From IMG/VR virus record IMGVR_UViG_3300047561_001492, positions 6,103-70,102 of that record: a stretch of DNA of 64,000 nucleotides. The stretch is one strand, 5' to 3'. Positions 1-64,000 of this stretch are shown in pieces. The translations under genes were made by a program, and so were the position numbers. How positions within the stretch are numbered: position 1 is the first letter of the stretch; each line of letters starts with the position of its first letter. This DNA comes from a virus. Lineage: Duplodnaviria; Caudoviricetes. The notes under the pieces were generated by a model. That model did not search any database, was not told the DNA's origin, and saw only the letters and a list, made by a program, of their open reading frames with translations.

Positions 1-1631
1 TTTTTTGATTGAGAACTATTTAATCTTTGAATATTATTTTGGTCAAATAAATTAAAATTAGCATAATCATTATTTCCAGAAGACTCTAACCACTCGCAAA
101 AAAATGGTCCATTTCCATTTTGATCGAGGCCATAGTTTCCTGTAACAAATATACTAATTGTTTTAAGATTTTTTACTAAATTAATAGTATTTATATCAAC
201 AGTGTTAAAAGAAAAAGGGCTATCAGTTGGTACTTCATATCCAGTTAAAAAGCCTGTAATAGTTGGAGAAACGCCTGTTCTAAAAAAAACTACTGTTTGA
301 TTAGGTGATAAAGTTTGGGTTAAAGTTAATGAGCTTTGACCCTGTTTACTATATATTGAAACATTTCCATATCCGGTGATAATTTCATCACTAAAGCCCG
401 TAGAACCAACTAATATTACATCGCCTTTATGACTAACAGATATTGATTTACCAAAAAAAGTATTATTTGATACAAAATCTTGATTACTATAAGATTCCAA
501 TAAAGTAAAATCATTTATATAAGTTGGAAAATAATTAGATCCAGTAATAAGCACGTTATAAAAATAATCTATTTGACCTGTTGCATATCGTAACTGTTTT
601 ATAGAACCGCTAAGTGCTTTATTTAAAATATTTCCGTCATTATCTAAAGTTGTAGAAAAAATATAACCAGTTCCGATGCCTGTTAAAAAATCTTCTCCAT
701 AAATAAAACCAGAAAGATTATTAGTTATTAAATTACCAGTAGAAAATAAACTTCCTGTAATAATTTCATTATTATGACCACTTATATTATAATATTTAAT
801 ATATATAACTTGGTCATCCGAAGATGCCATATTTAATCTATATTGATAATTTCTTTCATAAAGATTAGTTGAAAGATTTATAGCAAATTCATTTAAAATA
901 TTTTCAAAACTATCAAAATAAAATGGTGGAGAATTAATCTTAAAATTATATTCGGTTGTAATATTTCCAAAATTTGTATTTAATGTTAGTACGCCCAAAA
1001 TTCCAGTTAATGGCGGAATCCCAGATTGTACCGTATCAGCAGGTATATCAGAATTATAACGAAAAATTAAATTACCAGTTTTTAACCCAGAAATAAAATT
1101 TTTATCAAAATTATATAAACAATAGTAATTTTGACTTGTAAAATTTCCAGAAAATATTTCAAAAGATTTTTCTTTATTTTTTTCCTTATTACTAATTTGG
1201 GCGAAAATATCTTGACCTAATGTTATACCAGACAAAGGTTGAATAAAAGTATACTTTGGTGTATTTCCATATATATTTATATTTGTTGAAGCAACTGTAT
1301 CGTGGCTAGAAGCAAAAGTTATATATTTAAAATGATTACCAGAATTATATGAAAATAAACAAATTGGATTTTCATTAATAAAATAATTTAAATATCCAGA
1401 TCCTATATTACCAGATAGATATAAGGTTTCTCTTGGGTTATATGACCATACGTGCCTTTTATAAAAATCCAAAACTTTACCGCTATTAAAAGTAAATAGT
1501 TGTAAATATTCATTATCCCCACTAAAACCAAAATTAAAAGTACCAGTAGAATTATTAATAGATAAAGATAAGTCGTAAGAAAATTCATCCTGACTAGCTA
1601 TTGATCTATATACTGTACCAGTAATATCCAT
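1..1631 (-). CDS. Tail/baseplate-associated structural protein, runs off the window start (>543 aa)
   Basis: ATG at 1631 (MDITGTVYRSIASQDEFSYD...), 2 nt after the stop of 1634..4000. Frame was open in the stretches I read, down to base 3. Absent from the ORF track, presumably because it is truncated. Rich in 'SG/TG' motifs like the neighbouring tail genes. Confidence 0.6.
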   Translation of the reverse strand, partial: MDITGTVYRSIASQDEFSYDLSLSINNSTGTFNFGFSGDNEYLQLFTFNSGKVLDFYKRHVWSYNPRETLYLSGNIGSGYLNYFINENPICLFSYNSGNHFKYITFASSHDTVASTNINIYGNTPKYTFIQPLSGITLGQDIFAQISNKEKNKEKSFEIFSGNFTSQNYYCLYNFDKNFISGLKTGNLIFRYNSDIPADTVQSGIPPLTGILGVLTLNTNFGNITTEYNFKINSPPFYFDSFENILNEFAINLSTNLYERNYQYRLNMASSDDQVIYIKYYNISGHNNEIITGSLFSTGNLITNNLSGFIYGEDFLTGIGTGYIFSTTLDNDGNILNKALSGSIKQLRYATGQIDYFYNVLITGSNYFPTYINDFTLLESYSNQDFVSNNTFFGKSISVSHKGDVILVGSTGFSDEIITGYGNVSIYSKQGQSSLTLTQTLSPNQTVVFFRTGVSPTITGFLTGYEVPTDSPFSFNTVDINTINLVKNLKTISIFVTGNYGLDQNGNGPFFCEWLESSGNNDYANFNLFDQNNIQRLNSSQSK

Positions 1632-1633
1632 AT

Positions 1634-4000
1634 TTACGTTGCGTTTATACTTGTTCTATTTATTTGTGAATTGATCTTTCTTACAAAAGAATCTACAGGA
1701 GTTCTTTGTTTTGGTCTGGTAGAAAAAGTGACAGTTGTTTTAAAACCATCATCTGATAATGAGACATCTAATCCAGATAAACCTTCCTTAACTGACAGGT
1801 TATCTATCGATGGTTCTCCAGCAAATACATATTTTATAGTTGTTTGTGGAGATGAATTAGTAATAGTCACAGCTTTAGGTAGGTTAGTTTTTCTAAGTAG
1901 TGAAAAATCATCATGTGTTGGATCCGTTACATTATCCTCAATTACTTCAAGTCTTGCAACATTATCTGCTGTTGCCCCAGTTCCTTCGAATTTAATAGTT
2001 TCTATAGCGCCTTTTTTTAAAAAATTTGCATTTATAGTATAATTATAGATTACTTGGTATTGAGAGTCAGAAGGTCCACATAATGTAAGACGACCAGATC
2101 CTAAATTTGCAGTTATAGATTTGGCTGATCTGGTGAGTAATCCATCAATCAATTGTTTTTCGGGCTTTTGTGCGGGAATTACTTTGTCTCTAGCTAGTTG
2201 TTCAGCCTTTTCTCTAGCCGTTTGGCAGGATCCAGCTTTATACACATCATCAAATGGCCCACAATTGTTTTCTGTATCACCGGAAGATTGGCTAATTAAA
2301 TCTCCAATAGTTGTTTCCCTAGCATTATTGGAGGACCCAAAACTCACACTAAACCTTGGTAAAAGTTTATCTACTAAAGTTGATTTGGGTATTACGGCTA
2401 ATACATTTGAAGTAGATGAAATTCCTGGTAGAGTTCCGCTAGAAAATTCATAATGCCAAGGTTGTAATTGTTCTAATTTTCCAATTAAACTTTCATTTAA
2501 ACCAAGTGCCTCTGCAGCAGTTTGACTATCATGACTCATTGTGCCTTGTCTTACAAATAATTTTCGCCCTTTAAAACTAACGCCTTCCGATAACTCTTCT
2601 ACATAAGAACCTTCGGGTTGCACATTTACATTGATTTCTATAATAGAACTATTACTACAATAAAAAAATTTACCGCTCTTACCTGAATGTTGATAATATT
2701 TTCCAAGAAATTGTATCGCCTCCTGCTCTACTTGTTGAAATGTATTTAACCATCCCTCATCAAAATCAGCATAATAAAAATCATAATTAGGTAATCCAGT
2801 TCCATCTATTTTTTCTAAAGCGGCAATATTTTCTGCACATCCCACGCTTTGTAAACCAGCGATTGCCTTAGCTTTTTCGGTAGATGATAATATTTTACTT
2901 GTTGATGTGTTATAACCACCAGCAAAGAAATAACCTTGATATAAAACCCAAATATTTCTTAAAGATTGATTAATATATCCTAAAAATCCAGCTGTTAGCA
3001 TTTGACTTTGATTTCTGCTACCCCAAGATTCTCTATCAGATATAGAACTTACCGTACCATTTTTATTAAAAAAATATCCAATAGAATAGGGATTTATACC
3101 AACAGTTATACTAAATTTTGCTGTTCCTAGTAAACTCTTTATAGCCTCTTTAGGATATATTACATATGCAAACCCTATTTGTTTAAAAGTCCCTTCGGCC
3201 GAAACGGTTTTAGATTTTTCTAAAATATTAGGATAGCTTGATGTAGAAACATCCGGAACTGTAGAAATTCCGTTACTTGAATTATAATACGCAATATTAT
3301 CTTGTGTAAAATCCCAATAAAATTCATTACCAGTCTCATTACACCATTGCGAAATTACCTCTCTTAAAGTCCCTTCATGTGTTGATCTATAACCCTCTGG
3401 CGCTTGAAAAGTAATATCTACTGGAGATACTTTTTTTAATTGATCTAAAGTATAGTATGTTCCAGGAACAGTACACTCACTATCTTTAAATTCTTCAGTA
3501 CCAACATATAATATATTACCAGAATTTGACGCAGCCGCGCAGGAAGTTGCAGTCATATCTATTGATCCTAAATTAACTTTTTCAAATTGAATCGTACCTT
3601 GGACAAATTTTGGAACTAAATACTCTATATCTGAAAAATTAAACGTTTTTTTTACATCAAGTGATTTACCTTTATCGCCAAAGAATCCTTTTTTCCATAA
3701 TAAAACATAATAACGATCTAAAATAACACTACCATCAATCAACTCGACTTGTAAAGTTTTTTGAGCGGCAGACTCATTTATAGAATAAGACCATGGAGTA
3801 CCAATAAATCTAAAGCTTCCAAACGATACGCTTACTTTATTTTTACCTCCAATAGTGGGGGGTGAATAGGAACCTTTTGAATTTACTATATCTAAAGTTA
3901 ATTTAGAAGGTTCTTTTGCATATCCAACGGATAGGCTTAAACCATAAATTACTCCACCATAATTTGGTCCAGTTATAACTGGTACATCTTCAATTGCCAT
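1634..4000 (-). CDS. Tail tip/baseplate hub-like protein (788 aa)
   Basis: ORF track; position downstream of tape measure; beta-rich N-terminus. Function from synteny only. Confidence 0.55.
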   Translation of the reverse strand: MAIEDVPVITGPNYGGVIYGLSLSVGYAKEPSKLTLDIVNSKGSYSPPTIGGKNKVSVSFGSFRFIGTPWSYSINESAAQKTLQVELIDGSVILDRYYVLLWKKGFFGDKGKSLDVKKTFNFSDIEYLVPKFVQGTIQFEKVNLGSIDMTATSCAAASNSGNILYVGTEEFKDSECTVPGTYYTLDQLKKVSPVDITFQAPEGYRSTHEGTLREVISQWCNETGNEFYWDFTQDNIAYYNSSNGISTVPDVSTSSYPNILEKSKTVSAEGTFKQIGFAYVIYPKEAIKSLLGTAKFSITVGINPYSIGYFFNKNGTVSSISDRESWGSRNQSQMLTAGFLGYINQSLRNIWVLYQGYFFAGGYNTSTSKILSSTEKAKAIAGLQSVGCAENIAALEKIDGTGLPNYDFYYADFDEGWLNTFQQVEQEAIQFLGKYYQHSGKSGKFFYCSNSSIIEINVNVQPEGSYVEELSEGVSFKGRKLFVRQGTMSHDSQTAAEALGLNESLIGKLEQLQPWHYEFSSGTLPGISSTSNVLAVIPKSTLVDKLLPRFSVSFGSSNNARETTIGDLISQSSGDTENNCGPFDDVYKAGSCQTAREKAEQLARDKVIPAQKPEKQLIDGLLTRSAKSITANLGSGRLTLCGPSDSQYQVIYNYTINANFLKKGAIETIKFEGTGATADNVARLEVIEDNVTDPTHDDFSLLRKTNLPKAVTITNSSPQTTIKYVFAGEPSIDNLSVKEGLSGLDVSLSDDGFKTTVTFSTRPKQRTPVDSFVRKINSQINRTSINAT

Positions 4001-4074
4001 TTTATATTACTCCTTTTTCCTTATTATTGTTATATTTACACTTAAATTTATATATAAAAAATTAATATTCTAAG

Positions 4075-6000
4075 TTATTTTTGAATAAAAAAACCATCAT
4101 TACTATTTAATATATTAAAATTATCAGTATCCATATAAAAATTACCAGAAATTAAATCAAAATTGCTATTTTCAATATAATTATTATTAAGTTTTTGTTT
4201 GATCCCATTATAATAAATTAACGAGCAACCATGGTTAAAATTATTTAAAATCTTAAATGACCCACTATTAGTTATATATTTATTAAAACCAGAATCTATA
4301 GTTTTAATTAAGAAAAGTTGTGGGTCAATACCAGTTAAATCAAAATTAAAATTTAGTCCATTACTAGATTTATTATAATCGAGTCCAGATATTAATTTTT
4401 GACCATTTTGAAAAATAAAACTATTGCTGTTAGTATTTATTGGCAAAACAGTTCCAGATTTATAGTCTGTTAAATAAAAATAATTATTATCTCCACTTAA
4501 ATTATCATAAAAAATAAAATCAAATTCATTTGAATCTTTAATATAAATTTTATTACCAGTAGTAAAATAATCAAATATTGGAGTATAAATAATATCATAT
4601 CCTGATAAACCGCTACTATACCCTCCATTTGTTAATGTTTGACCATTTTTAAATAATATTAAATCTCCAGATTTATAATTTTTACTATTAATATAGTACC
4701 CATTAATTGAATCAAAATCTAAATCATTATTATAATCTAAATTTTTATTTATATAATTTTTTGTATAAGCTTCTATAATATCATTATTTTTTAAATTATC
4801 GTCCAATAAAGAGATATATGAGTAGGATAAAGATTTTAAAAAATTTTCATCTTGATAATAATCTATAATAAATTGTTGTTCTTTTCCTGTAGTACATATC
4901 GATTGTGTTGTAAAAACCAATCCTTGTCCAGTTATAAGTCCAGTTAAATTAATATTAATATTTCCAGTTGAAATAATTAAACCAGTAATTCCACTATTAA
5001 TAATTATATTTCCAGTTATTAGTCCGGTTAGAGGCGTTATTTCATATATATTATTGGAACTTCCGCAAGTATCTACATAAGCACCTATTATATTTTGTTT
5101 AAATCCAGTTGTACCACTATAGTTAAAACCAGATAACACATTAGTATATCCAGTAATTCCCGAAGTTCTTACCGAAAATCCGGAAGAATAAGTTCCTGTA
5201 ATACCACTATAACTAAAACCAGATAATATCGAAATACCACTTTGATAGCAATCTACCGTAGTATCTATAGTTACTATTTCTGGATTTGAATATAAACTTC
5301 TAGCTAAGTCGTCTGCATAAAATGGTAAATTATTTTTTAATATATAAAATTTGTCAATATATCCAATAAAATTTTGACTATTAACCCAAGGAATACTATT
5401 TTGAAAAGATCCACCTAAAAATAATTGATTACTATCTTTAAAAATGTTATTAAATATAGAAAAAGACTCGGTTTCAAATTCAAAAGTATTATTGTTATAT
5501 TTTCCAATCGTTAAACTACTTGATTCTTTATATATATAAATTAAATTTTTATCACTAATAGTCTTTTGAAAAGTAAAAGAGAACGGCCCCTCTATAGGAT
5601 TCCAATATTTAAAATATAATTTATTAGCCTGATTAATACCTAAAACATAACCAGAATAATTATTAAAATTATTTCCAGTAACAGAGGACAATAAAATTTC
5701 ATCTCTATTATTAGTTTTTGTATATGAAATAAACATTAAAGCATTATCTATTTCAAATGGTTTATCAAATTTTACAATACTATTGCCATTAAAATATCCA
5801 GATCCAGTAAAATAAAAATCCAAAGGAGTGGTAGATATTAAATTACCAGTACTTGAGTAAGGAAAGGCCCATTCGTCTGGATAAACATTAGAATTACCAT
5901 TAACTTTATTTCCAGAATAAAAACCAAAAGCCGCAAAAATATCACTTTTGGGTATGCCTAAAAATGATAATTTATTATTAATACCCGTATAGTAATTCAT
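4075..6000 (-). CDS. Tail protein with N-terminal LamG/concanavalin-A-like domain (641 aa)
   Basis: LamG-like pattern 'YFNGNSIVKF...YVLGINQANKLYF...LFLGG...FIGYIDKFYI'; tail module position. Confidence 0.6.
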   Translation of the reverse strand: MNYYTGINNKLSFLGIPKSDIFAAFGFYSGNKVNGNSNVYPDEWAFPYSSTGNLISTTPLDFYFTGSGYFNGNSIVKFDKPFEIDNALMFISYTKTNNRDEILLSSVTGNNFNNYSGYVLGINQANKLYFKYWNPIEGPFSFTFQKTISDKNLIYIYKESSSLTIGKYNNNTFEFETESFSIFNNIFKDSNQLFLGGSFQNSIPWVNSQNFIGYIDKFYILKNNLPFYADDLARSLYSNPEIVTIDTTVDCYQSGISILSGFSYSGITGTYSSGFSVRTSGITGYTNVLSGFNYSGTTGFKQNIIGAYVDTCGSSNNIYEITPLTGLITGNIIINSGITGLIISTGNININLTGLITGQGLVFTTQSICTTGKEQQFIIDYYQDENFLKSLSYSYISLLDDNLKNNDIIEAYTKNYINKNLDYNNDLDFDSINGYYINSKNYKSGDLILFKNGQTLTNGGYSSGLSGYDIIYTPIFDYFTTGNKIYIKDSNEFDFIFYDNLSGDNNYFYLTDYKSGTVLPINTNSNSFIFQNGQKLISGLDYNKSSNGLNFNFDLTGIDPQLFLIKTIDSGFNKYITNSGSFKILNNFNHGCSLIYYNGIKQKLNNNYIENSNFDLISGNFYMDTDNFNILNSNDGFFIQK

Positions 6001-6005
6001 ATTGT

Positions 6006-7589
6006 TTATATTTTACCCTCAAATGACCACGATCCATTAATCGTTACCGATTTAATTGAGTCGGTAATAGATATATCATATTCTTCTTCTAGAGATGTAT
6101 TTTGATCTACATATAAATTTTTAAGTCTATTAATTTCTTTGGAAACCTCATCTTTTACAAAAGTAATAGACGTATCTATTTGCCCAATTGCTGTTACACT
6201 GATTTTACATACGGATCTATTTGCACATAATAAATTTTGAACATTATGTGCCCTAGGTACCGCAGCAGCAGGATTGGCGACATATATTTCTAGCGAAGGA
6301 CTATATGAAACAGTTGAAGACATAGATAAGATTTGCGCATTAAAAGATCGAGTTTTATTACTAAATTTAGCTCTATAGTTAATTTCCGCGTTATATTCAT
6401 TAAATGATATAGACTCATTTATTGGCGTGGAATTTAATGGATTAGAATTAGTAGGAGCATCTTTATTATACTCAACAAGAACAAGACTATAAGGAAAAAA
6501 TTCTTTTGTATAGTAATTTAATACTAGTGGCCATTTAGTGCTATTATCTCCGTATCTTCCGAAAATTTTTGCAGAAATTTCTGATTCAGTAATGCATTTC
6601 AAAGGGTCTGTAATAGTTGTTACGGTATAATCATTTATAATATTAGGTAAATAATCATTATTATATGTAAAATTAAAATTTAAACTATTTTCATTCGGAG
6701 ACTCTTCCACTAATTGTGAAATAGCTTTATTATTTAAATCAACATTAAAAATATTGCGAGTCAATGTATTACATAAATTATAATAATTAATATTATTAAA
6801 CTCAGTTCGAATAGTATCTATGGTATTTCCGTTAAGCGTTCCATTAATATTACTAACAATTAATCCATCATTTATTCCAGAAGTTACGTCAACAGTATAT
6901 TGCAAAAAAGCTGACTTTGGACTTTCTATATTAACATTTTTTTTATAAACCCCTACGTGGCTATAATTTCCATTAAAACGATCCACTTCTTCTGATACTG
7001 TTTGTAGTAAAAAATCATTTGTATTATTTTTACAAAAAATAGGTAGAATTTTATTAAATTGACCAGTACGACTATTTACCCACTCTTTAGCATTTTCAAT
7101 CGCATTTTGATTTAATGTTTGAATTCCCTGGGCGGATAAACTATGTGTAAAAGTTAAAAAATCGCCATTTTCCTCTTGAAACTCAAAATTTTCTTCAGGA
7201 TTAATGACACCATAACTTTCTTGAAAAAGACCGGAATCATAAACGGTAAATTCAATATTAAATGGTAATAGACCATACCATTTATTTTCTGGGAAACTAA
7301 TTGAATTAACTACAGCAACATTTGCTTTATATATTTCAGTACCATTTTCTACAATTTTTAATTCTTTAAAATTATTTTTTAAATCATTAAGTAGTGATGA
7401 TTTATAATTATAGAGATTATTAAATTTGGAGTTTTTTCCAGTAATTTGGCCGTCTAATGTTAAATTAGTAATTTGATTTGTTTTATTACTAAAATCAATA
7501 TAATCCTGAGATATAGAAACAAAAGGTGTCGGAGCTATATCTTTAAAGATATCTTTACCATTGTAATAAATTATAAGATTATTATTCAT
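6006..7589 (-). CDS. Tail protein (527 aa)
   Basis: ORF track; second gene after tape measure; start overlaps the stop of 7589..9250. Confidence 0.55.
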   Translation of the reverse strand: MNNNLIIYYNGKDIFKDIAPTPFVSISQDYIDFSNKTNQITNLTLDGQITGKNSKFNNLYNYKSSLLNDLKNNFKELKIVENGTEIYKANVAVVNSISFPENKWYGLLPFNIEFTVYDSGLFQESYGVINPEENFEFQEENGDFLTFTHSLSAQGIQTLNQNAIENAKEWVNSRTGQFNKILPIFCKNNTNDFLLQTVSEEVDRFNGNYSHVGVYKKNVNIESPKSAFLQYTVDVTSGINDGLIVSNINGTLNGNTIDTIRTEFNNINYYNLCNTLTRNIFNVDLNNKAISQLVEESPNENSLNFNFTYNNDYLPNIINDYTVTTITDPLKCITESEISAKIFGRYGDNSTKWPLVLNYYTKEFFPYSLVLVEYNKDAPTNSNPLNSTPINESISFNEYNAEINYRAKFSNKTRSFNAQILSMSSTVSYSPSLEIYVANPAAAVPRAHNVQNLLCANRSVCKISVTAIGQIDTSITFVKDEVSKEINRLKNLYVDQNTSLEEEYDISITDSIKSVTINGSWSFEGKI

Positions 7590-9250
7590 TATGAATACAA
7601 ATATGTAGCAGTTAATTTTACAGTTTTTTCTATCTCATCTGTAGTATAAATTATTGAGTCTAAATATGTATCAGAAACAAACGACGGTGTAAAATTAGAA
7701 TTGCCACGAGTGCTAAAGGGTACTAAATCTTGAGCGATTGAATAAAAATTTTTACTATTGAAATCTGTTGAAAGGCATCCAATATTTAGTTCGACTGTGA
7801 CCGTATATGTTCCCTGTTGTTTTAAAGATCTATTTTGTAAAACAGGAAATCCAACTCGAAATTGAGAGCCTGGAATAATAAAGGCTTTAACAATTGGTTT
7901 TAACCCAGTATCACTTTTTTCTAAAGTAATTTTAGTTATTCCATTAATATTATTTTGTTGAATTTTTTGATCATCTGTATAGGTATAATCATAACTTATT
8001 TTACCTTGATATTTACTTCTACTAATAGATGAAGATAAGAATTTTAAAGAAAAATTAGATGGTTTTATAGTAGCATATGAATTATAAAATGATTGGATTC
8101 TAGTAAATATTTCATTTTTTATCGTGTTAAAACCTGTTTCTGCAGATAAATACTTACTAAAAATTTTATCTAAAGCGCCATTTCCTGTAATTTCTCCAGA
8201 TTCACTGACCGTCCAAACACCCTCTTCATTTTTATCTAAAGTTTGTATAGATTCAAATATATAATTATTATTCTCTCTTTTTTTATCATTATCAAATGAA
8301 ATCGTATAATTAATAATTCCATCAAATTTATTAATTTTTACTGTTTTTTCAGTTTGAACTGTATTTAAATTTTTTGAAATATCAAATTTTGTTTTATAAA
8401 TATTAAAAAAACTAATACATCTAGAATTTGCTTCGGTAATTTCTGTATTTAAACCTGTATAGGCATTAGCGTATAATGATGGAACGTCGTACTCACCTTT
8501 TATTTCACAGTCTTCAGTTACTGTAGCTATACCATCTTCATTTAAATTTAACGAATGGGTTCTTTTAATTGAGTAATTATTATTAATATTTTCATTATTA
8601 TATGAAAACTTTTTTCTAAATCCGCACTTACCATCAATTAAACTATAATTTTCCGAATTAAAAACTTTAAAATTAGTTCTATAGGAATAATTACCCTCTC
8701 CGACTAATGATGGTAAAGTTTTTAAGAGTTCTTTTGCTAAAATTTGGGCTAAGATTATTAATGGAGTCGTTGGTTGTACTGAATCATATTGAATATCTAT
8801 ACTATGTTCGCCATCCAAAATTTTATTTTGAGAATCAAAATTAATATTAAAATTTTCACTAAAATTTTTCAATAAATATAAACTCTTGTCATTTAAATTT
8901 AACCCTGTAAATTCTTGTGAATTTATATTTAATAACGAACATTCTTCATATATTTCAATAGTAGCTTGATATTCTGTTAATCTTACCCAGTTACCACTAT
9001 CTACTGAAAAAGCTGTGACTTTACCACGACCAAAAACTTCACCATTTATGGTTAAATTTTGAAATTCTTTTGTAGAATTAATCAAATCTTTTACTTGATT
9101 AAAAACACCATCAACTCCATTAAAACTTGCAAGATCTAATACATACCCACGTATTGAAAATATTTTTTTTGAAGAATACTGCAAGGAGTTTTCACCAAAA
9201 AATAAATTTTCATGATTATAACCTAATAAATTTACATTATTGAATATCAT
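7589..9250 (-). CDS. Distal tail-type protein (553 aa)
   Basis: Gene immediately downstream of the tape measure; synteny only. Confidence 0.55.
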   Translation of the reverse strand: MIFNNVNLLGYNHENLFFGENSLQYSSKKIFSIRGYVLDLASFNGVDGVFNQVKDLINSTKEFQNLTINGEVFGRGKVTAFSVDSGNWVRLTEYQATIEIYEECSLLNINSQEFTGLNLNDKSLYLLKNFSENFNINFDSQNKILDGEHSIDIQYDSVQPTTPLIILAQILAKELLKTLPSLVGEGNYSYRTNFKVFNSENYSLIDGKCGFRKKFSYNNENINNNYSIKRTHSLNLNEDGIATVTEDCEIKGEYDVPSLYANAYTGLNTEITEANSRCISFFNIYKTKFDISKNLNTVQTEKTVKINKFDGIINYTISFDNDKKRENNNYIFESIQTLDKNEEGVWTVSESGEITGNGALDKIFSKYLSAETGFNTIKNEIFTRIQSFYNSYATIKPSNFSLKFLSSSISRSKYQGKISYDYTYTDDQKIQQNNINGITKITLEKSDTGLKPIVKAFIIPGSQFRVGFPVLQNRSLKQQGTYTVTVELNIGCLSTDFNSKNFYSIAQDLVPFSTRGNSNFTPSFVSDTYLDSIIYTTDEIEKTVKLTATYLYS

Positions 9251-9268
9251 GTTATTAAATACTTATAT

Positions 9269-12200
9269 TTAGGAAGTCGTTGGGGGCATTTTAATATTTA
9301 ATTTTGTATAAATCTCTGATCTTAATTTATCTATTGCCACATTTACTTTTGAATCGAAATCAGACCCCACAGTTCCATTAACAACTGTATTAAAAGGCCC
9401 TATATTTGTATCTGCTGGTTGGGTTGTGGTTGAATTAGATGTGGTAGAATTGTTTTGAGCGTTATTAGTATTATTATTATTTTTTTCTTCAACCGTGGAA
9501 CTTAATTTTTCCGCAGCAGCTTGTAAAGCTTTAGTTGCCGCAACTAACCCTTCATTTACAGCGGTATTATTCTGAGTTGCTGAAGTAATTTTTTCACGAT
9601 CATTCGCCACTTGTTGCGGCGATGTTACTGTAGGCGCTTTAGGCCCTCCTGTTTCATTATTATAAATATTAGCTGGCGTTTGTTTTGTTCGCGTTGATTC
9701 GCCAGCCCTTGCCGCTGCATTATCATATGTTATTGGACTGAAAGGATTATTAGTTACATAGCGTTGTAAAGCTGTACCCATGGATACACCCATTTCTTCT
9801 CCTTTTATATCAGAATATTTAGGATTTAATAAATTAAAAATCCCCTCTTTTTCGCTTTGTATTCTGTCAAAACTATTTAAACCCATTCCTGTATTAGATC
9901 CAGCCGTGGTAGCCATGAACACAGGATCTGCCATGTCTGTTTGCGAAGCCAATTTATAAGGATTATAAGCGCCAGGTGTATTAGCATATTTTTCGTCAGA
10001 ATTGTAGAAAAAATTACTTTCAGTAGGTCCCAACCCCAGACCCCCAGCCTGACTCCACTGTTCAAACTGTTTTTGATCTCTAGCTTTTACCGTTTCCGCC
10101 TCTATTTGTGAAATACTTTTTTGAGGAGATAATTGTGTAGTAGCTTCTTGTGTATTACTAGAAGCACCTAAACTCGAAGCGACTGCAGTTTTAATTCCAG
10201 ATTCAATAACTCCAGCCCCACCTTTTAATTCTAAAGGTTTTTGTCCTTTTTCTATTAAATTAGCATTAACCTTTTGTAATTCTATTAACGCCTGTGCTTG
10301 TGTTGTATTTAATGTTGTTAATGATTGAATACTAGGATCATTAGTACTTAAATCTGCTGTTTGACTAATAATATCAGCAAATGCTGGATCTATTTTTTGT
10401 AATTGTTGTAATGCGGGATTTTTATATCTCCCAACGATTTCATTAAACCTTTTTTCCGATAAAGACCCCGTTGCTGCTGATACTTGTAATTCTGAAATAT
10501 TTTTCGCACCACCCAAGGAATCTATAGAATCTTTAAATGCTTGTAATTCTATTCGAGTTAAATCTCCACCCCTACCAACGCGTTCTTGTTGTTTTATTAA
10601 TTTATCAATAGAAGATAATTGAGTTGTAATATCACTAGTTCTTCCGGTAACCGCCCTATTAAAAGCCTCTCCTTGTGGATTTACTTTATAAGCGCCTCCA
10701 GACAAAGTTTTTAATTGCGTAATTAATCTTAAGGATTCTCTACCCAAATCAATTGTAGAATCATTTTTAGGACGGCCTTGAACCGTACCCTTTTCTGCAG
10801 ATAACCTTTCCTTAATTAATGGTTTAATTGTTTCAATTGTACTCTGTATTGGGGCTATTAAACCGCCCTGTGTTGGTTGTAAAAATTCATCTGCACCACC
10901 AAAAGCTCCAATAGTTTGGTTGAGTTTTTGCATAAGAATTTTCTGCGTAGCTTCTTTTGCTAAACTGCGTCTTTGTTGGTATGCTTTTTGCGCTTGATCG
11001 AGTTGATCAGTATTAAATTTAGCTAATGCTAATTCTATTTTATTTGTGATCTCAGAATTAGAACCGAGACCAAATGAGGCGATAGAAGAACCAATGCCTT
11101 TTAAAAATTCTCCAGAGTCTAAACCGCTTGTAACATCTGATACAAGTGATTCAATTGAGGCAATTGTTTGACTTAATTTTTGTTCTTCTTGTAGGATCTC
11201 TGATGTTTTTTGTTCTGTATTAGATTGAATCGCATCAGCGCCTTTTTGAGATGGACTAGCTAAACTATTTCTTAATTTTTCAATTATTTTATTTTGATTT
11301 TCTTGAGAAACGTCTTCAAGTGCAGATCGAACCGAATTTTTTAATTCGATTGCGCTACCTGCAAGAGCAGATCTTTGACTTTCTGCTATGGTTGCTAATT
11401 CCCCCCCAATTTCTAATTTTCTACCAAAATCCGATCCAGTGCCAACTACAGATTCAACTAAATTTTGTTTATTTGTAAATTTATCTGCAATTTTTAAATT
11501 ATTTTCAAAGCTTAAAGCTCCTTCATTTAAGTTGTCAATCGCTGATCTCCATAAATTTTGTACAGCGATATTTTTTTGAATTGAATTTATTGTAGCATTT
11601 ACTGCATCGGTAGATTTTTTAAGTACATCGTTTCGTGCTTCATTTGCTGTAGCATCTAATAAAGCCGCATCTAAGGCATTTTTTAAGGCTTCTGGGCCTT
11701 CGTTTAAAGCTCGAATTAATTCTTTGAGAACATTAGAAAAACTTATAAGGTCATCATCGGCAAGATTTAATAATTGATTTATATCTTGAGCTTTTGTTTC
11801 TGATTCTGGTATAATATTTTTAAGAATACCTTCTAAATCCAACAAAGAATTGCTAAGACCTTTACCACCAGATTGAAAAGGATCACTTTTTTTAGCTAAT
11901 TCTTGCAATTGTGGTAAACCAACGTCTTTCTGTCTTTGAAAATTTTGTTGAACAGCCTCTTGTTCAGTTATTTTACCAGCTTTTATTTGATTTTTTAATT
12001 CTTGTGGTAATGTAGATAGATCTTTAAACAAACCTGTAAAGGAATTCCTTAAGAGTTCAGCGTCCGCCTTTCCTTGCCTATTATTTGGGTTTGTATTAAA
12101 GCCTCCTGGAAAAACTCCAAACGTTTTCTTCTCCTCTAAAGCCTGTAATTGGACAAATCTTTGGGCACTCCCAGTTTGTTGAATTTTTTCCTGTAAAACT

Positions 12201-15200
12201 ATAGCATATTCTTCTTCTAAGTTACCGACTCTAGCTGCTTTTGATAATCTTTCTCTATCCATATCAGATAATTCTGATAAGGCTTTTGCATACATATCAC
12301 GCGCCTTAGAAATATCTTCTTGCGAGGCGTCATTAGCCATTAATGACGATAATTCAGAAGAAGAAGATAGTAGTCTTTGTCCAGTATCTCCAAATTTTGT
12401 AAGATCTTGACCAGCTTTTTGTGCTGCGCGTGCGAGTTCTGGTATACTACCAGTTAGTTCATCAACAAGAGCTGGTATACCTAATATAGCACCAGTAGCA
12501 GCACCAATTCCAGCCCCAAGAGCCCCAGGCGCTATCATTGCCCCAGTTGCAGCAAAACTACCGACTTGACCAATAAAACTTGCTGCAGCGCCTGTTTTTC
12601 TCGCCCCAGGGGTTTCTTGCCCAGCAATATTTTTAATTGTTTCAGCTAAAATTGGAGCGGCAGCAGATAATGCAAAAGTATTACTTTTTAAGAATAAATT
12701 GCTTTTTTGTCCAAAGCCTAGTTTAGCATCTTTTTCTGGAGCGGCAGCTAAACGTTTTCCGAATTGCTCTTTAATTGCTTGTTGAATTTCTTTACTAGTC
12801 GCTCCGGACATTTTACCAAGACTTTTTTGTAAAGCAATTTCTTGTGCTAATCGTCTTCTTTGAGAATTCGCAGCATCTTTAGTAGTTTGTGTTAAGTCTC
12901 GTAAAGATTTTTGAAATTCATCTTTATTAAAAGCAAAAGAAAATGCAAGTCCGGATAATTCAGCAGTAAGAGCTGTAATTGCAGTTCCAGTATCTGCTGC
13001 TTGTATATCTGGATCCGTTATCGCAAAGTTAGGAATAAAACCTGTTGCCTTACCACGATTTTTAATTGCACTATTTCTTGCCGCACTTGTTGGTTCATCA
13101 ATTTTATTAAATACTCCCAGACCTAATGGGTTATAACCTGTGGCTGCAAGGCGTGCATGTTGTGCAATATAAATTTTACTTTTAGGAATTCCAGCGCCTT
13201 GTTCACGAGATATAGCGTCTTGTAAGGCGGAAAAATTTGGAATAAATCCCTGAGCGGCTAATTTAACCCCTCCACGAGAAGAATCGTATGGAATTCCAAT
13301 AACCGAAGCCATTTTTTTAATAAAACTTACCGTTGAGTCTGGTGATCCATCTGGAGGCCTGAATTTCAAATCTGCCGCAGCAAAACTTGAAAGATTCGGG
13401 GCATTAAAAATATCCTGCAATTTTGTACCATTTGGACCACTTAATTCATCTTTAAAAAATTCAAATCTTTGATTACCAGCCTCTTGTTTTACCGATTTAC
13501 TCAAAGCCCTATTTACTACTGCTTCGAATAAACGCCCATATACTTGAGAAAAAGCCGATTTATCTAAAAATTCATTAAATTGTCCGATTGGAAGCAATTT
13601 AGAACTAGTTGGAAGAACTTGTTTAGCTAAATCTTCAATTATCGGAGTAAGTCTATTATTAATGTCATCTTCAAATGTAAATGGATTTTTTGTACCGAGA
13701 CTCGTGAAACTATATGGAACCGGCTTACCATCTTTTGTTAGTTGAACTTTACCAGCAGTCTTTTTTTCCGAGCCTTGTGCTGCATATATATAGGCAAATT
13801 TTCCCTCGCCTTGCAAAGCGCGACCCGTTGTTTTAACGCCTTGCCTTGCAGCTGCTAGTTGCCGAATATCTCCTTTAATTTCATCATCAGATCTTTGACC
13901 ACCTTTTTTATTAACAATCTTTACTAACTCATTAAATGCTGGAGATCCCGTTTTGCCAACTTTAAGCTGTAGACTTTTAGCATATTCAACATATGGCCCA
14001 ACATTTGGCGTAGCTGCAAAATTTGGAATAATTCCTCTTGGAATAATTCCTTTTGCAGCATAATGTGGAATAACCATCGAATCTCCATTACTACCAACTC
14101 CTGGATATTCGGTTTCTTGGTCGTTCATTACGAATTTACGCCCACCGATTGTTCCTTGCGACATATGCGGACGAACACTAGGTGTTGCCCCCAAAGCCAT
14201 TGCCTGTGCTTTTTCTATAGCCCCCTCTTTTACAAAATTTGGTATAAAACCAGCGGCTTTTCCTGTACCTATTTTTTTGGCGATTGGTACATTTGGAACG
14301 CCACCTTTAACACTAATGCCTGCCTGTGCAATAAATGCTTTTGAAATTTGTTCGGCTACAGTAGCTTGTTTTTGTAATTCGATTGTTTGTTTTTGTAGGC
14401 TACCTAATAAACTATTTGCAGCATTATTTAAACCTTCTTCACCTTGTAAAGCTAATTGCAAAAGGGCTGGATTTTTTGCTAAAATTTGATTTATACTTTG
14501 CTGTAAATCTTTTTGCTCAATTGCTGCGGAATTTAAACCAAGAAGTTGTTGTACACTACCAACCGCAAATTTACTTAAATCTTTAAATAGCTTAAGCAAA
14601 ACACCACCGATTAATGCCAACCCAGGACCAGAAATAAATTGCCCTATACCATCTAAAATACCGCGACCCAAAACAGTACCGAGATTTTGGCCTTCACTTT
14701 CATTCATGCCCCCTAATAATTGATTTGTACCACCAACTAAACGATTTGCTGAAGGGCCTAACAACCTTTCTCCAGCAGAAGCCGCTAATTGTCGAGCATT
14801 TTCTTGTAAAGAATTCAGTTGTGCTGCATAAGTTTTATTTAATTCTTCATTACGACGAATAGCTTGATCTGTTGATCCGGAAGATACATTTAATGCACTA
14901 CTATATACAGAATATTCCTTTCCTAAATCAGCAAGAGCAGCTTTTAAAATATTAATTTGAAAGACGCCGCCTACCTGCTCTGCTACATATGATTGTTGTT
15001 GTGATCCAAGTTTATCATATACAGAACCTAAATCTTGTAATAATTGAATTGTAGATTTTAACTGTCCCGAACCATTAGTTGTTGTAATCCCTAAACTTTC
15101 TAACAAATCAATAACTTTTCCACGTTGTAAGCGGGTAAAAATAGTTTTAAAAGAGTTACCAATAACAGCGCCACCACGAGCGGTAGTTTGTTGTGCTGAT

Positions 15201-15886
15201 GTAACTATAGCAATAAGTTCATCTAAATTTACTCCTGATTGTGCTGCGCTACTACCAACACGACTAATAGCATCAGCAAGATCACCAGAGCTTACGGCAA
15301 ACGCAGCATCAACATTTGCAAATTTATTAACAATTTCGCTTGCTGTTACGGCTTGGCTAGCAAATGAGTTTATGGCAGCAGTAAGGGTTTCAACACTTTT
15401 AGCGGTATCTAACCCACTTAAACGTGAAAGAATAAGGGCATCACTTGTACGTTTTAAAGTTTCTTCTATCCCAAGACCCTGACGAGAAAATTCTGTCGCC
15501 GCAGTCGCAACAGCTTGAAAACTTTGTCCAGTATCTTTTGCAATACTAAATAATCCACTACCAAATTTTTGAAGCTCCTGTGTGGAAGCATTTAAAATAA
15601 CATTAATATCTGCTAAAGATTTTTGAACCTCAATTGTAGATTGTACTAGCGCGCTAAAAGCTTTTTCTACCCCAAATATAATTCCCGCACTAGCTCCGAA
15701 AGCAATAACGCGAGCATTAGAAGCATCTAATGATTTATTAAATTCATTTACTTGTCCAGTAATACGGCCAAGAGGTTGATCTCCTTTTGATTTTAAATTT
15801 ACCGTATAGACTTTATTTACAGTTTGCTGGATATCTCTATCCAGACGCCTTGTATTACCACCAATGTCTAATGTAATAGCCGCCAT
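9269..15886 (-). CDS. Tail tape measure protein (2205 aa)
   Basis: TP901-type core ('SLADINVILNASTQELQKF...ATAATEFSRQG...VSSGDLADAISRVGSSAAQSGVNLDELIAIV...GAVIGNSFKTIF'); long Ala/Gln/Leu helical tracts; hydrophobic Gly/Ala segments; follows tube and chaperone genes. Confidence 0.92.
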   Translation of the reverse strand: MAAITLDIGGNTRRLDRDIQQTVNKVYTVNLKSKGDQPLGRITGQVNEFNKSLDASNARVIAFGASAGIIFGVEKAFSALVQSTIEVQKSLADINVILNASTQELQKFGSGLFSIAKDTGQSFQAVATAATEFSRQGLGIEETLKRTSDALILSRLSGLDTAKSVETLTAAINSFASQAVTASEIVNKFANVDAAFAVSSGDLADAISRVGSSAAQSGVNLDELIAIVTSAQQTTARGGAVIGNSFKTIFTRLQRGKVIDLLESLGITTTNGSGQLKSTIQLLQDLGSVYDKLGSQQQSYVAEQVGGVFQINILKAALADLGKEYSVYSSALNVSSGSTDQAIRRNEELNKTYAAQLNSLQENARQLAASAGERLLGPSANRLVGGTNQLLGGMNESEGQNLGTVLGRGILDGIGQFISGPGLALIGGVLLKLFKDLSKFAVGSVQQLLGLNSAAIEQKDLQQSINQILAKNPALLQLALQGEEGLNNAANSLLGSLQKQTIELQKQATVAEQISKAFIAQAGISVKGGVPNVPIAKKIGTGKAAGFIPNFVKEGAIEKAQAMALGATPSVRPHMSQGTIGGRKFVMNDQETEYPGVGSNGDSMVIPHYAAKGIIPRGIIPNFAATPNVGPYVEYAKSLQLKVGKTGSPAFNELVKIVNKKGGQRSDDEIKGDIRQLAAARQGVKTTGRALQGEGKFAYIYAAQGSEKKTAGKVQLTKDGKPVPYSFTSLGTKNPFTFEDDINNRLTPIIEDLAKQVLPTSSKLLPIGQFNEFLDKSAFSQVYGRLFEAVVNRALSKSVKQEAGNQRFEFFKDELSGPNGTKLQDIFNAPNLSSFAAADLKFRPPDGSPDSTVSFIKKMASVIGIPYDSSRGGVKLAAQGFIPNFSALQDAISREQGAGIPKSKIYIAQHARLAATGYNPLGLGVFNKIDEPTSAARNSAIKNRGKATGFIPNFAITDPDIQAADTGTAITALTAELSGLAFSFAFNKDEFQKSLRDLTQTTKDAANSQRRRLAQEIALQKSLGKMSGATSKEIQQAIKEQFGKRLAAAPEKDAKLGFGQKSNLFLKSNTFALSAAAPILAETIKNIAGQETPGARKTGAAASFIGQVGSFAATGAMIAPGALGAGIGAATGAILGIPALVDELTGSIPELARAAQKAGQDLTKFGDTGQRLLSSSSELSSLMANDASQEDISKARDMYAKALSELSDMDRERLSKAARVGNLEEEYAIVLQEKIQQTGSAQRFVQLQALEEKKTFGVFPGGFNTNPNNRQGKADAELLRNSFTGLFKDLSTLPQELKNQIKAGKITEQEAVQQNFQRQKDVGLPQLQELAKKSDPFQSGGKGLSNSLLDLEGILKNIIPESETKAQDINQLLNLADDDLISFSNVLKELIRALNEGPEALKNALDAALLDATANEARNDVLKKSTDAVNATINSIQKNIAVQNLWRSAIDNLNEGALSFENNLKIADKFTNKQNLVESVVGTGSDFGRKLEIGGELATIAESQRSALAGSAIELKNSVRSALEDVSQENQNKIIEKLRNSLASPSQKGADAIQSNTEQKTSEILQEEQKLSQTIASIESLVSDVTSGLDSGEFLKGIGSSIASFGLGSNSEITNKIELALAKFNTDQLDQAQKAYQQRRSLAKEATQKILMQKLNQTIGAFGGADEFLQPTQGGLIAPIQSTIETIKPLIKERLSAEKGTVQGRPKNDSTIDLGRESLRLITQLKTLSGGAYKVNPQGEAFNRAVTGRTSDITTQLSSIDKLIKQQERVGRGGDLTRIELQAFKDSIDSLGGAKNISELQVSAATGSLSEKRFNEIVGRYKNPALQQLQKIDPAFADIISQTADLSTNDPSIQSLTTLNTTQAQALIELQKVNANLIEKGQKPLELKGGAGVIESGIKTAVASSLGASSNTQEATTQLSPQKSISQIEAETVKARDQKQFEQWSQAGGLGLGPTESNFFYNSDEKYANTPGAYNPYKLASQTDMADPVFMATTAGSNTGMGLNSFDRIQSEKEGIFNLLNPKYSDIKGEEMGVSMGTALQRYVTNNPFSPITYDNAAARAGESTRTKQTPANIYNNETGGPKAPTVTSPQQVANDREKITSATQNNTAVNEGLVAATKALQAAAEKLSSTVEEKNNNNTNNAQNNSTTSNSTTTQPADTNIGPFNTVVNGTVGSDFDSKVNVAIDKLRSEIYTKLNIKMPPTTS

Positions 15887-15927
15887 AATAATTCCTTAGT
15901 CCTTTATGTATATTAATTACACATAAT

Positions 15928-16944
15928 TTAATTATTTTCGCGTGCATTTAAATAATCATTTTTTTCTAAAATACCACCTTTTTCTTTCGCTAATTCTAGT
16001 AGGCTTTTACCTCCGAATTTCTCGACTTTAATACCCATTTTTTTTAAATCTTCACTTGTAGCGCCTACTGGATTTGATACAGCATTTTTACTATTAGATT
16101 TTGAAGAACTTTTAACAGTTTTAGAATCCTCTGATTGATAATTATCAACATATTCTACAAATTTTGCTGGAGAAGATAGTACTTCCTCTGGTATAGACTT
16201 TCCCATTTCAGCCTGATTTTTTATAAAATATTTATACATTTTGCCATATAGTAATAAATCAATTTGATACTTACTACACTTATATGTTGGCTCTCCCCAA
16301 AAACTAAAAGCATCTTCATTTAAATAGACAAGATTTTGAAAAAATCCTGATCCAGCTGCTGTTTTAATATTTAGTTGTGACAAATATGATGAATAATTTG
16401 AATATATATTTTTTAATTCATTTATATCTGAATCACTATTATAATAGTCATCAATATTTTCAAATAATTTAAATTTAAAATTTTCATCTTTATATGTAAA
16501 AGATATTAATAACTGATCTGATAATTTATTATTTGCAAATTCTTCTAATGTAAAACCTATAATTTCTTTACGTTCTTTTTGATATGTGAATAAAATAGAT
16601 TGATTTCTTTTTATTTGTTTATCTATGCCCTCTTTTTGGGAGTGGTATAATAGTTTTTCTTTTGTTTTAAATAAATTTTGTATTGTTTTTTTTAAAATAG
16701 AAATAGTTTCTTCTTTATCATTAGACCACCAATTATTATCAATCGCTTCTTTTAATTTAGTTTCTTCTAAATATAACCCTCTTTTTTTGCCTTCTCGTAA
16801 GAAAATATCATAATTTGAATAATTATTAAAATGTTCTGCTAGCGTGGCATGTTTAAAATAAACTGGTATTTTATCTAAAAAATTTAAAGTAAATTTATTA
16901 CATATTTCACTATAAACTCTACCATAGTCGTAACTATTATCCAC
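15928..16944 (-). CDS. Tail assembly chaperone, downstream (T-like) ORF (338 aa, GTG start)
   Basis: Directly upstream of tape measure; in the +1 frame of the CCC-TAA end of 16949..17719. Confidence 0.55.
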   Translation of the reverse strand: MDNSYDYGRVYSEICNKFTLNFLDKIPVYFKHATLAEHFNNYSNYDIFLREGKKRGLYLEETKLKEAIDNNWWSNDKEETISILKKTIQNLFKTKEKLLYHSQKEGIDKQIKRNQSILFTYQKERKEIIGFTLEEFANNKLSDQLLISFTYKDENFKFKLFENIDDYYNSDSDINELKNIYSNYSSYLSQLNIKTAAGSGFFQNLVYLNEDAFSFWGEPTYKCSKYQIDLLLYGKMYKYFIKNQAEMGKSIPEEVLSSPAKFVEYVDNYQSEDSKTVKSSSKSNSKNAVSNPVGATSEDLKKMGIKVEKFGGKSLLELAKEKGGILEKNDYLNARENN

Positions 16945-16948
16945 ATTC

Positions 16949-17719
16949 TTAGGGTTTAATTTCTTCTATCAAGGAAGACTCTTCAGATATAATTTTAGTC
17001 TCCTCTACATCTATTTTATTTTCTTTTAAGAAATTTTTATCAAACATTTCAAAATCTTCTTTTGTATCGATTCTTCCTAAAAACCAAAGTGTAATCAAAT
17101 ATGTTACACGCCTAATTACTCCTAATAAAAATTCATATTTATTTTCATTATCTTCAAAAGAATCATATTGAATTAACTTTTCTTCAAAAGTACTTCCTTC
17201 AAAAAGTGTTTGGTAATCATCTTCATTTTTTTTATACGCAAGATTCATTACCCACCATAAAATAGTTCTATTACGAGCTTTTGCTTCAGCTGTATTTTCA
17301 AAAATAGCAATTTGAGAAGACTCGAAATTTTGAATTTCTCTACGAATATCATCCAAGTCATTAATTAAATCATTTGAACGGGTTTTTTCGGCTACTGTTC
17401 TTTCCCCCTCACCTTTAATTAGAATTGATTGTAATTCGAAAGAAAGATCTCTAAACTTTAAAAGTAAACTACCATACTGCTCACGTTCTTGATCACTAAT
17501 ACTTCCACCACCATTTGAAAGAATAGTCCCCCATGCAGCTTTAGGTAATACACCAGCTTTTGCAAAACGCGAGGTTTCAGTGGCATAAAAAAGCTCGCCA
17601 TCTTCACGTAAACGTCGATTTGGTTTTAGTAATGCAAATTTTTTGATTACAGTTTCCTGACTGCCATCATCTTTTTTAATAACATTCTTTGCGTCAAATT
17701 CATATAGCCATTTATTCAT
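16949..17719 (-). CDS. Tail assembly chaperone, upstream (G-like) ORF (256 aa)
   Basis: Between tail tube and tape measure; helical and acidic; ends CCC-TAA. Confidence 0.6.
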   Translation of the reverse strand: MNKWLYEFDAKNVIKKDDGSQETVIKKFALLKPNRRLREDGELFYATETSRFAKAGVLPKAAWGTILSNGGGSISDQEREQYGSLLLKFRDLSFELQSILIKGEGERTVAEKTRSNDLINDLDDIRREIQNFESSQIAIFENTAEAKARNRTILWWVMNLAYKKNEDDYQTLFEGSTFEEKLIQYDSFEDNENKYEFLLGVIRRVTYLITLWFLGRIDTKEDFEMFDKNFLKENKIDVEETKIISEESSLIEEIKP

Positions 17720-17728
17720 ATATTTATA

Positions 17729-17953
17729 TTATTTATTTTTTAATTTAAAATCAAAATTATTTAGTTCTTCTTCGATGTTCCTAGAACAATTGTTCCCATA
17801 GTCAAGAACACGTTTTCTTAATCTTTGAAAATCTTCTTCACTAATTTTATCTTGACCTTTAAGGTCTTCAAGAATATATAAAAAACTTAAATATAGTTTT
17901 TTTATATCTCTAAATAAAAATCCTTTAATAAAATCATTTAAATTAATATTCAT
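17729..17953 (-). CDS. Hypothetical protein (74 aa)
   Basis: ORF track; preceded by GTGTAA box at 17982-17987. Confidence 0.6.
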   Translation of the reverse strand: MNINLNDFIKGFLFRDIKKLYLSFLYILEDLKGQDKISEEDFQRLRKRVLDYGNNCSRNIEEELNNFDFKLKNK

Positions 17954-17992
17954 CCTTTATAAACCTTTTGCCTAAATTAGATTACACGTAAC

Positions 17993-18025
17993 AAAAAAAA
18001 TGGGCACCATAGGTGCCCATTTTTC
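17993..18025 (-). terminator. Intrinsic terminator downstream of tail tube gene (possibly bidirectional)
   Basis: ATGGGCACC-ATA-GGTGCCCAT 9-bp stem with A8 on the left and a T tract on the right. Confidence 0.8.
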
Positions 18026-18041
18026 TATATTATTAGTTTTT

Positions 18042-19193
18042 TTAATAAACAGTACTTAGACTTGTATTAGTGTATGTACCAGATATAAATATACCACGAT
18101 CAGTTTGTTGTGGAGAACCTAACTGTACTTCATATTTTAGATTCGTACTTGCATTATCTCCGATTGAAGAGCTGAAACTTTGAGAAACTAATTTAGCATT
18201 TTTAAATTGATAAATTAAAGAACTCATTTTGCTAGTTCCGCATCCAGGTCTTTTCATGTCAATCTGGAAGTCTTGATTTGGATCATTACATAATAGTTCT
18301 GATAGGCTTCCAGTTTTTAGTTCACCAACATTTGCATTTATTTCCAAACTAGCTGTAACTGGAAAATCAATTTCACGAGAAAATGCAAAACGATTTCCGA
18401 GTTTTTGAAGTGGGGTACGTGAAAGATCAAAAGATAAAGTAAAATCTTGGATTTTTAACTCATTATCATCAAAACCAAAGGCTCCAGAGTTAGAATTACT
18501 ACCACGGATCATTTTTAAAGTAATATCGCCTGGTTGTAGAGCTGTTGGAATAGCGATTCCTGTAATTGATTTAGCTTGTGGCAAGTTAAACGCTGCTGTA
18601 CTTGCAGTGCCATCAATAGCATTCACAGATGGGTTCGCCTGTTTATTATCAACTCCAGTATAAATTCTAATATTTAAAGCTTCAATTTGTACATCAGCAG
18701 ATGGTATTTCACCTACAGCGCCCTTAACACTATATGATGTAATAAATCCATTGCCAATACCAATAACACCAGTATTTGCATTAGTATAACCCGCAGCATC
18801 ATTACCCTCGTCTGCAATTAAAAGATAATAATTTTTTTCATCAGTAGTTTTATTTAAAAGACCAGAAATGCATGAACTGAGTTGACTGTCCCCACTCGCA
18901 GCAACTGTAAATCCAAGCAATTTTTCATTACGTCCATCGTTAACATAATATGAGAAACTAGAGGTAACATCTGGTGCTTGGACTTCAATACGATCAATAG
19001 CTGATAAATTACCATACTGGTTAATATCCGTAAAATTACGAGTAAAATCTTCATCAAAACTTTGTACTCTTGATAATTGTAAAATATCGCCAGCACCAGT
19101 TTGAACTCCAGTTACAGTTATTGCTCCAGCAATGCCAGTGAGTTGGCTTGCGTATAAAGCTAATACATTATAAATTGTTCTATTTCTTGCCAT
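18042..19193 (-). CDS. Major tail tube protein (383 aa)
   Basis: Starts 'MARNRTIYNVLALY'; beta-rich; upstream of chaperones and tape measure; followed by a terminator. Confidence 0.75.
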   Translation of the reverse strand: MARNRTIYNVLALYASQLTGIAGAITVTGVQTGAGDILQLSRVQSFDEDFTRNFTDINQYGNLSAIDRIEVQAPDVTSSFSYYVNDGRNEKLLGFTVAASGDSQLSSCISGLLNKTTDEKNYYLLIADEGNDAAGYTNANTGVIGIGNGFITSYSVKGAVGEIPSADVQIEALNIRIYTGVDNKQANPSVNAIDGTASTAAFNLPQAKSITGIAIPTALQPGDITLKMIRGSNSNSGAFGFDDNELKIQDFTLSFDLSRTPLQKLGNRFAFSREIDFPVTASLEINANVGELKTGSLSELLCNDPNQDFQIDMKRPGCGTSKMSSLIYQFKNAKLVSQSFSSSIGDNASTNLKYEVQLGSPQQTDRGIFISGTYTNTSLSTVY

Positions 19194-19234
19194 AATTATA
19201 ATTACATTAAATATTTATATGAGACACTCTTTAT

Positions 19235-20089
19235 TTAATAGTTTCTTGGTTTTCTTATACTTTTTAATTCAAAATCTACAATAGCAGCCATACATTTTTT
19301 ATTCACAAATAAATTTGTAAATTCATCAAATTTTGATACGCTAACCCTATCAATATATACTAAATTATTAAGATTTTGTGAACATAAATCTGTATAATTA
19401 AAACTCGTCCCTAGTTTTAAGTCTCCTAAATAATTAAAAGGTAACATATCAGATTCGAAAACTGGAAAAACTTTTCTAGCACTATCTGCAAGAATAGAAG
19501 TAACACTATCTAATGAAAAAATATCTTTAGCTAAGACGGTACATGTAATTAAATTTTCAGTAGTATCCAACCCACCAAAAGCAAAAGGTTTATTTTCATT
19601 TGATTTTAATTTAAAAAATATACATGGATAAGGTAAATCTATAGAATTTAAAGTGCCAGTTACTGTAGTTACTCTAGGAGTAATTGTATTTGACTTTTCA
19701 AATAATAATTTTTCTTCACGCTCATCTGTATAGTAGATATTAAATTCTTTAAGACTATACCTTGCAGTTAAATTATTGTTTTGAACAACATTATTATTAA
19801 AAATGACACGCCCATAATTATAATGAATAGCTAATCCACTTTGTCCTCGGGGAATAAAAGTATTATTAGAATAAACTCCACTAGGTATTATGGCACCATT
19901 TATGCTCGAATCGTAAACCCACTGTTTGAATGGTGACCCATAAATAGAAGTATTATTATTAAAATTTGGATCAGTAGTCGCATATAATTTTCCAGTATAA
20001 TTAATAAATGCTTCACCTCTTGATAAGACCTCATGATCTAACCACAGAAAAAAACTTGAAGTTAAATTATTAAGATATGAAGCTTTCAT
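19235..20089 (-). CDS. Tail completion/terminator-like protein (284 aa)
   Basis: Position between neck genes and tube; 4-nt overlap with the upstream gene. Confidence 0.5.
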   Translation of the reverse strand: MKASYLNNLTSSFFLWLDHEVLSRGEAFINYTGKLYATTDPNFNNNTSIYGSPFKQWVYDSSINGAIIPSGVYSNNTFIPRGQSGLAIHYNYGRVIFNNNVVQNNNLTARYSLKEFNIYYTDEREEKLLFEKSNTITPRVTTVTGTLNSIDLPYPCIFFKLKSNENKPFAFGGLDTTENLITCTVLAKDIFSLDSVTSILADSARKVFPVFESDMLPFNYLGDLKLGTSFNYTDLCSQNLNNLVYIDRVSVSKFDEFTNLFVNKKCMAAIVDFELKSIRKPRNY

Positions 20090-20667
20090 TTATTTATTTT
20101 TAATTTATTTTGAAATCTATTGTATATAGATGTAAAATATTTTGTAGGTCTATAGATTCTACCACTATAATTTTTACGAGTTTGTATGCCAGTACCTGAA
20201 CGAGATTCTTCAAATTTTCCATACAAATAAGCGCCAAGCCCAGAAATACCCTGTTCTATTCCGAATAACCAACTACGACCACTTTCCCAAGGCATTTTGG
20301 TTGCACTGATTAACTCATCTTTTGATGGTACGTTAATACGAAAAACAAATCCATTATTTTGTCGCCCCACCCTTTTTTGTACAGATATCTTTCTTAGTAA
20401 TTCTTTGACTTTTTCGGTAGGATAATCTCCGATTCTAAACCCTATAAATGAAAAAAGATTTCCATATCCACCCAGCGTTCCAGAAGAGTTGTCAGAATTT
20501 TCTCCAGCTTCTAATTCTTGCGTAATTGGATGCGTAGAAAATTCTTGTATTAACTGCTGCTTTTCTTTTTCAAAATTCTCTTTAACTATTTGCATAGCAA
20601 CATTTTTAACAGCATTACTATTATATACAATATTTAGAAGTTCTTTTTTATTTATTTGTCCAGCCAT
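20086..20667 (-). CDS. Neck/tail-completion protein (193 aa)
   Basis: Synteny; basic C-terminus. Confidence 0.5.
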   Translation of the reverse strand: MAGQINKKELLNIVYNSNAVKNVAMQIVKENFEKEKQQLIQEFSTHPITQELEAGENSDNSSGTLGGYGNLFSFIGFRIGDYPTEKVKELLRKISVQKRVGRQNNGFVFRINVPSKDELISATKMPWESGRSWLFGIEQGISGLGAYLYGKFEESRSGTGIQTRKNYSGRIYRPTKYFTSIYNRFQNKLKINK

Positions 20668-20669
20668 AT

Positions 20670-21104
20670 TTACTCGCTTTCTTCAAAATACATGGTATAA
20701 AAATTTACATCAAATAACCCATGCGGTTGAGTGGATCCAAAAAATTGAACATATTTTCCATCTATTTCTATACGTTCGGAACCATCCAAAAAATCTACAG
20801 CATCTTTTTTAACTTTTAATCTACATACATTTCCATGAATTTCTTCTTTAATTTCTTTATAACCTTGTAATGCTTGTGGATCAAGCCATTTAATTCTGGC
20901 ATCAAATACTCCACTTATAGGCGTATATTGGACTTTTAATCCGTCTTGATTATTACCATATAAAAAATTATAATTTAAGTCTGTAGATATAACAGTTCTA
21001 ATTGGTGTTTTAAATACAATAATTTTTCTAGAAAATGTATCATGTATATCATTAAATACATTTCCATAAGCTAATTTTTGTTCGTCTGTTATAAGCGATG
21101 CCAT
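20670..21104 (-). CDS. Head closure/head-tail joining protein (144 aa)
   Basis: Size, beta-rich sequence and position after the adaptor. Confidence 0.5.
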   Translation of the reverse strand: MASLITDEQKLAYGNVFNDIHDTFSRKIIVFKTPIRTVISTDLNYNFLYGNNQDGLKVQYTPISGVFDARIKWLDPQALQGYKEIKEEIHGNVCRLKVKKDAVDFLDGSERIEIDGKYVQFFGSTQPHGLFDVNFYTMYFEESE

Positions 21105-21105
21105 A

Positions 21106-21630
21106 TTAATAAGTTATCCGCGCGTATTCTTGAATAATATAATTACTAACGCCTTGAGTGTCATCTCCAGCAACTTGATCTGGTACCGCGTTGTATTTAA
21201 GATAAAGTTTAACAGCTTTATCTAAGTCTTCTTTTGCGTCACGAGCTAAAGATCTAAAATTTTTAGAAATTTCATTCTTATTTACTCTTGAAATAGAACT
21301 ATCGCCTTCACGTAAATTTATCCAGTCACCACCCACACTTGCTGCACTTTTCGCATTAACTCTGGCTTCATTTTTATAGTACTCATAGTCAAATAGCATT
21401 TTATAGATTGCTAGCTGGTCATTAGACGGACTAGGATCTAATAAGTACCCAAAGGTACCACAATTGGCATCAACTTTTTTATTAGTAAAAACAGTGCCAA
21501 TTAAATTATTTAATTTTCCTATATTTGCGTCATCTAAAAACCATGCCGCTAATCTAGAAATAGAATAATTTTCGGGTTGACCTAAATCATTATGTACACT
21601 ATAAATGAATTTTGTAAAATATTCGTCCAC
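21106..21630 (-). CDS. Head-tail adaptor-like protein (174 aa, GTG start)
   Basis: Helical body then 'INLREGDSSISR' typical of adaptors; synteny; GTGTAA box at 21639-21644. Confidence 0.5.
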   Translation of the reverse strand: MDEYFTKFIYSVHNDLGQPENYSISRLAAWFLDDANIGKLNNLIGTVFTNKKVDANCGTFGYLLDPSPSNDQLAIYKMLFDYEYYKNEARVNAKSAASVGGDWINLREGDSSISRVNKNEISKNFRSLARDAKEDLDKAVKLYLKYNAVPDQVAGDDTQGVSNYIIQEYARITY

Positions 21631-21650
21631 ATACTATTTTACACAAAAAA

Positions 21651-22025
21651 CTAGGCACCTTCTCTCAAGATCTTTTTGGCTTTCGTATCTAAATCTTCCA
21701 TAGATTTAATTCCTTCAGCATTAACTGCCGTTGCATTATAGCGCGAGTTCCATTTTGAAAACTCTTGAGTTAGACGATCCATTAAGACCTTACGATCTTC
21801 TGTAGGAACCAGGCCTACTTTATAAGCATGTGCTTGTAAATCAGTCATATTCATTTCTGTTAATTGTCCACGATATTCATCGGAACTTTGTGCAGTATAT
21901 ATTGATAATGACTCGCCAAGAATTTCATCTAGTGTCATTGGCGCACGCTTTACTGTTCCAGACTCATCTTTCCCATGAATTTGTAGCATTTGTTTGGATG
22001 GACGACCTCTTTTTTTAGCATTCAT
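21651..22025 (-). CDS. Hypothetical protein with N-terminal AT-hook-like KKRGRPSK motif (124 aa)
   Basis: ORF track; RGRP core seen directly. Confidence 0.6.
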   Translation of the reverse strand: MNAKKRGRPSKQMLQIHGKDESGTVKRAPMTLDEILGESLSIYTAQSSDEYRGQLTEMNMTDLQAHAYKVGLVPTEDRKVLMDRLTQEFSKWNSRYNATAVNAEGIKSMEDLDTKAKKILREGA

Positions 22026-22067
22026 ATTAATTATTATGATAATTTGTATAAAAATAATCTAATATTT

Positions 22068-22853
22068 TTAATATAAAAATATATTTTTAATTTTAGGATT
22101 CATATACATCGCTGCTGTCGCCATATTAGATACTGGATGAATCAAATAATCTGATTTACTTAAAATAAAACTTTCTAAATAATGATATGCCCCATCTATA
22201 GCACGCATATTATTTACATGATGTGGTTCAATATCATCAGCATTGTTTGATCGTTTTATAAATTGGTTATATATAATATTATAGTTTTTTTTAAAAAAAT
22301 TTAAACTTTCTAAATTATCTATCGCACAAACTAAAATATATTTATTTATATTTAAAGTTTCTATTGCTGAAATATATTTATCAAGACTCGGCATAACCCC
22401 ATTCGGTTGTTCACGACTTAAGTTATTATTTCTAATTAATAAGCCAATTTTAGGTATATTTTTATATTTTTCTAATTGATTAATATAAATTGTATTATAT
22501 ACTTGATTTAAATATTTTGTATGTACTATATATTTATTATATATTTCGTTATAATCAAATTTCCATTTTGGATCATTTGAGTGATACTTATCTATTATAT
22601 ATGGACCAGTATCTTTTGAATATAAAAATTCTTTTATTTTTATTTGTTTTTCATGGTCTTGTAAATGTGAATTATATTCTTCAAATAAAATTTTGAAAAT
22701 ACATCCGGAATTATATCTAAATACTTTAGTATCCTTCATATTCCATAAAACTTTATTAATATTATTATTATAATATTTAAGTCCTTGCATCACTAAATTA
22801 AATTGAGAAAAAAAACCTCCACCATAGTCATGTGGAGAAAAAATAATATCCAT
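22068..22853 (-). CDS. Fucosyltransferase-like glycosyltransferase (NodZ/GT23- or GT11-like, 261 aa)
   Basis: 'IGLLIRNNN' (HxR-type motif), 'YILVCAID', 'ESFILSKSDYLIHPVSNMATAAMYMNP'; very AT-rich insert after the capsid terminator. Confidence 0.6.
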   Translation of the reverse strand: MDIIFSPHDYGGGFFSQFNLVMQGLKYYNNNINKVLWNMKDTKVFRYNSGCIFKILFEEYNSHLQDHEKQIKIKEFLYSKDTGPYIIDKYHSNDPKWKFDYNEIYNKYIVHTKYLNQVYNTIYINQLEKYKNIPKIGLLIRNNNLSREQPNGVMPSLDKYISAIETLNINKYILVCAIDNLESLNFFKKNYNIIYNQFIKRSNNADDIEPHHVNNMRAIDGAYHYLESFILSKSDYLIHPVSNMATAAMYMNPKIKNIFLY

Positions 22854-22870
22854 TCAAGTCTTTTTACACT

Positions 22871-22902
22871 AAAAAAAAAGAGCCGCCCCGAAGGACGGCT
22901 CT
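22871..22902 (-). terminator. Intrinsic terminator after major capsid gene
   Basis: Minus strand AGAGCCGTCC-TTCG-GGGCGGCTCT followed by a T tract (UUCG tetraloop). Confidence 0.9.
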
Positions 22903-22927
22903 AATTTTTTATCTATTGATTGATTTA

Positions 22928-24040
22928 TTATGTAACAATCAAACCAACAGCGGCACGAGCATCAACAGCCACGCGACCTTCTTCTACGAAACTGTAGAAG
23001 CCGACCTTTTGACTGCGCGATAAGAACTGATCATCAGGAAGAACCTTGACTTGACCACGGCTTTCGCTCTGAACTGCTACTGGGCGCAAGAAGGCATTAC
23101 GACTTGCATCAATACCAACGATAAGCTCACTCGAAGAACTTACGAAGGCACTGCCGCCATCATATGCCGTACTTCCAGCAAAAGTAGAGAATAAATCGTT
23201 ATATTTACGACTAGTTCCTAACTCAAGCATTTCATTGATAGTTACGCCGAAGATTTCGGTTGCACCAGCTGCACGATAGATTTGTTCACGAACACTATCA
23301 GGAAGAGCTATAGAAGTAGCACCACTTGTCTCAGTTTTTCCAGAACGCGTGTTCATTGGCTGATAAGCAAATGCGCGAATCTGAGCTTTAACTTCTGGAC
23401 TTACGAATAAGTCTGTCAAACCACGGCTTTGGAAAGCTTGTGGAGTGCCACCCGTGTAAGCAGAGTTAAGTCTGCGAACAAGAGTCCAGAGTCTATTCAT
23501 GTCATCAAGTTGGAACACATCACTAGCAGTGCTCTTGAGAATGTGACGAGTACCTTGCGTACTTGCTTCGGCCAAGAGTTTGAGAATAACAGCCCATGCA
23601 TTACGCTCTTGTTTAACCAAGATTTCATTGGCCATACGCTCTAAACCAGCAGCAACAACGTCGAGGCGAGCCCTACGAACATAACGCTTGTCCATGGAGA
23701 TAGCACTATCAAGACGATAGGTATTAATCTTCATCTCTTGCATGCCTTGAACAAAGTTTGTTGGGAGTCCACCACCGACAGTCTGCGACCAAACGCTTAC
23801 ACTACCCTCATTTTGACCATAGTATAAGTCGAGAGGGATCGAAGGAGCGTCCTCATCGTCAAATTCTACGTCACGATAGATCATACTGGCTGTTCCAGCT
23901 TGTTCGAGAACTTGCTGAACAACAGTACTGATGAAAGCTGCGAAAGCTTCTTGGGCTTCCAAAGCTACAGTTTTATTGTCCGAAGCAAGAGCCTTGATAA
24001 GCTCGATTTGCTCAGGATTTTTTTCGAATTGAATTTTCAT
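22928..24040 (-). CDS. Major capsid protein (370 aa)
   Basis: Follows protease/scaffold and decoration genes; distinctly GC-richer codon use; strong terminator; HK97-like pattern by eye. Confidence 0.85.
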   Translation of the reverse strand: MKIQFEKNPEQIELIKALASDNKTVALEAQEAFAAFISTVVQQVLEQAGTASMIYRDVEFDDEDAPSIPLDLYYGQNEGSVSVWSQTVGGGLPTNFVQGMQEMKINTYRLDSAISMDKRYVRRARLDVVAAGLERMANEILVKQERNAWAVILKLLAEASTQGTRHILKSTASDVFQLDDMNRLWTLVRRLNSAYTGGTPQAFQSRGLTDLFVSPEVKAQIRAFAYQPMNTRSGKTETSGATSIALPDSVREQIYRAAGATEIFGVTINEMLELGTSRKYNDLFSTFAGSTAYDGGSAFVSSSSELIVGIDASRNAFLRPVAVQSESRGQVKVLPDDQFLSRSQKVGFYSFVEEGRVAVDARAAVGLIVT

Positions 24041-24064
24041 ATTTTAATTTTTTTCTATTTAATA

Positions 24065-24607
24065 TTAGAGTTCGATCTTGAGTAAGGCGAATCCATCAGA
24101 ACCTGTAGGTCCAAGGAATTTGCCGACTGTTGCAGTACTAGCACTATATGCTACTACTTTAAGATCTCCACCACCAGCATCAGAAACGGCTGCGCCGCTA
24201 CCAAATCCTGGAGTGCCAACAATACCGCTAACAAGAACAATACCTTTTGTTAAAATAGGAACTGCTTGACCACTGACGATGACATCCATCTCAGCTGCCT
24301 TGCGTGGGTTAAAAATAAGTTTTTCACCGTTCTCGTCAACAGTACGTACGTCTTTTAAGAGCATTCCAACGATTGCGCCTTTGCTCGCGCCAGAAACGGC
24401 GGGACCAACAGACCAAGGAACGTTGTATTGCGCTGAAACAGTATTACCGTATGAAGAGAGGTTGTCTAAAGATGTAGCATCAAGTAAATTAACTCCATTG
24501 CCGTTAACAGTGACTACAGTACCTTTATTGGCACTGGCACCACTGTAAGCAAAAAGGTTAATAACATCATGCTCATCGTAATCTCTGAATGGTTTTAAAT
24601 TTGCCAT
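24065..24607 (-). CDS. Capsid decoration/cement protein (180 aa)
   Basis: Gly/Ala/Val-rich; between scaffold and capsid genes. Confidence 0.65.
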   Translation of the reverse strand: MANLKPFRDYDEHDVINLFAYSGASANKGTVVTVNGNGVNLLDATSLDNLSSYGNTVSAQYNVPWSVGPAVSGASKGAIVGMLLKDVRTVDENGEKLIFNPRKAAEMDVIVSGQAVPILTKGIVLVSGIVGTPGFGSGAAVSDAGGGDLKVVAYSASTATVGKFLGPTGSDGFALLKIEL

Positions 24608-24625
24608 AATATATTTTTCTTTCTT

Positions 24626-26431
24626 TTATTTATTGATTTTTACGCTGTTTTTATTGAAAGCCGCACTGATCTTTTCGACCAATGTAGCCTCTTGAGGCGA
24701 GGAAGCGTTCGGAAGGACTTCTTCCTTTACCTCGACACTCGAAATTACTTCTTCTACAGTTTTTTCGCTAGCTATAATTTCAGCGGCCTTCTCCTCTTTC
24801 ATTTCTTTAGGGGCTGGCTCGCCTTCTTTCATTGCTTCTTGTTTTACAACTTTAGCGGACTTTTTCTTTGCCGCTGCGAATGTAGAAAACTTCTTGTACC
24901 ACTTTTCAAAAGCCTCTTGGCTATCGAGAGTGTTTAAATCTTCAGCGATGATTGTACGATCTTCATCTGTCAAATCGAACTCTTCGTCAAGAATTGCCAT
25001 ACGATGTTGAAAAGTAGCTTCAACTTCTTTAGCTTTCAAGGATTCTTGAATTGCAACAAACTCTTCTTTGACTTTATCACTGTCAGCCTTAATTGCGTCT
25101 AAATCATTTTTCAATGTAGCAATTTGGTCTTCAGCAGCTTTAAGAGCGGTTTCCTTTTCTTCGACTTTAGATTTCCATTCGGTTGCTAACTCTGCGATCT
25201 TGTTGGAAATAAATTCACGAACATGACTTGCAGCAACTTCTTTCATGGAGTCGTCTGTAATATCATCAACATTTTTAATGTGCATAATATTTTTTACATT
25301 ATTATTTTGTGTTAGGACACTTTTTTTATTTATATTATTTTCAGAAGCTGGAAGTTCATTTTCATTTTCTGTTTCCATCTCTGTATAATCTTCGCATCCA
25401 CATTCAGGGCAAGCATCAGCTTTTACCCCGTTGTATCCGCATTTTGCGCATGTATATTTCATATCTGTAACTTCGGCACTTGTTTCAGCTGGTTTATCAT
25501 ACGAAATAGCAATACCACTTACTTCAGCGGCTGGAGTATTTGTGAAACCAATTCCTAATGGAAGAACACTACCTTGTAAATTTAATAAAATTATATCGCC
25601 ATCTTCAGTGGATCCATTACCACCGAATACTTTTAGGCGATCTTTTAATTCAACAATTTTATCTTCATCTTCTATAATAGAAGCGTCTGCTAAATTTTTA
25701 CTGCCTTTAGCGATATTAAATTCATTGAATCCAAGCTCCCAGCTTGCACTAACAGAAAGATATTGTTCGGAAGACGGATCACTACTGTCTACGAGATCAG
25801 CGGCAAACTCTGGATTTACAATTTTCCAGACGTAACCAGAAAGAACAACATTAAATGGCTCCTTCTTTGCTTTAACTTCTTCAAGGGTTAATGGTTTACT
25901 ACTTCCAAACTCACTAAAACCATATCCAGTACAAACTCCAACAACAACTTTTCGGTTATGTTCTATATTAAAAGGCTTGTTAATAAAATTTTCGACCATA
26001 GCCAAAGCAACATCTGTGCTGATAATATGACCATTTTTATTTCCGCGATTAACAACAAATGCGTCAAATGCAACGCCCATTAAATCACGATTAACGTCAA
26101 GATCAATATTCTTTGGAAGATACTCTCTTAATTGGTCAACTGAAGCTACTGCTAAATACTTGTCCTCATCAGATGAAACCCTCGCTTGAACTATAATACC
26201 ATCAAAACGAATTGAATAATTAAAATTTTTCATTGCATCCATTTGTAAATTTACACCCTCTTCTTTTAATAGGGCAACATTTTTCAACTTAGAACCTATA
26301 ATAATTTTATTATTATCTAAGCTAGTAATTTCCATAGCACAAAGTTGTATTGGACGAGTGAATGAAAAAAATAAATCAGAAGTATCAAATTCGTTTTTAT
26401 CTTCGACAGAAATATTTTCGTATGTAGGCAT
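24626..26431 (-). CDS. Prohead protease with C-terminal scaffold coiled coil (601 aa)
   Basis: 'NKPFNIEHNRKVVVG' and 'YLSVSASWELGF' (His/Ser motifs of herpes/HK97-type proteases); long E/K/A coiled coil C-terminus. Confidence 0.75.
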   Translation of the reverse strand: MPTYENISVEDKNEFDTSDLFFSFTRPIQLCAMEITSLDNNKIIIGSKLKNVALLKEEGVNLQMDAMKNFNYSIRFDGIIVQARVSSDEDKYLAVASVDQLREYLPKNIDLDVNRDLMGVAFDAFVVNRGNKNGHIISTDVALAMVENFINKPFNIEHNRKVVVGVCTGYGFSEFGSSKPLTLEEVKAKKEPFNVVLSGYVWKIVNPEFAADLVDSSDPSSEQYLSVSASWELGFNEFNIAKGSKNLADASIIEDEDKIVELKDRLKVFGGNGSTEDGDIILLNLQGSVLPLGIGFTNTPAAEVSGIAISYDKPAETSAEVTDMKYTCAKCGYNGVKADACPECGCEDYTEMETENENELPASENNINKKSVLTQNNNVKNIMHIKNVDDITDDSMKEVAASHVREFISNKIAELATEWKSKVEEKETALKAAEDQIATLKNDLDAIKADSDKVKEEFVAIQESLKAKEVEATFQHRMAILDEEFDLTDEDRTIIAEDLNTLDSQEAFEKWYKKFSTFAAAKKKSAKVVKQEAMKEGEPAPKEMKEEKAAEIIASEKTVEEVISSVEVKEEVLPNASSPQEATLVEKISAAFNKNSVKINK

Positions 26432-26536
26432 TTTAATTATTATAAATATTTACACATTATTTTTATAATTTATTAAATAAACTTAAAATTAATTTTAATA
26501 ATTGTTTTTTTAAACAATATATTATATATTCATAAT

Positions 26537-27676
26537 ATGAAAGTATTGGCATTAATTCCAGATTTTTTAGAAAAACCTTCCGGTGGACTGGGAGAACAAA
26601 TGAAAAATATTATTAATAAATTAAAAGGAAAAGTAGATTACTATATATGTGGATATCCAGAAAAAAATAACATAGAAAATTATAGATCTGTAATTGCACC
26701 TATTCCAAATTTTGACCATGTATCGCTTACAACAATTTATGGACAATCTATTTACTTTTTTGAGGCATTACAATTCAAAGAAAATTTTGATATTATTCAT
26801 GCCTGTGATTGGTCAACATTTTATGCTGGAGTATTAGCTTCGTGGCATTTTAAAAAACCATTGGTTGTCACGATGAATTTATCTTTAAATCAACTTAATC
26901 AAAATGGTATTTTTTATTGCGAAGATCCTTCAAGCGTAGATGGTAGTCATATTAATGGACTACAAGTTATATTTGAACAAATGGGCCTATATCATGCTAA
27001 TAAAATTATTCATGTTTCAGAATATTATTCAAATTTACATGCAAATTATTTAAATAAATCAGAAATTATTTACAATGGTTTAGATTTGAAAAAATGGAAA
27101 AAAGAAAATAAAAGTAATCATATTAAAGGAAAAAATAAAAATAAATTTTGCTATATTGGACGCGCCTCACATATGAAAGGTTTAGATATTATTTTAAATT
27201 CTGATATTCCATGTAATATTGATTTTTACTTTGTTGTTTCGGAAAAAAATGCTGAAGAACCATTTTATTCAAATATAAAAAATAAATGTAATAATAAAAA
27301 TATTTTTCATATTGAAGGATTGTATGACCAAGATAAAATAGATTTCTTATTTGAAATGGATGCTGTCATTATGCCAAGTAATCACGAACCATTTGGTATA
27401 GTTGCTTTAGAAGCTTTAGCGTCGGAATGTTTATTAGTTACGACAGCCACTGGTGGAATAAAAGAAATTGTTGAAGATATTGAATACTTTCATATAAATA
27501 ATACTAACGATTTAAATAATATTTATAGTGAAATAGTTAATTTATCAGAAGATAAAAAAAATCAAATAATTAAAAAGTCAACTGATAAAGTTAAAAATTT
27601 TGATTGGGATATACAATCTAATAAAGTATATAATATATATGAAGAAGTGCTTAATATGGAATATATTAGAACGTAA
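26537..27676 (+). CDS. GT4 family glycosyltransferase (379 aa)
   Basis: 'IIHACDW', 'YIGRASHMKG', 'MPSNHEPFGIVALEALASECLLVTTATGGIKEIV' (EX7E motif). Candidate promoter TTGTTT-17-TATATT, 6 nt before the ATG. Confidence 0.9.
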   Translation: MKVLALIPDFLEKPSGGLGEQMKNIINKLKGKVDYYICGYPEKNNIENYRSVIAPIPNFDHVSLTTIYGQSIYFFEALQFKENFDIIHACDWSTFYAGVLASWHFKKPLVVTMNLSLNQLNQNGIFYCEDPSSVDGSHINGLQVIFEQMGLYHANKIIHVSEYYSNLHANYLNKSEIIYNGLDLKKWKKENKSNHIKGKNKNKFCYIGRASHMKGLDIILNSDIPCNIDFYFVVSEKNAEEPFYSNIKNKCNNKNIFHIEGLYDQDKIDFLFEMDAVIMPSNHEPFGIVALEALASECLLVTTATGGIKEIVEDIEYFHINNTNDLNNIYSEIVNLSEDKKNQIIKKSTDKVKNFDWDIQSNKVYNIYEEVLNMEYIRT

Positions 27677-27680
27677 TATA

Positions 27681-28376
27681 TTATAAATATGCAGCTTGTG
27701 CGTGCATCCAATCAAAATTTCTTGAACGCCCTAAACTTGTCCAACCTTCTGACTCAACAATTTTCCAATAATCCTCATACTCTTTTTTTGCAAAAGTTGC
27801 ACGATCACGACCCCATTTTAATTGATTATTATCAGGATCTAAATCGTATGCTGCCCCCCAACTATGAATTGACCAACTCGAACCACCACGCATTCTACGA
27901 ACATTAATACAACCGCCAAACATATCAAGACGTAATTTCTCAACGTCTTTTTGTCCATAAGTTTTTAAAGTATTTTCTAATATAGTATGTAGAGAACCAA
28001 CTACTTTTTGATTACAAGTAATTTTCTTAACAATAATATTAGTATCCCAAGCTAATTTCATTTGATAAGGTAATTCAAGACTGGTTTGATTTTCACCAAC
28101 TGGTCCGTAAAAATTAACCATACTATTATAGTCCTGCTTTGGCCATTTTTGTGAAAGCGGTGTATTTTCACTAACCTTAGTAACAAACTTCCAAGTTTTT
28201 TCTCCTACGACGCCATCGGGTTTTAATCCGTGTGAAACTTGAAATTTAATTGTTTCACGTTCAGTTTGTGGCCCAAATGCACCATCAGCAACTGGAATTT
28301 TGTAGCCAGCACTTTGTAAAAATAATTGCCACTGCTTTATCTCTGGTCCAAAACTTTTTAATTTAAGGGCTTCCAT
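27681..28376 (-). CDS. Endolysin: peptidoglycan-binding domain plus M15-family peptidase (231 aa)
   Basis: 'ADGAFGPQTERETIKFQVSHGLKPDGVVGEKTW' (PG_binding_1); 'R...SIHSWGAAYDLD...DWMH' (M15 Zn motif). Confidence 0.9.
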   Translation of the reverse strand: MEALKLKSFGPEIKQWQLFLQSAGYKIPVADGAFGPQTERETIKFQVSHGLKPDGVVGEKTWKFVTKVSENTPLSQKWPKQDYNSMVNFYGPVGENQTSLELPYQMKLAWDTNIIVKKITCNQKVVGSLHTILENTLKTYGQKDVEKLRLDMFGGCINVRRMRGGSSWSIHSWGAAYDLDPDNNQLKWGRDRATFAKKEYEDYWKIVESEGWTSLGRSRNFDWMHAQAAYL

Positions 28377-28377
28377 A

Positions 28378-28857
28378 TTATTGTCCTAAATTTTTTTCTA
28401 ATGCCCAATCTATTGGTGCGTATGAAGGGTCATCTTTATATTTTTCAGCATACTTAATTGTTTGTTCATTTATAATTTTTTGTTCACTATATTCAGTGGT
28501 TGTATTATTAGTATTTGCATAAGTAGATTCAGTGCCATATTTAAAATCAATAGTAGCCTGTAGTCCTAAATATACAGAAATAATAATCGCAAATATTTTA
28601 ATAATTTCAACAAATATAGTTACGAACGAACTTGTTAATGATGGAGTATAAGCGGTTAGAAATAAAATGCCAACGCTTACAAAATAAAAAGCTACAAGTA
28701 TTCCAATTGCGCTAAACACGATAAAAAATTTTTTAGATGAAAAGAAATTAATCTTACCCAACTCTTCACGATATTCTATTGGTGTATTTGGTGGAGCTTT
28801 GCCACTTTGAAGAAAAGCCGCGGCACTCTTAGCTATATCAGTAATATTATTCCACAT
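28378..28857 (-). CDS. Holin-like membrane protein (~159 aa; start likely 28857 rather than 28962)
   Basis: Two hydrophobic helices; directly upstream of endolysin; ATG 28857 lies 2 nt after the upstream stop. Confidence 0.55.
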   Translation of the reverse strand: MWNNITDIAKSAAAFLQSGKAPPNTPIEYREELGKINFFSSKKFFIVFSAIGILVAFYFVSVGILFLTAYTPSLTSSFVTIFVEIIKIFAIIISVYLGLQATIDFKYGTESTYANTNNTTTEYSEQKIINEQTIKYAEKYKDDPSYAPIDWALEKNLGQ

Positions 28858-28859
28858 AA

Positions 28860-29405
28860 TTATAAAAATATCCATAGTGCCGAAGCCGCTGCGCCAGCGC
28901 CAGCAACTGGCAATAATAATGCATAAGCAGAATACATTGGTGGAACAAATCCCATTAACCAAATACCAACCACCATTCCAAACAATCCAGCAACAGCGGC
29001 AGCTATATTTTTAAGGCGATGATAACGTTTAATTGCATTTGTATAACTAGAAAGCCATTTTTGCGCTTCGGCTTGTTGAACAACCCCCCACTCTTTTAAG
29101 TTTGCAATATCTTTATTTAATTGTTCAATTAATATGAAACTTGTTTTTAAATCTCCATTTGCCTGATCAAGATTACTTTTTAATTTTGTGTTTTCACTTT
29201 TAGCGATTTTTAATTCACCATTTAGCTCACGCACGAGCGCGCGCGCGTCATTAATTGGATTTTGAGAAAAGGGCTGAACAACAACTAATGCTGGTTGTGG
29301 GGTTGGTTTTGCAAGTGGTCCAGAAAGTGGCGTGCCGTTCCAAGGCCAAGCGAAAGCGGTTGAAGATATGATTAATAAAATAATTAATGTTGCAAGTTTT
29401 TTCAT
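28860..29405 (-). CDS. Spanin-like protein: signal peptide, coiled coil, C-terminal TM hairpin (181 aa)
   Basis: 'MKKLATLIILLIISSTAFA'; heptad-rich middle; two C-terminal hydrophobic helices; lysis cassette. Confidence 0.5.
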   Translation of the reverse strand: MKKLATLIILLIISSTAFAWPWNGTPLSGPLAKPTPQPALVVVQPFSQNPINDARALVRELNGELKIAKSENTKLKSNLDQANGDLKTSFILIEQLNKDIANLKEWGVVQQAEAQKWLSSYTNAIKRYHRLKNIAAAVAGLFGMVVGIWLMGFVPPMYSAYALLLPVAGAGAAASALWIFL

Positions 29406-29686
29406 TTGATTGGTTCCTTTATTTTTTTGGCGTCCGCGCTTTGTTTTTCAGTTTCAATTTGTTTTAAAAGAATTTCTAATCGCTCTGCTAATGTAAGAGC
29501 CTTATCTATTTTTTCGCCAACAATTGTATTTGACTCACCAGCTTTGGCCAGATTATCTTTTGTATTATTTAATGAATTAATTACGCGATTAGTATTCGCA
29601 ATCGGAGGCGCGGCTTTTTTATGAGCTGGATTTAAACAAATACATCCTGTTAATAGTGGTGCTACAATCAATAGTAAATATCTCAT
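29402..29686 (-). CDS. Lipoprotein, o-spanin-like (94 aa)
   Basis: Lipobox LTG-C; coiled-coil body; 4-nt overlap with the spanin-like gene. Confidence 0.6.
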   Translation of the reverse strand: MRYLLLIVAPLLTGCICLNPAHKKAAPPIANTNRVINSLNNTKDNLAKAGESNTIVGEKIDKALTLAERLEILLKQIETEKQSADAKKIKEPIK

Positions 29687-29722
29687 ACTATATTATGTAC
29701 ACGTGAAATAAATTATCAAAAT

Positions 29723-30100
29723 CTATTTAATCCAACTGGCGGCAAAGATTTTATCTGAAGCACCTCTAACTGTATGAGCGGATTGCGCAATATTTTGGAC
29801 ATTATTTGTATAAGCGTAAGTTCGATAAGAACCCATCGCGTCATATGTAAAAAGTTGATTTTTTCCTGGCGGATAAAGATATGCGACCATTGCATGCCCT
29901 TTTATTTTTCCAGTCTCAGCATCCCTCCAAGAATAGCGAAAAACTTCAGACCAAACTCCATATTTTTTTAGTGATTGTTTAAATACTATGGCTGTTGGTA
30001 GGCATGCGTTTACTTCGCGTTCCATCCACAGTTCTGGATTATTAGGAGTTGTTTCGCAACCTAATAAAAATATAGTTAATATTAATAATAAATATTTCAT
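29723..30100 (-). CDS. Lipoprotein with transglutaminase/papain-like Cys-His-Asp motifs (125 aa)
   Basis: Lipobox LLG-C; 'NACLPTA', 'GHAMVAY', 'FTYDAMG'. Confidence 0.6.
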   Translation of the reverse strand: MKYLLLILTIFLLGCETTPNNPELWMEREVNACLPTAIVFKQSLKKYGVWSEVFRYSWRDAETGKIKGHAMVAYLYPPGKNQLFTYDAMGSYRTYAYTNNVQNIAQSAHTVRGASDKIFAASWIK

Positions 30101-30108
30101 ATATCTTT

Positions 30109-30810
30109 CTATACTAATAAATTTGCATAACTTTCTATTTCTTCTATTTCTTTATTAGATAATTTTCTATTATAAATAAGGATTTCAACAATATTAGCAT
30201 CTGCAAATTCTGAATACAACTGTGAAACCCAATTATATCCACGACAACCTATAGTAAAATATTGCACTTGTGGAGCAAACATAGTATTGTATGACTTATC
30301 TTGCCCATTGATTCGTAATACCCCTAAAAGATCTGAATCGATTGTAATTGTTTGTACAAAATAATTAGTAATAAAATCGCCACTAACTGGCCCTATTTGA
30401 TTATTATCATTATAATATAGATTAGATAAATAATGAAACATATAAGCTCGAGTATTAGGAAGTTCTTCATCGTCTTGTAAAAAAGAATCTAAAATACCAC
30501 GTTGTCCAAACATAGAATTATATTTATATATAGCTATATATGTTCTTTCATTATTAGCATTTATCGCGCTATTTAAATTAAATGTAAAATATTGATCGAT
30601 TCCATTAAAATGAACAGCTGGTCGTCCATTAAATTGATTTGTAATTAATGTAGGTCCATTACTAGATGCTAATGCATTGCTAGATCCACCAGATTGATCT
30701 GCCCAACTTGTTATTATGCTACCAGATTTTACGATACCCTCGTCAGCTTTAAATCTGGCTACTAGGCCATTAGTAGTTGGTTTGGGTAATTTAAGGAATC
30801 TAATACGCAT
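30109..30810 (-). CDS. LamG-like domain protein (233 aa)
   Basis: 'ARFKAD...ITSWADQSG...PTL...PAVHFNGIDQY...IVEILIYNRKLS'. Confidence 0.7.
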   Translation of the reverse strand: MRIRFLKLPKPTTNGLVARFKADEGIVKSGSIITSWADQSGGSSNALASSNGPTLITNQFNGRPAVHFNGIDQYFTFNLNSAINANNERTYIAIYKYNSMFGQRGILDSFLQDDEELPNTRAYMFHYLSNLYYNDNNQIGPVSGDFITNYFVQTITIDSDLLGVLRINGQDKSYNTMFAPQVQYFTIGCRGYNWVSQLYSEFADANIVEILIYNRKLSNKEIEEIESYANLLV

Positions 30811-30819
30811 AATATTGGA

Positions 30820-31188
30820 TTATTCTGGCGTAGGCTCTGGCATAACTTCCGTAACAGTACCATCTACATTAAAATTAAATTGTGGTAAAGTTGCCAAACG
30901 CATGTTTATTTCTTGTACAAGATCGTCACGCTTTCCTGTTAATTGGCCGATCATGAATTGTGTAAGCGCGCCATTTAATTGAAATAATTCTACGCCATTA
31001 GTTCCTAAAATTTGTAATTTTTGTGGGCGTGTGGCTGGATCACCGTGCAGTGCTTCAAAACTATCGCGCCAGCGTGTGTATAAAAATCCAGCTAATTGGG
31101 CTGGCATTTCTAATACCTGGTGCATTTGTTCAATCAATTTTAATTGATATAATTCTGGATTTTGAATTCCATTATTTAATAAGCTCAT
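30820..31188 (-). CDS. Hypothetical protein, possible fibre assembly factor (122 aa)
   Basis: Directly downstream of the long fibre gene; GTGTAA box at 31198-31203. Confidence 0.5.
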   Translation of the reverse strand: MSLLNNGIQNPELYQLKLIEQMHQVLEMPAQLAGFLYTRWRDSFEALHGDPATRPQKLQILGTNGVELFQLNGALTQFMIGQLTGKRDDLVQEINMRLATLPQFNFNVDGTVTEVMPEPTPE

Positions 31189-31218
31189 AAGTTTATATTA
31201 CACATGTTTTTGACTATT

Positions 31219-34200
31219 TTACCAACCGCCAGTGATTGGAGTACGTTTCCAAGTATTTGTTGCTGTACAAATATAAATATAATTATTATCATACCTCATG
31301 TCTCCAGCTGTACCACTACCAGTTGGTGTTGTTGGCGCGGTTCCTTGTAAGCGGAGTTGAGCGTCCATAGTACTATACGCACTATTATCAGCTAAACGAA
31401 TTTGAATATCAGCACTGTTACGTCTAATTGATGGAAAGGCGTTAGTTGTGCCGCCGAATTGGATAATTCCAGCAAACTCTGCATTTAAAGCCTTGATGCT
31501 TCCAGATGCATTGGCTGATGTACCACTGCCAATCGCCAATACGCCAGTTGCAGACCTCGACAAGCCCAAGTCAAAAACGGGAGTATCGTTTTGCATCGTG
31601 GCTCCAGCACCCCAGCCAATTACAACACCAGACGCACACCAATGTCTGCTAGCTCTCCAGCTGAAATATGCGTTACTTAGGCTAGGCGTCGTCCCATTGT
31701 AAATTTCAAAATCAGCAAAATTAATTCTTGACCCTATATTTGTAAGTCCTCCGAAACTAATTGCCTGAATATTGTTGTTTCCGACATTGCTTCCTACAGT
31801 AAGTTGCGTTCCCAAAGCCCCATTGCTTATCGTCGCTTGACCGCCTGTTGCAATGGTCATCCGTGTTGTCCCATCTGTCTGAAACTCTAAGGCGCGCGCA
31901 ATTCCACTCCCGCCCTTTTCTGTTCCAATTTGAAGCACGTTACCTGACCATCCGATTTTACCAAACTCTCCACTGTTTGTTCCAGTAGCATTATAAACGC
32001 GAAATTGTTGGGCGCTTAACCCATTACGTTGTGCCATTATATTAGCGGCGTCTCTATTTAAAAACAAGTCTTGCGTTCCATTAAGGGCATCAGTAGAACT
32101 ACTAGTCCAACCAAAATTGCAATTTGACGCCACACGAACTGTATTGCTAGTCATAACAAGAGCTGGAGAACCTAATGATCCACCAGCACCAACAGTAACT
32201 AAAGCTCCGAATGAGCCATCATCTTTTAATGTCGCAATACTTGTCCCACCACGCCTTATATCTAATGTATTTTCAGAAAGTGCATTACCTAATTGATTTA
32301 TTAAAACCTGCCCCTTACTATTCACGTTAAATACGCCAGTATTATTAACGGCGAGGTTTAACAAACTGTTTGTTGTATTAGGAACAAGTCCGCTCGCGCC
32401 GCTATCTAATGTTATATTATAACGAATGCCAGTATAAGTTTGGCCAGTGTTATTCCAAACGCCAGAAATTAAAATGCCAATATGCGATCCACTAACGCTT
32501 GACCCCGTAAATCCACTAAAATAAATATTTGCACCGCTAGATGCTGTGATTTGATTTACGAAAGTTTTTACCCCACTTATAGTTTGATCACCAGTAGTTA
32601 GTACTGCGTAAGTATTAAGAACATTAACGCTTGCGCCGAATGTACCAGTAACGCCAGTTACATATCCGCTCAACGAATTAATTTTCGTATCGAGCGTCAA
32701 ACCAGTAGTCGCAAGATTTGTTATCGTGGCGTAACCGCCTGTTAGCGTTCCGCTCAACGAATTAATTTTCGTATCGAGCGTCAAACCAGTAGTCGCAAGA
32801 TTTGTTATCGTGGCGTAACGCCCAGTAGCAAATCCACTATAAGCCTGTATATCTTGTACCGAAGCAATATCTGGCAATGTTGAAAGATCGCTATTTCTAG
32901 TACTGATTCCAAATTTAAAATTTTTACTATGGTCAAATCCAATAATTGGACCCATGTCATTTATTCCAGTTAGTCCGCTACCAGTAACAAAGAAAATTCC
33001 GCCATCAACCGCGCCACCAGTTAGGTTTAAAAGAAGGTATGGGCTTTGAACGCTAAAATTATTTGTGCTTACAACTGTTTGGGTGCCAGTTACGTATAAG
33101 TTTTTAATGTAAACGTTATCATTGAAGGTTTTTACACCACTGATTGTTTCGTTTCCAAAATTATGAACAACACGACTATCTACAGCAATTGTTTGAAGAG
33201 TATTATCTTTATCTGCACTAAAATCATAGGCTAAATATCTACCATTCCCACCAGAGTAATTATAAAAATTTAAATAATTATTTCCCCAAAGTATTTGATT
33301 ATATCCACTTCCCGCCTCATCATATATTTGTATTACTGGGGTAGTAACAGCTATATTATCCCCGACACTAATTCTATATCTAAATACAGTATCATCTACA
33401 AAAGTTTTAATTCCGCTAATAGTTTGATCACCAGTTGTATAAACAACATTAGATATGGTTCCAGCGGATGCCTCACCAATTAAAAGAACTCCCGTTCCAT
33501 TTACAGTTGGGCGATTACTAAATTGCCAATTACCATACGATACTCCAGTATTATCAGCAAAAATTACATTAAGTCCAGAGAATAAAATTTCTTCACCGTA
33601 GAAATCTTTGTTACCATTAATTGTTTGATTTCCAGTTTTATAAACCAAATTATTTGCTATAATATTTCCAGCTACTTCTAATTTCTCAGATGGGGAGTTA
33701 GTTCCGATACCAACATTCCCAGACTTTGTGATTCTTAGCCTCTCAGTTCCAGCAGAAGGATTTTGGGAAGTAAAGAATTTTATATCTCCACCTTGCCAAT
33801 TATATTGTTCAAAATCATTACCCTCTATTCCAAAAAATACTCCTTTATTAGCACCACTATTATTTAAAATTTCCAACCAAGTTCGGGGGCTATTCGTCTG
33901 AAGACTTAGTGTATATGTAGAATTTGGATCTACTATGCTAGTTGCATCATCACCAATGATTAAACGACCACTTTTAATTTGATTACCAGTTGTATAAAGA
34001 ATTGTAGTCGGTAAAGTTACGGCTGAAGCTTCACCACTTAAGAGTACTCCAGTTCCATTTACAGTTGGGCGTGACGCAAAAGTTTTTTCGCCGCTAATTG
34101 TTTGTGTTCCAGTATTATAAACTAAATTGCGCGCATAGGCGTTCCCTTGGACGCGTAATTCTACAAAAGGACTATACTGTGGATAAGGTGGCTCTATACT

Positions 34201-34647
34201 CACATAACCAATTCCTCCAGCAGCATTGGGCTTCAAAACAATAGAACCCGAATGCATTTCTAATATACTGCTAGAGTCTTCTTGATCAAATATACCATTT
34301 ATATATAAATAATTTCCATACAAATCACGATTAGAAATTAAATCATTATTAAGAAATAGAAAACCATTTATTGTATTACCAAAATAATCAGAATATATTG
34401 AATTAGATCCGTAACCCCATTGAGCATTGTATTCATTAATATTTATATACCCTTGCGAAGAATCATTATTTTTATTATTGACTCTAAAGGTTTGATTAGT
34501 ATCATATCTAAATATTTTTGCACCACTAATAGTTTGATTTCCAGTAGTGCCAACCGCAGAAATTTCCAGTGGGGTCAATACAGTCTCTTGATATTGACTA
34601 CTTCCAGTAACGTATTTAGGAACTATAATTTGATTATTTAAAGGCAT
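31219..34647 (-). CDS. Long tail fibre protein (1142 aa)
   Basis: Repeated 'VYTTGDQTISG.KTF' and 'RPTVNGTGVLL' motifs, 'GNVGIGTNSPSEKLEV' fibre motif, C-terminal 'GDMRYDNNYIYICTATNTWKR'. Confidence 0.8.
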   Translation of the reverse strand: MPLNNQIIVPKYVTGSSQYQETVLTPLEISAVGTTGNQTISGAKIFRYDTNQTFRVNNKNNDSSQGYININEYNAQWGYGSNSIYSDYFGNTINGFLFLNNDLISNRDLYGNYLYINGIFDQEDSSSILEMHSGSIVLKPNAAGGIGYVSIEPPYPQYSPFVELRVQGNAYARNLVYNTGTQTISGEKTFASRPTVNGTGVLLSGEASAVTLPTTILYTTGNQIKSGRLIIGDDATSIVDPNSTYTLSLQTNSPRTWLEILNNSGANKGVFFGIEGNDFEQYNWQGGDIKFFTSQNPSAGTERLRITKSGNVGIGTNSPSEKLEVAGNIIANNLVYKTGNQTINGNKDFYGEEILFSGLNVIFADNTGVSYGNWQFSNRPTVNGTGVLLIGEASAGTISNVVYTTGDQTISGIKTFVDDTVFRYRISVGDNIAVTTPVIQIYDEAGSGYNQILWGNNYLNFYNYSGGNGRYLAYDFSADKDNTLQTIAVDSRVVHNFGNETISGVKTFNDNVYIKNLYVTGTQTVVSTNNFSVQSPYLLLNLTGGAVDGGIFFVTGSGLTGINDMGPIIGFDHSKNFKFGISTRNSDLSTLPDIASVQDIQAYSGFATGRYATITNLATTGLTLDTKINSLSGTLTGGYATITNLATTGLTLDTKINSLSGYVTGVTGTFGASVNVLNTYAVLTTGDQTISGVKTFVNQITASSGANIYFSGFTGSSVSGSHIGILISGVWNNTGQTYTGIRYNITLDSGASGLVPNTTNSLLNLAVNNTGVFNVNSKGQVLINQLGNALSENTLDIRRGGTSIATLKDDGSFGALVTVGAGGSLGSPALVMTSNTVRVASNCNFGWTSSSTDALNGTQDLFLNRDAANIMAQRNGLSAQQFRVYNATGTNSGEFGKIGWSGNVLQIGTEKGGSGIARALEFQTDGTTRMTIATGGQATISNGALGTQLTVGSNVGNNNIQAISFGGLTNIGSRINFADFEIYNGTTPSLSNAYFSWRASRHWCASGVVIGWGAGATMQNDTPVFDLGLSRSATGVLAIGSGTSANASGSIKALNAEFAGIIQFGGTTNAFPSIRRNSADIQIRLADNSAYSTMDAQLRLQGTAPTTPTGSGTAGDMRYDNNYIYICTATNTWKRTPITGGW
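32666..32819. repeat. Two identical 70-bp copies, period 84 nt, inside the fibre gene
   Basis: 32666-32735 = 32750-32819; encodes YATITNLATTGLTLDTKINSLSG twice. Confidence 0.95.
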
Positions 34648-34651
34648 AAAA

Positions 34652-35776
34652 TTACCAATTTGCTATTGCGACCCTTCTCCATGTATTTAAATTTACACAA
34701 ATATATATATATACCCCATCATAAGCAACTGCCCCACGAGATCCAATTGAGGTAGATGATTGTGGTACTACAGATGTAAATTCTAATAATTGACTAAAAA
34801 CAGCAGATAATGGTATCGCCGTTCCATTATATGTTCTATCATAGATTGAATCTCTTAACATCAACCATGAATCATAACTTGCTTCTGGAGCCTGTGTATC
34901 TTTAGTTAATTGGTATCCATAACCACCAATTGTTGTCTGATATGGAGTTTGAACTATATATTCTTGTACGACATTAGTTGAAGATGGCGTAGAAGAAAGT
35001 TTATCCGCTTGTAAATTAATAATATTTTCTAAATTTTGTGAGGGATAAAATTTAGGAACACCAGTGTAAGGAGTTTGTGCGAAGACCTTTTCCCATTCAA
35101 CAATCGGATCCCATGGTGGGCGAACACCACCCATTGAAACAAAACTAAAAGTAGATCTATATAAAGTCATTGGAGTATCATTCTCAAATTGTTTATATAA
35201 AATTTCTAATTTACCATCTGATTGTCTATTATATTCTGTCCATATATATGGACTAGCAGGTCCCATTTTAATATATTTATTTTCAGATTTTTTGTAAAAA
35301 TATCCAGAAACAAGCGCATCCATATAACCAGAACCACCTATACTATTGATATATCTTGGATCTGAGATTGCATAACCAATACCTGTAGATATTTTATTTT
35401 GATAACCAGTAATATTATATCCACCGATAATTTGGTTAACATCATTAAGCGTAGCCACTTCATAATTTTTATATTGAAGTCCTAAGTTAAAATTTTTATA
35501 ACCGCCTATGGTTTGATCACCAGTGGTATAAACAGCGTTATTAATTTGTGTTTGTAAAATTCCACTTGCACCGGTAATACTAACATTTTCTACATTACTT
35601 AATCCTATGTCTGAGTTATTAATAGTTACATATCCAATTTTACCATTAACCGCCAAAACTGGTGAGTAATCCTGCTGAACGTCTATATAAACGTCCTGTT
35701 TATCAAACTCAACCTGAACTACATCAACTGGTTTGGGCTGCTCATCATCTATATTAATATAAATATCATCGGACAT
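34652..35776 (-). CDS. Fibre-like protein (374 aa)
   Basis: One 'VYTTGDQTIGG.KNF' motif; C-terminus 'GAVAYDGVYIYICVNLNTWRR' matches that of 31219..34647. Confidence 0.6.
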   Translation of the reverse strand: MSDDIYINIDDEQPKPVDVVQVEFDKQDVYIDVQQDYSPVLAVNGKIGYVTINNSDIGLSNVENVSITGASGILQTQINNAVYTTGDQTIGGYKNFNLGLQYKNYEVATLNDVNQIIGGYNITGYQNKISTGIGYAISDPRYINSIGGSGYMDALVSGYFYKKSENKYIKMGPASPYIWTEYNRQSDGKLEILYKQFENDTPMTLYRSTFSFVSMGGVRPPWDPIVEWEKVFAQTPYTGVPKFYPSQNLENIINLQADKLSSTPSSTNVVQEYIVQTPYQTTIGGYGYQLTKDTQAPEASYDSWLMLRDSIYDRTYNGTAIPLSAVFSQLLEFTSVVPQSSTSIGSRGAVAYDGVYIYICVNLNTWRRVAIANW

Positions 35777-35777
35777 A

Positions 35778-36125
35778 TTATACGCTAGTTATATCTCCAT
35801 CAATAGGAAGTGTTCCTTTTAAATACGTTCGAGTAGAAGCGCCAGATACTAATTGTAAATCATAAGAATAAATTCCTGGCATCATGCGCATACAATTGCC
35901 AGAACGCGGTAAAAGTGTTACTGTGTTACCACTAATTCTCATTGAACTATCAGCGGTTATCCATTGGACAACAACTGGTAAATCTTGCGCCTGTCTGACT
36001 TGCAGTGCGCCAGAAACACCACTCAAATTAATACCACTGCCCGAATTATTATAAAAACGAAAAGTAATAGGCCCGTAAGTGTCACCACGGTACCCAGTCG
36101 GTAAATTATAAATGGCAGGATTCAT
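35778..36125 (-). CDS. BppU-N-like Ig domain protein (115 aa)
   Basis: 'YNL...RGDTY...INLSG...GIYSYDLQL...TYLKGTL' pattern. Confidence 0.6.
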   Translation of the reverse strand: MNPAIYNLPTGYRGDTYGPITFRFYNNSGSGINLSGVSGALQVRQAQDLPVVVQWITADSSMRISGNTVTLLPRSGNCMRMMPGIYSYDLQLVSGASTRTYLKGTLPIDGDITSV

Positions 36126-36180
36126 ATAATTATCCTATAATTACACTATTATTACTAAGCTGGATATTTAATATTTAAGC

Positions 36181-37071
36181 TTACGTAATAGTTAAATCTT
36201 TTATAATAGCTTGCTCTACAGTACTACTATTACATCTAAAAACAAAATTATCAAATGTATAGTAATTACTATTAGGAATATTATTAAAATTATGGGTATA
36301 TGTTGTCGTGCATATAAATGACTCCCCACTTTTAACTGAAGATGTAATACGACAACCTGTCGTATTTATTCTATTTACTGTTAAAGAATATTTATAGTAA
36401 GTAATACCATTATTTATAGATTCAGCATTACTTACCGAAAGAGGCTTATTAGCTTCAGAAATAGGCGCATTTAAACCAGTAGGTGATAAACCAGATGGAC
36501 TATAAGAAGATACATTTCCAATTGAATTAATTAATCTTCCATAACCACTTAAATCCGTTGGATTTGTACCATCATATGGAGTAGGATCTTTATATCTAAC
36601 TCTAATTGCAAATGCAGTATCATCATCAAAAGTTTCACCACTTTTAAGCTGTGGAACACAAGTACCACTAAATTTTATCTTGCTTGTACTCAAAGTTGTA
36701 ATATATCCCTCGTAATTACGAAATAATTGTCCACTATTAGATAGGCCATCTATAGTTACTGGATAATTATTTGAATTAAATAATCCAAATCTAATAGCAC
36801 CATCTTTGGAGTAATAGCATCCTTCAGATATTGAATTTCCAGTATATAGTGCAAAATCACAAGTAATATTTAAACTTTGACCAACTTGAAGAGTTTTTGG
36901 ACCACTTGGAAAATTATATATATATCCACCTGGATTACTTTGGGTAAAATCCATATATACTTTATTATTATAAATTTCTAATGGACATTCTGATCCTAAA
37001 GCTTTTTTCCAATATATTCTACCAACTTCTCTGGTTAAACTACCAGCATTTCCTACGTAATTACTAAGCAT
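36181..37071 (-). CDS. Hypothetical beta-sandwich virion protein (296 aa)
   Basis: ORF track; start overlaps the stop of 37071..37901. Confidence 0.5.
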   Translation of the reverse strand: MLSNYVGNAGSLTREVGRIYWKKALGSECPLEIYNNKVYMDFTQSNPGGYIYNFPSGPKTLQVGQSLNITCDFALYTGNSISEGCYYSKDGAIRFGLFNSNNYPVTIDGLSNSGQLFRNYEGYITTLSTSKIKFSGTCVPQLKSGETFDDDTAFAIRVRYKDPTPYDGTNPTDLSGYGRLINSIGNVSSYSPSGLSPTGLNAPISEANKPLSVSNAESINNGITYYKYSLTVNRINTTGCRITSSVKSGESFICTTTYTHNFNNIPNSNYYTFDNFVFRCNSSTVEQAIIKDLTIT

Positions 37072-37901
37072 TAATTTAAATCTCCGTATAGTAGAAATCC
37101 ATTATTTCCAGTATTTATTAATGAAATAACTGCGTACTGTCCAGCACTACTATATAATCCCAATCTTTGTTGGCGAGACGCGGGAGAAGTCGCGGCAATA
37201 GTTATTTTTCCAGCGCCAACTTGCGTTAGACTAACATTGTAGCCCTCTTGTAGTCCGACTGGTAAAGTAGCATTAATAGGAGTAGCAGAATTAACAAGTA
37301 TCATCTTACCATTCATAGTGCTATCAAAATTAAAAGCACTTGTTTGAGTATTAAATAAAATATTAGAATTAATTCCAGAATTAAAAGTCGGCGTTCCAGA
37401 AAATACCACATTTGCATCTTTATTAAATGTGACGTTAACGCCAGAGTAAAGAACTGTATTAGATACGAAAGTTTTAGTGCCGTTAATAGTTTGATCTTGC
37501 GTAGTATAAACAATAGTTTTATTACCACTTAAAAGAACTCCAGTTCCATTAATAGTTGGAAGGTTTACAAATCTTGCAGAATTTATATTTACTGTTCCTG
37601 TAAAAGTTTTAATTCCACTAATCGTTTGATCGCCAGTTGTATAAAAAACATTAGCTCCAGCGGACGAAGCTTCACCACTTAAAAGAACTCCACTTCCATT
37701 TACATTTGGACGCAATAGGAACTTTGTATCGCCACTGATTGTTTGAGTTGCATTAATAGTCAATAAATTTGGAGCTAATAGTGCTTTATTTGTTCTTAAT
37801 TCTAATCCCTCAAGAACTATTCTTTGATTAGGATGATCAATATAAAATTTTTGTCCAGATGTGGTACCAGAATTAGAATAATAAAAGATTTGATTTGACA
37901 T
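37071..37901 (-). CDS. Short fibre-like protein (276 aa)
   Basis: Three 'T(G/Q)DQTI(S/N)G.KTF'-type motifs and two 'P..NG.GVLLSG' motifs. Confidence 0.6.
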   Translation of the reverse strand: MSNQIFYYSNSGTTSGQKFYIDHPNQRIVLEGLELRTNKALLAPNLLTINATQTISGDTKFLLRPNVNGSGVLLSGEASSAGANVFYTTGDQTISGIKTFTGTVNINSARFVNLPTINGTGVLLSGNKTIVYTTQDQTINGTKTFVSNTVLYSGVNVTFNKDANVVFSGTPTFNSGINSNILFNTQTSAFNFDSTMNGKMILVNSATPINATLPVGLQEGYNVSLTQVGAGKITIAATSPASRQQRLGLYSSAGQYAVISLINTGNNGFLLYGDLN

Positions 37902-37908
37902 ATATTTA

Positions 37909-38862
37909 TCAGCCAGAGGTTAACTCTTCATCAGTAATTACACAATTTTGTAATATTCCATTTAAGTTACTAAGAAATGAAAATTGTCCACCAGTACAAT
38001 TAATATATGTACCATTAGAAGCTAGAGTACCGAAAAAACATTGACCTTTTCCAATACAATTTATAAAAGTTCCTTCTGAAACACTAAAACCATAAGAATT
38101 ATCTCCACTTTTACAATTTAAAAAATAAGCAGATGTAGATGTGAATCCCTCTCCACTAGTTGACCCACCACCAAAGCACCAATCGCCACCAATACAATTT
38201 TCAAAATAACCACTAGCGGTTGATTCTCCAGAACCAAATGAAAGTTTTCCTGCATTACAATCGATAAACCGCCCAGAAGCATTTCCACCCGAACCAAATG
38301 AATAAGATCCAGCTTTACAATTTTTAAAAATTCCACTATACTCAATACCAATTCTCATTGAGAATGCCACTCCACTTGAACCATAATTTATATCTGCAGT
38401 AGTTCCTTTACATTCTATATTTTCTAAATATGCAAGATTTAAATTTGTATTTGGAAAATAAGACGATGGATCTGATTCACTTAAATTTTTAACATAAGTA
38501 GTATTAGTATTTTCTATAGTTAAATTATATAATTTTACGTCATTTGCAGTTTGTTGCACTGTTCCGCGATTAATAACAGCAACATTACTCGTAATATAAT
38601 GTTTACTTCTATCTGAAGTTGAACCAATGATATCTATATATTGAGTATCAAGAATTAAACTTTGTGTGCCAAAATCGTAAATTGCTGGTGGCAAAATAAG
38701 CGAGAGTCTATTCGTATCAGAAAGGGAATTACCATTTGGTAATGTTGCTTTTGCTTGCGCATAAGCAGCTAATAAATTCGATCCATTAGTTACTTTATTA
38801 TCACCGACTGTAACGGTAATATAATTAGCGGCACGATTTGTTATATGAATTGTTGTGGGCAT
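37909..38862 (-). CDS. Beta-helix repeat protein (317 aa)
   Basis: C-terminal 'G.F.NC..G..SFG' repeats. Confidence 0.6.
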   Translation of the reverse strand: MPTTIHITNRAANYITVTVGDNKVTNGSNLLAAYAQAKATLPNGNSLSDTNRLSLILPPAIYDFGTQSLILDTQYIDIIGSTSDRSKHYITSNVAVINRGTVQQTANDVKLYNLTIENTNTTYVKNLSESDPSSYFPNTNLNLAYLENIECKGTTADINYGSSGVAFSMRIGIEYSGIFKNCKAGSYSFGSGGNASGRFIDCNAGKLSFGSGESTASGYFENCIGGDWCFGGGSTSGEGFTSTSAYFLNCKSGDNSYGFSVSEGTFINCIGKGQCFFGTLASNGTYINCTGGQFSFLSNLNGILQNCVITDEELTSG

Positions 38863-38897
38863 ATTTATTAGTTTTTAATATATACTCTATTACACTA

Positions 38898-40586
38898 TCA
38901 AGTTGCGTCTGTAACTACTAGTTGATCATTATCATTAAAATAACTCAAACGAACAGCGCCGCTTGAATTTCTAAAAATTCTTTTGTTATACGTTCCAGAA
39001 TATATGTGCGAACTATTACTAAAATTACATGCTGATATGCTATCTTCAATTGTATTCGATTTCATCGGTGCTCCACTTCCAGTATTATAGACAAAATTAT
39101 TTGCAATAGTATTATTTTGACCACTATTTCCAATAGTATTATTTTGAAAAGTATTTCCAATAGTATTATTTTGAAAAGTATTTCCAATAGTATTATTTTG
39201 AAAATTATTTCCAATCGTATTCAATTGACATGATACTCCAAATTTATTATATCTTATATTATTTCCTAAAATATTATTATTAAAATTAGTACCAAAACTA
39301 CAATTAATTAAAATACTATTAGTTTGATTATTATTAAAAATTTGGCCGAACAGGTTGGCAGTGGTACCAATTCCAATTATATTGGATTGAAAATTTGAAA
39401 TAACATTCGCACTAAAAGTATCACCTATAGTATTACCTATCATATTACTGGCTTGAACTACATTTCGAATAAAATTAAATCCTATATTATTATATGTAAA
39501 CAATGTAGCACAATTTATTAAATTTAAATAACAATTATGAGCAATTTTTACTCTATTAAAAGATGAGTTATCGCCATTATAAAATACATTACACCACCCT
39601 CCTTTGATTTCAATATCATAAACGTTTTTATTTATATTAAAAGATCCTTGGCTAGTGACACTATTTGTGAATGTAGGTTGTTGAATTCTTGTACCAGTAT
39701 CTGCTGGCAAATTTATAAGTAAACCAGTCTTACAATAAGCTCTGAATCCGAATTCTTCATCAGTCGGATAATATGTAGTAAGTTCATATGAACTAGCAGT
39801 AACTGCTGACCAATAACCTGCACTACTTGCCAGCAATGGATTATTTAAATTTCTATCTGTTAATGAGTAATATAACTTATTCCCCCCATCAGATTTAACA
39901 ACATTAAACATATTATAAGTAATTCCAGTATCATATACGGCAACGGAACTTGAATCTGGTCTGCAACAATTAACTGTAATATTACGCCAATCCCAACCTA
40001 TATCTATGTTTAATTTATTGTCTATTCTTCTATAAATCCAGCCTTTAAAACCAGATATCCCTAAATTATTATTAATTTGTCCCCATGAGTAAGATCCACT
40101 AGCATCTATATCATAATAAACTGTATCTTGAGGATATATTTCCGATATTGCCTGATGTAATATTTTATTGCCACTAGTAGCCAAAACAATAAGTGGTTCT
40201 GGAGCCAAACCAGATTTGACTGTTTTGTCATTTAAAGATTGGTTCCACCACATAAGATGAAAATCTGATATTCTATAATATTGTCCTGGTGCTAATGCAT
40301 TATTAGCTTTCAAACCAGTTAGTTCTGAATATGTTGTATTTATAATTGACTTAACACCTACTGGCGCATCAGGATTTGGGGCCGCTCCAGTAGTAATTAC
40401 TTGACTCCATTTATTTGAATTAAAGTCTTCTAAAAAATATAATTTTTGAGTTTGAGTCACATATCCTTGCATCCCAGCATATTTAAATGCTGAACCCGTT
40501 AATTGGCTATACGTCTCAACTACATATCTCGAATCTAAAGGTATTCGTGATGGAAGGTCAAAATTTGTTGAAAGTTGTATACCCAT
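38898..40586 (-). CDS. Tailspike-like beta-helix protein (562 aa)
   Basis: Asn/Gly-rich 'NNTIGNxFQ' repeats in the C-terminal half. Confidence 0.6.
   Translation of the reverse strand: MGIQLSTNFDLPSRIPLDSRYVVETYSQLTGSAFKYAGMQGYVTQTQKLYFLEDFNSNKWSQVITTGAAPNPDAPVGVKSIINTTYSELTGLKANNALAPGQYYRISDFHLMWWNQSLNDKTVKSGLAPEPLIVLATSGNKILHQAISEIYPQDTVYYDIDASGSYSWGQINNNLGISGFKGWIYRRIDNKLNIDIGWDWRNITVNCCRPDSSSVAVYDTGITYNMFNVVKSDGGNKLYYSLTDRNLNNPLLASSAGYWSAVTASSYELTTYYPTDEEFGFRAYCKTGLLINLPADTGTRIQQPTFTNSVTSQGSFNINKNVYDIEIKGGWCNVFYNGDNSSFNRVKIAHNCYLNLINCATLFTYNNIGFNFIRNVVQASNMIGNTIGDTFSANVISNFQSNIIGIGTTANLFGQIFNNNQTNSILINCSFGTNFNNNILGNNIRYNKFGVSCQLNTIGNNFQNNTIGNTFQNNTIGNTFQNNTIGNSGQNNTIANNFVYNTGSGAPMKSNTIEDSISACNFSNSSHIYSGTYNKRIFRNSSGAVRLSYFNDNDQLVVTDAT
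39098..39220. repeat. 27-bp tandem repeat (~4.5 units)
   Basis: Unit TATTTCCAATAGTATTATTTTGAAAAG at 39125 and 39152, near-identical at 39179, degenerate at 39098 and 39206. Confidence 0.9.
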
Positions 40587-40588
40587 AA

Positions 40589-41581
40589 TTAAAAATTAAA
40601 AGTCATAATAAAGCTAGTATTTGTTGACGGATATATTGATTGATATATTCTATATGTATAAGATGTTACACCATCTTGTAAAATTAAATTTGCAGTTCTA
40701 TTAGACCATGAAGTTATAATATTAAATTGACTTGGATCTATAATTGATGTTAATAGTCCCCAATCATCAGGATAAGCATAATAGAAATGATTATTTACTG
40801 TATTAAAGGTCAATACTCTACTACCCCGAGTATTTAAAGAGTAGCGCATAGATTGGACGGCATTAATTCCATTAGCACCCTCGCCATGCCAATTTGGTGC
40901 GACAAATTGAACACTCTGAGTGCTAGTTATACCAATCGGAGTTCCTTTATTACCTATAGTCACCCTTGCACTTAAATTTACCGAACTATTTAATGATAAT
41001 GTAGTAGGAGTTATATAATATGTAGACGTACCCAAGTTGGGACTCGCAATTGTTCTTAAGACGCTATTTCCACTAAAAAGCTCTAGATTAGATATAGAAG
41101 TCTCTTGGTTTTGATTTATTGTTACTTCATATGGAACATTTGAAAATGTAACTCCGAGTTCTCTTAGCGAATATCCCGCAAGAGTAATTGTAGCTGGTTG
41201 ATATGGAAAATAAACACCATTTAAAAAAGTTACTACATCCTGCCCATTTTGTAGTATATTACTACTAGCAGAAATAATATCCCCAGTAGTGGCTAAACCC
41301 GTTCCATTAAAAAAGGGTCTAGATGTAAAAGTTTTTATACCACTAACTGTTTGGTTACCAGTATTATAAACTAAATTTGGGGCGATAACCTCAGAACTAA
41401 AAGTTTTTTTATCACCAATTATTTGATTACCAGTGGTATATACGACATTTTGACCAGATTGATAACTATTAATAACAAAGTTTAACTCATCTGGAGTAAT
41501 AAAAAAATCATTACCATAACCGCTAATTAAATCAGCAATATCTGGATGTAGTTGATTTTTACGTATTAAACTTTTAGCCAT
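40589..41581 (-). CDS. Virion structural protein with fibre-type motifs (330 aa)
   Basis: Two 'VY(T/N)TGNQ..G.KTF' motifs; start 2 nt after the portal stop. Confidence 0.6.
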   Translation of the reverse strand: MAKSLIRKNQLHPDIADLISGYGNDFFITPDELNFVINSYQSGQNVVYTTGNQIIGDKKTFSSEVIAPNLVYNTGNQTVSGIKTFTSRPFFNGTGLATTGDIISASSNILQNGQDVVTFLNGVYFPYQPATITLAGYSLRELGVTFSNVPYEVTINQNQETSISNLELFSGNSVLRTIASPNLGTSTYYITPTTLSLNSSVNLSARVTIGNKGTPIGITSTQSVQFVAPNWHGEGANGINAVQSMRYSLNTRGSRVLTFNTVNNHFYYAYPDDWGLLTSIIDPSQFNIITSWSNRTANLILQDGVTSYTYRIYQSIYPSTNTSFIMTFNF

Positions 41582-41583
41582 AT

Positions 41584-43500
41584 TTATTCTATTCTACTAT
41601 GATAAAGAAGAATTGCTGTTTTATAATCTACACCATATTCTTCAGCAATAGCTTGAATTTCATTCATATTTACAGTTATTTCTACTGGTTTGTTAATATA
41701 ATTTTCAATTTTATTTGACCAATCTTTTGGATTTTCATTAGTAGCTATAGTTTCGGCTACAGTTTTAATAATATCTTTTTGCTCTTTAGAAAGATTTTTT
41801 CTACTATATTTTTCTTTTAAATACGTACCAACTGATTCTACAAGTTGATCAAATTTTATTAAATTTTTAGCAACAAGATCTGCATTTACTTTGGGTTTTT
41901 CTTCACTAGCTTTTACACCAATTTTTCCAGGAGTTTTCGTAGTTTGTGGAGTTCCTGTTCCAGCTGGACGACCAGTTGGAGCGGCACTAGCGCCAGCACC
42001 TATTTGTGGTTTATTTAAAAGCGGACGATATAACCCATCCTCATCCTGTAATTTAATAAATTCTTTTTGAGATTTAATACTCTCGTCTGGAAGTGGCAAA
42101 CGTCCAGTATCAATAGCGGTAAGACCCTCTTCTGGAGTTAAAACTCCGAGTTCAATAAGCCTAGAATAAGTACGTGTTAAATTTACATCACTCTTGAAAT
42201 CAGCATCTTTAAATCTTGGAGTTGGAATATTTTTAAAGCCCAAATCTTTGCTAATCTTCTTCATTTCTGGAATTAAGAATTCGTTCATAAAAGTCTCGCG
42301 CGCGTGTTTTAAGCGAGAAAGAAAGACTTCTATTTTAGTACTAGTATTAGCGTATTTTTCTTCACCAAAAAGTACGTTATTAAGACCATAACGAATATCA
42401 CGATCTACTACTTCATATTTTCTAGGATCAAGAATCTGTCCAATTTCTGGAATAATAAATTTAATATTCGTAGTATAATCGGTGACGAGAATACGACCAA
42501 CACTTTCATTTTCAAATATTTTCCTAAGAGTACCTATCTGTTCTTTGGTTGGCATACCAATCTCATCGTTACCCATCGTTACAAGAAGTACGGTTTGTTG
42601 AATAGTACGACTAATAGCCATATCCATATTTTTTAATTCTTGTTTCCAGTTAATATCTTCTAAAACTGGAAATCCCATAGGAATAGCAAATGGCTCATAA
42701 TCTTGCTTTTTATAGAATACTGGAATAAATCTTTCGGGTTCTAATTCAAAAACCATATACTGATTAGTCATACTAATATTAGTTTTATCCTGTAGATCCT
42801 TGATATTTTTAACTCGCATTGATAATGCTTTATCTTCTTCAGAGCTAGGATTTGTCAAAACTTGCATTTCAAAATCATTTAATATTTTAATATATTTAGG
42901 ACTAATAAATGAAGCCGATCCAATAGCTTGAATATCAGCAGGATTTAAAACTATATAGCGAATAGGAACCTCGCCTGCGCGCGCCTCTGTAGTAATTAAA
43001 TCCGAAATAACACGCATGTCTTGCTTTGTAAATGCCGCATTTAATTTATATAAAAAGACATTACCACTTCTATAAAATTCACGGAAGAACATATCCTGTA
43101 ATTTCCATAAATTAACTCTGTCACCCCATGCTTGGAAGAACTTACGAGATTGCTCATTTCCACCTGTAAAATAAATAGGTGAACAGCTAAACTCAGTCAT
43201 TAAATCAATTGTATTTCTAAAAATTGAAAAATTGTAATAGGCTTTTTGACAGAGAATAATGGTATCACGAATACTAATATTAGAATTATATCGACCATGT
43301 CCACCACCATAAGTGAATGGGATTACCCCGCCTTCGATATTAGAATATTTATCAGTTCTAGAAATAGTTGTAGAACGATTCCTTCTCATAGAAGAAGTCG
43401 ATTCTCCACGACTAGCTTTTACTTCAATAGAATTATTATATTTTACCGAACCTTCAATCATCTCTGGCTCTGGAAATTTTACATTTTTAGTATTCGCCAT
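41584..43500 (-). CDS. Portal protein (638 aa)
   Basis: Directly after TerL; 'FRNTIDLMTEFS', 'FFREFYRSGNVFLY', 'YAIPMGFPVLEDI'-like segment, P/G-rich C-terminal tail. Confidence 0.85.
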   Translation of the reverse strand: MANTKNVKFPEPEMIEGSVKYNNSIEVKASRGESTSSMRRNRSTTISRTDKYSNIEGGVIPFTYGGGHGRYNSNISIRDTIILCQKAYYNFSIFRNTIDLMTEFSCSPIYFTGGNEQSRKFFQAWGDRVNLWKLQDMFFREFYRSGNVFLYKLNAAFTKQDMRVISDLITTEARAGEVPIRYIVLNPADIQAIGSASFISPKYIKILNDFEMQVLTNPSSEEDKALSMRVKNIKDLQDKTNISMTNQYMVFELEPERFIPVFYKKQDYEPFAIPMGFPVLEDINWKQELKNMDMAISRTIQQTVLLVTMGNDEIGMPTKEQIGTLRKIFENESVGRILVTDYTTNIKFIIPEIGQILDPRKYEVVDRDIRYGLNNVLFGEEKYANTSTKIEVFLSRLKHARETFMNEFLIPEMKKISKDLGFKNIPTPRFKDADFKSDVNLTRTYSRLIELGVLTPEEGLTAIDTGRLPLPDESIKSQKEFIKLQDEDGLYRPLLNKPQIGAGASAAPTGRPAGTGTPQTTKTPGKIGVKASEEKPKVNADLVAKNLIKFDQLVESVGTYLKEKYSRKNLSKEQKDIIKTVAETIATNENPKDWSNKIENYINKPVEITVNMNEIQAIAEEYGVDYKTAILLYHSRIE

Positions 43501-43539
43501 AATTTATTATAATAGTTTATTACACCAAAATCTTATTTA

Positions 43540-45444
43540 TTAGATAAGTTCCGCAACAAATTGTACATTTTTTTTAATAAAATTTTCTGGAGCCATTAAA
43601 TCAAAATAAATTTTTACTCCCCAATTACCTAACATTAGGGTGGTATAGTTATCTTTTCTAGCACGATTAATACTTGTTGACTTTCTAAGATGGGACGGCA
43701 AATCAAAACTCTGAGTTCCTCTTGAAGTAGTACTCACCTCTACATTTGCACACTGATCTTTAGTATCTTGTATAATAAAATCCTGCTGTTCAATAAATTC
43801 TCTTACTGTTAATTTTTTTGTTTCGTATTCATTATCAGCCTTTTCCCCGATACCTTTTGGATAAATATATTCCATTGGAAGATTCATAGAAAATATATTC
43901 TCAAGAATATCTGGATGATTGCTCGCGCGCGAGGCGAACCAAATCTTTTTATGATCAATACAAGTTTGTAAATATGAGTTAGCTCTACCTAAAAATGCCG
44001 AAGTAAAGAATTGTTTAACACAAATTGTTCCGAAATCTTTATTATACTGACGGGCACAATCTTTTACCATGCTAGTATAATCTTCATTTTCTTTATCAGA
44101 GTCAAAGTCTATAAAACCAATTTTACGATTTGCCGCTTTCATGTATTCAGAGTTATTAACTGCATCTATAAAAGTATCTGCACCAGCATGGTCAATAACA
44201 ATTAAATCAATATTAAAGTTTTTATATAAATAATAAAAATATTTAATGTGATCCTGTAGCGAAGATCCTGCCGCTTGATATCCGTGAACAAGTACGCCCT
44301 GTTTTTTTTCTTCGTCTAATTCAATAACACTCATTGCAAAATAGTCAGCAGTTTTAGATGAGCTAAAGTTTGGATCGACAGATAGTATATATTTTTTATC
44401 CATATCTCCTATAACTTTTGTAGTTGGATATTCTCCATCTGGAATTGTACATCCGTACATTTTTTTAGGTGAAAAATAACTGTCCCCACCGTCAATAAAA
44501 CGCGCACAATATTCACGAAGGAATGAATGGTGAGAACTTCCGCCACTTTTAGCAACTTGGATAGCTCCTTGATCTACCATATGTTGTGGTAGCGCTTCAT
44601 AACTTAATTGTGAAATAAAATATGTTCCAGGAAGTTCCCCCTCTTTAGAATCTTGTTCGTCTGGATTCTCTACTAAGTGTGACCATTGTTGATGAACGCG
44701 AAATAAATGCTCAAAAGTATAACTAGCAGAACTCAAACATAACATTTGAGATGTATTTTCAAATATATGCTTATTATCAGAATTTAATAAACCTTTTTTA
44801 ATTAATTCATCTTCTAATTTTCTAATACGAATACGTTCTCCGACATCTCTGGGGGAACTCAAAAATGGAATAAGAACATTATCAATAATATCTGGGGGTA
44901 ATAGTAAAAACTCATCTAGAATAAGTACGTTAGCACGAATACCACGAATTTTTTCTCCAGTTAGTGGGATGGCTGTAATACTTCCACCATTTATTTGCCA
45001 TTCGTACTGGTCATTGCGTTTGCTTTTTAGACCAAAGCATTGTCGCGCAAGTGCTGCCTCTGGAGACATTAAGAATTTTTCAATTTCATTAAAAACACGA
45101 CGACTAGTACGAAAGTTAATAGATGCAATAAGTATTTTAGTCCCAGGCTCTAACATGCATTTAAGAATACAATATATTGCAGCACAAAAACTCTTTGCAC
45201 CGCCACGACCCCATACTAACATACAATAGTTTCTATTAAAAAAAGAGTTAAGTGTTAATTCTTGATAAGCTTCTAAGGTTAAACCTAATGATAACTCCGT
45301 GGTAAAACCAAGATTATATCTTAAAAATTTGGCAAGACTAATCCGCGCTTCTTCGTCAGTTAAGTCACCCTTTAAATTGAGTAACTCTTGATTGACGTTA
45401 GCTAATGGCTTAGATTTTTTTTGATTTCCTACAATGAGTGCCAT
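43540..45444 (-). CDS. terL: Terminase large subunit (634 aa)
   Basis: Walker A 'WGRGGAKS', 'IRGIRANVLILDE' Walker B, 'LSSAS' motif III, nuclease 'SVDPNF...DYFA', 'RKDNY'. Confidence 0.95.
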   Translation of the reverse strand: MALIVGNQKKSKPLANVNQELLNLKGDLTDEEARISLAKFLRYNLGFTTELSLGLTLEAYQELTLNSFFNRNYCMLVWGRGGAKSFCAAIYCILKCMLEPGTKILIASINFRTSRRVFNEIEKFLMSPEAALARQCFGLKSKRNDQYEWQINGGSITAIPLTGEKIRGIRANVLILDEFLLLPPDIIDNVLIPFLSSPRDVGERIRIRKLEDELIKKGLLNSDNKHIFENTSQMLCLSSASYTFEHLFRVHQQWSHLVENPDEQDSKEGELPGTYFISQLSYEALPQHMVDQGAIQVAKSGGSSHHSFLREYCARFIDGGDSYFSPKKMYGCTIPDGEYPTTKVIGDMDKKYILSVDPNFSSSKTADYFAMSVIELDEEKKQGVLVHGYQAAGSSLQDHIKYFYYLYKNFNIDLIVIDHAGADTFIDAVNNSEYMKAANRKIGFIDFDSDKENEDYTSMVKDCARQYNKDFGTICVKQFFTSAFLGRANSYLQTCIDHKKIWFASRASNHPDILENIFSMNLPMEYIYPKGIGEKADNEYETKKLTVREFIEQQDFIIQDTKDQCANVEVSTTSRGTQSFDLPSHLRKSTSINRARKDNYTTLMLGNWGVKIYFDLMAPENFIKKNVQFVAELI

Positions 45445-46361
45445 GTTGTGTCAAAATAATATTGCAAATCTATACTAAATGCTTGCGTATCCATTTCTAA
45501 AATATGAAGAGTTTTTTCCATAGCTTCTTGACGCCCATCACAAAATACAAATTGTATATTATTATAATTTCTTAAAATTTGGCGCATATTATGAGCAATA
45601 AAATCTCCCGAAGCCTTAGAAAATTTTTGTTTTTGATATAGCATATTATTTAAAGTAGATTCTACGACCACAACAATATAACCATTAATTTTTTTAGCAC
45701 GTTGAATTTCTTTTTCAAATCTTTCGCGTCCGCCACTTAGTGTACCAAAAAGATCTGCGAGACTTTTACGTTCTACTGATAATTTATTATTTGGATGTAC
45801 AGAATAATCTCCATATTCTAATTTTGATTCGATAACAACTTTATCTTTAAAATTAAACGGCTTTTGCTCGCGTGTATCTATAATTATTTGATCAATAGGA
45901 GTTAAAGTAATATCTTTTTTAATATAATTAAATTTTATTTTTAAATTTATTGATTCACATATTTGATTATATGTAAGTCCCGAGAATCCTTCCATACTAC
46001 TAACTGGAATTAAACAACCGATTGTTTGGCATTCAACTTGAGATGGGGCGTATTCTAAATTTTTTAATCTTGTATATTGTAATAATTTATGTTTAAAATA
46101 ATCAGCACATTCTTCTTTACTTAAAGTCTTTAACCAGCTTTTATAATTCTTTTTATCTTTAAAATCGCAGGTTGTATATTGATCAAAAGTTTTATATTCT
46201 AATTTCTCGCCATTTAAACGATCAATACGCCGATAATGAGATTCGAAATAAGTTTTAGCAGATAACTTATGGTAATTTCTCAAATGATCTTTTAGATCTG
46301 TGAAAAAACCAAAATCATTTCCACAAACCTTGCATTTTAAATACATTTTATTATTATCCAT
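45429..46361 (-). CDS. ERCC4/XPF-type nuclease with N-terminal C2H2 zinc finger (310 aa)
   Basis: 'CKVC...HLRNYH'; 'IIIDTREQ', 'GDYS', 'VERKSLADL' (ERKxxxD). Confidence 0.85.
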   Translation of the reverse strand: MDNNKMYLKCKVCGNDFGFFTDLKDHLRNYHKLSAKTYFESHYRRIDRLNGEKLEYKTFDQYTTCDFKDKKNYKSWLKTLSKEECADYFKHKLLQYTRLKNLEYAPSQVECQTIGCLIPVSSMEGFSGLTYNQICESINLKIKFNYIKKDITLTPIDQIIIDTREQKPFNFKDKVVIESKLEYGDYSVHPNNKLSVERKSLADLFGTLSGGRERFEKEIQRAKKINGYIVVVVESTLNNMLYQKQKFSKASGDFIAHNMRQILRNYNNIQFVFCDGRQEAMEKTLHILEMDTQAFSIDLQYYFDTTWHSL

Positions 46362-46372
46362 ATATAATTATA

Positions 46373-47473
46373 TTAACTATGTACCATTTCATCTATATCA
46401 ATTCCACGGATTACAGCTTTTAACTCGTCCATAGAGGACAGACGTCTAGCTTCGCCCTCTAAATTTTGCTTTTGGGCTTCGGCTAGATGAATAATACTCT
46501 TACGACGTTCCTCGTCTTTCCATGCCTGAACTAAATTTAAAATACTTGCGTTCTCCTGCTTACGTTCTTGTATCTTTTTAGATCTATCGTCTACAAGGGA
46601 TTTATATAATTTATTTTGACGACCCCTACACTGGTTATACTCTGTTTGCAAGTTACTAATAGCTTCATTAAGTTGCATTTTAATATTACGACCCTCTTCC
46701 TCTTCACTTGCCTGTCTTAATGTTTGACGTAAGTCCTCTACTTGCTGAAGAATAGTGGACGCAGTAACAACTTCTGTACATAATACAATAAATTGATCCA
46801 ACTCTTCCTGAGTTAAGTCTTCTTTATCATATGTGTAACGTATAAAAGCATCTTCAAATAATTTTCTATCGTCATCTCGTCTATAAGTATTAATTTGATA
46901 ACAAAAACTAAAAGTATTTAAATATCTTTGTAGAGTATCTACCTGTTTTATTTGTATGGCTTTTAATTTTTCTAATTCCCATCCTAAATTTAAATATCTA
47001 TTAATTCTATAAAGGGTTTGATCAGACCTACGCGGAGGAAAATACTCTCCAATTGGATTATTTCGCTCCTTTGGGACATAAGTATTCATCTCTAAATATG
47101 TAGGGTCTTTCTTCTGAATTATTTCTACATATTTATTGACTTCACGTGCCTCTAGATTTAAATGAGTTAAATTATTATTTTTAAATAATATTTTAGCCAT
47201 ATCCAAATAGTGCTGATTTTTATAATTATTTTCTATAAATTCATGCTGTTCTTTGGTTAATTCGATACGGTCTCTTTGAAATACTGAACGATTTTTATAT
47301 TCAATATTATTATCTAATAGAAATTTTTTAACAATACGCCCCTCCTTACTACGACTATCTATATTTTCATTATTATAAGTATAAGCGGTAATTTCCGTAA
47401 GAGTAGCTTCTGGATTTTTTTTTAAAATTTCTTTTAATCTATTTTGTTGCTCTAATATTAAAATATCATCCAT
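46373..47473 (-). CDS. Hypothetical helical protein, possibly terminase small subunit-related (366 aa)
   Basis: HTH-like N-terminus, coiled-coil C-terminus, two genes upstream of TerL; function is inference. Confidence 0.5.
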   Translation of the reverse strand: MDDILILEQQNRLKEILKKNPEATLTEITAYTYNNENIDSRSKEGRIVKKFLLDNNIEYKNRSVFQRDRIELTKEQHEFIENNYKNQHYLDMAKILFKNNNLTHLNLEAREVNKYVEIIQKKDPTYLEMNTYVPKERNNPIGEYFPPRRSDQTLYRINRYLNLGWELEKLKAIQIKQVDTLQRYLNTFSFCYQINTYRRDDDRKLFEDAFIRYTYDKEDLTQEELDQFIVLCTEVVTASTILQQVEDLRQTLRQASEEEEGRNIKMQLNEAISNLQTEYNQCRGRQNKLYKSLVDDRSKKIQERKQENASILNLVQAWKDEERRKSIIHLAEAQKQNLEGEARRLSSMDELKAVIRGIDIDEMVHS

Positions 47474-48180
47474 TATAAAATCTCCTTTACGATTTGCCTT
47501 GCTTTTTGCAAAATTTTAGATTTAATTTTACTTATTTGTCTATATGCTGGACGACCCTCTTTTAGACTTAATTTATAACCCATCTTTTTAGCTACCTCCT
47601 GGTCATTCAAATTTTGTATAAACATATAATCATAGATTTTCCATTCAATGTTTGTTAAAGATTTTTTCATTAATTCGTTAAAAACAGGGATTATATTTTC
47701 TATATTAAAATCATTTTCAGTATTATGTAATACACTTTCCAATGTTGTTTCTGGATTATCATGATTCGGACTATGTATGCTTAAAGGAAATTTTACATCA
47801 TATGCAGATTTTTTATTTTTCTCCCATTTTTTGTAATCTTTACAACTATTATTTTGAGTCCCATATATAGAACAACCATAATCACCAGTATTAAATACAC
47901 ATTTTAAACACGGTCTTGAAAAATTTGAATAGTGATTTCTCAGCATATTAGTCATTTGGTGATTGATCACCTGACTTAACCATGGGCGTAATGGACGATT
48001 TTGGTCCCATTTCGACCATTTTTTATAAATATGAATCCTAATTCTTTGAGACACATCCTCAAAATCCATCCAAGCTATAGCAGTTAAATGCCAACGATGT
48101 TTTCTTTTTTTTATTTCTGAGTCTATAATATCAATAGAGTCTTCAAAAGAATATTTCGTAACTTTTTTTTTGCTGGGCAT
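47473..48180 (-). CDS. Sigma70/ECF-like sigma factor (235 aa)
   Basis: Region-2-like 'DFEDVSQRIRIHIYKKWSKWDQNRPLRPWLSQVINHQMTNMLR'; region-4-like 'LTNIEWKIYDYMFIQNLNDQEVAKKMG'. Confidence 0.65.
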   Translation of the reverse strand: MPSKKKVTKYSFEDSIDIIDSEIKKRKHRWHLTAIAWMDFEDVSQRIRIHIYKKWSKWDQNRPLRPWLSQVINHQMTNMLRNHYSNFSRPCLKCVFNTGDYGCSIYGTQNNSCKDYKKWEKNKKSAYDVKFPLSIHSPNHDNPETTLESVLHNTENDFNIENIIPVFNELMKKSLTNIEWKIYDYMFIQNLNDQEVAKKMGYKLSLKEGRPAYRQISKIKSKILQKARQIVKEIL

Positions 48181-48183
48181 GAA

Positions 48184-48615
48184 TTATTGGTTTATTCTTA
48201 AAGATCCAGCTTCCTGTTTAAATTCCGCTAAGATTTCTTCATTTGATTTGCTTATATTATTAAATTTTAAATCATTATTTTCCAATGGTTTGGATGGATT
48301 ATCTAATAACGAGCCAAATGTATCTTGAAGTGGTTTATATAAATCTATTTTAAATGCTGGTTTAATATTTTTAAAATTAGCTGGATTTATATATTTATTA
48401 TCATCTAAATTATGGCCATTGCTATTATATAGAATATCATCTTCAATATTAATTGGTTTATTATTTTCCTTGAATTTTAATTCATTTTTATTTATATTAG
48501 TAGGAATGGATTTAGAAGAGGTACTAGCAAAAGATTGTCCACATGCCGAACAGAATTTTGGTAAGTTTAAATTATATGCAGTAGTCTTCCCGCACTTTGA
48601 ACAAAAATATTTCAT
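48184..48615 (-). CDS. Zinc-ribbon domain protein (143 aa)
   Basis: 'CSKCG...PKFCSACG'. Confidence 0.65.
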   Translation of the reverse strand: MKYFCSKCGKTTAYNLNLPKFCSACGQSFASTSSKSIPTNINKNELKFKENNKPINIEDDILYNSNGHNLDDNKYINPANFKNIKPAFKIDLYKPLQDTFGSLLDNPSKPLENNDLKFNNISKSNEEILAEFKQEAGSLRINQ

Positions 48616-48701
48616 ACACTTATTATGAGTGATTTACACAAGAAATTCAAAAATCTCTTTTGATTAATACTTTTATAATTTTACAGTGTAAATTACTATC
48701 G

Positions 48702-49286
48702 ATGTCACTTAATAATTCTGAAGTCCTTAAAATAGTCGAAGAGGACTTAAAAGATTTAGATGGTAAGGTAGTATTTGTTAAAGGTCGCTATTGCGGTGGG
48801 AAAAGTAAATGTTCTGGGCTTTTTTATATGGATGCCAACGATAATCCAATTATTAAAGTGGCGAAAGGCGGATTAAAAGAAACAGAATGGTTCGGAGTAC
48901 TTATTCATGAGTATGCACATTTTTTACAGTGGCGTGACGACACTAAAATATGGAATAACTATTGTGATTATGATATTACATATAGTCAAATATTAATAAA
49001 GCCAGATAAGTATAAAAAAGAATTATTGGCATTAATGAATCTAGAATTAGATTGTGAAAAACGCGCATATAAAATTATTAAAAATAATAAATTATTTGAT
49101 TATAAAGAATATGCGCAAAATGCCAATAGCATATTATATAAATATGCTTTTTTATATAATTATAATAATTGGCCAGACGATAACAGGAAATATCGTAAGG
49201 TCCAAAAGATTTGCCCAACTAAATTACTTAATAACGTAAAAGATTATCTAGATATCCCCGTTGATATCGTGAAAATTTACGGTTAA
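48702..49286 (+). CDS. HExxH metallopeptidase-like protein (~194 aa; start likely 48702)
   Basis: 'LIHEYAHFLQW' plus downstream 'ELDCE'; GTGTAA at 48686-48691 precedes ATG 48702. Confidence 0.65.
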   Translation: MSLNNSEVLKIVEEDLKDLDGKVVFVKGRYCGGKSKCSGLFYMDANDNPIIKVAKGGLKETEWFGVLIHEYAHFLQWRDDTKIWNNYCDYDITYSQILIKPDKYKKELLALMNLELDCEKRAYKIIKNNKLFDYKEYAQNANSILYKYAFLYNYNNWPDDNRKYRKVQKICPTKLLNNVKDYLDIPVDIVKIYG

Positions 49287-50012
49287 TTATTTTTTTAAAT
49301 TTTCAAACTGTTCAATTATATAGGATAATATTTCAGAACGGACAATGTCTTCTTTTCCAAATTCAAACGTATGGATTCCGTTATTTTTTGATTCGTCTGT
49401 ATCAAATAAATCATAAACCTTACAAAAACCACTTTGTTTAATATCGGATTGTTGAGCATCTCCACAAATAAAAAGAGTGGAAAATGTTGCCATACGAGTC
49501 ATAACTAGAAGAAAGTCTTCAACACGGCAATTTTGCGCCTCGTCCATAATAAATGTAGCATTAGAGATATTAAGTCCACGAAGAAATCCTAAAGGAACGC
49601 CAATAATTCTTTCGTCCATCATTAGAGACTTAACGTGTGGAACTGGAAGTAACTCGTTTAATTTATCTACTAATGGTTGTGTATATGGGGACATTTTTTC
49701 TTCTGATGTACCCTTTATATAACCAATACCATGAACAGACGCCTCAACTGGAACACGACTATAATATATTTCGCTAGCTTTTTTATCTTTAATCAAGCGT
49801 AAAGCGCTATAAACGGCCAAAATAGTTTTAGCAGTTCCAGCAACACCTTTTAGAATAATTACTTTAGTATCTTTGTGCAAGGCTAAGTCAATAAACTGTT
49901 TTTGTTTATCGGTCCAAGGCAATTCACGGATACTAAGATCTATGGTTACTTTTGTTTTTTTCTTCTCAGTATATGGAGAAACGTCACGGGTTTTTTCTTG
50001 TTTTTTTTTCAT
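49287..50012 (-). CDS. phoH: PhoH-family ATPase (~241 aa; ORF track extends it to GTG 50024)
   Basis: 'GVAGTAKT', 'IGYIKG', 'PLGFLRGLN', 'IMDEAQN', 'GDAQQSD', 'DIVRS'. Confidence 0.9.
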   Translation of the reverse strand: MKKKQEKTRDVSPYTEKKKTKVTIDLSIRELPWTDKQKQFIDLALHKDTKVIILKGVAGTAKTILAVYSALRLIKDKKASEIYYSRVPVEASVHGIGYIKGTSEEKMSPYTQPLVDKLNELLPVPHVKSLMMDERIIGVPLGFLRGLNISNATFIMDEAQNCRVEDFLLVMTRMATFSTLFICGDAQQSDIKQSGFCKVYDLFDTDESKNNGIHTFEFGKEDIVRSEILSYIIEQFENLKK

Positions 50013-50037
50013 GTTATACCACAAATTAACACTACTA

Positions 50038-50253
50038 TTAATTACACTTTTTGGCGCTTGGACACTTTTTAATTCCTGTCTTATGATTTTTTTGTTTTTT
50101 TATTTTTTTAAGCTCTCTAACCAATCGTTTTTCACATAATTTACAATAAAATGAAAATCCTTCATCACCATGTATATCTATTGAGAACTTTTCAAGTGAT
50201 AACCTATGGCCGCAAAGTGTGCATACTTTATCATGAATCGAATTCGAAGGCAT
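50038..50253 (-). CDS. Small Cys4 zinc-binding protein (71 aa)
   Basis: 'KVCTLC...F...CKLC' motif common in phage proteins. Confidence 0.55.
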   Translation of the reverse strand: MPSNSIHDKVCTLCGHRLSLEKFSIDIHGDEGFSFYCKLCEKRLVRELKKIKKQKNHKTGIKKCPSAKKCN

Positions 50254-50273
50254 TATTTTTTATATATTAAATA

Positions 50274-50528
50274 TTATAGTAATTTTATCATGTATTCGTC
50301 CTCAGTTATTTGAGTCAATTGACTGATACAGATTTCCGCTGCAGGATCTTCGCAAATTGATAATTTGATAGCAATATAAATTAATCCATCAGACATTGGC
50401 TCGATTTCAACTGGAAGTACGTGCGTGGCACTACCATTTTCTATATATTTACTATATAATTCCGTGTCAACGCAGGATTGCACTTGTGCGTATATTTCTG
50501 GAGTTGATTTGTAAAAGTTATGTGTCAT
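50274..50528 (-). CDS. Hypothetical protein (84 aa; start 50528)
   Basis: ATGA overlap with the stop of 50525..51298. Confidence 0.6.
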   Translation of the reverse strand: MTHNFYKSTPEIYAQVQSCVDTELYSKYIENGSATHVLPVEIEPMSDGLIYIAIKLSICEDPAAEICISQLTQITEDEYMIKLL

Positions 50529-51298
50529 AGTGTTAATCCCCATTTATTTGCTAAATATTGTAATACTAAATTTTGTTGTTCAACTGTATGTTCTGTGCCA
50601 GCATAAACAAGAATTTCATAAATAGTCCCTTTCAGAAACTGGCTGCCATATGTATTATTATGACTACCTACGAAAAAAGATGTTTCCGTATTTCCTGCTT
50701 GACCAAGACTAGCAACGTACTCATCTAAATTACCATTTTTAATAATTGCCTCATCATTATTTAAAAAAATACATGCAATAGCAGTTTTTTTATTATTAAC
50801 ATTCGAAGTAATATATTGATTATCTGGATTTGCTGCGGCAAGAATTCCAGTATAATTTACTGAAAAAACATATGGTGCAATTCCTGGATTCGCACTTGAT
50901 TGTTTTATTATTACTGCAGGGGGTAAATTAGTTAATATATTATTAACAGAAATAGAATCTATAGCTAGATAATAATTTAATGGACTATTTAAAGCACTTG
51001 GATTCGCACCTCCTAGCACATCACCCCCATCAAATTTTACACCCCCATTAAAAAATGTAGGCTGTTTATTACTACTAGTTTGTTGCAAAGTAATACTATT
51101 AATGCGACTAGTCCAAAGACTAACTGAACCACCATTTTGTGCTAAATTATTAACATTCGTATAAACGCCATAATCCGCACTAAACCACGAGGATAAACCC
51201 GGCACGTCGGTCGGCCAAAAAGCAGGGCGAAATGCTACCATATTGTTCGCTCCAGAACTAAAAATTAAACTTTGATTGCCTCCAATAACAACATTCAT
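50525..51298 (-). CDS. LamG-like domain protein (257 aa), same family as 30109..30810
   Basis: 'LSSWFSADYGV...VSLWTSR...PTF...FDG.D...GTIYEILVY'; GTGTAA box at 51312-51317. Confidence 0.65.
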   Translation of the reverse strand: MNVVIGGNQSLIFSSGANNMVAFRPAFWPTDVPGLSSWFSADYGVYTNVNNLAQNGGSVSLWTSRINSITLQQTSSNKQPTFFNGGVKFDGGDVLGGANPSALNSPLNYYLAIDSISVNNILTNLPPAVIIKQSSANPGIAPYVFSVNYTGILAAANPDNQYITSNVNNKKTAIACIFLNNDEAIIKNGNLDEYVASLGQAGNTETSFFVGSHNNTYGSQFLKGTIYEILVYAGTEHTVEQQNLVLQYLANKWGLTL

Positions 51299-51377
51299 AC
51301 AGTATATGGTATTACACTAGCTATTTAGAATATAAACTATCTTTATAGAATTAGACTTTTTATATATAAATAATTTT

Positions 51378-52118
51378 TTAAAAATTTATCATTTTAGGGT
51401 TTATATAAATATTACCACCATTCGCTACAATACCCTGGTTTAAACCAATATGTTCACATTGTTGTTGCCATTTACTATTATTTAATATGCCATTATATTG
51501 GCATCCATGCAAAAATTTTGTTTTATATAGAGCTAATCCACCAAAACAAGACTTTACTTTTATGGGCGGCGTTTCAATAGGAATATTATGAAATTTTTGT
51601 AGAATACATTCATCTATACTTTTGCCATCAATATGTACGCATGACCAACAATCATAAGGCATCCAATCATCATACGTTCTTAAAGTCCATAAATCGTAAT
51701 ATACATGTGATTGATTAGCTCCTAAAACAGCCCAATCTAAATTTATATCAAAACAAGATAGAAATCCCTCTTTAGTCAAACCCACATTTACATAATCCAT
51801 ATCTATACATATCATATAGTCAGAATTAAATTCTAAAGCATGTTTTAATAATGTGTTTCTAACATATGCTAAATTATGAGTACGATGTGGAGAATTTAAA
51901 TTTTTTTCTATAATAATATTAACATTATTATTATTTTTTTGCCAATTTAATAAAATATCAGCAGTTTTATCTTCACTATCATTTTCAAAAATAATTATTT
52001 TACTTTTTAGAAAAAGATTACTTAACATTTCTATTTTATGAATTATAGTTGGTAAAAATTCCTCTACATTTTTAGCCGCGCCAACAATTACTACAGAACT
52101 ATTATAATTATTTAACAT
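51378..52118 (-). CDS. GT-A fold glycosyltransferase (GT2/CAP59-like, 246 aa)
   Basis: 'VIVGAAKNVEEFL', 'IIFENDSEDKT', 'LAYVRN', DxD 'CIDMD', 'VKSCFGGLALY', 'CEH'. Confidence 0.7.
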   Translation of the reverse strand: MLNNYNSSVVIVGAAKNVEEFLPTIIHKIEMLSNLFLKSKIIIFENDSEDKTADILLNWQKNNNNVNIIIEKNLNSPHRTHNLAYVRNTLLKHALEFNSDYMICIDMDYVNVGLTKEGFLSCFDINLDWAVLGANQSHVYYDLWTLRTYDDWMPYDCWSCVHIDGKSIDECILQKFHNIPIETPPIKVKSCFGGLALYKTKFLHGCQYNGILNNSKWQQQCEHIGLNQGIVANGGNIYINPKMINF

Positions 52119-52119
52119 A

Positions 52120-52923
52120 TTAATATTTAAGACCTAACTCCATAACATATTTTACAATACGATTTTTATAAAACATTTTATAATTACCTATTAAATGAAC
52201 TATTCTTCTTTTTCTAGAATTTTTGTATAAACTACTCCAACTACCTGGGTTTCCCAGAATATTTACAATTTTTTTATTGTCTTGTTTAAATAATTGGTAT
52301 AGCCACACCTGTTCAACTAAAACTGGTGGATAATAAAAATGTTCTTTATTTGTCTTAATATAATATGTATATAACTTATGTAAAAAATCAAAAGAATCCT
52401 TGTTTTCATAAACAAAATTTAATAAAAAATTTGCTTTTGATTTAATATATTCAAAATTTTGACCACCAAATATCGCACAATTATAAGATAAAGGTGTCAA
52501 ATCGAATCTATTTAAAGGGTGGAGTGGAAAAGCTCTTTGTAAACTTTCTGTTTTATCTAGAACGTATGTTTCAGTATGAAAGGCTATAATTTCGGAATTA
52601 AGAATTTTAGAGTCTATATTATTTTTTAAAATTAGATCGATATCTAAATGTAAAAAAGGTTCATTAATACTTTGTAAACTAAGAAATTTAGATAAACTCC
52701 ATAAACATTTAGGAATTTTATCTAATTCTGATTGAGATAATTCTGTGATATGGTCATACTCTACATTTTTAATAATATCTATACTCTTAGGATCCCCAAA
52801 AAAATGTGTGGTGTAACCATGTTTTTTTGCGAAATGATTAGATAATGCAGCTAATTCTGGATAAAGCCCGCCATCTGGTAACCACGAATTTTGGTTGAAA
52901 TAGTTGGTAAAAATTATTTTCAT
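52120..52923 (-). CDS. Probable glycosyltransferase-like protein (267 aa)
   Basis: 'LWSLSKF...PFLHLDIDL' DxD motif, 'YNCAIFGG'; adjacent to the GT-A gene. Confidence 0.55.
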   Translation of the reverse strand: MKIIFTNYFNQNSWLPDGGLYPELAALSNHFAKKHGYTTHFFGDPKSIDIIKNVEYDHITELSQSELDKIPKCLWSLSKFLSLQSINEPFLHLDIDLILKNNIDSKILNSEIIAFHTETYVLDKTESLQRAFPLHPLNRFDLTPLSYNCAIFGGQNFEYIKSKANFLLNFVYENKDSFDFLHKLYTYYIKTNKEHFYYPPVLVEQVWLYQLFKQDNKKIVNILGNPGSWSSLYKNSRKRRIVHLIGNYKMFYKNRIVKYVMELGLKY

Positions 52924-53010
52924 ATTTTCACTAATGCGTATAATTATAGAGATATGTACCGACTAAATTATAAAAAATAATTATAGTAATTAATCTTTTT
53001 GTAATAGAAG

Positions 53011-54336
53011 TTATCTAGTTTCGCGCCACTGTATATTTGCGCGCGTATTACTACTTCCAGCGCCGATTCCAGTCGCAACAATAACAAATACGTTACTATC
53101 TGTGCTGTCCATGTTTTGGCTGATGTATCCGCGCTTTGCACTTGAGATCGAAGCTGTTGCGCTAGTAGAGCTAAATTGTCCAGCGCCCTGTCCACCAGCA
53201 ATAATAAATCCTACATTGATTAACGTTCCACTGGTAAAATTAACTGATGTCGCGCCTTCATTATACTGAACAACACTGTCATTATTTGCACTCGTCCAAG
53301 TACCGCCACTTATTGAACCAGTACTTGGAAGCCGCCAAAATTCATAACTTATGGCATTATCTGCTGTATAAACATTTAGAGAGTTTGCGCGAACAACGCT
53401 TCGGTTTGGTTTACCATAATATCCAGTTTTTAGTGATATAGCTATTAATGGAAGTTTGCCCGCTGTAGTAACACTTCTTGACACGGTGTTTACTGCCGCA
53501 AAATCTACACCAGCTTCGCTGTAACCGCCCTCACTGATTACTGTGGCGCAAATTTGATCAAAGCTGTCTGTTCCAGCGGCTAGTCCAGAGTAATTTCTAA
53601 TTTCACAACGTACTGGTAGGTTTGGATTGCTCCAATAAACACTAGGCTTATTATTACTATTATAAAATTCATGTGCAATTATAATGTCGCCGTTATGAAC
53701 AAACCCCGCCCTGACTCTTCCTACTCCCAGCCATTGAAAATCAGCTGCAAATAACTGTGTTTGTGTGGTATTTAAATTAAAAAGTGATGGACCAGTACCA
53801 TCCAATTTGTCAATATTCCAACTGTTTTGCGTTACGGTTTCATCGTATACAGATCCAGAAACATTACTTCTTAAAACTATTGCTTTTGTGCCGTCGCCGC
53901 TTTGTAAGAAAAATATTCCATTATTATCATCAAATAGGCCGATACGTTTATTTGTGCCAAGTCTAGATCCTGTAAAATTAAAACTTTGAAGAGTCATTTG
54001 ACTTTTTCCTGGCATGTAGTGGTGATACATGCGACTCTGGTGAATTGTAAAATCATTTGCGCCAGTTCCTACGGTTAAGATGGCTTTGGCTTTTGTAATA
54101 TCAAAAGTAATGGCAGAACTTGTTCCACTGGTTTTTGCTAATAATTCAGTCTCTTCTCCATACACATGACTGTAATCCGCGAGCGTAAATGGGGTTGACA
54201 TTCTTTGGCGGCCAAAGGCGTCGATAGCGGCGGGTTCAAATTGATTAGTAATTGCTACTGTGGGGTTTACTACATTAACATTTAAAGGAGAGTTATTACC
54301 CTCCTGTTCTACTTTCCCTATATTTGTGATAGGCAT
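53011..54336 (-). CDS. Probable virion structural protein (441 aa)
   Basis: Beta-rich, 'DAFGRQRMSTPFTLADYSH'; GTGTAA box at 54346-54351. Confidence 0.65.
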   Translation of the reverse strand: MPITNIGKVEQEGNNSPLNVNVVNPTVAITNQFEPAAIDAFGRQRMSTPFTLADYSHVYGEETELLAKTSGTSSAITFDITKAKAILTVGTGANDFTIHQSRMYHHYMPGKSQMTLQSFNFTGSRLGTNKRIGLFDDNNGIFFLQSGDGTKAIVLRSNVSGSVYDETVTQNSWNIDKLDGTGPSLFNLNTTQTQLFAADFQWLGVGRVRAGFVHNGDIIIAHEFYNSNNKPSVYWSNPNLPVRCEIRNYSGLAAGTDSFDQICATVISEGGYSEAGVDFAAVNTVSRSVTTAGKLPLIAISLKTGYYGKPNRSVVRANSLNVYTADNAISYEFWRLPSTGSISGGTWTSANNDSVVQYNEGATSVNFTSGTLINVGFIIAGGQGAGQFSSTSATASISSAKRGYISQNMDSTDSNVFVIVATGIGAGSSNTRANIQWRETR

Positions 54337-54420
54337 GTAATTTAATTACACCAGAAATCGATAATTAATTTATTTTTATTAATTTTTTATACTATTACAG
54401 TGTTATTCCGTATTATTATT

Positions 54421-54600
54421 ATGGAATTTATGATGCCCAAAACTTGCGAGTTGTACGTCCCAGTAAATGATAGTGCTGGCGCACTACTTCCGTGTGGAAA
54501 ACGTGCCACAGAAGTCATACGTCTTGGCGACGAAATGCGCCGTTACCTTTGCCGCGAGCATTATGTGGACTTATACCCAGAACAAGTAACAGAATACTAA
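54421..54600 (+). CDS. Small Cys/His protein (~59 aa)
   Basis: 'TCE...PCGK...LCREHY'; followed by a terminator. Confidence 0.5.
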   Translation: MEFMMPKTCELYVPVNDSAGALLPCGKRATEVIRLGDEMRRYLCREHYVDLYPEQVTEY

Positions 54601-54602
54601 AT

Positions 54603-54640
54603 AAAAAACCCCCGCTTATTTCGAAACGGGGGCTTTTATT
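54603..54640. terminator. Bidirectional intrinsic terminator
   Basis: A tract, CCCCCG/CGGGGG stem, T tract, between convergent ORFs. Confidence 0.75.
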
Positions 54641-54653
54641 GTTTTATTTTCTA

Positions 54654-54845
54654 TTAAAGGAAAATAGCCGTCAAAATGCTCTTGGAGCACAGCTTTAATA
54701 CACGAAAACTGCGTTTCAAGGAATTTCTGAGTCTACCACCTTTAATTGGACGGAAATTGTAGTACCCTACCATTCCGTACGGACAAAATACCAATCCCAT
54801 ATGGTTAGCCTTATAATCTTCTTTCATTAGAACACCTCCTTTCAT
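54654..54845 (-). CDS. Hypothetical protein (63 aa)
   Basis: ORF track; ATGTAA variant box at 54855-54860. Confidence 0.4.
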   Translation of the reverse strand: MKGGVLMKEDYKANHMGLVFCPYGMVGYYNFRPIKGGRLRNSLKRSFRVLKLCSKSILTAIFL

Positions 54846-55003
54846 TCATATATATTACATTCATTTCTACGGTTTAACAAGTTACGATTCTGTCTTTATC
54901 ATATCTACAGTTAAATTAAAAATATCCGTAAAAAAATACCCCACGGAATTTTTAGATTTGTTATTTTATTATTAGGGTGTTTTCTCTGTACGGTTTTATA
55001 AAA

Positions 55004-55250
55004 GGGTAGGGTGGGGCGTGGGCGTACGTATATAGGAATATAATCGTTTGTATATGTATGTATAGGAATATGTATATATGATATATCAATATATTTGATA
55101 TAAATATTTTTATATAGAATAGTACTAGTAATAAGAGCAATGGGTTAAATTAAATGAATTAATAGAAAAAATGAGGAGATTGAAAACGGTCCCCCCCGCC
55201 CCCGAAAATTCAAACAGGCGTTCGATTTTTTTCAAAAAGTGGGGGGAGGG
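55004..55250. other. Non-coding late/early boundary with G/C tracts
   Basis: GGGTAGGGTGGGGCGTGGG at 55004-55022; CCCCCCCGCCCCC near 55191-55203; GGGGGGAGGG at 55241-55250; set in very AT-rich DNA. Confidence 0.6.
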
Positions 55251-55323
55251 TATCAACAAAAATAATTTACTCAACCGCAAAGATTTTTCTGGTGTTTCTC
55301 ATAGGGTCTGATATACTGCTTAC

Positions 55324-55497
55324 ATGATTAAGAACAGATACACCACGAAAGAGATCGGTCAGCTAGGCGCGCCCCTGTTCGCAGGCGTGAACGTGCGAAT
55401 CTATCGCGTGGTGACCAGCAAGGGAACGCTGGAATTCAAATGCCATCGCGTCCCAATGACCGACCTGTGGAACATCAACAAAAAAAAGTTACGCTAA
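55324..55497 (+). CDS. Hypothetical early protein (57 aa, below ORF-track cutoff)
   Basis: MIKNRYTTKEIGQLGAPLFAGVNVRIYRV...; ATG 6 nt after a -10 box. Confidence 0.7.
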   Translation: MIKNRYTTKEIGQLGAPLFAGVNVRIYRVVTSKGTLEFKCHRVPMTDLWNINKKKLR

Positions 55498-55545
55498 TCG
55501 AAAAAAATCCCTTTACAATCCATTAACCTCTGATAAATTAAAAGC

Positions 55546-55809
55546 ATGAAAGACATCAATACATCCTTCACCCTCAACGGAACAAGCTACAACATCGACG
55601 CGGAATTCTACGTCGATAGCGACATGAACTTTGAGATCGTCACACTCAACCTGTGGAATAACGATACGGACGCGGAAGTCTTGAGCTTCAAGGCTCCTTC
55701 GATCCTTCACCCTGTTCCTATGGAGTCCCTGTTCACTGACAAGGAACTGCAAAAGAAGGTCGATGACGTTATCCTCAACGAGATCGACCAAGGGATGGCG
55801 GGCTGGTAA
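55546..55809 (+). CDS. Hypothetical acidic early protein (87 aa)
   Basis: ORF track; leaderless promoter. Confidence 0.75.
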   Translation: MKDINTSFTLNGTSYNIDAEFYVDSDMNFEIVTLNLWNNDTDAEVLSFKAPSILHPVPMESLFTDKELQKKVDDVILNEIDQGMAGW

Positions 55810-55824
55810 GGCCCTCATCCTATA

Positions 55825-55839
55825 GCAGGAAGCGTGCCA
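55825..55839 (-). promoter_or_regulatory. Sigma54-type -24/-12 site, antisense to 55546..55809
   Basis: Minus strand TGGCACG-CTTC-CTGC; overlaps the terminator hairpin. Confidence 0.55.
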
Positions 55840-55867
55840 AGTCTTGCACTTGGTGCGCTTTTTGTTT
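55830..55867 (+). terminator. Intrinsic terminator
   Basis: AAGCGTGCCAAGT-CTTGC-ACTTGGTGCGCTT plus T tract (13-bp stem with G.U pairs). Confidence 0.75.
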
Positions 55868-55936
55868 GCATGATATGATAAATGATTCTCATCTTCGACC
55901 CAAGCCAACGCCTTAAGCACCACGAACAATTGCTAT

Positions 55937-56013
55937 GTAACCCCTTAAATATCAAGCACTTACGCGGCCGCGCCCCACCGCGCGACGTAACCTGTTGAAA
56001 ATCAACGTGTTAT
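55937..56013. repeat. 77-bp double-palindrome element, copy A
   Basis: Palindromic arm + GC core + palindromic arm (GTAACCCCTTAAATATCAAGCACTTACG...CGTAACCTGTTGAAAATCAACGTGTTAT). Confidence 0.9.
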
Positions 56014-56025
56014 GGAATATGCTAG

Positions 56026-56040
56026 GCAAGCGGCGTGCCA
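56026..56040 (-). promoter_or_regulatory. Sigma54-type promoter facing copy A
   Basis: TGGCACG-CCGC-TTGC, a perfect consensus; 12 nt from the element end. Confidence 0.7.
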
Positions 56041-56124
56041 AGTCGCGTGTCAAGCGAAAAAAATAAAAAAATAATTTTTAAAAAAATCCCTTGCGTTTTT
56101 GTAGGTCTGTGGTATAGTAGAAGC

Positions 56125-56298
56125 ATGATTAAGAACACAACCATCACACCACTAATGAAAGAAATCGCTGCGGAGGTCGCGCTTGAAACGGCGCATCTCG
56201 AAGCGGCTCTCGCCCTCATGGGCGGTAGCACGGAAGAATCGGAAAATGCTTGGAGAGATTCCGAAGTTGAGCGCATCGAAAGATTCCGCGACTTCTAA
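56125..56298 (+). CDS. Hypothetical early protein (57 aa; start 56125, not 56035)
   Basis: MIKNTTITPLMKEIAAEVALE...; ATG 6 nt after TATAGT. Confidence 0.75.
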   Translation: MIKNTTITPLMKEIAAEVALETAHLEAALALMGGSTEESENAWRDSEVERIERFRDF

Positions 56299-56342
56299 AA
56301 TAATCCCTTGACCTTAACACTAAAACAAACCACAATAACACC

Positions 56343-56558
56343 ATGACAAAAAAACACCTCGAAGCCTTTGCAAAAATCTTGGGCAAACGTCTCGCTGAAA
56401 AACAAAATGCTCCCATTGCGGAATATGAAGTTGTTGAAGTCCTCGCGTTGGACTTTGCGAAATACTTTGCCGAACAGAATCCGCGTTTCGATGAGGATCG
56501 CTTTCTGGAAGCGGTTTTCTCTGGAACCCCTAACATCCCTGTTGGATCATATAAATAA
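56343..56558 (+). CDS. Hypothetical early protein (71 aa)
   Basis: 'MTKKHLEAFAKIL...NPRFDEDRFLEA', a pattern common in small phage proteins. Confidence 0.75.
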   Translation: MTKKHLEAFAKILGKRLAEKQNAPIAEYEVVEVLALDFAKYFAEQNPRFDEDRFLEAVFSGTPNIPVGSYK

Positions 56559-56559
56559 A

Positions 56560-56742
56560 ATGATCACTCCCAACATCCAAAAAGCCCTTGAATCAAATGG
56601 TGTGCGTTTCTTCGCAAAAGATTTTCTCATGGAAGGCATGAGGAAAGATTGCGTTGACGCTGTGCATGACGCGCACCTTGTCTATAAACTTTTGCACGAA
56701 CGCATGGAAAAAATCCTTGCACACGATGAAAAAAACATCTAA
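56560..56742 (+). CDS. Hypothetical early protein (60 aa; start 56560)
   Basis: ATG 1 nt after the upstream stop; 'KDCVDAVHDA'. Confidence 0.7.
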   Translation: MITPNIQKALESNGVRFFAKDFLMEGMRKDCVDAVHDAHLVYKLLHERMEKILAHDEKNI

Positions 56743-56754
56743 CCTAAACACTCA

Positions 56755-57003
56755 ATGAATAAATACACATACACCACGGCGGTTGCTCTGATGAGCAGCC
56801 TTCTCACCCTCCTCGTAACCAGCGCGGCGTTCTTCGTGTTCATCGTCCTGCCCTTTAATCGGGCGGCGGTCGAAGGCGGACACGCTTACTGGCGCGTGAC
56901 CAACCCCGCGACAGGCTCAACGTCTTTCACTTGGGCAAAGCCTAACGCGAACATCTTCGACGAGATCGAGCAGCCCTTGGTCGCACCCTTGGCCGCGAAG
57001 TAG
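56755..57003 (+). CDS. Membrane-anchored early protein (82 aa)
   Basis: N-terminal hydrophobic helix; followed by a terminator. Confidence 0.7.
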   Translation: MNKYTYTTAVALMSSLLTLLVTSAAFFVFIVLPFNRAAVEGGHAYWRVTNPATGSTSFTWAKPNANIFDEIEQPLVAPLAAK

Positions 57004-57020
57004 TCGCGCCACACTCTCAC

Positions 57021-57055
57021 GCTTGGCACGCCCCGCGCGTGTCAAGCTTTTTTTT
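57021..57055 (+). terminator. Intrinsic terminator upstream of copy B
   Basis: GCTTGGCACGC-CCCGC-GCGTGTCAAGC-T8. Confidence 0.85.
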
Positions 57056-57073
57056 GCAAAAATCTTTTGTGTT

Positions 57074-57150
57074 GTAAGTCGTTAAATATCAAGCACTTAC
57101 GCCGCCACGCCCCGCCGCGCGGCGTAAGTCGTTGAAAATGAGGGGCTTAG
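57074..57150. repeat. 77-bp element, copy B
   Basis: GTAAGTCGTTAAATATCAAGCACTTACG-CCGCCACGCCCCGCCGCGCGG-CGTAAGTCGTTGAAAATGAGGGGCTTAG. Confidence 0.9.
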
Positions 57151-57162
57151 GCAATCTGCCAC

Positions 57163-57177
57163 GCAGATGCCATGCCA
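57163..57177 (-). promoter_or_regulatory. Sigma54-type promoter facing copy B
   Basis: TGGCATG-GCAT-CTGC; 12 nt from the element end. Confidence 0.6.
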
Positions 57178-57261
57178 ACTCGCGTGTCAAGCACAAAAAA
57201 AATATTTTTTTAATCGCAAAAAATCTCTTGCATTTTTGCGCGGCTGTGGTAGAGTGTATGC

Positions 57262-57444
57262 ATGACAAAGAAATTCTACACCAGTGGAGAGATCATCGAG
57301 TTCGCCACGAAAAACAAGGCGGCTTGCACGTTCGCATCGCTTGCCACGCGCACGTTCACCTACACCAACAAGGGCGGGCTTTTCTGTCTAGTCCAGTTTG
57401 ATCGGGTTGAACCGCTGGTCTGGAAAAAGCGCGTGAGAAAATAA
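57262..57444 (+). CDS. Hypothetical early protein (60 aa)
   Basis: ORF track; leaderless promoter. Confidence 0.7.
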   Translation: MTKKFYTSGEIIEFATKNKAACTFASLATRTFTYTNKGGLFCLVQFDRVEPLVWKKRVRK

Positions 57445-57492
57445 ATAAAAAAATCCCTTGACTTTTACTGCATCTCTGCTATACTTTTAACA

Positions 57493-57687
57493 ATGAAAAC
57501 ATACATCATCACCTTCACCAAAACTGGGGAGCTTCCTGTCATCATCAACGTCGAAGCGGCAACGCTTCGCACGGCAATCAACAAATCTGTTCGCCGCATC
57601 GAACAGATGAAAAAAAATCTGGACAAGAAAGGCTACGACTACGGCCACTTGTGCGGATTGGCGATTCAGTCCACATTCACCATCTAA
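57493..57687 (+). CDS. Hypothetical early protein (64 aa)
   Basis: ORF track; TTGACT-16-TATACT promoter. Confidence 0.7.
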   Translation: MKTYIITFTKTGELPVIINVEAATLRTAINKSVRRIEQMKKNLDKKGYDYGHLCGLAIQSTFTI

Positions 57688-57691
57688 TAAC

Positions 57692-57877
57692 ATGAAAAAG
57701 AAAACACCACAAAAAAGCCAAATCTGGAAAGTTGGCACACGTTGCTTCCGCATCGTTCGCATCGAAGGCAACCAAGCCGTTGTCCGTCATCACGACATCT
57801 TCGGAAAATTCTTCCTCGACGACTTGCGCCCCGCAAGCGCGGAAGACATCTCCGCATACTTCAAGAAAAACTCTTGA
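57692..57877 (+). CDS. Small beta-barrel (SH3/KOW-like) early protein (61 aa)
   Basis: 'WKVGTRCFRIVRIEGNQAVV'; its TGA is part of the next -35 box TTGACC. Confidence 0.6.
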   Translation: MKKKTPQKSQIWKVGTRCFRIVRIEGNQAVVRHHDIFGKFFLDDLRPASAEDISAYFKKNS

Positions 57878-57912
57878 CCTTTCAACCCTAACACGCTAAC
57901 ATCATCACCACT

Positions 57913-58149
57913 ATGAACAACACACAAGACGGAATCATCAAAGCCCTCGAAACGCTCGTCCTGCACAGCAACGCGCTTAAGGATCACAAAGAAAACCAAA
58001 CCCTCATCGGCAAAACTCTTGAGTTTCACCAGAAGCATCTGGAAGTTCACGAGCAAAAGCTCGACCTCCTATGCCACAGCATCACCACGCTCGCGCATGA
58101 GTTGCTGAAGCTCAAAGACACTAACAAAATCACCTTCGGAGTCAACTAA
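57913..58149 (+). CDS. Coiled-coil early protein (78 aa)
   Basis: Heptad pattern rich in His/Leu. Confidence 0.7.
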   Translation: MNNTQDGIIKALETLVLHSNALKDHKENQTLIGKTLEFHQKHLEVHEQKLDLLCHSITTLAHELLKLKDTNKITFGVN

Positions 58150-58150
58150 C

Positions 58151-58303
58151 ATGAGCAGAATTATAATGACCATAGACACGCGCCCCTTCGCGCGCGAGAT
58201 CGAACGTAGCGTTCGCAAGACCGCTTGCCGTCCATCATTCGCCCTGCGCGTGAAGAACGCCTACACGCGCAAGGCAAAACACAAACACGCACAAGACTAC
58301 TAA
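58151..58303 (+). CDS. Basic 50-aa protein with ArfA-like C-terminus
   Basis: MSRIIMTIDTRPFAREIERSVRKTACRPSFALRVKNAYTRKAKHKHAQDY; read by eye, below track cutoff. Confidence 0.6.
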   Translation: MSRIIMTIDTRPFAREIERSVRKTACRPSFALRVKNAYTRKAKHKHAQDY

Positions 58304-58365
58304 TGATCCCCATCATAGCCTGTGCGCTTTTCGTTTTCTATACTATCACACGAACCAAAATATAA
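58303..58365 (+). CDS. Possible 20-aa hydrophobic peptide
   Basis: MIPIIACALFVFYTITRTKI; TAATG coupling to the upstream stop. Confidence 0.4.
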   Translation: MIPIIACALFVFYTITRTKI

Positions 58366-58383
58366 TTTATAAAAATATAATCT

Positions 58384-58551
58384 ATGAACATAATCCAACG
58401 CACAACGGAAGTTATACTCAACGTAGTTGCCCTCTACACTCCCAAGCGCAAGCCCTCGTTGCTCGCGCAGAATATAACTTGGTTTAACTCTGCGGGTTGG
58501 GTCACGCGGCTTCACGCGAACGGAGATCTTGACTACTATCTTGTGAAGTAA
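58384..58551 (+). CDS. Hypothetical early protein (55 aa)
   Basis: MNIIQRTTEVILNVVALY...DYYLVK; its TAA lies in the left arm of copy C. Confidence 0.6.
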   Translation: MNIIQRTTEVILNVVALYTPKRKPSLLAQNITWFNSAGWVTRLHANGDLDYYLVK

Positions 58552-58624
58552 AGCGTTGAATATCAAGCACTTACGCCGCCGCGCCCCGCCGCTCGGCGTA
58601 AGTCGTTGAAAATCAGCACTTTAC
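58548..58624. repeat. 77-bp element, copy C
   Basis: GTAAAGCGTTGAATATCAAGCACTTACG-CCGCCGCGCCCCGCCGCTCGG-CGTAAGTCGTTGAAAATCAGCACTTTAC. Confidence 0.9.
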
Positions 58625-58636
58625 GCAACATGCTAC

Positions 58637-58651
58637 GCAGGTGCCGTGCCA
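58637..58651 (-). promoter_or_regulatory. Sigma54-type promoter facing copy C
   Basis: TGGCACG-GCAC-CTGC; 12 nt from the element end. Confidence 0.65.
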
Positions 58652-58753
58652 ACTTTGGATTCAAACGCGCGTTTGAAAAATCATCAACAAAAATACTTTC
58701 TAAAAATCGAAAAAAAAGCGTGCGTCTCGCGTGTGGCGTGCTATACTTCTCTC

Positions 58754-59005
58754 ATGGTTAATACAGACAACACCGCAAACACACAGCAACTCGACAACGT
58801 GATGCACACCGCGCGTGTCGCGCTCATCATGCGCATACGCCAAGGAATAAAAAATCGGCATGGGTTCCCCGCCTACTCTCGCAAGGGAATCCGTGAAGAC
58901 CTCCGCGCCTATCGCGTTCTCTCGAACGTGCTCGAAGTCAACGCGACCTTCTACACCTTCGACGAGTCGCAACTCCACAAGGTGAAAAAAGCCCTTGCCA
59001 AGTAA
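58754..59005 (+). CDS. Hypothetical early protein (83 aa; start 58754)
   Basis: MVNTDNTANTQQLDNVMH...; ATG 6 nt after TATACT. Confidence 0.7.
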   Translation: MVNTDNTANTQQLDNVMHTARVALIMRIRQGIKNRHGFPAYSRKGIREDLRAYRVLSNVLEVNATFYTFDESQLHKVKKALAK

Positions 59006-59030
59006 GGCGCAATCTGAAAAAATTCACACG

Positions 59031-59705
59031 ATGAAACTACTCGCAACAAACACCAAACTAGAAAAAAGCGTTGGCTACGGCTGGCGCACACTCGGACTCT
59101 CGCTCTCTCCCGCTGGCAAGAGTGGCAAACAATTCTGCCCGCATCGCTCGGCGGGATGCGAAGCCGCTTGCCTTGACACTTCAGGCATGGGCGTTTTTCA
59201 AATGGTGCAGGACGCACGGCTCGCCAAATCGCGTTACTTCATCGACAAGCGCGACGATTTTCTCGCACAGCTAAACCGCGAAATGCACAACGCGGAAAAA
59301 CTTTCCACGCGCACGAAAATCCCCGTGGCCGTTCGTCTGAACGTGCTTGCGGATCTTCCGTGGCACAAGCTAGTTGATATGGAAAAATTTTCCAACGTGC
59401 AGTTTTATGATTACACGCCGAACCTCGACCGCATGATGGAATTTTTGCGCGGCGAGTTGCCGAAAAATTATCATCTTACCTTCTCGCGCAAGGAGGACAA
59501 TCAACACAAGGTTCATGCCGTTCTCGCCGCTGGCGGCAACGTGGCCGTGGCGTTCAATCGTTTGCCAGAAACCTATCTCGGCTTGCCAGTCATCGACGGC
59601 GATAAAAGCGACTTGCGTTTTCTCGACGCGCAAAACGTGATCGTCGGACTCAAAGCCAAGGGCAAAGGCAAACACGATACCTCTGGCTTCGTGGTTCAAA
59701 TATAA
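59031..59705 (+). CDS. Gp88-like protein (mycobacteriophage gene 88 family) with Cx6Cx3C motif (224 aa; start 59031)
   Basis: 'TNTKLEKS...LSLSPA...CPHRSAGCEAACL...VRLNVLADLPW...QFYDYT...YHLTFS...GGNVAV...DGDKSDLRFLD...GLKAKG'. Confidence 0.75.
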   Translation: MKLLATNTKLEKSVGYGWRTLGLSLSPAGKSGKQFCPHRSAGCEAACLDTSGMGVFQMVQDARLAKSRYFIDKRDDFLAQLNREMHNAEKLSTRTKIPVAVRLNVLADLPWHKLVDMEKFSNVQFYDYTPNLDRMMEFLRGELPKNYHLTFSRKEDNQHKVHAVLAAGGNVAVAFNRLPETYLGLPVIDGDKSDLRFLDAQNVIVGLKAKGKGKHDTSGFVVQI

Positions 59706-59718
59706 ATAGAATGATGCC

Positions 59719-59796
59719 GTGACCATAATTCCAATTATACTCTGCGCCGTTCTCGTCTGCTTCATAATCTCCAACAACTCCAACCCTAAAAAATAA
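59719..59796 (+). CDS. Possible 25-aa hydrophobic peptide (GTG start)
   Basis: (M)TIIPIILCAVLVCFIISNNSNPKK; resembles 58303..58365. Confidence 0.35.
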   Translation: MTIIPIILCAVLVCFIISNNSNPKK

Positions 59797-59797
59797 T

Positions 59798-59950
59798 ATG
59801 ACACACTACGCAAAAAAAATCCTGTTCCGACTAGCGCAAACTTGTAAACGCCGTGCGGACTATGCTTGCCGCCGCAACAACATAGGGCTTGCAAAAAAAT
59901 ATCTTTTCGCATGGGAAAAATTGCTTGACACGCGCGACAAACTTCGGTGA
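59798..59950 (+). CDS. Basic hypothetical protein (50 aa)
   Basis: MTHYAKKILFRLAQTCKRRADYAC...LLDTRDKLR; stop is 1 nt before copy D. Confidence 0.55.
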   Translation: MTHYAKKILFRLAQTCKRRADYACRRNNIGLAKKYLFAWEKLLDTRDKLR

Positions 59951-59951
59951 C

Positions 59952-60028
59952 ATAAAGCGTTGAAAATCAACGACTTACGGCGGCGCGCCCCGCCGCGCGG
60001 CGTAAGTGCTTGAAAATCAACAGCTTAT
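59952..60028. repeat. 77-bp element, copy D
   Basis: ATAAAGCGTTGAAAATCAACGACTTACG-GCGGCGCGCCCCGCCGCGCGG-CGTAAGTGCTTGAAAATCAACAGCTTAT. Confidence 0.9.
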
Positions 60029-60040
60029 AAAACATGCCTC

Positions 60041-60055
60041 GCAGGTGCCATGCCA
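60041..60055 (-). promoter_or_regulatory. Sigma54-type promoter facing copy D
   Basis: TGGCATG-GCAC-CTGC; 12 nt from the element end. Confidence 0.6.
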
Positions 60056-60129
60056 AGATTGTTGTCAAGCGAAAAATAAAAATAAAAAAAATCCCTTGCA
60101 CCTATCACAATTTTTGCTATTCTTCTCCT

Positions 60130-60264
60130 ATGCAAGCGAACTCCCTAATTATGGACGACTTCACGGCAAACATCCAAAGCGACGAGTTCGCGGCGGAATA
60201 CGAGGCATGGATCACCGAGCAGGAGCAGAACTACTGGCGCGAGATCGAGGCGCGGGGAAATTAA
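60130..60264 (+). CDS. Acidic 44-aa early protein (start 60130)
   Basis: MQANSLIMDDFTANIQSDEFAAEYEAWITEQEQNYWREIEARGN; leaderless promoter. Confidence 0.65.
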   Translation: MQANSLIMDDFTANIQSDEFAAEYEAWITEQEQNYWREIEARGN

Positions 60265-60267
60265 TTT

Positions 60268-60462
60268 ATGACAAACAACACCACGAAATGCCCCAAGTGC
60301 GGGGGCAACGCAACACGCACCTACGAGCCACCCTACCAAGAATACGCTGGAGCCAGCGTGCAGGGCGGCTACTACTACGTCGAGTGCTCGTGCGGTCACG
60401 AGGGCCACGAAAAGGCCGACCTCTCCGACTACGACTACATGGAGAACACGCGCGGCTGGTAG
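60268..60462 (+). CDS. Zinc-ribbon early protein (64 aa)
   Basis: 'KCPKCGG...YVECSCGH'. Confidence 0.7.
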   Translation: MTNNTTKCPKCGGNATRTYEPPYQEYAGASVQGGYYYVECSCGHEGHEKADLSDYDYMENTRGW

Positions 60463-60477
60463 CGCACACACTCAAAC

Positions 60478-60512
60478 GCTTGGCACGCCATATGCGTGTC
60501 AAGCTTTTTTTT
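60478..60512 (+). terminator. Intrinsic terminator upstream of copy E
   Basis: GCTTGGCACGC-CATAT-GCGTGTCAAGC-T8; same arms as 57021-57055. Confidence 0.85.
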
Positions 60513-60530
60513 GCAAAAATCTTATGTTAC

Positions 60531-60644
60531 GTAAAGCGTTGGAAATCAACAACTTACGCCGCCACGCCCCGCCGACCCGCGTAAGTCCTTGAATATCAGC
60601 ACTTTGCAAAAAATTGGTGCAAGTCGTTGAAAATCAACATTTTA
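60531..60644. repeat. 77-bp element, copy E (60531-60607), plus a third arm (60619-60644)
   Basis: GTAAAGCGTTGGAAATCAACAACTTACG-core-CGTAAGTCCTTGAATATCAGCACTTTGC; extra GCAAGTCGTTGAAAATCAACATTTAT. Confidence 0.9.
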
Positions 60645-60664
60645 TAGAAAATGGGGGTATATTA

Positions 60665-60753
60665 CTATTTGCTATTTGTCTATTTCCTATTTAGCAATTT
60701 CCTATTTCACTATTTCATATTTCACTATTTAGCAATTTGATAGTTCGCTATTT
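60665..60753. repeat. Tandem CTATTT-type microrepeat array (~12 units, period 7-8 nt)
   Basis: ctatttg ctatttgt ctatttc ctatttag caatttc ctatttca ctatttca tatttca ctatttag caatttga ... ctattt. Confidence 0.9.
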
Positions 60754-60878
60754 TAACAAAAATTTTATATTTGTCGAAATATTGGGGAACTTTCGACAGG
60801 TTTTCCCAACGTGTCGATAGCTTCGACATGAAAAAAGTCCTTGCTATTTCTACTATTTGGGCTATACTAGATGAACAT

Positions 60879-60952
60879 GGGGGTGAAGCATTAAAGTGAT
60901 GCAACGGACTTTTAATCCGTAGAAGAGGGCGCGTTACCCTCCATCCCCACCA
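60879..60952 (+). tRNA. trnK: tRNA-Lys(UUU), non-canonical T-loop and position 8
   Basis: GGGGGTG/CATCCCC acceptor, GCAT/ATGC D-stem, ACGGA/TCCGT stem with CT-TTT-AA loop, GAGGG/CCCTC T-stem, discriminator A, encoded CCA; own promoter TTGCTA-16-TATACT. Confidence 0.9.
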
Positions 60953-61018
60953 AAACTTTCTGAAAAATAATCAAAAAAACCCATTGACTAGACCATCAAA
61001 AAGACCTATTCTATATAA

Positions 61019-61282
61019 ATGAAAGCACTACTAAAGAAGATCAAACTGGCAATCGCAGACTCCAAGTTCGGACAACTCTCCAATCCTGTGTATAGGTTGA
61101 AGTATCGTCCTTACACGGACGAGGGAAACAAGGAGGTTTATGACTACCTCGTTTCCAGACCCTTCGACGGGTGGGTGAATGGATTCACCGCCTATGCTTT
61201 CGGCAAAGGCGTTCGTAGGTTCCGCTTCGACGAGATCGTTGATCGTGAAGTAGTTCAGATCTTTGGAAAATCTGTGGCGTAA
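61019..61282 (+). CDS. WYL-like domain protein (87 aa)
   Basis: 'RLKYRPY...FTAYAFGKGVRRFRFDEI' resembles the WYL 'R.FR.DRI' end; TAA sits in a GTGGCG/CGCCAC hairpin loop. Confidence 0.55.
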   Translation: MKALLKKIKLAIADSKFGQLSNPVYRLKYRPYTDEGNKEVYDYLVSRPFDGWVNGFTAYAFGKGVRRFRFDEIVDREVVQIFGKSVA

Positions 61283-61297
61283 CGCCACGCAATATAA

Positions 61298-61922
61298 TCT
61301 GCTCGACAATCAATATCGGAAACAAAAGAAGCAAAGTTAAACGGATCTTTGCGGTGGTCGCGTAAGCGAAAATCAAACATCCGCCGAAGCAGATAACAAT
61401 TTTTAGTTCTTTTACATTTTAGATTTTGCTGTGGTCATTGAGGGGTTTGCAACTGCGGATAGACTGAGAGGTTTACCAAAGGCAAATAGCGACCTGAGCC
61501 ACAGCACAATTTTTTCCGAACGTTTCGATGCGCGTCTTCATGGCGCGGGAACAAACGCAGAGGAAAAACCTCTCCCAAGCTCTGGCGGATACATCTCCGT
61601 TCAACTTGTGAGCTAATTGCCGAAAGGCGATTTGATGTCGGTGCCGCCAGAAGGCACGGAGTCAACGGCAGGGAGTTCTGGCCTCCCTGTCACTACTTTT
61701 ATAATTTAGAGGTTTGCATGGCGCATTGATCATGCAAAGCAAATCAGAAAGTTGTGTTTTCTGAGCCTCTATCTTTTGCATAGAAAATGCGCAATAGTTC
61801 AAAGCAAACTTTAACTATTCTGCAAAAACTATGCGCAATACTTTTGGAGCAACCACAAACCCTCTGGTATTAGGCGGCTGGAAGAAATTGGAAAGTTCTC
61901 TGGCGTAAGTCCTGCTCCGAAA
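61298..61922 (+). ncRNA. Candidate large structured RNA (or cluster of structured RNAs), family unknown
   Basis: No credible ORF; ~6 consecutive stem-closed domains, GNRA loops, complementary loop pairs (see findings). Strand inferred from neighbours and GNRA orientation. Confidence 0.65.
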
Positions 61923-61939
61923 TCTTTTAAAATAAAATT

Positions 61940-62161
61940 ATGAATGACATACAAAAATACTGCCTAATCGCTTTGGGCCTAATCGTCTTCGTCTCTCTTA
62001 TCGGAGGCGGCGGCGGCAAACGAACGGACGGAGTCTATGAGAGTGCCATGAGTAAACTTGACTCTGGTCGTCCTCTTAATGATAGGGAACAGCAAAGAAT
62101 TTCTGATATAGTTAACTGGTGTTCTGCACACAATAGGCCGATTAGAGAGTGCAATCACTAA
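61940..62161 (+). CDS. Membrane-anchored/secreted small protein (73 aa)
   Basis: Hydrophobic N-terminus, Gly5 linker, C-terminal C-x2-H...C; TAA lies in the left arm of copy F. Confidence 0.7.
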   Translation: MNDIQKYCLIALGLIVFVSLIGGGGGKRTDGVYESAMSKLDSGRPLNDREQQRISDIVNWCSAHNRPIRECNH

Positions 62162-62234
62162 AGCCTTATAAATCAACCACTTACGGCAGCGCGCCCGCCC
62201 CGCGCGCGCAACCCCTTGATATTCAAGCACTTAC
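62158..62234. repeat. 77-bp element, copy F
   Basis: CTAAAGCCTTATAAATCAACCACTTACG-GCAGCGCGCCCGCCCCGCGCG-CGCAACCCCTTGATATTCAAGCACTTAC. Confidence 0.85.
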
Positions 62235-62246
62235 GCAAAACGTGGA

Positions 62247-62261
62247 GCAGGAATCGTGCCA
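62247..62261 (-). promoter_or_regulatory. Sigma54-type promoter facing copy F
   Basis: TGGCACG-ATTC-CTGC; 12 nt from the element end. Confidence 0.65.
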
Positions 62262-62344
62262 ACCTTTCGGAACGCCCAAAAATAAAAAAAGATTTTTATC
62301 AAAGAATACCTTGCATAGCTTGGGGGTTCTGATATTCTTCCTAC

Positions 62345-62842
62345 ATGACAAGAACGGCAGACATCATCATCAGCACATACGGAAACGGCATTGCCGTTGG
62401 ACTCAAGGGAACACGCGAGCAGATCGAACGTGAGTTCAATCGCTTCTTCAACTGGGGAGCAGCAGCAGCAAACGTGAGTTTCATGCGTTCCAACGCTGAT
62501 TCCGAAATGCAGCATGGTGAACTCGGAGATTCATACCTTCACGAAATCGGACAAAACTTTTCATACTTTCTCTCCACGCATGAGGCTATGATTAAAGCCA
62601 TTGCCGCCGAAACAATCACGCGCTGGCAGGACTCACCTGTAAGCGAGCAATACAAGGCCAAGCCGCGCACTAACAAGAAGGCGCAAGGTAACAAGTTCAT
62701 GGCCGAAGCTCTCGCCGCAGCAACCGCAGAATACGAAGCCATGCCACGCGAAAACTTTATGCTGTTCGGTAAAACGCCCACGCACATTTACCAGCAACTC
62801 GACGGCGGTGCGCCGTCATGGATCAAGGAGACTGAAGACTAA
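62345..62842 (+). CDS. Hypothetical early protein (165 aa)
   Basis: ORF track; TTGCAT-16-TATTCT leaderless promoter. Confidence 0.8.
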   Translation: MTRTADIIISTYGNGIAVGLKGTREQIEREFNRFFNWGAAAANVSFMRSNADSEMQHGELGDSYLHEIGQNFSYFLSTHEAMIKAIAAETITRWQDSPVSEQYKAKPRTNKKAQGNKFMAEALAAATAEYEAMPRENFMLFGKTPTHIYQQLDGGAPSWIKETED

Positions 62843-62847
62843 AATTT

Positions 62848-63387
62848 ATGAAAACAACCACGCAAACCACACACACTAAAAATGACTTCTGCTATAATAT
62901 GCGCCGCTGGCCAGTAGAAAAAGAATCAAAGCCGCTTTTGAAAGAAGTCGTGCTTGACGCGATTGATGCGGCAAGATGCGATCTTGAGAATGGCATAGGG
63001 ATTGATGGATCGTATCTGTCAGACGATAGTAGTCTTAACGATTTTTCAGACGAGAAGAAGATCGTTCTACTTAACAACTTGGAGAACGCAATTAAAGGCA
63101 AACCTTTCTCTGGCATTTCATCCTCAACCGATCTCATTCTTGAAGAATTGTTGCATAGCGTTGTGACATCTCATGTCATAATTACATTTGACATGGAGGA
63201 TGATTCGGAGATGAAAAAGTATTGCAATCAAATCAGAAAAATATACTCACTCCATCACGACGATAACATTGCTGACAATCAAACTATAATCGACTGGTTT
63301 AGTGACGAATTATGGTGGGACTTGGATTGGCAAATGTTTCAGATCGACACTAAAAAATACGCACAGGAATATCTCAACAACATCTAA
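62848..63387 (+). CDS. Hypothetical acidic protein (179 aa)
   Basis: ORF track. Confidence 0.7.
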   Translation: MKTTTQTTHTKNDFCYNMRRWPVEKESKPLLKEVVLDAIDAARCDLENGIGIDGSYLSDDSSLNDFSDEKKIVLLNNLENAIKGKPFSGISSSTDLILEELLHSVVTSHVIITFDMEDDSEMKKYCNQIRKIYSLHHDDNIADNQTIIDWFSDELWWDLDWQMFQIDTKKYAQEYLNNI

Positions 63388-63390
63388 TTT

Positions 63391-63576
63391 ATGAAACCAC
63401 GCAAATATAAAATAAAAAAGGTGTCTTTTACTATGATGAGGAACGGCCCTACAAAAATTGGGATAAAAATATATTCACGCCGTAAAAAGAAAATTAAAAA
63501 AGCGCAAACAGCATGGCCCCTGCCTTGGACACCATTACCCCATAAAAAAATCCTACTTGCTTACGATATAGCCTAA
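63391..63576 (+). CDS. Basic hypothetical protein (61 aa)
   Basis: ORF track; TAA lies in the left arm of copy G. Confidence 0.5.
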   Translation: MKPRKYKIKKVSFTMMRNGPTKIGIKIYSRRKKKIKKAQTAWPLPWTPLPHKKILLAYDIA

Positions 63577-63649
63577 ACCATTCAAAATCAAGGACTTAAG
63601 GCGGCGCGCCCCGCCGCGCGGCCTAAGTTGTTGATATTCAAGCACTTGT
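63573..63649. repeat. 77-bp element, copy G
   Basis: CTAAACCATTCAAAATCAAGGACTTAAG-GCGGCGCGCCCCGCCGCGCGG-CCTAAGTTGTTGATATTCAAGCACTTGT; no sigma54 site on its right. Confidence 0.85.
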
Positions 63650-63702
63650 AAATAATAAAAATACTTGTTGACCCCAAATTCAAATGCGGCTATTCTTACA
63701 GG

Positions 63703-64000
63703 ATGATCACCACACAACTACCACTACCCATGCGCTGCTCCTCCGATGCTCTCATCCAACCAGAGCTTGAACTCAAGCCCACGCGCAATCCTGCTTACGC
63801 GCACGTTGAAGAATTTTTCGACGGCATACGTTGCGAGGACGTTGCTCGCTATACGGATTACTGGTCGAGTGTTGCGCCTTCAACCGAAGAGGATCACTTT
63901 TTGCGTTGGGTATTCGCCTTCATGTCTGTCCATACTTCATGGAAGTCAAACGTGAACGGATACAACGCGCTGAAGAATTGGCGCGAGTGGGAGAACGATC
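63703..64000 (+). CDS. Truncated ORF, weak resemblance to Ogg/HhH DNA glycosylase N-terminus
   Basis: MITTQLPLPM...EEDHFLRWVFAFMSVHTSWKSNVNGYNAL...; open to the window end; ATG 6 nt after TATTCT. Confidence 0.55.
   Translation, partial: MITTQLPLPMRCSSDALIQPELELKPTRNPAYAHVEEFFDGIRCEDVARYTDYWSSVAPSTEEDHFLRWVFAFMSVHTSWKSNVNGYNALKNWREWEND

Follow-up and report, generated by a model that had tools for sequence, protein, structure and literature searches.

Within the 64,000-nucleotide window (the whole stretch of phage DNA analysed), the high-GC early block is punctuated by seven copies of a 77-bp element. A repeat search of the window groups them into one family of 77-79 nt repeats, found on the + strand only between 55938 and 63650, with neighbouring copies spaced 579-1627 bp apart. 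The copies, here called c1 to c7, lie at 55938-56014, 57075-57151, 58549-58625, 59953-60029, 60532-60608, 62159-62235, and 63574-63650. This confirms the seven copies reported in a preliminary description of the sequence, with each true start one base after the position given there. A solitary extra arm (60620-60644, + strand) adjoins c5. All copies are confined to the high-GC early block, and a scan of the whole 70,102-bp contig found no further copy beyond the seven. A pattern built on the element skeleton matched 16 times where 0.54 matches were expected in shuffles, and a pattern for the arm alone matched 15 times against 1.04 expected, accounting for the 14 arms of the seven copies and the solitary one.

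Each copy consists of an arm, a GC core, and a second arm at fixed length, and the arms are imperfect palindromes, all as first described; the idealised perfect palindrome quoted at that time is absent as such from the window. The TAA, TTGA, TCAA, and TTA positions are indeed kept while the bases between them vary. The full series of conserved blocks at fixed spacing reads TAA, TTGA, ATCAA, ACTTACG, a polar GC-rich core, CGTAAGT, TTGA, TCAA, and TTA. The element had not been recognised as belonging to any known family, and it matched no family described in Rfam: a cmscan search of 54000-64000 at E values up to 1 returned one tRNA-like match and one chance match, neither of them on a copy of the element. 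No binding protein was recognised among the early genes: twenty early ORFs had no significant Pfam match, and a further set of ORFs yielded only GP88, DUF6734, and a weak glycosyltransferase match.

Approximately 90 further copies were found on approximately 20 IMG/VR contigs, all from one uncultured clade of large siphovirus-like phages that includes three records rated complete (166-178 kb). The phage has a 2,205-aa tape measure protein, is not T4-like, and its TerL is only ~24% identical to those of cultured phages. The complete relatives carry 12-15 copies per genome, clustered in one ~15-kb block, and the arms of the family never occur outside these blocks and are always paired, 50 bp apart. 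The spacing, whose loss in relatives had been named as a possible refutation, is kept exactly across the ~90 copies, and 81 distinct members align without gaps over 77 columns. Neither the rest of the phage genomes nor bacterial chromosomes yielded any copies, the matches to bacterial genome contigs being at chance level or on tiny mis-binned contigs.

The elements occupy a constant place in an intergenic boundary module of ~190 bp that separates small early-gene cassettes. Its order is a stop codon, the element, 11 nt, a putative sigma54-type box on the opposite strand, an A-tract, a sigma70-like promoter with an extended -10, and an ATG. In 41 of 96 elements, the stop codon of the upstream gene is offset from the left edge by 0, -3, -5, or -6. 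In the window, the first TAA of c3, c6, and c7 is itself the stop codon of the preceding ORF (58384-58551, 61940-62161, and 63391-63576, respectively), and ORF 59798-59950 ends at a stop codon 5 nt before c4. Sigma70-like promoters on the + strand follow six of the copies. After c1 (56091-56127), an A-tract precedes a -35-like sequence, a TG-extended -10 (56113-56118), 6 nt, and an ATG at 56125. The promoters after c2 (57228-57264; -10 at 57250-57255, ATG 57262), c3 (58720-58756; -10 at 58742-58747, ATG 58754), c4 (60096-60132; -10 at 60118-60123, ATG 60130), c6 (62311-62347; -10 at 62333-62338, ATG 62345), and c7 (63668-63705; -35 at 63668-63673, -10 at 63691-63696, ATG 63703) follow the same plan. 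With 6 nt between the -10 and the ATG and no Shine-Dalgarno site, the cassette mRNAs are predicted from their sequence to be leaderless.

A covarying structure had been suggested to account for the pattern of kept and varying bases, and the alignment of the 81 distinct copies speaks against it. Compensatory changes were absent for both candidate folds, and both pairing and covariation fell below the shuffled expectation in each: the long-hairpin fold is paired in 65.2% of cells versus 68.8 +/- 0.5 in shuffles, with 500 of 500 shuffles scoring at least as high as the observed alignment, and the three-hairpin fold reaches 73.1 versus 74.0. Conservation of the element as base pairs is therefore ruled out; what is conserved is a set of sequence blocks at fixed spacing.

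These results bear directly on whether the element works as a 3' hairpin of the sense mRNA that would terminate or attenuate transcription, block decay, or be cut by RNase III, in the manner of the stem-loops of T4-type phages, which terminate transcription (PMC2839356). Its position directly after stop codons and its GC-rich centre would suit this role, and a long single hairpin is predicted for five of the seven window copies (z-scores -2.7 to -6.5). Against it, c1 and c6 do not form the long hairpin, positions 19/57 and 20/56 are systematically mismatched, and the 3' part of the core varies freely with no matching changes on the 5' side. In 13 of 96 elements the core is moreover inverted relative to the genes. 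We consider such a hairpin quite unlikely. The element does not fit the pattern of an intrinsic terminator: it has no U-tract, and a terminator scan called none at the elements, only separate canonical terminators upstream of c2 (57021-57055) and c5 (60478-60512). Another canonical terminator lies upstream of c1.

Protein binding, also proposed at the outset, is indirectly supported by the block-wise conservation and by an exact IHF-type consensus in the arms, both of which point to candidate binding sites. The IHF consensus WATCAA-N4-TTR is found on the top strand of the left arm in 58 of 82 elements, among them all seven window copies, and 74 of 82 have it in one arm or both. It gave 117 matches, compared with 0 for a reversed control, and IHF-type sites number 139 inside elements versus 30 in the 251 kb outside them. 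The inner half-sites are also heterotypic, with 22 elements of the (CG,GC) type and 21 of the (GC,CG) type, versus 1 of (CG,CG) and 0 of (GC,GC). This rule of 43 to 1 is a clean constraint that any binding model must account for, and a model of the element as a protein-bound boundary leaves it unexplained. From the conserved sequence blocks, the IHF consensus, and the heterotypic half-sites, we infer that the element acts as double-stranded DNA to which an architectural or regulatory protein binds. The phages themselves have no PF00216 (HU/IHF) gene.

The 77-bp element first described is real, but it is incomplete as a unit, being only the centre of the longer module. Beyond its right edge, the putative sigma54-type -24/-12 box is placed 11 nt from the element on the opposite strand and aims into it. 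The boxes match TGGCAY-G-N4-YTGC, are always preceded by T, and keep the GG-to-GC spacing exactly. The window contains six canonical boxes where ~0.5 would be expected, all antisense to the early genes and all fitting YTGGCACG-N4-TTGCW, with the -24 GG and -12 GC in a 12-nt register. Five accompany elements on the - strand: at c1 (56026-56040, a full consensus match, with a predicted start at 56014, the last base of c1), c2 (57163-57177, predicted start 57151), c3 (58637-58651, 58625), c4 (60041-60055, 60029), and c6 (62247-62261, 62235), the last four starts likewise falling on the element edge. Copies c5 and c7 have no box. The sixth (55825-55839, - strand) is solitary, with no element, and lies within the stem of a + strand terminator; its predicted start, 55813, is 4 nt past the stop of ORF 55546-55809. 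Across the family, 45 of 83 flanks have an inward-pointing box at a distance of exactly 11 nt from the edge of the arm. These 45 flanks carry TTGGCAYG, the TG at -14/-13 is invariant, and -12 is C in 23 and A in 22; positions flanking the boxes are invariant and the spacer is variable. Approximately 45% of family elements lack a box, and in two cases where the core is inverted the box is mirrored.

The consensus match, the fixed key positions around a variable spacer, and the nearby IHF consensus sites all resemble a sigma54 promoter. The differences are that the IHF-type sites come after the predicted start, which is not the classical arrangement, that half of the family boxes have A at -12, and that the boxes face back into the 3' ends of genes. 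No upstream enhancer or dyads are present at the boxes, the phages have no sigma54 gene, and no enhancer-binding ATPase is recognisable in the complete relatives, where the PF00158 matches are RuvB-like or generic AAA+ proteins. In E. coli, the sigma54 holoenzyme occupies many sites inactively, some of them antisense and some with a -12 that is not GC (PMC4591121).

The boxes raise the question of whether host sigma54 RNA polymerase starts antisense transcripts at the element edge, for which the element would serve chiefly as a transcribed 5' leader or as a functional RNA. Such RNAs would run into the preceding cassette and silence early genes by antisense pairing or polymerase collision, and the arms would act as operators or belong to the features of the RNA itself. 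The 11-nt spacing, by which the predicted start coincides with the element's last base in the five window copies and the 45 family flanks, is consistent with this, as is the antisense aim of all six window boxes, including the solitary one, at cassette 3' ends. There is also a precedent in phage YuA, documented as dependent on host sigma54 (Ceyssens 2008, as cited in PMC5053324). However, an activator is lacking as well as the enhancer and phage factors noted above, the boxless elements keep the same sequence, half of the boxes are without the -12 C, there is no RNA structure covariation on either strand, and the minus strand offers no subsequent terminator or ORF. We regard the antisense leader as unlikely.

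Comparison between relatives shows that whole cassettes come and go at the modules. Window copy c1 is a chimera of two elements of the relative L003, its left arm resembling the left L003 element and its core and right arm resembling the right one, and a 1.1-kb cassette is missing. A second cassette indel separates L001, L012, and L017 from L014 and L016, again with its junction in elements. Breakpoints fall in elements 51 times versus 19.4 expected, an enrichment to be expected in part, as homology would stop at gene ends in any case. Of the earlier suggestion of recombination sites, homologous exchange at the repeats thus stands. Site-specific recombination is unsupported, since a search of the three complete relatives found no tyrosine recombinase (PF00589), serine recombinase (PF00239), or Y1 transposase (PF01797). 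Nothing points to replication sites, another early suggestion.

Repeated elements with terminal inverted arms at indel junctions could also be functionless, either passengers of duplicated promoter modules or selfish MITE/REP-like elements or recombinase sites that spread through the early region. REP/BIME (RIP) sequences of enterobacteria and the Correia elements of Neisseria combine short, imperfect palindromes with an IHF site and lie where transcription units have their 3' ends. These chromosomal repeats number in the hundreds, alternate between subtypes, and are moved by RAYT or other transposases. The phage element shares with them its repetition with alternating subtypes, its position at gene 3' ends, and its imperfect palindromes with an IHF-type motif. 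It differs in being found only in phages, at one position per cassette, with no transposase found, and in having the IHF-type motif in the arms and not in the centre. The exact length and block-wise conservation over ~90 diverged copies, the heterotypic half-site rule, the constant placement and polarity, and the absence of copies elsewhere all argue against a functionless element, and neither target-site duplications nor insertion polymorphisms of a bare element were seen. We therefore hold this explanation to be very unlikely. A site-specific recombination site of the attC or res type and a MITE or REP were rejected as identities for the element, with no recombinase or transposase found in the three complete relatives, no covariation, and no chromosomal copies.

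The closest known system is the promoter-early stem-loop (PeSL) cassettes of T4-type phages (Arbiol et al. 2010, PMC2839356; Comeau et al. 2014, PMC4122927), which follow a plan of stop codon, stem-loop, AT-tract, and sigma70 promoter and mediate shuffling (PMC2839356, PMC4122927). Both are repeated modules of ~100-200 bp that span the intergenic gap between the stop codon of one gene and the start codon of the next, and both combine a GC-rich palindrome with an AT-rich tract and a sigma70-like early promoter. Both flank small ORFan genes, and indel junctions between related phages fall in the repeats. PeSLs, in contrast, are found in the hyperplastic regions of T4-like myoviruses, and the present lineage is unrelated and siphovirus-like. 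Its element is a fixed 77-bp double dyad with a polar core, shows no sign of selection for pairing, and lacks a U-tract. It is accompanied by an inward-facing sigma54-type box at fixed distance and carries the IHF-type consensus in its arms, and leaderless mRNAs are predicted where PeSLs have a Shine-Dalgarno site at the 3' end. The module is therefore an analogue of the PeSL, different in content, and not a member of that group.

The explanation we favour, tentatively and with slightly less than even confidence, is that the element is a protein-bound boundary and control module between early cassettes that doubles as an exchange point by homologous recombination. The two arms would be bound by a host IHF-like bender or by a phage early protein, and a second binding specificity would recognise the polar core. 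Together they would form a nucleoprotein block that covers +1 to +77 of the sigma54-type site facing backwards and may gate or block that site, whether for antisense initiation or for a parked sigma54 holoenzyme, and it would insulate one cassette from the next. Because they are repeated, the modules are places of cassette gain and loss between related phages, which would proceed by general homologous recombination as proposed for the PeSLs of T4-type phages. Several observations count against this model: the complete relatives encode no HU/IHF, sigma54, or recognisable enhancer-binding ATPase; five of seven window copies can fold as a long hairpin, which makes an RNA role physically possible; and the -12 A and the boxless elements affect much of the family.

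A more specific and improbable version makes the module a cassette-end switch run by host factors, in which a backward sigma54 holoenzyme site is gated by the 77-bp nucleoprotein element on +1 to +77. IHF-type bends would flank the polar core, and release by a host or phage activator would lead to antisense transcription or head-on collision, turning the early cassettes off. If true, it would add a new type of early-to-middle switch and a second, mechanistically different phage case of host sigma54 dependence.

In large uncultured phages, most of the early region defies reading, consisting of ORFan genes without known control logic. The control DNA described here is unusually legible, with a fixed geometry in which each part lends itself to routine assays. 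Should the sigma54 and IHF readings prove right, the module would represent an undescribed way of insulating or switching early cassettes, and it would offer a host clue for the clade because the host must carry both factors. Whatever the mechanism, these modules extend the PeSL idea beyond T4-like phages, with repeated regulatory modules serving as exchange points for accessory early genes.

The window makes up the right-hand 64 kb of one 70,102-bp viral contig, whose completeness is estimated at about 47%. Bases 1-54336 have a GC content of about 30%, and the late genes there lie on the minus strand and include those for the large terminase and a 2,205-aa tape measure protein; from about 54.5 kb onward the GC content is 45-50%, and small ORFs lie on the plus strand. 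The GC step from late to early genes coincides with the strand switch at 54300-55100. Relatives align through this junction, and it is therefore not an assembly chimera; their own element blocks likewise have 36-48% GC. A repeat search recovered the element (an arm, a GC core, and a second arm) as a single family of seven copies, c1 to c7, each of 77-79 nt and all in one orientation, beginning at 55938, 57075, 58549, 59953, 60532, 62159, and 63574. The preliminary description had counted the same seven, which the repeat search and shuffles bear out, but its coordinates begin one base early. The skeleton pattern matched 16 times against 0.54 expected from the shuffle control, and a 25-bp arm pattern 15 times against 1.04; the fifteenth arm match lies at 60620-60644 and is solitary. 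When the whole contig was scanned with fuzzy matching, no copies beyond the seven appeared. Some ten words of the CTATTT type, with periodicities of 7-8 and 15 nt, follow immediately at 60657-60750, 3' of c5 and its neighbouring solitary arm; this stretch resembles an array of iterons or operators, and L001, a related phage locus, keeps it at about 76% identity.

A search of IMG/VR with the invariant skeleton found 18 stretches, and a different anchor added just two further contigs. From these searches 96 elements were extracted, 82 of them distinct and every one 77 bp long. The three relatives rated complete (166-178 kb, with direct terminal repeats in two) each carry 12-15 elements within one block of about 15 kb; outside these blocks no arms were found, and the arms are always paired, 50 bp apart. 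Scanning 185,579 prokaryote genomes gave 16 matches, about the chance number for 18 specified bases, with true elements on only three contigs of 1.2-1.6 kb, which are likely phage fragments binned in error. We conclude that the element is specific to phages and offers no clue to the host. Megablast gave no nucleotide match to cultured phages, TerL identity to these is only about 24%, and host inference via a protein atlas returned zero usable taxa. We found no prior description of the element in Rfam or in the literature searched, in agreement with the initial impression of an unrecognized family. That the element is a repeat without function, or a selfish one, we regard as highly improbable; its length and spacing are fixed across the family.

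An option raised in the preliminary description was a covarying structure. A single long hairpin is possible for five of the seven window copies, while c1 and c6 do not fold in this way. We scored two folds on an ungapped alignment of 81 distinct copies against column shuffles. For the long hairpin, 65.2% of cells were paired versus 68.8 +/- 0.5 in the shuffles, with 499-500 of 500 shuffles scoring as high or higher on each of the five measures; the three-hairpin fold gave 73.1 versus 74.0. No compensatory changes were seen in the long-hairpin, intra-arm, or four GC-core registers, and the 3' part of the core varies freely with no matching change on its 5' side. With pairing below the shuffled level and no compensatory changes, the covarying-structure option is not upheld, and a conserved hairpin or cruciform is ruled out in all registers tried. 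A sense-strand 3' hairpin, as in the promoter-early stem-loop (PeSL) cassettes of T4-type phages, would suit the foldable window copies but not this scoring, and is very unlikely.

Conservation is instead block-wise at the level of sequence, in the order TAA, TTGA, ATCAA, ACTTACG, polar core, CGTAAGT, TTGA, TCAA, TTA, which includes all four of the words (TAA, TTGA, TCAA, and TTA) first noted as kept. The polar core is centred on CGCGCCCC. The idea that the core contains a palindromic 8-bp protein site (GGCGCGCC) was dropped because this site is absent from most of the window's own cores, and a CRISPR-like mini-array of repeat, spacer, and repeat was ruled out because the middle part is the best conserved and the arms are variable. 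Dinucleotides at positions 19-20 and 56-57 occur as (CG,GC) in 22 cases, (GC,CG) in 21, (CG,CG) in one, and (GC,GC) in none, an association that is the reverse of pairing (MI 0.61). Both unlike orders are present in nearly all genomes, and the counts imply that almost every element joins two unlike inner half-sites. In 13 of the 96 elements (e.g., 4536-4612 of the related locus L003), the GC core is inverted relative to the arms and genes.

The right half of each arm can be read as the IHF consensus WATCAA-N4-TTR. An exact match occurs on the top strand of the left arm in 58 of 82 elements, including all seven in the window; counting either arm, the number rises to 74 of 82. It matched 117 times against none for the reversed pattern, and IHF-type sites number 139 within elements versus 30 across 251 kb outside. 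The IHF reading also explains the A at position 14, which is conserved but not palindromic. A search of the phages for an HU/IHF gene found none. Searching for a DNA-binding early protein, we obtained no significant Pfam match on 20 small early ORFs, and a further set of phage ORFs matched only GP88, DUF6734, and, weakly, a glycosyltransferase.

Alignment of the flanks placed the element at the centre of a longer module. The common order is sometimes an intrinsic terminator (57021 and 60478), then the element, the conserved word GTGCCAA, and an A-tract followed by a sigma70-like promoter. The left edge of the element often coincides with a gene end: in 41 of 96 cases, an ORF of 40 aa or more on the same strand has its stop at offset 0, -3, -5, or -6, and in three window copies the stop codon is part of the element. 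Exactly 6 nt separate the -10 of the promoter (a TAnnnT hexamer, TG-extended in most cases) from the downstream ATG, in relatives as well; within 55312-63705 this holds for the cassette-first ATGs at 55324, 55546, 56125, 57262, 58754, 60130, 62345, and 63703. Leaderless mRNAs are therefore predicted. Second and later genes of a cassette begin 4-8 nt past the preceding stop, and no Shine-Dalgarno sites were found in early or late genes, bar about three late ones. Distances from element to promoter range over 42-242 nt (mode 110) with no clear helical register. TTGACA-like words right of the element had suggested a minus-strand sigma70 promoter, which was rejected for want of a -10 at usable spacing.

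Several other features lie among the cassettes. GP88 (PF17338, E 2e-38; 59031-59705, plus strand) is the sole Pfam-matched early ORF and is kept in most relatives. An Rfam tRNA model matches 60879-60949 on the plus strand (47.4 bits, E 8e-8; no ARAGORN call), with its own sigma70-like promoter at 60841-60868. The plus-strand region 61300-61930 has few ORFs, and its centre (61570-61699), which has no Rfam match, is 92-94% identical across five relatives, more than the adjoining genes; it may encode a structured non-coding RNA.

Taken on the minus strand, the GTGCCAA word reads TGGCAY-N5-YTGC, a sigma54-type -24/-12 box. Across 479 kb of both-strand sequence there are 30 matches to this pattern, and 24 of these lie exactly 11 nt from the right edge of an element, aimed inward. 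Allowing A at -12 places a box in 45 of 83 flanks. In the flanks selected on TGGCA alone, the preceding T (45/45), following G (42/45), and TG at -14/-13 (45/45) are kept, the spacer is variable, and -12 is split between C (23) and A (22). Most inverted-core elements lack the box; in two, it is mirrored to the promoter-proximal side. The window holds six canonical boxes against about 0.5 expected, all on the minus strand at 55.8-62.3 kb. For five, the predicted start coincides with an element's final base; the sixth stands without an element, and its predicted start is 4 nt beyond the preceding stop codon. Each box is thus antisense to a cassette 3' end. The terminators at 55832-55858, 57021-57047, and 60478-60504 share stem words (GTGCCAAG / CTTGGCAC) with the -24 part of the box, and at 55825-55858 a box overlaps a terminator stem.

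These starts would fit an element that acts as a leader, or as a functional RNA, in antisense transcripts driven by sigma54, a reading that we consider unlikely. No sigma54 gene or enhancer-binding ATPase was found in the phages, where PF00158 matches are RuvB-like or generic AAA+. Going by what is cited in PMC5053324, phage use of sigma54 is rare, yet known for YuA. In E. coli, the sigma54 holoenzyme inactively occupies many sites, antisense ones included and one with TTGA at -12 (PMC4591121).

Comparison of relatives shows whole cassettes gained or lost between elements. Relative to window positions 55866-55945, L003 has about 1.1 kb extra with an element at either end. The unusual left arm of c1 is that of the left L003 element, whose core is inverted and which lacks a box; the core and right arm of c1 are those of the right L003 element. 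Similarly, L001, L012, and L017 have one additional unit of cassette plus element (about 1.5 kb) compared with L014 and L016. Long HSPs end no more than 25 bp from an element in 51 cases versus 19.4 expected, an enrichment to which gene ends would add anyway, with clusters at both edges and near position 15. The recombinase first envisaged did not appear: the three complete relatives lack tyrosine and serine recombinases and Y1 transposases. Given this absence, the exchange is best attributed to general homologous recombination, which has likewise been proposed for PeSLs (PMC2839356; PMC4122927).

Anatomy, fixed spacing, lack of selection for pairing, motif matches, and indel junctions are direct observations. 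We tentatively read the element as a DNA-level boundary and control module bound by protein, which we would place somewhat short of an even chance. From the motifs we infer which proteins bind and how the complex acts: an IHF-like or phage protein would bind the arms and bend them, a second specificity would recognize the polar core, and the entire complex would occupy +1 to +77 of the backward sigma54-type site. Unlike in the classical sigma54/IHF arrangement, the IHF-type sites here lie downstream of the predicted sigma54 start. The module shares its working plan with the PeSL, its nearest known analogue, but comes from a different lineage, lacks a Shine-Dalgarno site and evidence of a selected stem-loop, and has added sigma54-type and IHF-type parts. 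It is thus an analogue of the PeSL in plan, outside the PeSL family, and the shuffling of cassettes among these phages would be a consequence of the module.

Follow-up and report, generated by a model that had tools for sequence, protein, structure and literature searches.

Promoter-early stem-loops (PeSLs) have been described in the T4-type phages RB49 and phi1 (Arbiol et al. 2010, PMC2839356). The linkers analysed here resemble them in several respects: both are repeated intergenic cassettes of a plastic, ORFan-rich region; in both, the stop codon of the upstream gene is accompanied by a GC-rich stem-loop, an AT-rich tract and a strong sigma70-like early promoter; and in both the order of the cassettes is shuffled between relatives (here the genomes G000, G001 and G003). 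The present linkers differ in having a fixed 77-bp double palindrome and in serving leaderless genes with no Shine-Dalgarno sequence. The phage that carries them, an uncultured freshwater virus, is large and tailed, encodes a tape measure protein and is not of the T4 type, whereas PeSLs belong to T4-type myoviruses. The linkers also carry a backward-facing sigma54-type box, none having been described for PeSLs. As a class, PeSLs are further marked by promoter and terminator activity and by the formation of mini-circles. Judged by its sequence, the linker probably works like a PeSL, in a phage outside the T4-type group.

The most invariant positions of the sigma-54 (RpoN) sites of Escherichia coli are GG and TGC (Bonocora et al. 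2015, PMC4591121). Many of these sites, like the boxes described below, are antisense or have no nearby gene, and RpoN holoenzyme has been found bound at such sites in a transcriptionally inactive state (PMC4591121). A sigma54-like promoter has been mapped in the Pseudomonas phage YuA, which uses host sigma-54 according to the account of Ceyssens et al. 2008 given in a later preprint (bioRxiv 10.1101/2023.10.13.562163). A further comparison is offered by the stoperators of Cluster A mycobacteriophages, 13-bp asymmetric intergenic sites with the sequence GGTGGMTGTCAAG in L5 and GTTACGWDTCAAG in Bxb1 (PMC3029335). The fusion of a PeSL-like linker with a sigma54 box was not found in a literature search. 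The statement of the initial annotation that no described phage unit was known to combine these parts needs qualifying: the parts themselves have precedents, since the linker is PeSL-like (PMC2839356) and the use of sigma54 by a phage is known in YuA, as cited in the preprint.

In the window, the whole stretch of 64 kb that was analysed, the parts of a boxed linker follow one another in this way: after the stop codon lies the double palindrome with its GC core, then come the box and the A tract, and finally the sigma70-type promoter with a leaderless ATG. Element A (55938..56014, plus strand) is a 77-bp double palindrome composed of box1 (TTAAATATCAA), CTTACG, a GC-rich core, CGTAAC and box2 (TTGAAAATCAA). 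Elements B (57075..57151), D (59953..60029) and F (62159..62235) belong to the same 77-bp family, as does C (58549..58625), the left arm of which holds the TAA stop codon of ORF 58384-58551; all are on the plus strand. Two further plus-strand copies have no sigma54-type box: E (60532..60608), after which come a third half-box and iteron-like CTATTT repeats, and G (63574..63650), which has a promoter directly after it.

An A tract and a sigma70-type promoter, ending 6 nt before the ATG, were found after every boxed copy in the window. On the plus strand, these are promoter A (56091..56127; TTGCGT, N16, TGgTATAGT, 6 nt, leaderless ATG at 56125), promoter B (57228..57264; TTGCAT ... TAGAGT, ATG at 57262), promoter C (58720..58756; a weak -35 and TGcTATACT, ATG at 58754), promoter D (60096..60132; TTGCAC ... 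TATTCT, ATG at 60130) and promoter F (62311..62347; TTGCAT ... TATTCT, ATG at 62345). Linkers of relatives were compared using 76 non-redundant boxed units from related freshwater phage contigs. A -35/-10 pair follows 72 of the 76, in 61 cases with TGn, and is preceded in the boxed units by the A tract and the GC-rich palindromic core; no U tract follows the GC hairpin on the plus strand. These observations support the back-to-back layout of box, A tract and leaderless sigma70-type promoter that had been described for this locus. Upstream of promoter A, a second word, TGTCAAG (feature at 56048..56086, plus strand), lies 12 nt after TGCCAAG and is followed by the A tract; units with this second word (class i) account for 23 of the 76.

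The pattern TGGCAYG-N4-YTGC has six exact matches in the window, all on the minus strand (55825, 56026, 57163, 58637, 60041 and 62247), against an expected count of 0.06 from shuffled sequences; none of 100 shuffles reached six. Five of the six boxes are located downstream of elements A, B, C, D and F. Taken as 17-mers on the minus strand (-27 to -11 in sigma54 numbering), these are box A (56025..56041, TTGGCACGCCGCTTGCC), box B (57162..57178, TTGGCATGGCATCTGCG), box C (58636..58652, TTGGCACGGCACCTGCG), box D (60040..60056, TTGGCATGGCACCTGCG) and box F (62246..62262, TTGGCACGATTCCTGCT). All five share an offset of 77, counted for example from the core start at 55959 for box A and at 62180 for box F, which confirms, with one exact offset, the placement of the motif 12 nt from the right end of these elements. 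The sixth, element-less box (55824..55840, minus strand) is at the same time the plus-strand 5' arm of the terminator hairpin after ORF 55546-55809, an arrangement also seen in contigs L004 and L016. All six have the full TGC at -14 to -12.

The box signal is real and strongly conserved. In each of the 76 units the offset from the first base of CTTACG to the start of TGCCAA is 77, so that the 12-nt spacing past the 77-bp element, proposed earlier as a check in related genomes, is kept throughout, and the hexamer TGCCAA is invariant, with no near-variant. Relative to the asymmetric GC core, the box is found on the same side in 75 cases against one, and all copies are antisense to the early genes. 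It is carried by about 60% of the units and is confined to the GC-rich early island of genomes of 166-178 kb, occurring nowhere else in two complete genomes. The register between box and element shows zero indels, while the distance from the box to the downstream -35 varies between 44 and 96 nt; this combination is expected for a promoter fixed to a transcribed or enhancer sequence. The distances to the -35 fall into steps of about 10 bp. An intrinsic terminator upstream is lacking in three quarters (75%) of the boxed linkers.

On the minus strand, the consensus of the 76 copies is TTGGCA-Y-R-N4-N-TG-[C 58%/A 42%]. Four of the five most invariant sigma-54 positions are therefore invariant here, with canonical spacing, and by our own estimate a conserved motif would match TTGGCAYR-N5-TG at the right spacing by chance in a few cases in 10,000. 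For comparison, base frequencies were counted in the 50 intergenic E. coli sites of Table 1 of PMC4591121. Position -21 is a pyrimidine here (C 72%, T 28%) and in 90% of the E. coli sites; -20 is a purine here (G 88%, A 12%) and in 88% of them; and G is nearly absent at -15 in both. In spacing (TTGGCAYR-N4-NTG), in degeneracy at -21 and -20 and in the occurrence of TGA variants, the boxes resemble E. coli sites such as hydN, pspA and the intragenic and antisense sites (PMC4591121); some of the E. coli sites that are bound have TGA in place of TGC, the confirmed hydN promoter (...GTGAA) being one of them.

The boxes differ from these sites in that -12 is A in 42% of copies, compared with 6% of the 50 E. 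coli sites, and -11 is G in 47%, compared with 8%; they also occur in a virus. At -12 only C or A is found, never T; the T at -27 is invariant, and the nominally free spacer is restricted to S-Y-W-Y, tighter than sigma-54 requires. The match to the RpoN -24/-12 consensus reported in the initial annotation thus holds for GG, TG and spacing in all 76 copies, while the C at -12 is present in 58% and replaced by A in the remainder. Similarly, of the predicted retention of GG-N10-GC, the part GG-N10-G is absolute in 76 independent copies and the final C is kept in only 58%.

The -12 C corresponds to element index 67, and a start 12 nt past it falls on index 55, the last base of the element (56014 on the minus strand for element A). 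The rule that places the sigma-54 start 19 bp from the motif centre (PMC4591121) points to the same base. Since both rules give this base, the geometric claim that the predicted +1 lies within 1 nt of the element edge is correct. The small hairpin RNA that had been proposed to start there gains no support from covariation: RNAalifold on 70 sequences gave -1.97 kcal/mol and 0 compensatory pairs for the putative RNA. A search for RNA runs containing the sequence found none. No gene is located downstream of the box.

A possible reader of the box was sought among phage genes. No gene for sigma54 (Sigma54_DBD) or for an enhancer-binding protein was found in three complete relatives. Matches to PF00158 were rejected as an activator, the protein being RuvB-like AAA+ without GAFTGA. 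The island ORFs are ORFans in Pfam and PHROGs, except GP88, and include no candidate DNA-binding, repressor-like or HTH family in these databases; no HU/IHF gene was found in the phage. The phage genome encodes a tape measure protein of 2205 aa and a TerL that is only distantly related to those of cultured phages. Actinobacteria, Cyanobacteria and most genomes smaller than 1.5 Mb lack sigma-54 (PMC3162934), and no RpoN is annotated in the LD12 strain LSUCC0530 (PMC12113158); all of these are abundant low-GC freshwater hosts.

Our preferred reading, to which we give a little short of an even chance, is that the host sigma-54 polymerase docks at the box, which forms part of a PeSL-like early cassette linker. 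What the sequence itself shows is a box that is locked in register with the palindromes, always points the same way and is confined to the early island. In its favour we count the exact TTGGCA and TG with canonical spacing in 76/76, the degeneracy at -21, -20 and -15 as in real sites, the 75 to 1 polarity, the early-island restriction and the 75% of linkers without an upstream terminator. Against it we count A at -12, G at -11, the excess constraint at -27 and in the spacer, the lack of a phage sigma-54 or activator gene, the absence of sigma-54 from several abundant freshwater lineages that could be hosts, the lack of a downstream gene and the lack of compensatory RNA changes. In addition, TGCCAAG, TGTCAAG and TGTCATA turn up repeatedly, spaced by 12 nt and within terminator stems, which hints at a wider family of words with another reader and speaks against sigma-54 docking.

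Under sigma-54 docking, the box would be a fixed fourth module of the PeSL-like early-gene linker. Following what is seen for sigma-54 elsewhere, the holoenzyme would bind as a stable closed complex that does not fire alone, and would be parked with the palindromes on one side and the A tract on the other, oriented towards the upstream cassette. In this position it could both hinder read-through from that cassette head-on and stand, as a bulky neighbour in approximate helical register, on the upstream side of the next early promoter. "Repressive promoters" of RpoN are documented in E. coli (Shimada et al. 2021, PMC8743547), and the parked holoenzyme hindering a nearby sigma70 polymerase would be a likeness between the two; the E. 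coli sites, however, overlap sigma70 promoters, whereas the present box is separated from the -35 by 44-96 nt, on its upstream side, and points away from it. More speculatively, a host enhancer-binding protein on the double palindrome might fire the box, giving an RNA that would start at the last element base, cross the palindromes in the antisense direction and extend into the upstream gene at its 3' end. By its position the double palindrome could be such an enhancer; we know of no activator that binds TTGAWWWTCAA. A downstream enhancer would be FlrC-like: the account of Correa and Klose 2005 given in PMC6504787 puts the FlrC sites on the downstream side of the sigma-54 start at class III flagellar promoters of Vibrio cholerae, where the double palindrome is found here, but the distances here are very short (palindrome centres at about +14 and +64 from the predicted start).

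The main rival, which we consider rather unlikely yet serious, is that the box is an asymmetric site of another DNA-binding protein, a phage early or host regulator, and that its likeness to sigma-54 sites is coincidental. Together with one or more palindrome binders this protein would form a polar nucleoprotein unit, either a barrier or insulator between cassettes, much like a stoperator, or an architectural element located upstream of the early promoter that follows. Constraint beyond the needs of sigma-54 (T at -27, S-Y-W-Y in the spacer, C or A but never T at -12) fits this alternative, as do the rigid register, the invariant inner halves of the palindromes without hairpin covariation, as for double-stranded protein sites, the related words TGCCAAG, TGTCAAG and [G/T]CARR at 12-nt steps, and the spacing of box and -35 in steps of about 10 bp. 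Mycobacteriophage stoperators are likewise short, asymmetric intergenic sites in many copies and a single orientation with respect to transcription (75 to 1 here) that end in TGTCAAG or TCAAG (PMC3029335), but they are spread over the whole genome, while the box is restricted to the early island and locked to palindromes, with no cognate repressor gene among the island ORFs and no sign of lysogeny. The absence of a candidate DNA-binding gene among these ORFs and of an HU/IHF gene weighs against another protein in general, as do the improbability of the chance match estimated above and a degeneracy at -21 and -20 that mimics real sigma-54 sites.

Three other accounts appear much less probable. 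The box could have no reader of its own and be carried along in a linker conserved for homologous recombination or gene conversion, with shuffling of the PeSL type, which PeSLs have been shown to mediate (PMC2839356); we regard this as very unlikely. The islands of G000, G001 and G003 differ in cassette order, the breakpoints falling at linkers, and the N2 positions beside the core covary as two subfamilies, not as base pairs. Yet TTGGCA and TG are constant in 76 diverged copies while index 59-66 and 70-74 vary freely, and both -12 alleles occur with both N2 alleles and many spacer sequences; because of this position-specific conservation and mixing of alleles, homogenisation alone is insufficient. 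It is still harder to credit that the conserved letters act on the plus strand, as part of an upstream promoter (box2 TTGAAA, N17, TATGCT-like) or as a signal in read-through RNA. Box2 plus 17 nt does give TATACT or TATGCT in some copies and the box at 55825 is a terminator arm, but the -10-like hexamer is not conserved (second position A in 76%, sixth T in 45%), the invariant CA and TGCCAA fall downstream of it, and the box has no conserved plus-strand pairing partner in boxed units. Least probable are the roles suggested at the outset, R-loop primers at multiple origins or a pure decoy titrating host sigma-54. A genome with five to six boxes could bind several holoenzymes, and an iteron-like repeat block adjoins element E; that element, however, carries no box, nothing in the sequence ties the boxes to replication, and five sites are too few for titration of a sigma factor, short of heavy replication of the genome.

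Other phages, too, make use of sigma-54 boxes, as IMG/VR stretches and YuA indicate. A scan of IMG/VR with the perfect consensus TTGGCACG-N4-TTGCAT identified stretches with 2-3 exact matches and further boxes, and in one contig (L262) four boxes are each located about 40 nt before a Shine-Dalgarno sequence and ATG. In L262, and in YuA as far as the preprint describes it, the boxes serve genes as sense promoters and are neither antisense nor joined to repeated palindromic linkers.

In its fullest form, which we consider improbable, sigma-54 docking would mean that these phages wire host sigma-54 into most of their early linkers, that the palindrome serves as a close-range downstream enhancer, that the parked polymerase insulates, and that a host stress or nutrient activator fires an antisense shut-off of the early genes. 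If true, early gene expression would depend on host physiology, and with other uncultured phages carrying box arrays, this could be a general, undescribed viral use of sigma-54.

The window is the right-hand part (64 kb) of one 70,102-bp viral contig, whose completeness is 47% according to CheckV. Bases 1 to ~55,000 have a GC content of 27-38% and carry structural genes on the minus strand (tape measure protein of 2205 aa, large terminase, virion protein); beyond ~55,300, up to the end of the contig, the GC content is 45-50% and the ORFs are small and located on the plus strand, each behind a sigma70-type promoter whose end is separated from the ATG by 6 nt. Two complete relatives, G001 and G003 (166-178 kb, both with direct terminal repeats), contain the same GC-rich island, ~16 kb at 45-50% GC within a 31% GC genome and located at 16-32 kb in each of the two, excluding the possibility that the window is an assembly chimera. 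The island ORFs, those of the G001 island included, are ORFans except GP88, and the order of the cassettes differs among three genomes.

Between the ORFs at 61019-61282 and 61940-62161 lies an ORF-free stretch of ~625 nt (61298-61922), for which no Rfam match was obtained at E<=1. A tRNA at 60879-60949 on the plus strand (Rfam, 47.4 bits; not called by ARAGORN) carries the anticodon UUU, has its CCA encoded, shows an unusual T loop and is preceded by a promoter of its own.

The element, a 77-bp double palindrome present in the window as copies A to G, is composed of a TAA stop, box1 (TTGAWWWTCAA), CTTACG, a C-rich GC core, CGTAAG and box2. The sigma-54-like box, TGGCAYG-N4-YTGC, has six exact matches in the window, all on the minus strand, with 0.06 expected. 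Element copies A, B, C, D and F are each followed by one of these; the remaining match, at 55825, is not accompanied by an element and forms the 5' arm of a terminator on the plus strand. Copies E and G carry no box.

Element cores were collected from 21 IMG/VR loci, 78 metagenome loci and four tiny MAG contigs, leaving 247 element readings once near-duplicates were removed. TGCCAA, the plus-strand hexamer of the box, was present in 76 of the 247, each time exactly 77 nt past the core start, and no one-mismatch variant of it was found at that place in any reading. Of the two sides of the asymmetric core, the CCCC side bears the box in 75 cases and the GGGG side in one. All boxes of G001 and G003 are element-linked, inside the island and antisense to the early genes, with none outside the island in either genome. 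The fixed spacing noticed in the initial annotation is therefore real, the 77-nt offset being unchanged in 76 non-redundant copies from relatives, and this invariance identifies the box as an integral module of a ~125-bp unit. The geometry of the RNA start proposed at the element edge was also borne out: whether placed 12 nt past the -12 C or 19 bp from the motif centre, the predicted minus-strand start falls on element index 55, the last base of the element. A search for boxes without an element in other lineages (CRTGCCAAS-N5-TGTCAAG) yielded 105 matches, close to the chance number, the real ones being known relatives only.

The minus-strand profile of the box was S-TTGGCA-Y (C 72%)-R (G 88%)-N4-C/T/A (59/29/11%)-T (100%)-G (100%)-C/A (58/42%)-G/A (47/39%). 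In 135 E. coli sigma-54 sites, GG and TGC are the rarely deviating positions (Bonocora et al., PMC4591121); four of these five are invariant in the phage boxes. Frequencies for E. coli were obtained by a hand count of key positions in the 50 intergenic sites of Table 1 of PMC4591121. At -21 and -20 both sets show the same natural degeneracy: Y at -21 accounts for 90% in E. coli versus 100% in the phage (C 72%, T 28%), and R at -20 for 88% versus 100% (G 88%, A 12%). At -12, E. coli has C in 86%, T in 8% and A in 6% of the sites, against C 58%, A 42% and T 0% in the phage; T at -27 rises from 30% to 100% and G at -11 from 8% to 47%. The proposed match to the RpoN -24/-12 consensus thus held for GG, TG and the spacing, invariant in the 76 copies, and only partly for the -12 C.

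Three features are unusual for sigma-54, A at -12, G at -11 and a T at -27 that never varies, and the "free" spacer is limited to S-Y-W-Y. TGA variants do occur among bound E. coli sites, for example at the confirmed hydN promoter (PMC4591121). Each of the two -12 alleles was found with many different spacers and in both subfamilies of the element, and both are therefore maintained. A minus-strand sigma70 promoter, with TTGGCA/TTGACA as the -35, was rejected, since no -10 is found at 16-18 nt.

The initial annotation had suggested that each unit may make a small hairpin RNA. This gained no support: for 70 non-redundant minus-strand sequences, running from the predicted start across the element, the RNAalifold consensus was -1.97 kcal/mol with no compensatory pair. 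The inner halves of both palindromes are invariant and the outer halves degrade without compensation; variable arm positions either disrupt pairing or covary in mirror-image fashion. The two S positions on either side of the core (index -3,-2 and 34,35) covary in this way, as CG..GC or GC..CG, and complementarity is seen in just 7-17% of the copies; the inner inverted repeat of the element consequently always carries a 2x2 mismatch. A structured RNA or single-stranded DNA hairpin was rejected because compensatory pairs are absent, and the pattern fits protein sites on double-stranded DNA better than it fits an RNA fold. The absence of covariation does not count against an antisense transcript that is unstructured.

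The whole linker (stop codon, element, box, A tract, sigma70-type promoter, leaderless ATG) matches the concept of the promoter-early stem-loops (PeSLs) of T4-type phages. In a PeSL, the upstream gene's stop codon is combined with a GC-rich stem-loop, an AT-rich tract and a strong early promoter of the sigma70-like type; PeSLs border ORFans and bring about shuffling (PMC2839356). The ORFan neighbours in the island and the differing cassette order are shared with PeSLs; the box, in contrast, is an extra part that PeSLs lack. Boxed units are followed by the same promoter class, with a -35/-10 pair in 72 of 76. Across the 76 related units, box and -35 are separated by 44-46, 54-55, 60-62, 73-77, 84-85 or 96 nt, classes that are mostly ~10-bp steps apart and of which 60-62 is a minority; phased A tracts or a need for one face of the helix may be the cause. 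An intrinsic terminator is located upstream in only 25% of boxed units. A complementary distribution of boxes and terminators was considered and dropped, only 8 unboxed units being available for comparison.

Other repeated words were seen around the units. On the plus strand, GCAAG, CCAAG and TCAAG are repeated exactly every 12 nt at 56026-56056 and in related units (CTTGAC, CTTGGC and CTTGCC in the minus-strand form), and CGTG[C/T]CAAG also forms terminator stems at 57013-57055 and 60470-60515. Relatives (e.g. L003:10140-10200 and L006) have more repeated words between box and promoter: TGTCATAG, repeated directly every 12 nt, and an 18-bp palindrome, TTCAAACGNNCGTTTGAA, which in reverse complement also makes up part of upstream terminators. 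After element E (60610-60760) a third half-box (GCAAGTCGTTGAAAATCAAC) is followed by at least five CTATTT-type repeats at 15-nt steps; since this block also occurs after box-less elements in relatives, it is a candidate replication origin.

Sigma-54 is the sole bacterial sigma factor that stays stably bound to DNA without firing, an ATP-driven activator being required. No Sigma54_DBD gene was found in the phage genomes, and a phage-encoded sigma-54 or activator was rejected, the weak PF00158 hits corresponding to a 312-aa RuvB-like AAA+ protein. Each genome has two sigma70-family genes, one at 47473-48180 on the minus strand of the window, with a second locus in relatives; the box is not the general promoter used by these factors, as it is absent from the genome outside the island. 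No HU/IHF gene was found in the phages. In nearly every copy the plus strand of box1 and box2 agrees with the IHF consensus WATCAANNNNTTR (index -9..3 and 41..53; in copy A, 55950-55962 and 56000-56012), possibly by chance given the palindrome. Late genes mostly have no Shine-Dalgarno sequence, and GTGTAA is often located 20-30 nt upstream.

The stretch was present only in freshwater, lake and river DNA runs and in no RNA run, identifying fresh water as the habitat. MAG matches to the element pattern were restricted to four contigs of 1-1.6 kb in bins of three different phyla. TerL, the virion protein and GP88 gave distant matches only (Bacillus/Clostridium phages, cyanophages, pelagiphages), WhiB, sought as a host clue, was absent, a DNA search found no cultured relative, and the Atlas assignment was "Viruses" only. 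None of these routes led to a host. Actinobacteria, Cyanobacteria and most small genomes lack sigma-54 (PMC3162934), and RpoN is not among the annotated proteins of an LD12 isolate (PMC12113158).

A sigma54-like promoter has been mapped in phage YuA (bioRxiv 10.1101/2023.10.13.562163); no other phage exploiting sigma-54 was described in the literature searched. Scanning IMG/VR for the perfect sigma-54 consensus returned mostly chance singletons, together with stretches having 2-3 exact matches and further boxes. Among contigs unrelated to the window phage, L262 (2000-4110) has four boxes in the textbook position, each ~40 nt ahead of an SD and ATG, and L243 (12290-12710) and L306 (6920-7500) have dense clusters in which 8-10 boxes of both orientations share 400-600 bp. 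Phages whose hosts carry sigma-54 do make use of this signal. In E. coli, parked RpoN holoenzyme hinders sigma70 promoters (PMC8743547). For FlrC, enhancers located downstream of the start have been described (PMC6504787).

The observation made in the initial annotation was confirmed, and its interpretation only in part. Our leading reading, a tentative one with a little less than an even chance, is that the box is a candidate docking site for the host sigma-54 holoenzyme in a PeSL-like linker. The holoenzyme would be parked there by default, and might fire antisense from the element edge. A site for another protein, in a polar unit resembling the stoperators of mycobacteriophages, is a real but rather unlikely alternative; stoperators show a phage protein reading short asymmetric intergenic sites in one orientation, and share TGTCAAG with the words of the phage units (PMC3029335). 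It is improbable that the box is a passenger of the recombination linker, and very improbable that it is a plus-strand signal; a role solely as R-loop primer or decoy, both proposed initially, is slightly less probable again.

If sigma-54 reads the boxes, mobile early-gene cassettes would be separated by a parked host polymerase that works as a programmable insulator or switch, and infection would be linked to host signalling via enhancer-binding proteins. If another protein reads them, the units at the boundaries of the cassettes would form a new polar operator system.

Follow-up and report, generated by a model that had tools for sequence, protein, structure and literature searches.

Comparison with relatives indicates that a gene-free stretch of 657 bases (61283-61939) in the genome of an uncultivated freshwater phage is made up of small folded RNAs that are conserved separately from one another, rather than being a single large RNA, and we hold the structural and evolutionary part of this small-RNA array reading with high confidence. 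The array as a whole is probably a co-transcribed and processed set of small stable RNAs, in families that are new relative to Rfam. An earlier note, made from the same DNA, had described the region as a single RNA or ribozyme of ~630 nt; this gives way to a composite picture, since only 131 nt (61570-61700) are common to relatives and the other modules come, go, and reorder. Coordinates refer to the window, the whole stretch of 64,000 nt of viral DNA that was analyzed.

Organization and folding of the locus

The stretch is flanked by ORFs at 61019-61282 and 61940-62161. No open frame runs across 61283-61939 under table 11, table 4, TAG=Q, or TAA=Q, so that the ~630-nt region described earlier as ORF-free is closed in four genetic codes. 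An ORF at 61431-61616 (61 aa, GTG start) was discarded as a gene because it spans three modules that are non-syntenic in relatives. The features of the locus are as follows.

60984..61012, + strand: sigma-70-like promoter (TTGACT, 17-nt spacer, TATTCT), from a sequence scan
61019..61282, + strand: orf87, 87-aa protein, 44 homologue clusters
61274..61288, + strand: stop-codon hairpin GTGGCG-TAA-CGCCAC, which holds the orf87 stop; GTGGC-GTAAA-GCCAC in relatives
61297..61394, + strand: module A, ~98 nt, 9-13 loci, ~92% identity
61399..61420, + strand: AU-rich linker TTTTTAGTTCTTTTACATTTT, recurrent between modules (8-13 loci, following A or C)
61425..61506, + strand: module D, ~82 nt, long hairpin with conserved internal-loop sequences, 4-5 loci, z -2.3
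61508..61569, + strand: module X, ~62 nt, hairpin, z -2.7
61570..61700, + strand: module G, predicted 131-nt RNA, 20 distinct sequences
61646..61682, + strand: loops L1 GCCAGAA (61646-52) and L2 UUCUGGC (61676-82) of module G, proposed 7-bp loop-loop helix
61707..61772, + strand: module I, two-hairpin unit, z -3.0, homologue in 0 loci
61773..61840, + strand: module J, long hairpin, z -3.8
61841..61939, + strand: spacer or leader before orf73, z -0.26 (61841-61925), no homologue found
61940..62161, + strand: orf73, small protein with hydrophobic N terminus, partial homologues in L206 and L208

The + strand of 61283-61939 has a minimum free energy of -198.2 kcal/mol, compared with -177.4 +/- 6.9 for shuffled sequences (z -3.0), and the - strand folds at z -1.8. 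Folded singly, 61297-61394, 61425-61506, 61508-61569, 61570-61700, 61707-61772, and 61773-61840 give z values of -2.1 to -3.8, and the - strand of most modules also folds (z -1.7 to -3.4). The stem-closed domains proposed in the earlier note correspond to units in this list, except for two. The domain at ~61516-61641 straddles modules X and G, which are inherited independently, and that at 61842-61922 falls within the spacer before orf73, for which a structured RNA is not supported. The GNRA hairpins lie where they had been placed, TCGC-GTAA-GCGA at 61358-61369 and AATTGCC-GAAA-GGCGATT at 61615-61632. The long-range pairings suggested between GCGCATT and AATGCGC and between GAGAGGTTT and AAACCTCTC are at chance level, with 27 inverted 7-mers against 20.9 +/- 6.0 in shuffles for the former and one inverted 9-mer against 1.4 for the latter, and the partner modules of both are absent from most relatives.

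Rfam covariance models returned zero family matches in 61283-61939 even at E <= 10, which, together with the + strand folding, agrees with the earlier description of an unclassified structured RNA; self-cleaving ribozyme families were likewise without a model match in the stretch at this threshold. Neither the tRNA model (RF00005, E <= 10) nor ARAGORN recognized any of modules A-K within 61283-61939, and RF00005 matches only 60879-60949 (47.4 bits), outside the array. A blastn search of the stretch against 50,697 GenBank phages gave no match. The tRNA-Lys-like gene of the window is irregular. The proposal that the RNA works with this odd tRNA is not supported; the gene lies upstream of the operon's promoter. 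A CTATTT repeat array is present at ~60650-60740, near hairpin-rich DNA.

Modular composition among relatives

We compared 25 related phage and metagenome contigs over the region downstream of the same 87-aa gene. Freshwater and estuarine samples, IMG/VR 3300007735, 3300032313, 3300042695, and 3300034284 among them, contain these contigs. Across these contigs the region is a mosaic of ~60- to 130-nt modules, a dozen or so in number and uncatalogued, whose set and order differ between phages (B-C versus C-B in the module maps, for example), and recombination junctions coincide exactly with module edges. Module A was found in 9-13 loci, D in 4-5, X in 2, G in 20, and J in 4, and modules I and K in none; homologues of 61709-61776 and 61812-61939 were sought in the relatives without any being found. 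One of the two other loci of module X is outside the array, and the core of module J (61778-61811) recurs in its four relatives downstream of tRNA-Cys.

The syntax, all on one strand, is constant: orf87 ... G ... (H) ... tRNA-Cys. Module G is the only constant member of the array, being present in every contig recovered with the exception of L220, which carries A, B, and H, and its identity is 90-95% where that of the orf87 DNA is 80-91%. A tRNA-Cys follows G in 15 loci, at a distance of 1-9 nt in L003, L200, L194, and L183, and is missing from the present window; L002 and L003 have tRNA-Trp and tRNA-Lys upstream. Downstream of distant homologues of orf87 (52-59% identity), tRNAs together with other folded RNAs occupy 0.4-1.1 kb, and more distant relatives have tRNA arrays, including irregular tRNAs, in the position of the array.

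Conservation of structure is also seen in modules A and D. Module A consists of a closing helix (ATCTGCY/RGCAGAT), a CCGA...TCGG hairpin, an A-rich junction, and a CGGAT/ATCCG arm bearing the GNRA-capped insert. Its closing helix covaries, with U-A in the window, L183, and L206 and C-G elsewhere, and two further pairs are changed in L220; the loop is GTAA, GAAA, or GCAA depending on the sequence, and the L003 copy is without the insert. The closing helix of module D is kept in L218 through a change from U-A to C-G. The linker that follows module A is a candidate cleavage site; the linker motif TTTTAGTWYK is not enriched within the window.

Pattern scans for further copies of G returned chance matches or known contigs. 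A 14-mer (GGAGTCAACGGCAG) gave at least 115 matches, all by chance save two contigs already known, and the gapped pattern AAGCTCTG...TCAACTT...AGCTA gave 27 new loci, every one a chance match in coding DNA; a second gapped pattern brought back only already-known contigs. An 18-mer scan of one genome per prokaryote species found one chance match and no G, and therefore neither a prophage copy nor a clue to the host.

Structure and covariation of module G

Five IMG/VR and 19 metagenome contigs provided the 20 distinct sequences of module G. The predicted structure comprises helix 1 (61572-79 with 61605-12), hairpin a (61584-89 with 61596-601), the GNRA hairpin (61615-21 with 61626-32), hairpin 1 with a 5-bp stem (61641-45 with 61653-57) closing loop L1, and hairpin 2 with a 9-bp stem (61667-75 with 61683-91) closing loop L2, and the 3′-end is a CUUU tail. 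Cells with double changes number 24, compared with 5.3 +/- 3.1 in shuffles. They include four double compensatory changes in the GNRA hairpin (pairs 70-83, 71-82, 72-81, and 73-80), and pair 97-107 of hairpin 1 is C-G in 18 sequences and U-A in 2. Because G is highly conserved, only 5 of the 46 pairs counted vary on both sides in the main clade, and the covariation support for helix 1, hairpin a, and hairpin 2 comes from L218 alone. This contig contains a diverged copy of G (L218:927-1084) in which the sequence is changed and every helix is kept; its match to model R1 is weak, at 13.3 bits (E 0.013 in 5.8 kb and 0.5 in 221 kb), compared with 152-163 bits for members of G. The same model found nothing in the distant orf87 loci L211-L216 and only chance-level scores in L219 and L220 (<=8 bits, E >= 0.2).

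Strandedness can be read from the same alignment. The G·U pairs, which occur in 12, 5, 4, and 19 sequences at four positions, suit the + strand only, as do the GNRA loops, and these sequence patterns support G as a + strand RNA. Two alternative folds of G are nearly isoenergetic (-51.1 versus -50.3 kcal/mol). The long-range helix GCUCUGGCGG/CCGCCAGAAGGC, which is the minimum free energy structure, was rejected as the conserved fold because four sequences disrupt it, whereas a compensatory change is seen in the local hairpin; the alternative long-range helix is also poorly kept in L218.

The proposed loop-loop pair of module G

The loops of the adjacent hairpins 1 and 2, which the earlier note had singled out as complementary 7-nt sequences (GCCAGAA/TTCTGGC), are exact complements at 61646-52 and 61676-82, and the duplex energy is -9.7 kcal/mol. 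Their complementarity is invariant in 20/20 sequences and thus uninformative on covariation. The homologous loops of L218 read GCCAAG/CUUGGC, with 6 bp kept and two pairs changed on both sides, and so two loop-loop pairs covary. By a rough estimate, once the loops have changed, chance alone would give such a two-pair change in ~1 of 16 cases. The covariation check that had been proposed for these kissing loops therefore yields two changed pairs in L218 and invariance in the other 20 sequences, and covariation of L1 with L2, based on one sequence, is suggestive. Only 2 to 3 nt lie between the arm bases, and on these geometric grounds the full 7-bp helix would form more easily between two molecules than within one.

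The orf87 protein and the proposed transcription unit

The predicted promoter at 60984..61012 is the sole promoter-like site upstream of the array on the + strand, and there are none between 61013 and 61939 on that strand. Its -10 box ends 6 nt before the ATG of orf87, which would make the transcript leaderless. The orf73 gene, which in L206 and L208 has partial homologues following G or H, is without its own promoter and is therefore probably the last gene of the unit formed by orf87 and the RNA array. PHROGs gave no family for orf87, orf73, or their neighbors apart from a weak Lar-like restriction-alleviation match for the ORF at 60268-60462, which provides an early-region context.

In every relative whose upstream sequence is long enough, orf87 directly precedes the RNA array, and this strict synteny supports the tie to a WYL-like protein that had been suggested earlier. 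An AF2 model of orf87 (pLDDT 88) shows an Sm/WYL-like barrel of five to six strands plus a helix at the N terminus, and its top Foldseek matches are PafBC, BrxR, CapW, and DriD (probability 0.9-1.0, E 0.01-0.5). By fold Z score, the WYL domains of PafBC/CapW/BrxR/DriD are tied with Hfq/Sm at a middling 4.8-5.8 (<6), and Pfam, searched with 28 members at E <= 10, returned no family, including no WYL (PF13280). The protein has a conserved arginine-rich stretch, G-x-G-V-R-R-F-R-F-D. WYL domains are Sm-folds that bind single-stranded nucleic acid; WYL1 binds ssRNA, and the WYL domain of PafBC has a two-arginine loop (PMC6789036, PMC6547453).

Discussion

We propose that the locus is one early, leaderless unit running from the promoter through orf87, the RNA array, and orf73 to a palindromic element at ~62158. 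Within it, the array would consist of small RNAs (A, D, X, G, I, and J) that fold independently and are set apart by AU-rich linkers, filling the slot held by tRNA arrays in more distant relatives. The modules would be separate genetic units shuffled between phages by recombination, with G constant among its carriers, and G would have five local helices and two 7-nt hairpin loops that pair together. Transcription of the array, the ends of its RNAs, and their stability are predicted, and we consider co-transcription and processing reasonably likely. Host RNases may cut the precursor within the linkers and RNase P may cut the 5′-end of tRNA-Cys where relatives have one, cuts that would release ~60- to 130-nt stable RNAs like those of T4 rnaC/rnaD. 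We tentatively suggest that orf87 might bind the RNAs or the single-stranded linkers as a chaperone or RNP partner; its RNA binding is an idea that falls short of even chances, and gene order by itself could account for the proximity of orf87 to the RNAs. The RNAs might then act in trans early in infection, in host takeover or counter-defence, the latter being a doubtful role.

The main competitor to an array of small RNAs is one large modular RNA of GOLLD/ROOL type, a ~0.65- to 1-kb particle with G as its core and exchangeable peripheral domains. Such an RNA would explain a constant G beside variable 5′ modules and the folding of the full stretch at z -3.0, and complementary loops could drive its assembly into multimers. 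GOLLD has one conserved half and one variable half and lies beside tRNAs in phages, and the likeness drawn in the earlier note stands as to this context (phage, near tRNAs, variable 5′ part). It does not extend to the models, as neither RF01998 nor RF03087 matches even at E <= 10. Moreover, no conserved long-range helix joins the modules, their order itself varies, complementarity over long distances stays at the level of chance, and the edges of modules are exactly where recombination junctions lie; we regard this reading as unlikely. Less likely still is that G is a cis-acting leader in which hairpin 2 and the CUUU tail form a conditional terminator for read-through into H, tRNA-Cys, or orf73. 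A terminator scan flags 61667-61691 plus ACTACTTTTA, and the two nearly isoenergetic folds would suit a switch, by alternative pairing of GCCGCCAGA with CUCUGGCGG, to which we assign the same slim chance. However, the U run is short (3-5 U) and 5 nt away from the stem, the downstream element varies by phage (tRNA-Cys, H, or modules I/J), and the alternative helix has the breaks and the poor retention in L218 described above. In four relatives, the tRNA gene begins 8-9 nt past the hairpin 2 stem.

That the modules are decayed or derived tRNA genes, functionless relics of a tRNA array, is very improbable. They are near tRNA size, distant relatives have tRNA arrays there with irregular tRNAs included, and the window's tRNA-Lys-like gene upstream of the operon is irregular too; yet purifying selection on G and A is strong (90-95% identity plus compensatory changes), no module matches the tRNA model at E <= 10, and G is without a T-arm or acceptor helix. 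A DNA-level element, such as an origin, packaging site, or recombination hotspot, would fit hairpin-rich DNA near the CTATTT repeats and the folding of most modules on the - strand as well, but in cruciform DNA, as on the opposite strand, each G·U pair would become an A·C mismatch, the GNRA loops are retained as a class, which is an RNA feature, and orientation relative to tRNA-Cys is fixed. We consider this scarcely credible, and the same holds for a self-splicing group I intron or other ribozyme. The group I-like core drawn in the earlier note, with its GNRA loops and short R/S-like strings (TAGACTG, AGTCA), joins pieces of A, D, and G that are not co-inherited; the pieces it would pair fall within D and G, of which D is missing from most loci. 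Tests of RF00028 and of exon context, the latter including a P1 with U·G at the 5′ splice site, refute the intron: RF00028 has no match in 61283-61939 at E <= 10 against a criterion of >=50 bits and a P3-P9 core, its sole weak match (13.7 bits) is at 60500-60743 on the - strand, and the flanking ORFs are complete and unrelated, with a downstream neighbor that differs between phages. For other ribozymes, no self-cleaving family matches.

Within the favored reading of an array of small RNAs, we speculate that G may be self-assembling, its loops pairing hand in hand between molecules to give dimers or rings that, with orf87, constitute an early phage RNP. This is a long shot, and such an RNP would, for example, soak up a host nuclease or sensor recognizing single-stranded RNA. 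If true, self-assembling G and orf87 would represent a new class of phage RNP, and the neighboring shuffled modules a toolbox of further RNA effectors. More generally, if the RNAs are expressed, G would provide a new RNA family, compact and well defined, whose loop-loop interaction can be tested, with orf87 as a candidate partner protein. Taken as a whole, the array hints that freshwater phages may regularly include RNA effectors in their early programs.

Several known systems share parts of this design. WYL proteins (PafBC, BrxR, CapW, DriD, and the WYL1 protein of Cas13d) and Hfq have, like the orf87 model, an Sm-like barrel with an N-terminal helix, and the two-arginine loop of PafBC resembles the arginine-rich stretch of orf87; in contrast to the WYL proteins, orf87 is a stand-alone, phage-encoded domain of 87 aa without HTH, WCX, or Pfam WYL match. 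The pRNA of phi29 assembles into rings through complementary loops, and at ~120 nt with two mutually complementary loops it is like G, a resemblance of principle only. Its loop helix is 4 bp compared with 7 bp in G, which is without Rfam match, and it serves packaging, whereas G, which has no connection to packaging genes, belongs to the early region of a large tailed phage. GOLLD (RF01998) and ROOL (RF03087) are alike to the array in their phage or prophage site, nearness to tRNAs, and variable and constant parts, but each is a single conserved architecture of 500-800 nt, whereas the conserved unit here is 131 nt among separate modules with no covariance-model match. A survey of IMG/VR intergenic regions reported thousands of unnamed phage RNA motifs, some of them tRNA-like (PMC10690425). 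That survey mined the same type of data as yielded the modules here, whose novelty is judged against Rfam.

A close parallel is found in T4, whose rnaC and rnaD (species 1 and 2; NC_000866 70908-71171) are small folded RNAs of 119-139 nt that adjoin the tRNAs at the distal end of their cluster and share their strand, just as a tRNA-Cys lies 1-9 nt from G in several of the relatives. Small stable RNAs lacking an explanation are a long-recognized component of phage tRNA islands; rnaC and rnaD are stable RNAs released by processing of a precursor, and to our knowledge they are still without an assigned function. They are unlike G in sequence, as model R1 finds nothing in the T4 tRNA region, and rnaC has a tRNA-type T-arm (CCGGGUUCGAAUCCCGG), whereas G is without one. 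A further difference is that an Sm/WYL-like gene precedes the array described here, the modules of which are shuffled between phages. The locus may be seen as a richer version of the small RNAs of phage tRNA islands, in which modules act as exchangeable cassettes, one of them near-invariant, and all lie downstream of a conserved gene whose protein has a predicted nucleic-acid-binding fold.

Results

A search with the protein of orf87 (window 61019-61282) recovered two IMG/VR relatives, and exact-word scans with conserved core strings added 3 further IMG/VR contigs and 19 metagenome contigs; by their record names, the contigs that share elements with the window are of freshwater and estuarine metagenome origin. 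Across the recovered loci (L numbers below), the 657 nt between orf87 and the next ORF (61283-61939, + strand) show a sharply modular conservation profile.

Conservation of the 657-nt stretch (+ strand) across recovered loci
61284-61402, spanning module A: matched in 9-13 loci
61425-61506, module D: matched in 4-5 loci
61508-61569, module X: matched in 2 loci
61570-61700, module G: matched in 20 loci
61709-61776, mostly module I: matched in 0 loci
61778-61811, within module J: matched in 4 loci
61812-61939, end of J and module K: matched in 0 loci

Mapping of a dozen modules onto the loci gave a common order on one strand: orf87, variable modules, G, often H (~185 nt), and usually tRNA-Cys(GCA). 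The variable modules (A, B, C, D, E, F, X and Y3; ~60-145 nt) differ in set and order, with B-C in some phages versus C-B in others, and the window's array reads A-D-X-G-I-J-K, without H and tRNA-Cys. Different left neighbours all meet G at one base, immediately 5′ of (A)CTCTCCC, and the modules are therefore discrete units swapped by recombination. This mosaic rules out the single conserved RNA of ~630 nt proposed in the earlier note, and with it the group I-like core, whose pairings join pieces of the separately exchanged A, D and G.

Other parts of that proposal held. No ORF covers more than a fraction of the 657 nt (table 11, table 4, TAG=Q or TAA=Q), and the + strand folds at -198.2 kcal/mol versus -177.4 ± 6.9 for shuffles (z -3.0; - strand, z -1.8). 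Rfam 15 gave zero matches in the stretch at gathering scores or E <= 10, the sole nearby family match being a tRNA at 60879-60949. Both GNRA hairpins and both complementary 7-nt loops lie at exactly the positions noted earlier. Isolated long-range complementarities are unremarkable, with 27 inverted 7-mers versus 20.9 ± 6.0 in shuffles and 1 inverted 9-mer versus 1.4 ± 1.6.

Module G is represented by 20 distinct sequences with 90-95% identity across 131 nt, which equals or exceeds the identity of the neighbouring orf87 DNA (80-95%). Variation centres on one GNRA-capped hairpin, the stem of which varies freely yet remains paired (4 of 7 pairs changed on both sides) beneath a loop that is always GNRA (GAAA, GCAA or GUAA). 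The whole structure has 24 double-change cells versus 5.3 ± 3.1 in column shuffles, a signal lost when partners are shifted by 1-3 columns. There are two near-isoenergetic folds (-51.1 and -50.3 kcal/mol). The first contains a long-range helix of GCUCUGGCGG with CCGCCAGAAGGC, two pairs of which are each broken in 2 sequences; the second consists of local hairpins, in which the same substitutions become loop changes or, in hairpin 1, a compensated exchange of C-G for U-A. Because the local fold absorbs or compensates what breaks the long-range helix, we prefer as the probable conserved fold helix 1, hairpin a, the GNRA hairpin, hairpin 1 (loop L1, GCCAGAA, 61646-61652) and hairpin 2 (loop L2, UUCUGGC, 61676-61682). 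G·U pairs occur at four positions (12, 5, 4 and 19 sequences); read from the opposite strand they would be A·C mismatches, which assigns the G RNA to the + strand, as for tRNA-Cys. R1, a covariance model built from G, scored 152-163 bits on members and detected no further copy in the window or in the other loci it searched, among them the one genome-collection locus recovered by word scan.

L1 and L2 are invariant in 20/20 sequences, which fits a constrained interaction but is no proof of one. A diverged copy of G lies at L218:927-1084, downstream of an orf87 homologue (67-70% identity), and is a weak R1 match (13.3 bits; E 0.013 in a 5.8-kb search, 0.5 in a 221-kb search). It shares with G AAGCUCUG, UCAACUU, AGCUA, a GCC-GAAA-GGC hairpin and GUCGAUGUC, and an independent MFE fold predicts three of the elements of G: the GNRA hairpin, hairpin 2, and a hairpin 1 whose loop has 7 nt. 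The stems differ from those of G through compensatory changes: hairpin 1 is UGUCCG/CGGACA versus GUGCC/GGCAC in G, hairpin 2 is CGGGCGC/GCGCCCG, and helix 1 is GGAAG/CUUCC. Its loops hold GCCAAG and CUUGGC, which form 6 contiguous pairs; relative to G, the fifth is A-U in place of G-C and the sixth G-C in place of A-U. Covariation of the proposed kissing loops, which the earlier note had asked for, is thus seen as two double changes in a single sequence and is suggestive of L1/L2 pairing. The full 7-bp duplex has an energy of -9.7 kcal/mol. In the preferred fold only 2-3 nt connect the bases of the two arms, and by geometric reasoning a full 7-bp coaxial helix would be under strain if formed intramolecularly and would form more readily between two molecules, so that G may form dimers or rings through L1/L2. 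The pairing earlier drawn between the loops of I and J is unsupported: J's AAUGCGC lies partly within J's own MFE stem, and I has zero homologues among the recovered loci.

Module I (z -3.0) and module J (z -3.8) both fold well, and K folds no better than random (z -0.26). Conservation of A is ~92%. The helix that closes A shows covariation, with U-A in the window, in L183 and in L206 and C-G elsewhere; two further pairs are changed in L220, and the inner hairpin of A retains its GNRA loop and is missing from L003. The closing helix of D is retained in L218 through a U-A to C-G change. The - strand of most modules folds about as well as the + strand, and strand assignment therefore rests on G·U pairs and tRNA orientation rather than energy.

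Further elements of the arrays
L149:5466-5650: module H, a conserved folded RNA of ~185 nt between G and tRNA-Cys
Window 61303-61325 (in A), L003:4367-4446 (B), L211:4255-4295, L214:4095-4130, L215:2250-2300: hairpin with stem CCGA(U)/(A)UCGG

H starts UAGUCAGAACCYACUGAUGA, ends GCAGCCGAAC, and occurs also in L002, L124, L187, L193, L203, L204, L208, L209, L210 and L220, the last without G; in the one H-bearing locus scanned (L002), H matched zero Rfam families at E <= 1. Close and distant relatives alike have the short CCGA(U)/(A)UCGG hairpin, with an A-rich run behind it, as the first element 3′ of orf87; this hairpin could be a protein-binding or processing site.

The orf87 protein has 44 homologue clusters and matches zero Pfam or PHROG families. 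Its AlphaFold model (pLDDT 88) has an N-terminal helix and a bent sheet of five to six strands. The best Foldseek matches are WYL domains of PafBC, BrxR, CapW and DriD (probability 0.9-1.0, but E 0.01-0.5), and in VIA-align these domains reach Z 4.8-5.8, on a par with Hfq and Sm proteins. The WYL domain is itself an Sm-fold whose arginine loop is conserved, and WYL1 is an ssRNA binder (PMC6789036, PMC6547453). An invariant stretch in orf87 reads G-x-G-(V/I)-R-R-F-R-(F/Y)-D. The label "WYL-like" in the earlier note is reasonable at the level of the predicted fold and is not a family membership.

orf87 is present in every G-recovered locus with upstream sequence. Its most distant homologues (52-59% identity) lack G and are followed by 0.4-1.1 kb of ORF-free DNA that encodes canonical tRNAs, tRNAs of irregular form (some with odd anticodon loops, some 98-117 nt long and carrying inserts) and other folded RNAs; tRNA is the only Rfam family matched there above its threshold.

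RNA elements behind distant orf87 homologues
L211:4391-4507, L215:2608-2705, L215:2449-2602, L216:721-796: tRNA-model matches of 98-117 nt with long anticodon-arm inserts, and tRNAs with irregular anticodon loops
L215:2715-2960, same in L216:960-1210: GC-rich folded stretch of ~250 nt within the tRNA array; zero Rfam matches

One of these coincides in part with a weak YrlA (Y RNA-like) match (29 bits). Given these arrays, the slot downstream of orf87 is a phage RNA-gene island, which the window's clade fills mostly with non-tRNA modules.

The source record is 70.1 kb long with an estimated completeness of 47%, and the window is its bases 6103-70102. Structural genes occupy a - strand arm of low GC (~30%), and the + strand arm begins at ~54.4 kb (GC 45-50%); the composition switch between these late and early arms is sharp (~54000-54400). 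A virion protein (53011-54336) has 37-41% identity with cyanophage proteins and with those of Puniceispirillum phage HMO-2011. Promoters of + arm genes take the form TTGAC-N17-TATTCT and end 6 nt 5′ of the ATG, and the mRNAs of these genes are thus leaderless.

Features of the + strand arm
58995-59705: GP88 protein (Pfam PF17338, E 2e-38), 236 aa
59952-60030, 60531-60607, 62158-62234, 63573-63649: long GC-cored palindromic elements, CAAGCACTTACG ... CGTAAGTGCTTGA type
60268-60462: 64-aa zinc-ribbon ORF, weakly similar to Lar-like restriction alleviation proteins (phrog_599, E 0.0012)
60640-60860: about a dozen tandem CTATTT/CAATTT units, then short hairpins, directly upstream of the tRNA-like gene
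60879-60949: tRNA-Lys(UUU)-like gene (Rfam tRNA, 47.4 bits; T-loop CGCGUUA)

In L211, a distant relative, a member of the GP88 family likewise lies upstream of the homologue of orf87. The palindromic elements close each small early-arm transcription unit, and the same elements lie 3′ of tRNA-Cys in relatives. The repeat array may serve as an origin or bind protein. ARAGORN did not call the tRNA-Lys-like gene, nor any tRNA in the whole 64-kb window; at its place relatives have regular tRNA-Trp and tRNA-Lys (L002:3648-3795, L003:2985-3138).

Discussion

The modules are independent, conserved, folded units of the + strand, and their synteny is constant: the promoter, orf87, the array and, most often, tRNA-Cys. 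G is the constant member, and its loop complementarity is retained in the sole diverged copy found. Zero promoter-like sites were found inside the array. By analogy with T4 rnaC/rnaD, one early transcript may be cut in its AU-rich linkers to yield small stable RNAs, and an RNase P cut at the tRNA would help to free them. We speculate that the orf87 protein binds these RNAs and that they act in trans during takeover. The sole hint of a counter-defence role is the weak Lar-like restriction-alleviation match of ORF 60268-60462.

G lies outside every Rfam family (E <= 10) and outside the rnaC/rnaD pair of T4. Small RNAs of unexplained role in phage tRNA islands are known already. The finding is a solid new family of RNA, or several such families, with no function assigned. 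What is new relative to the known islands is the module set, its cassette-like shuffling, the constant G with its proposed kissing loops, and the tie to a stand-alone Sm/WYL-like gene.
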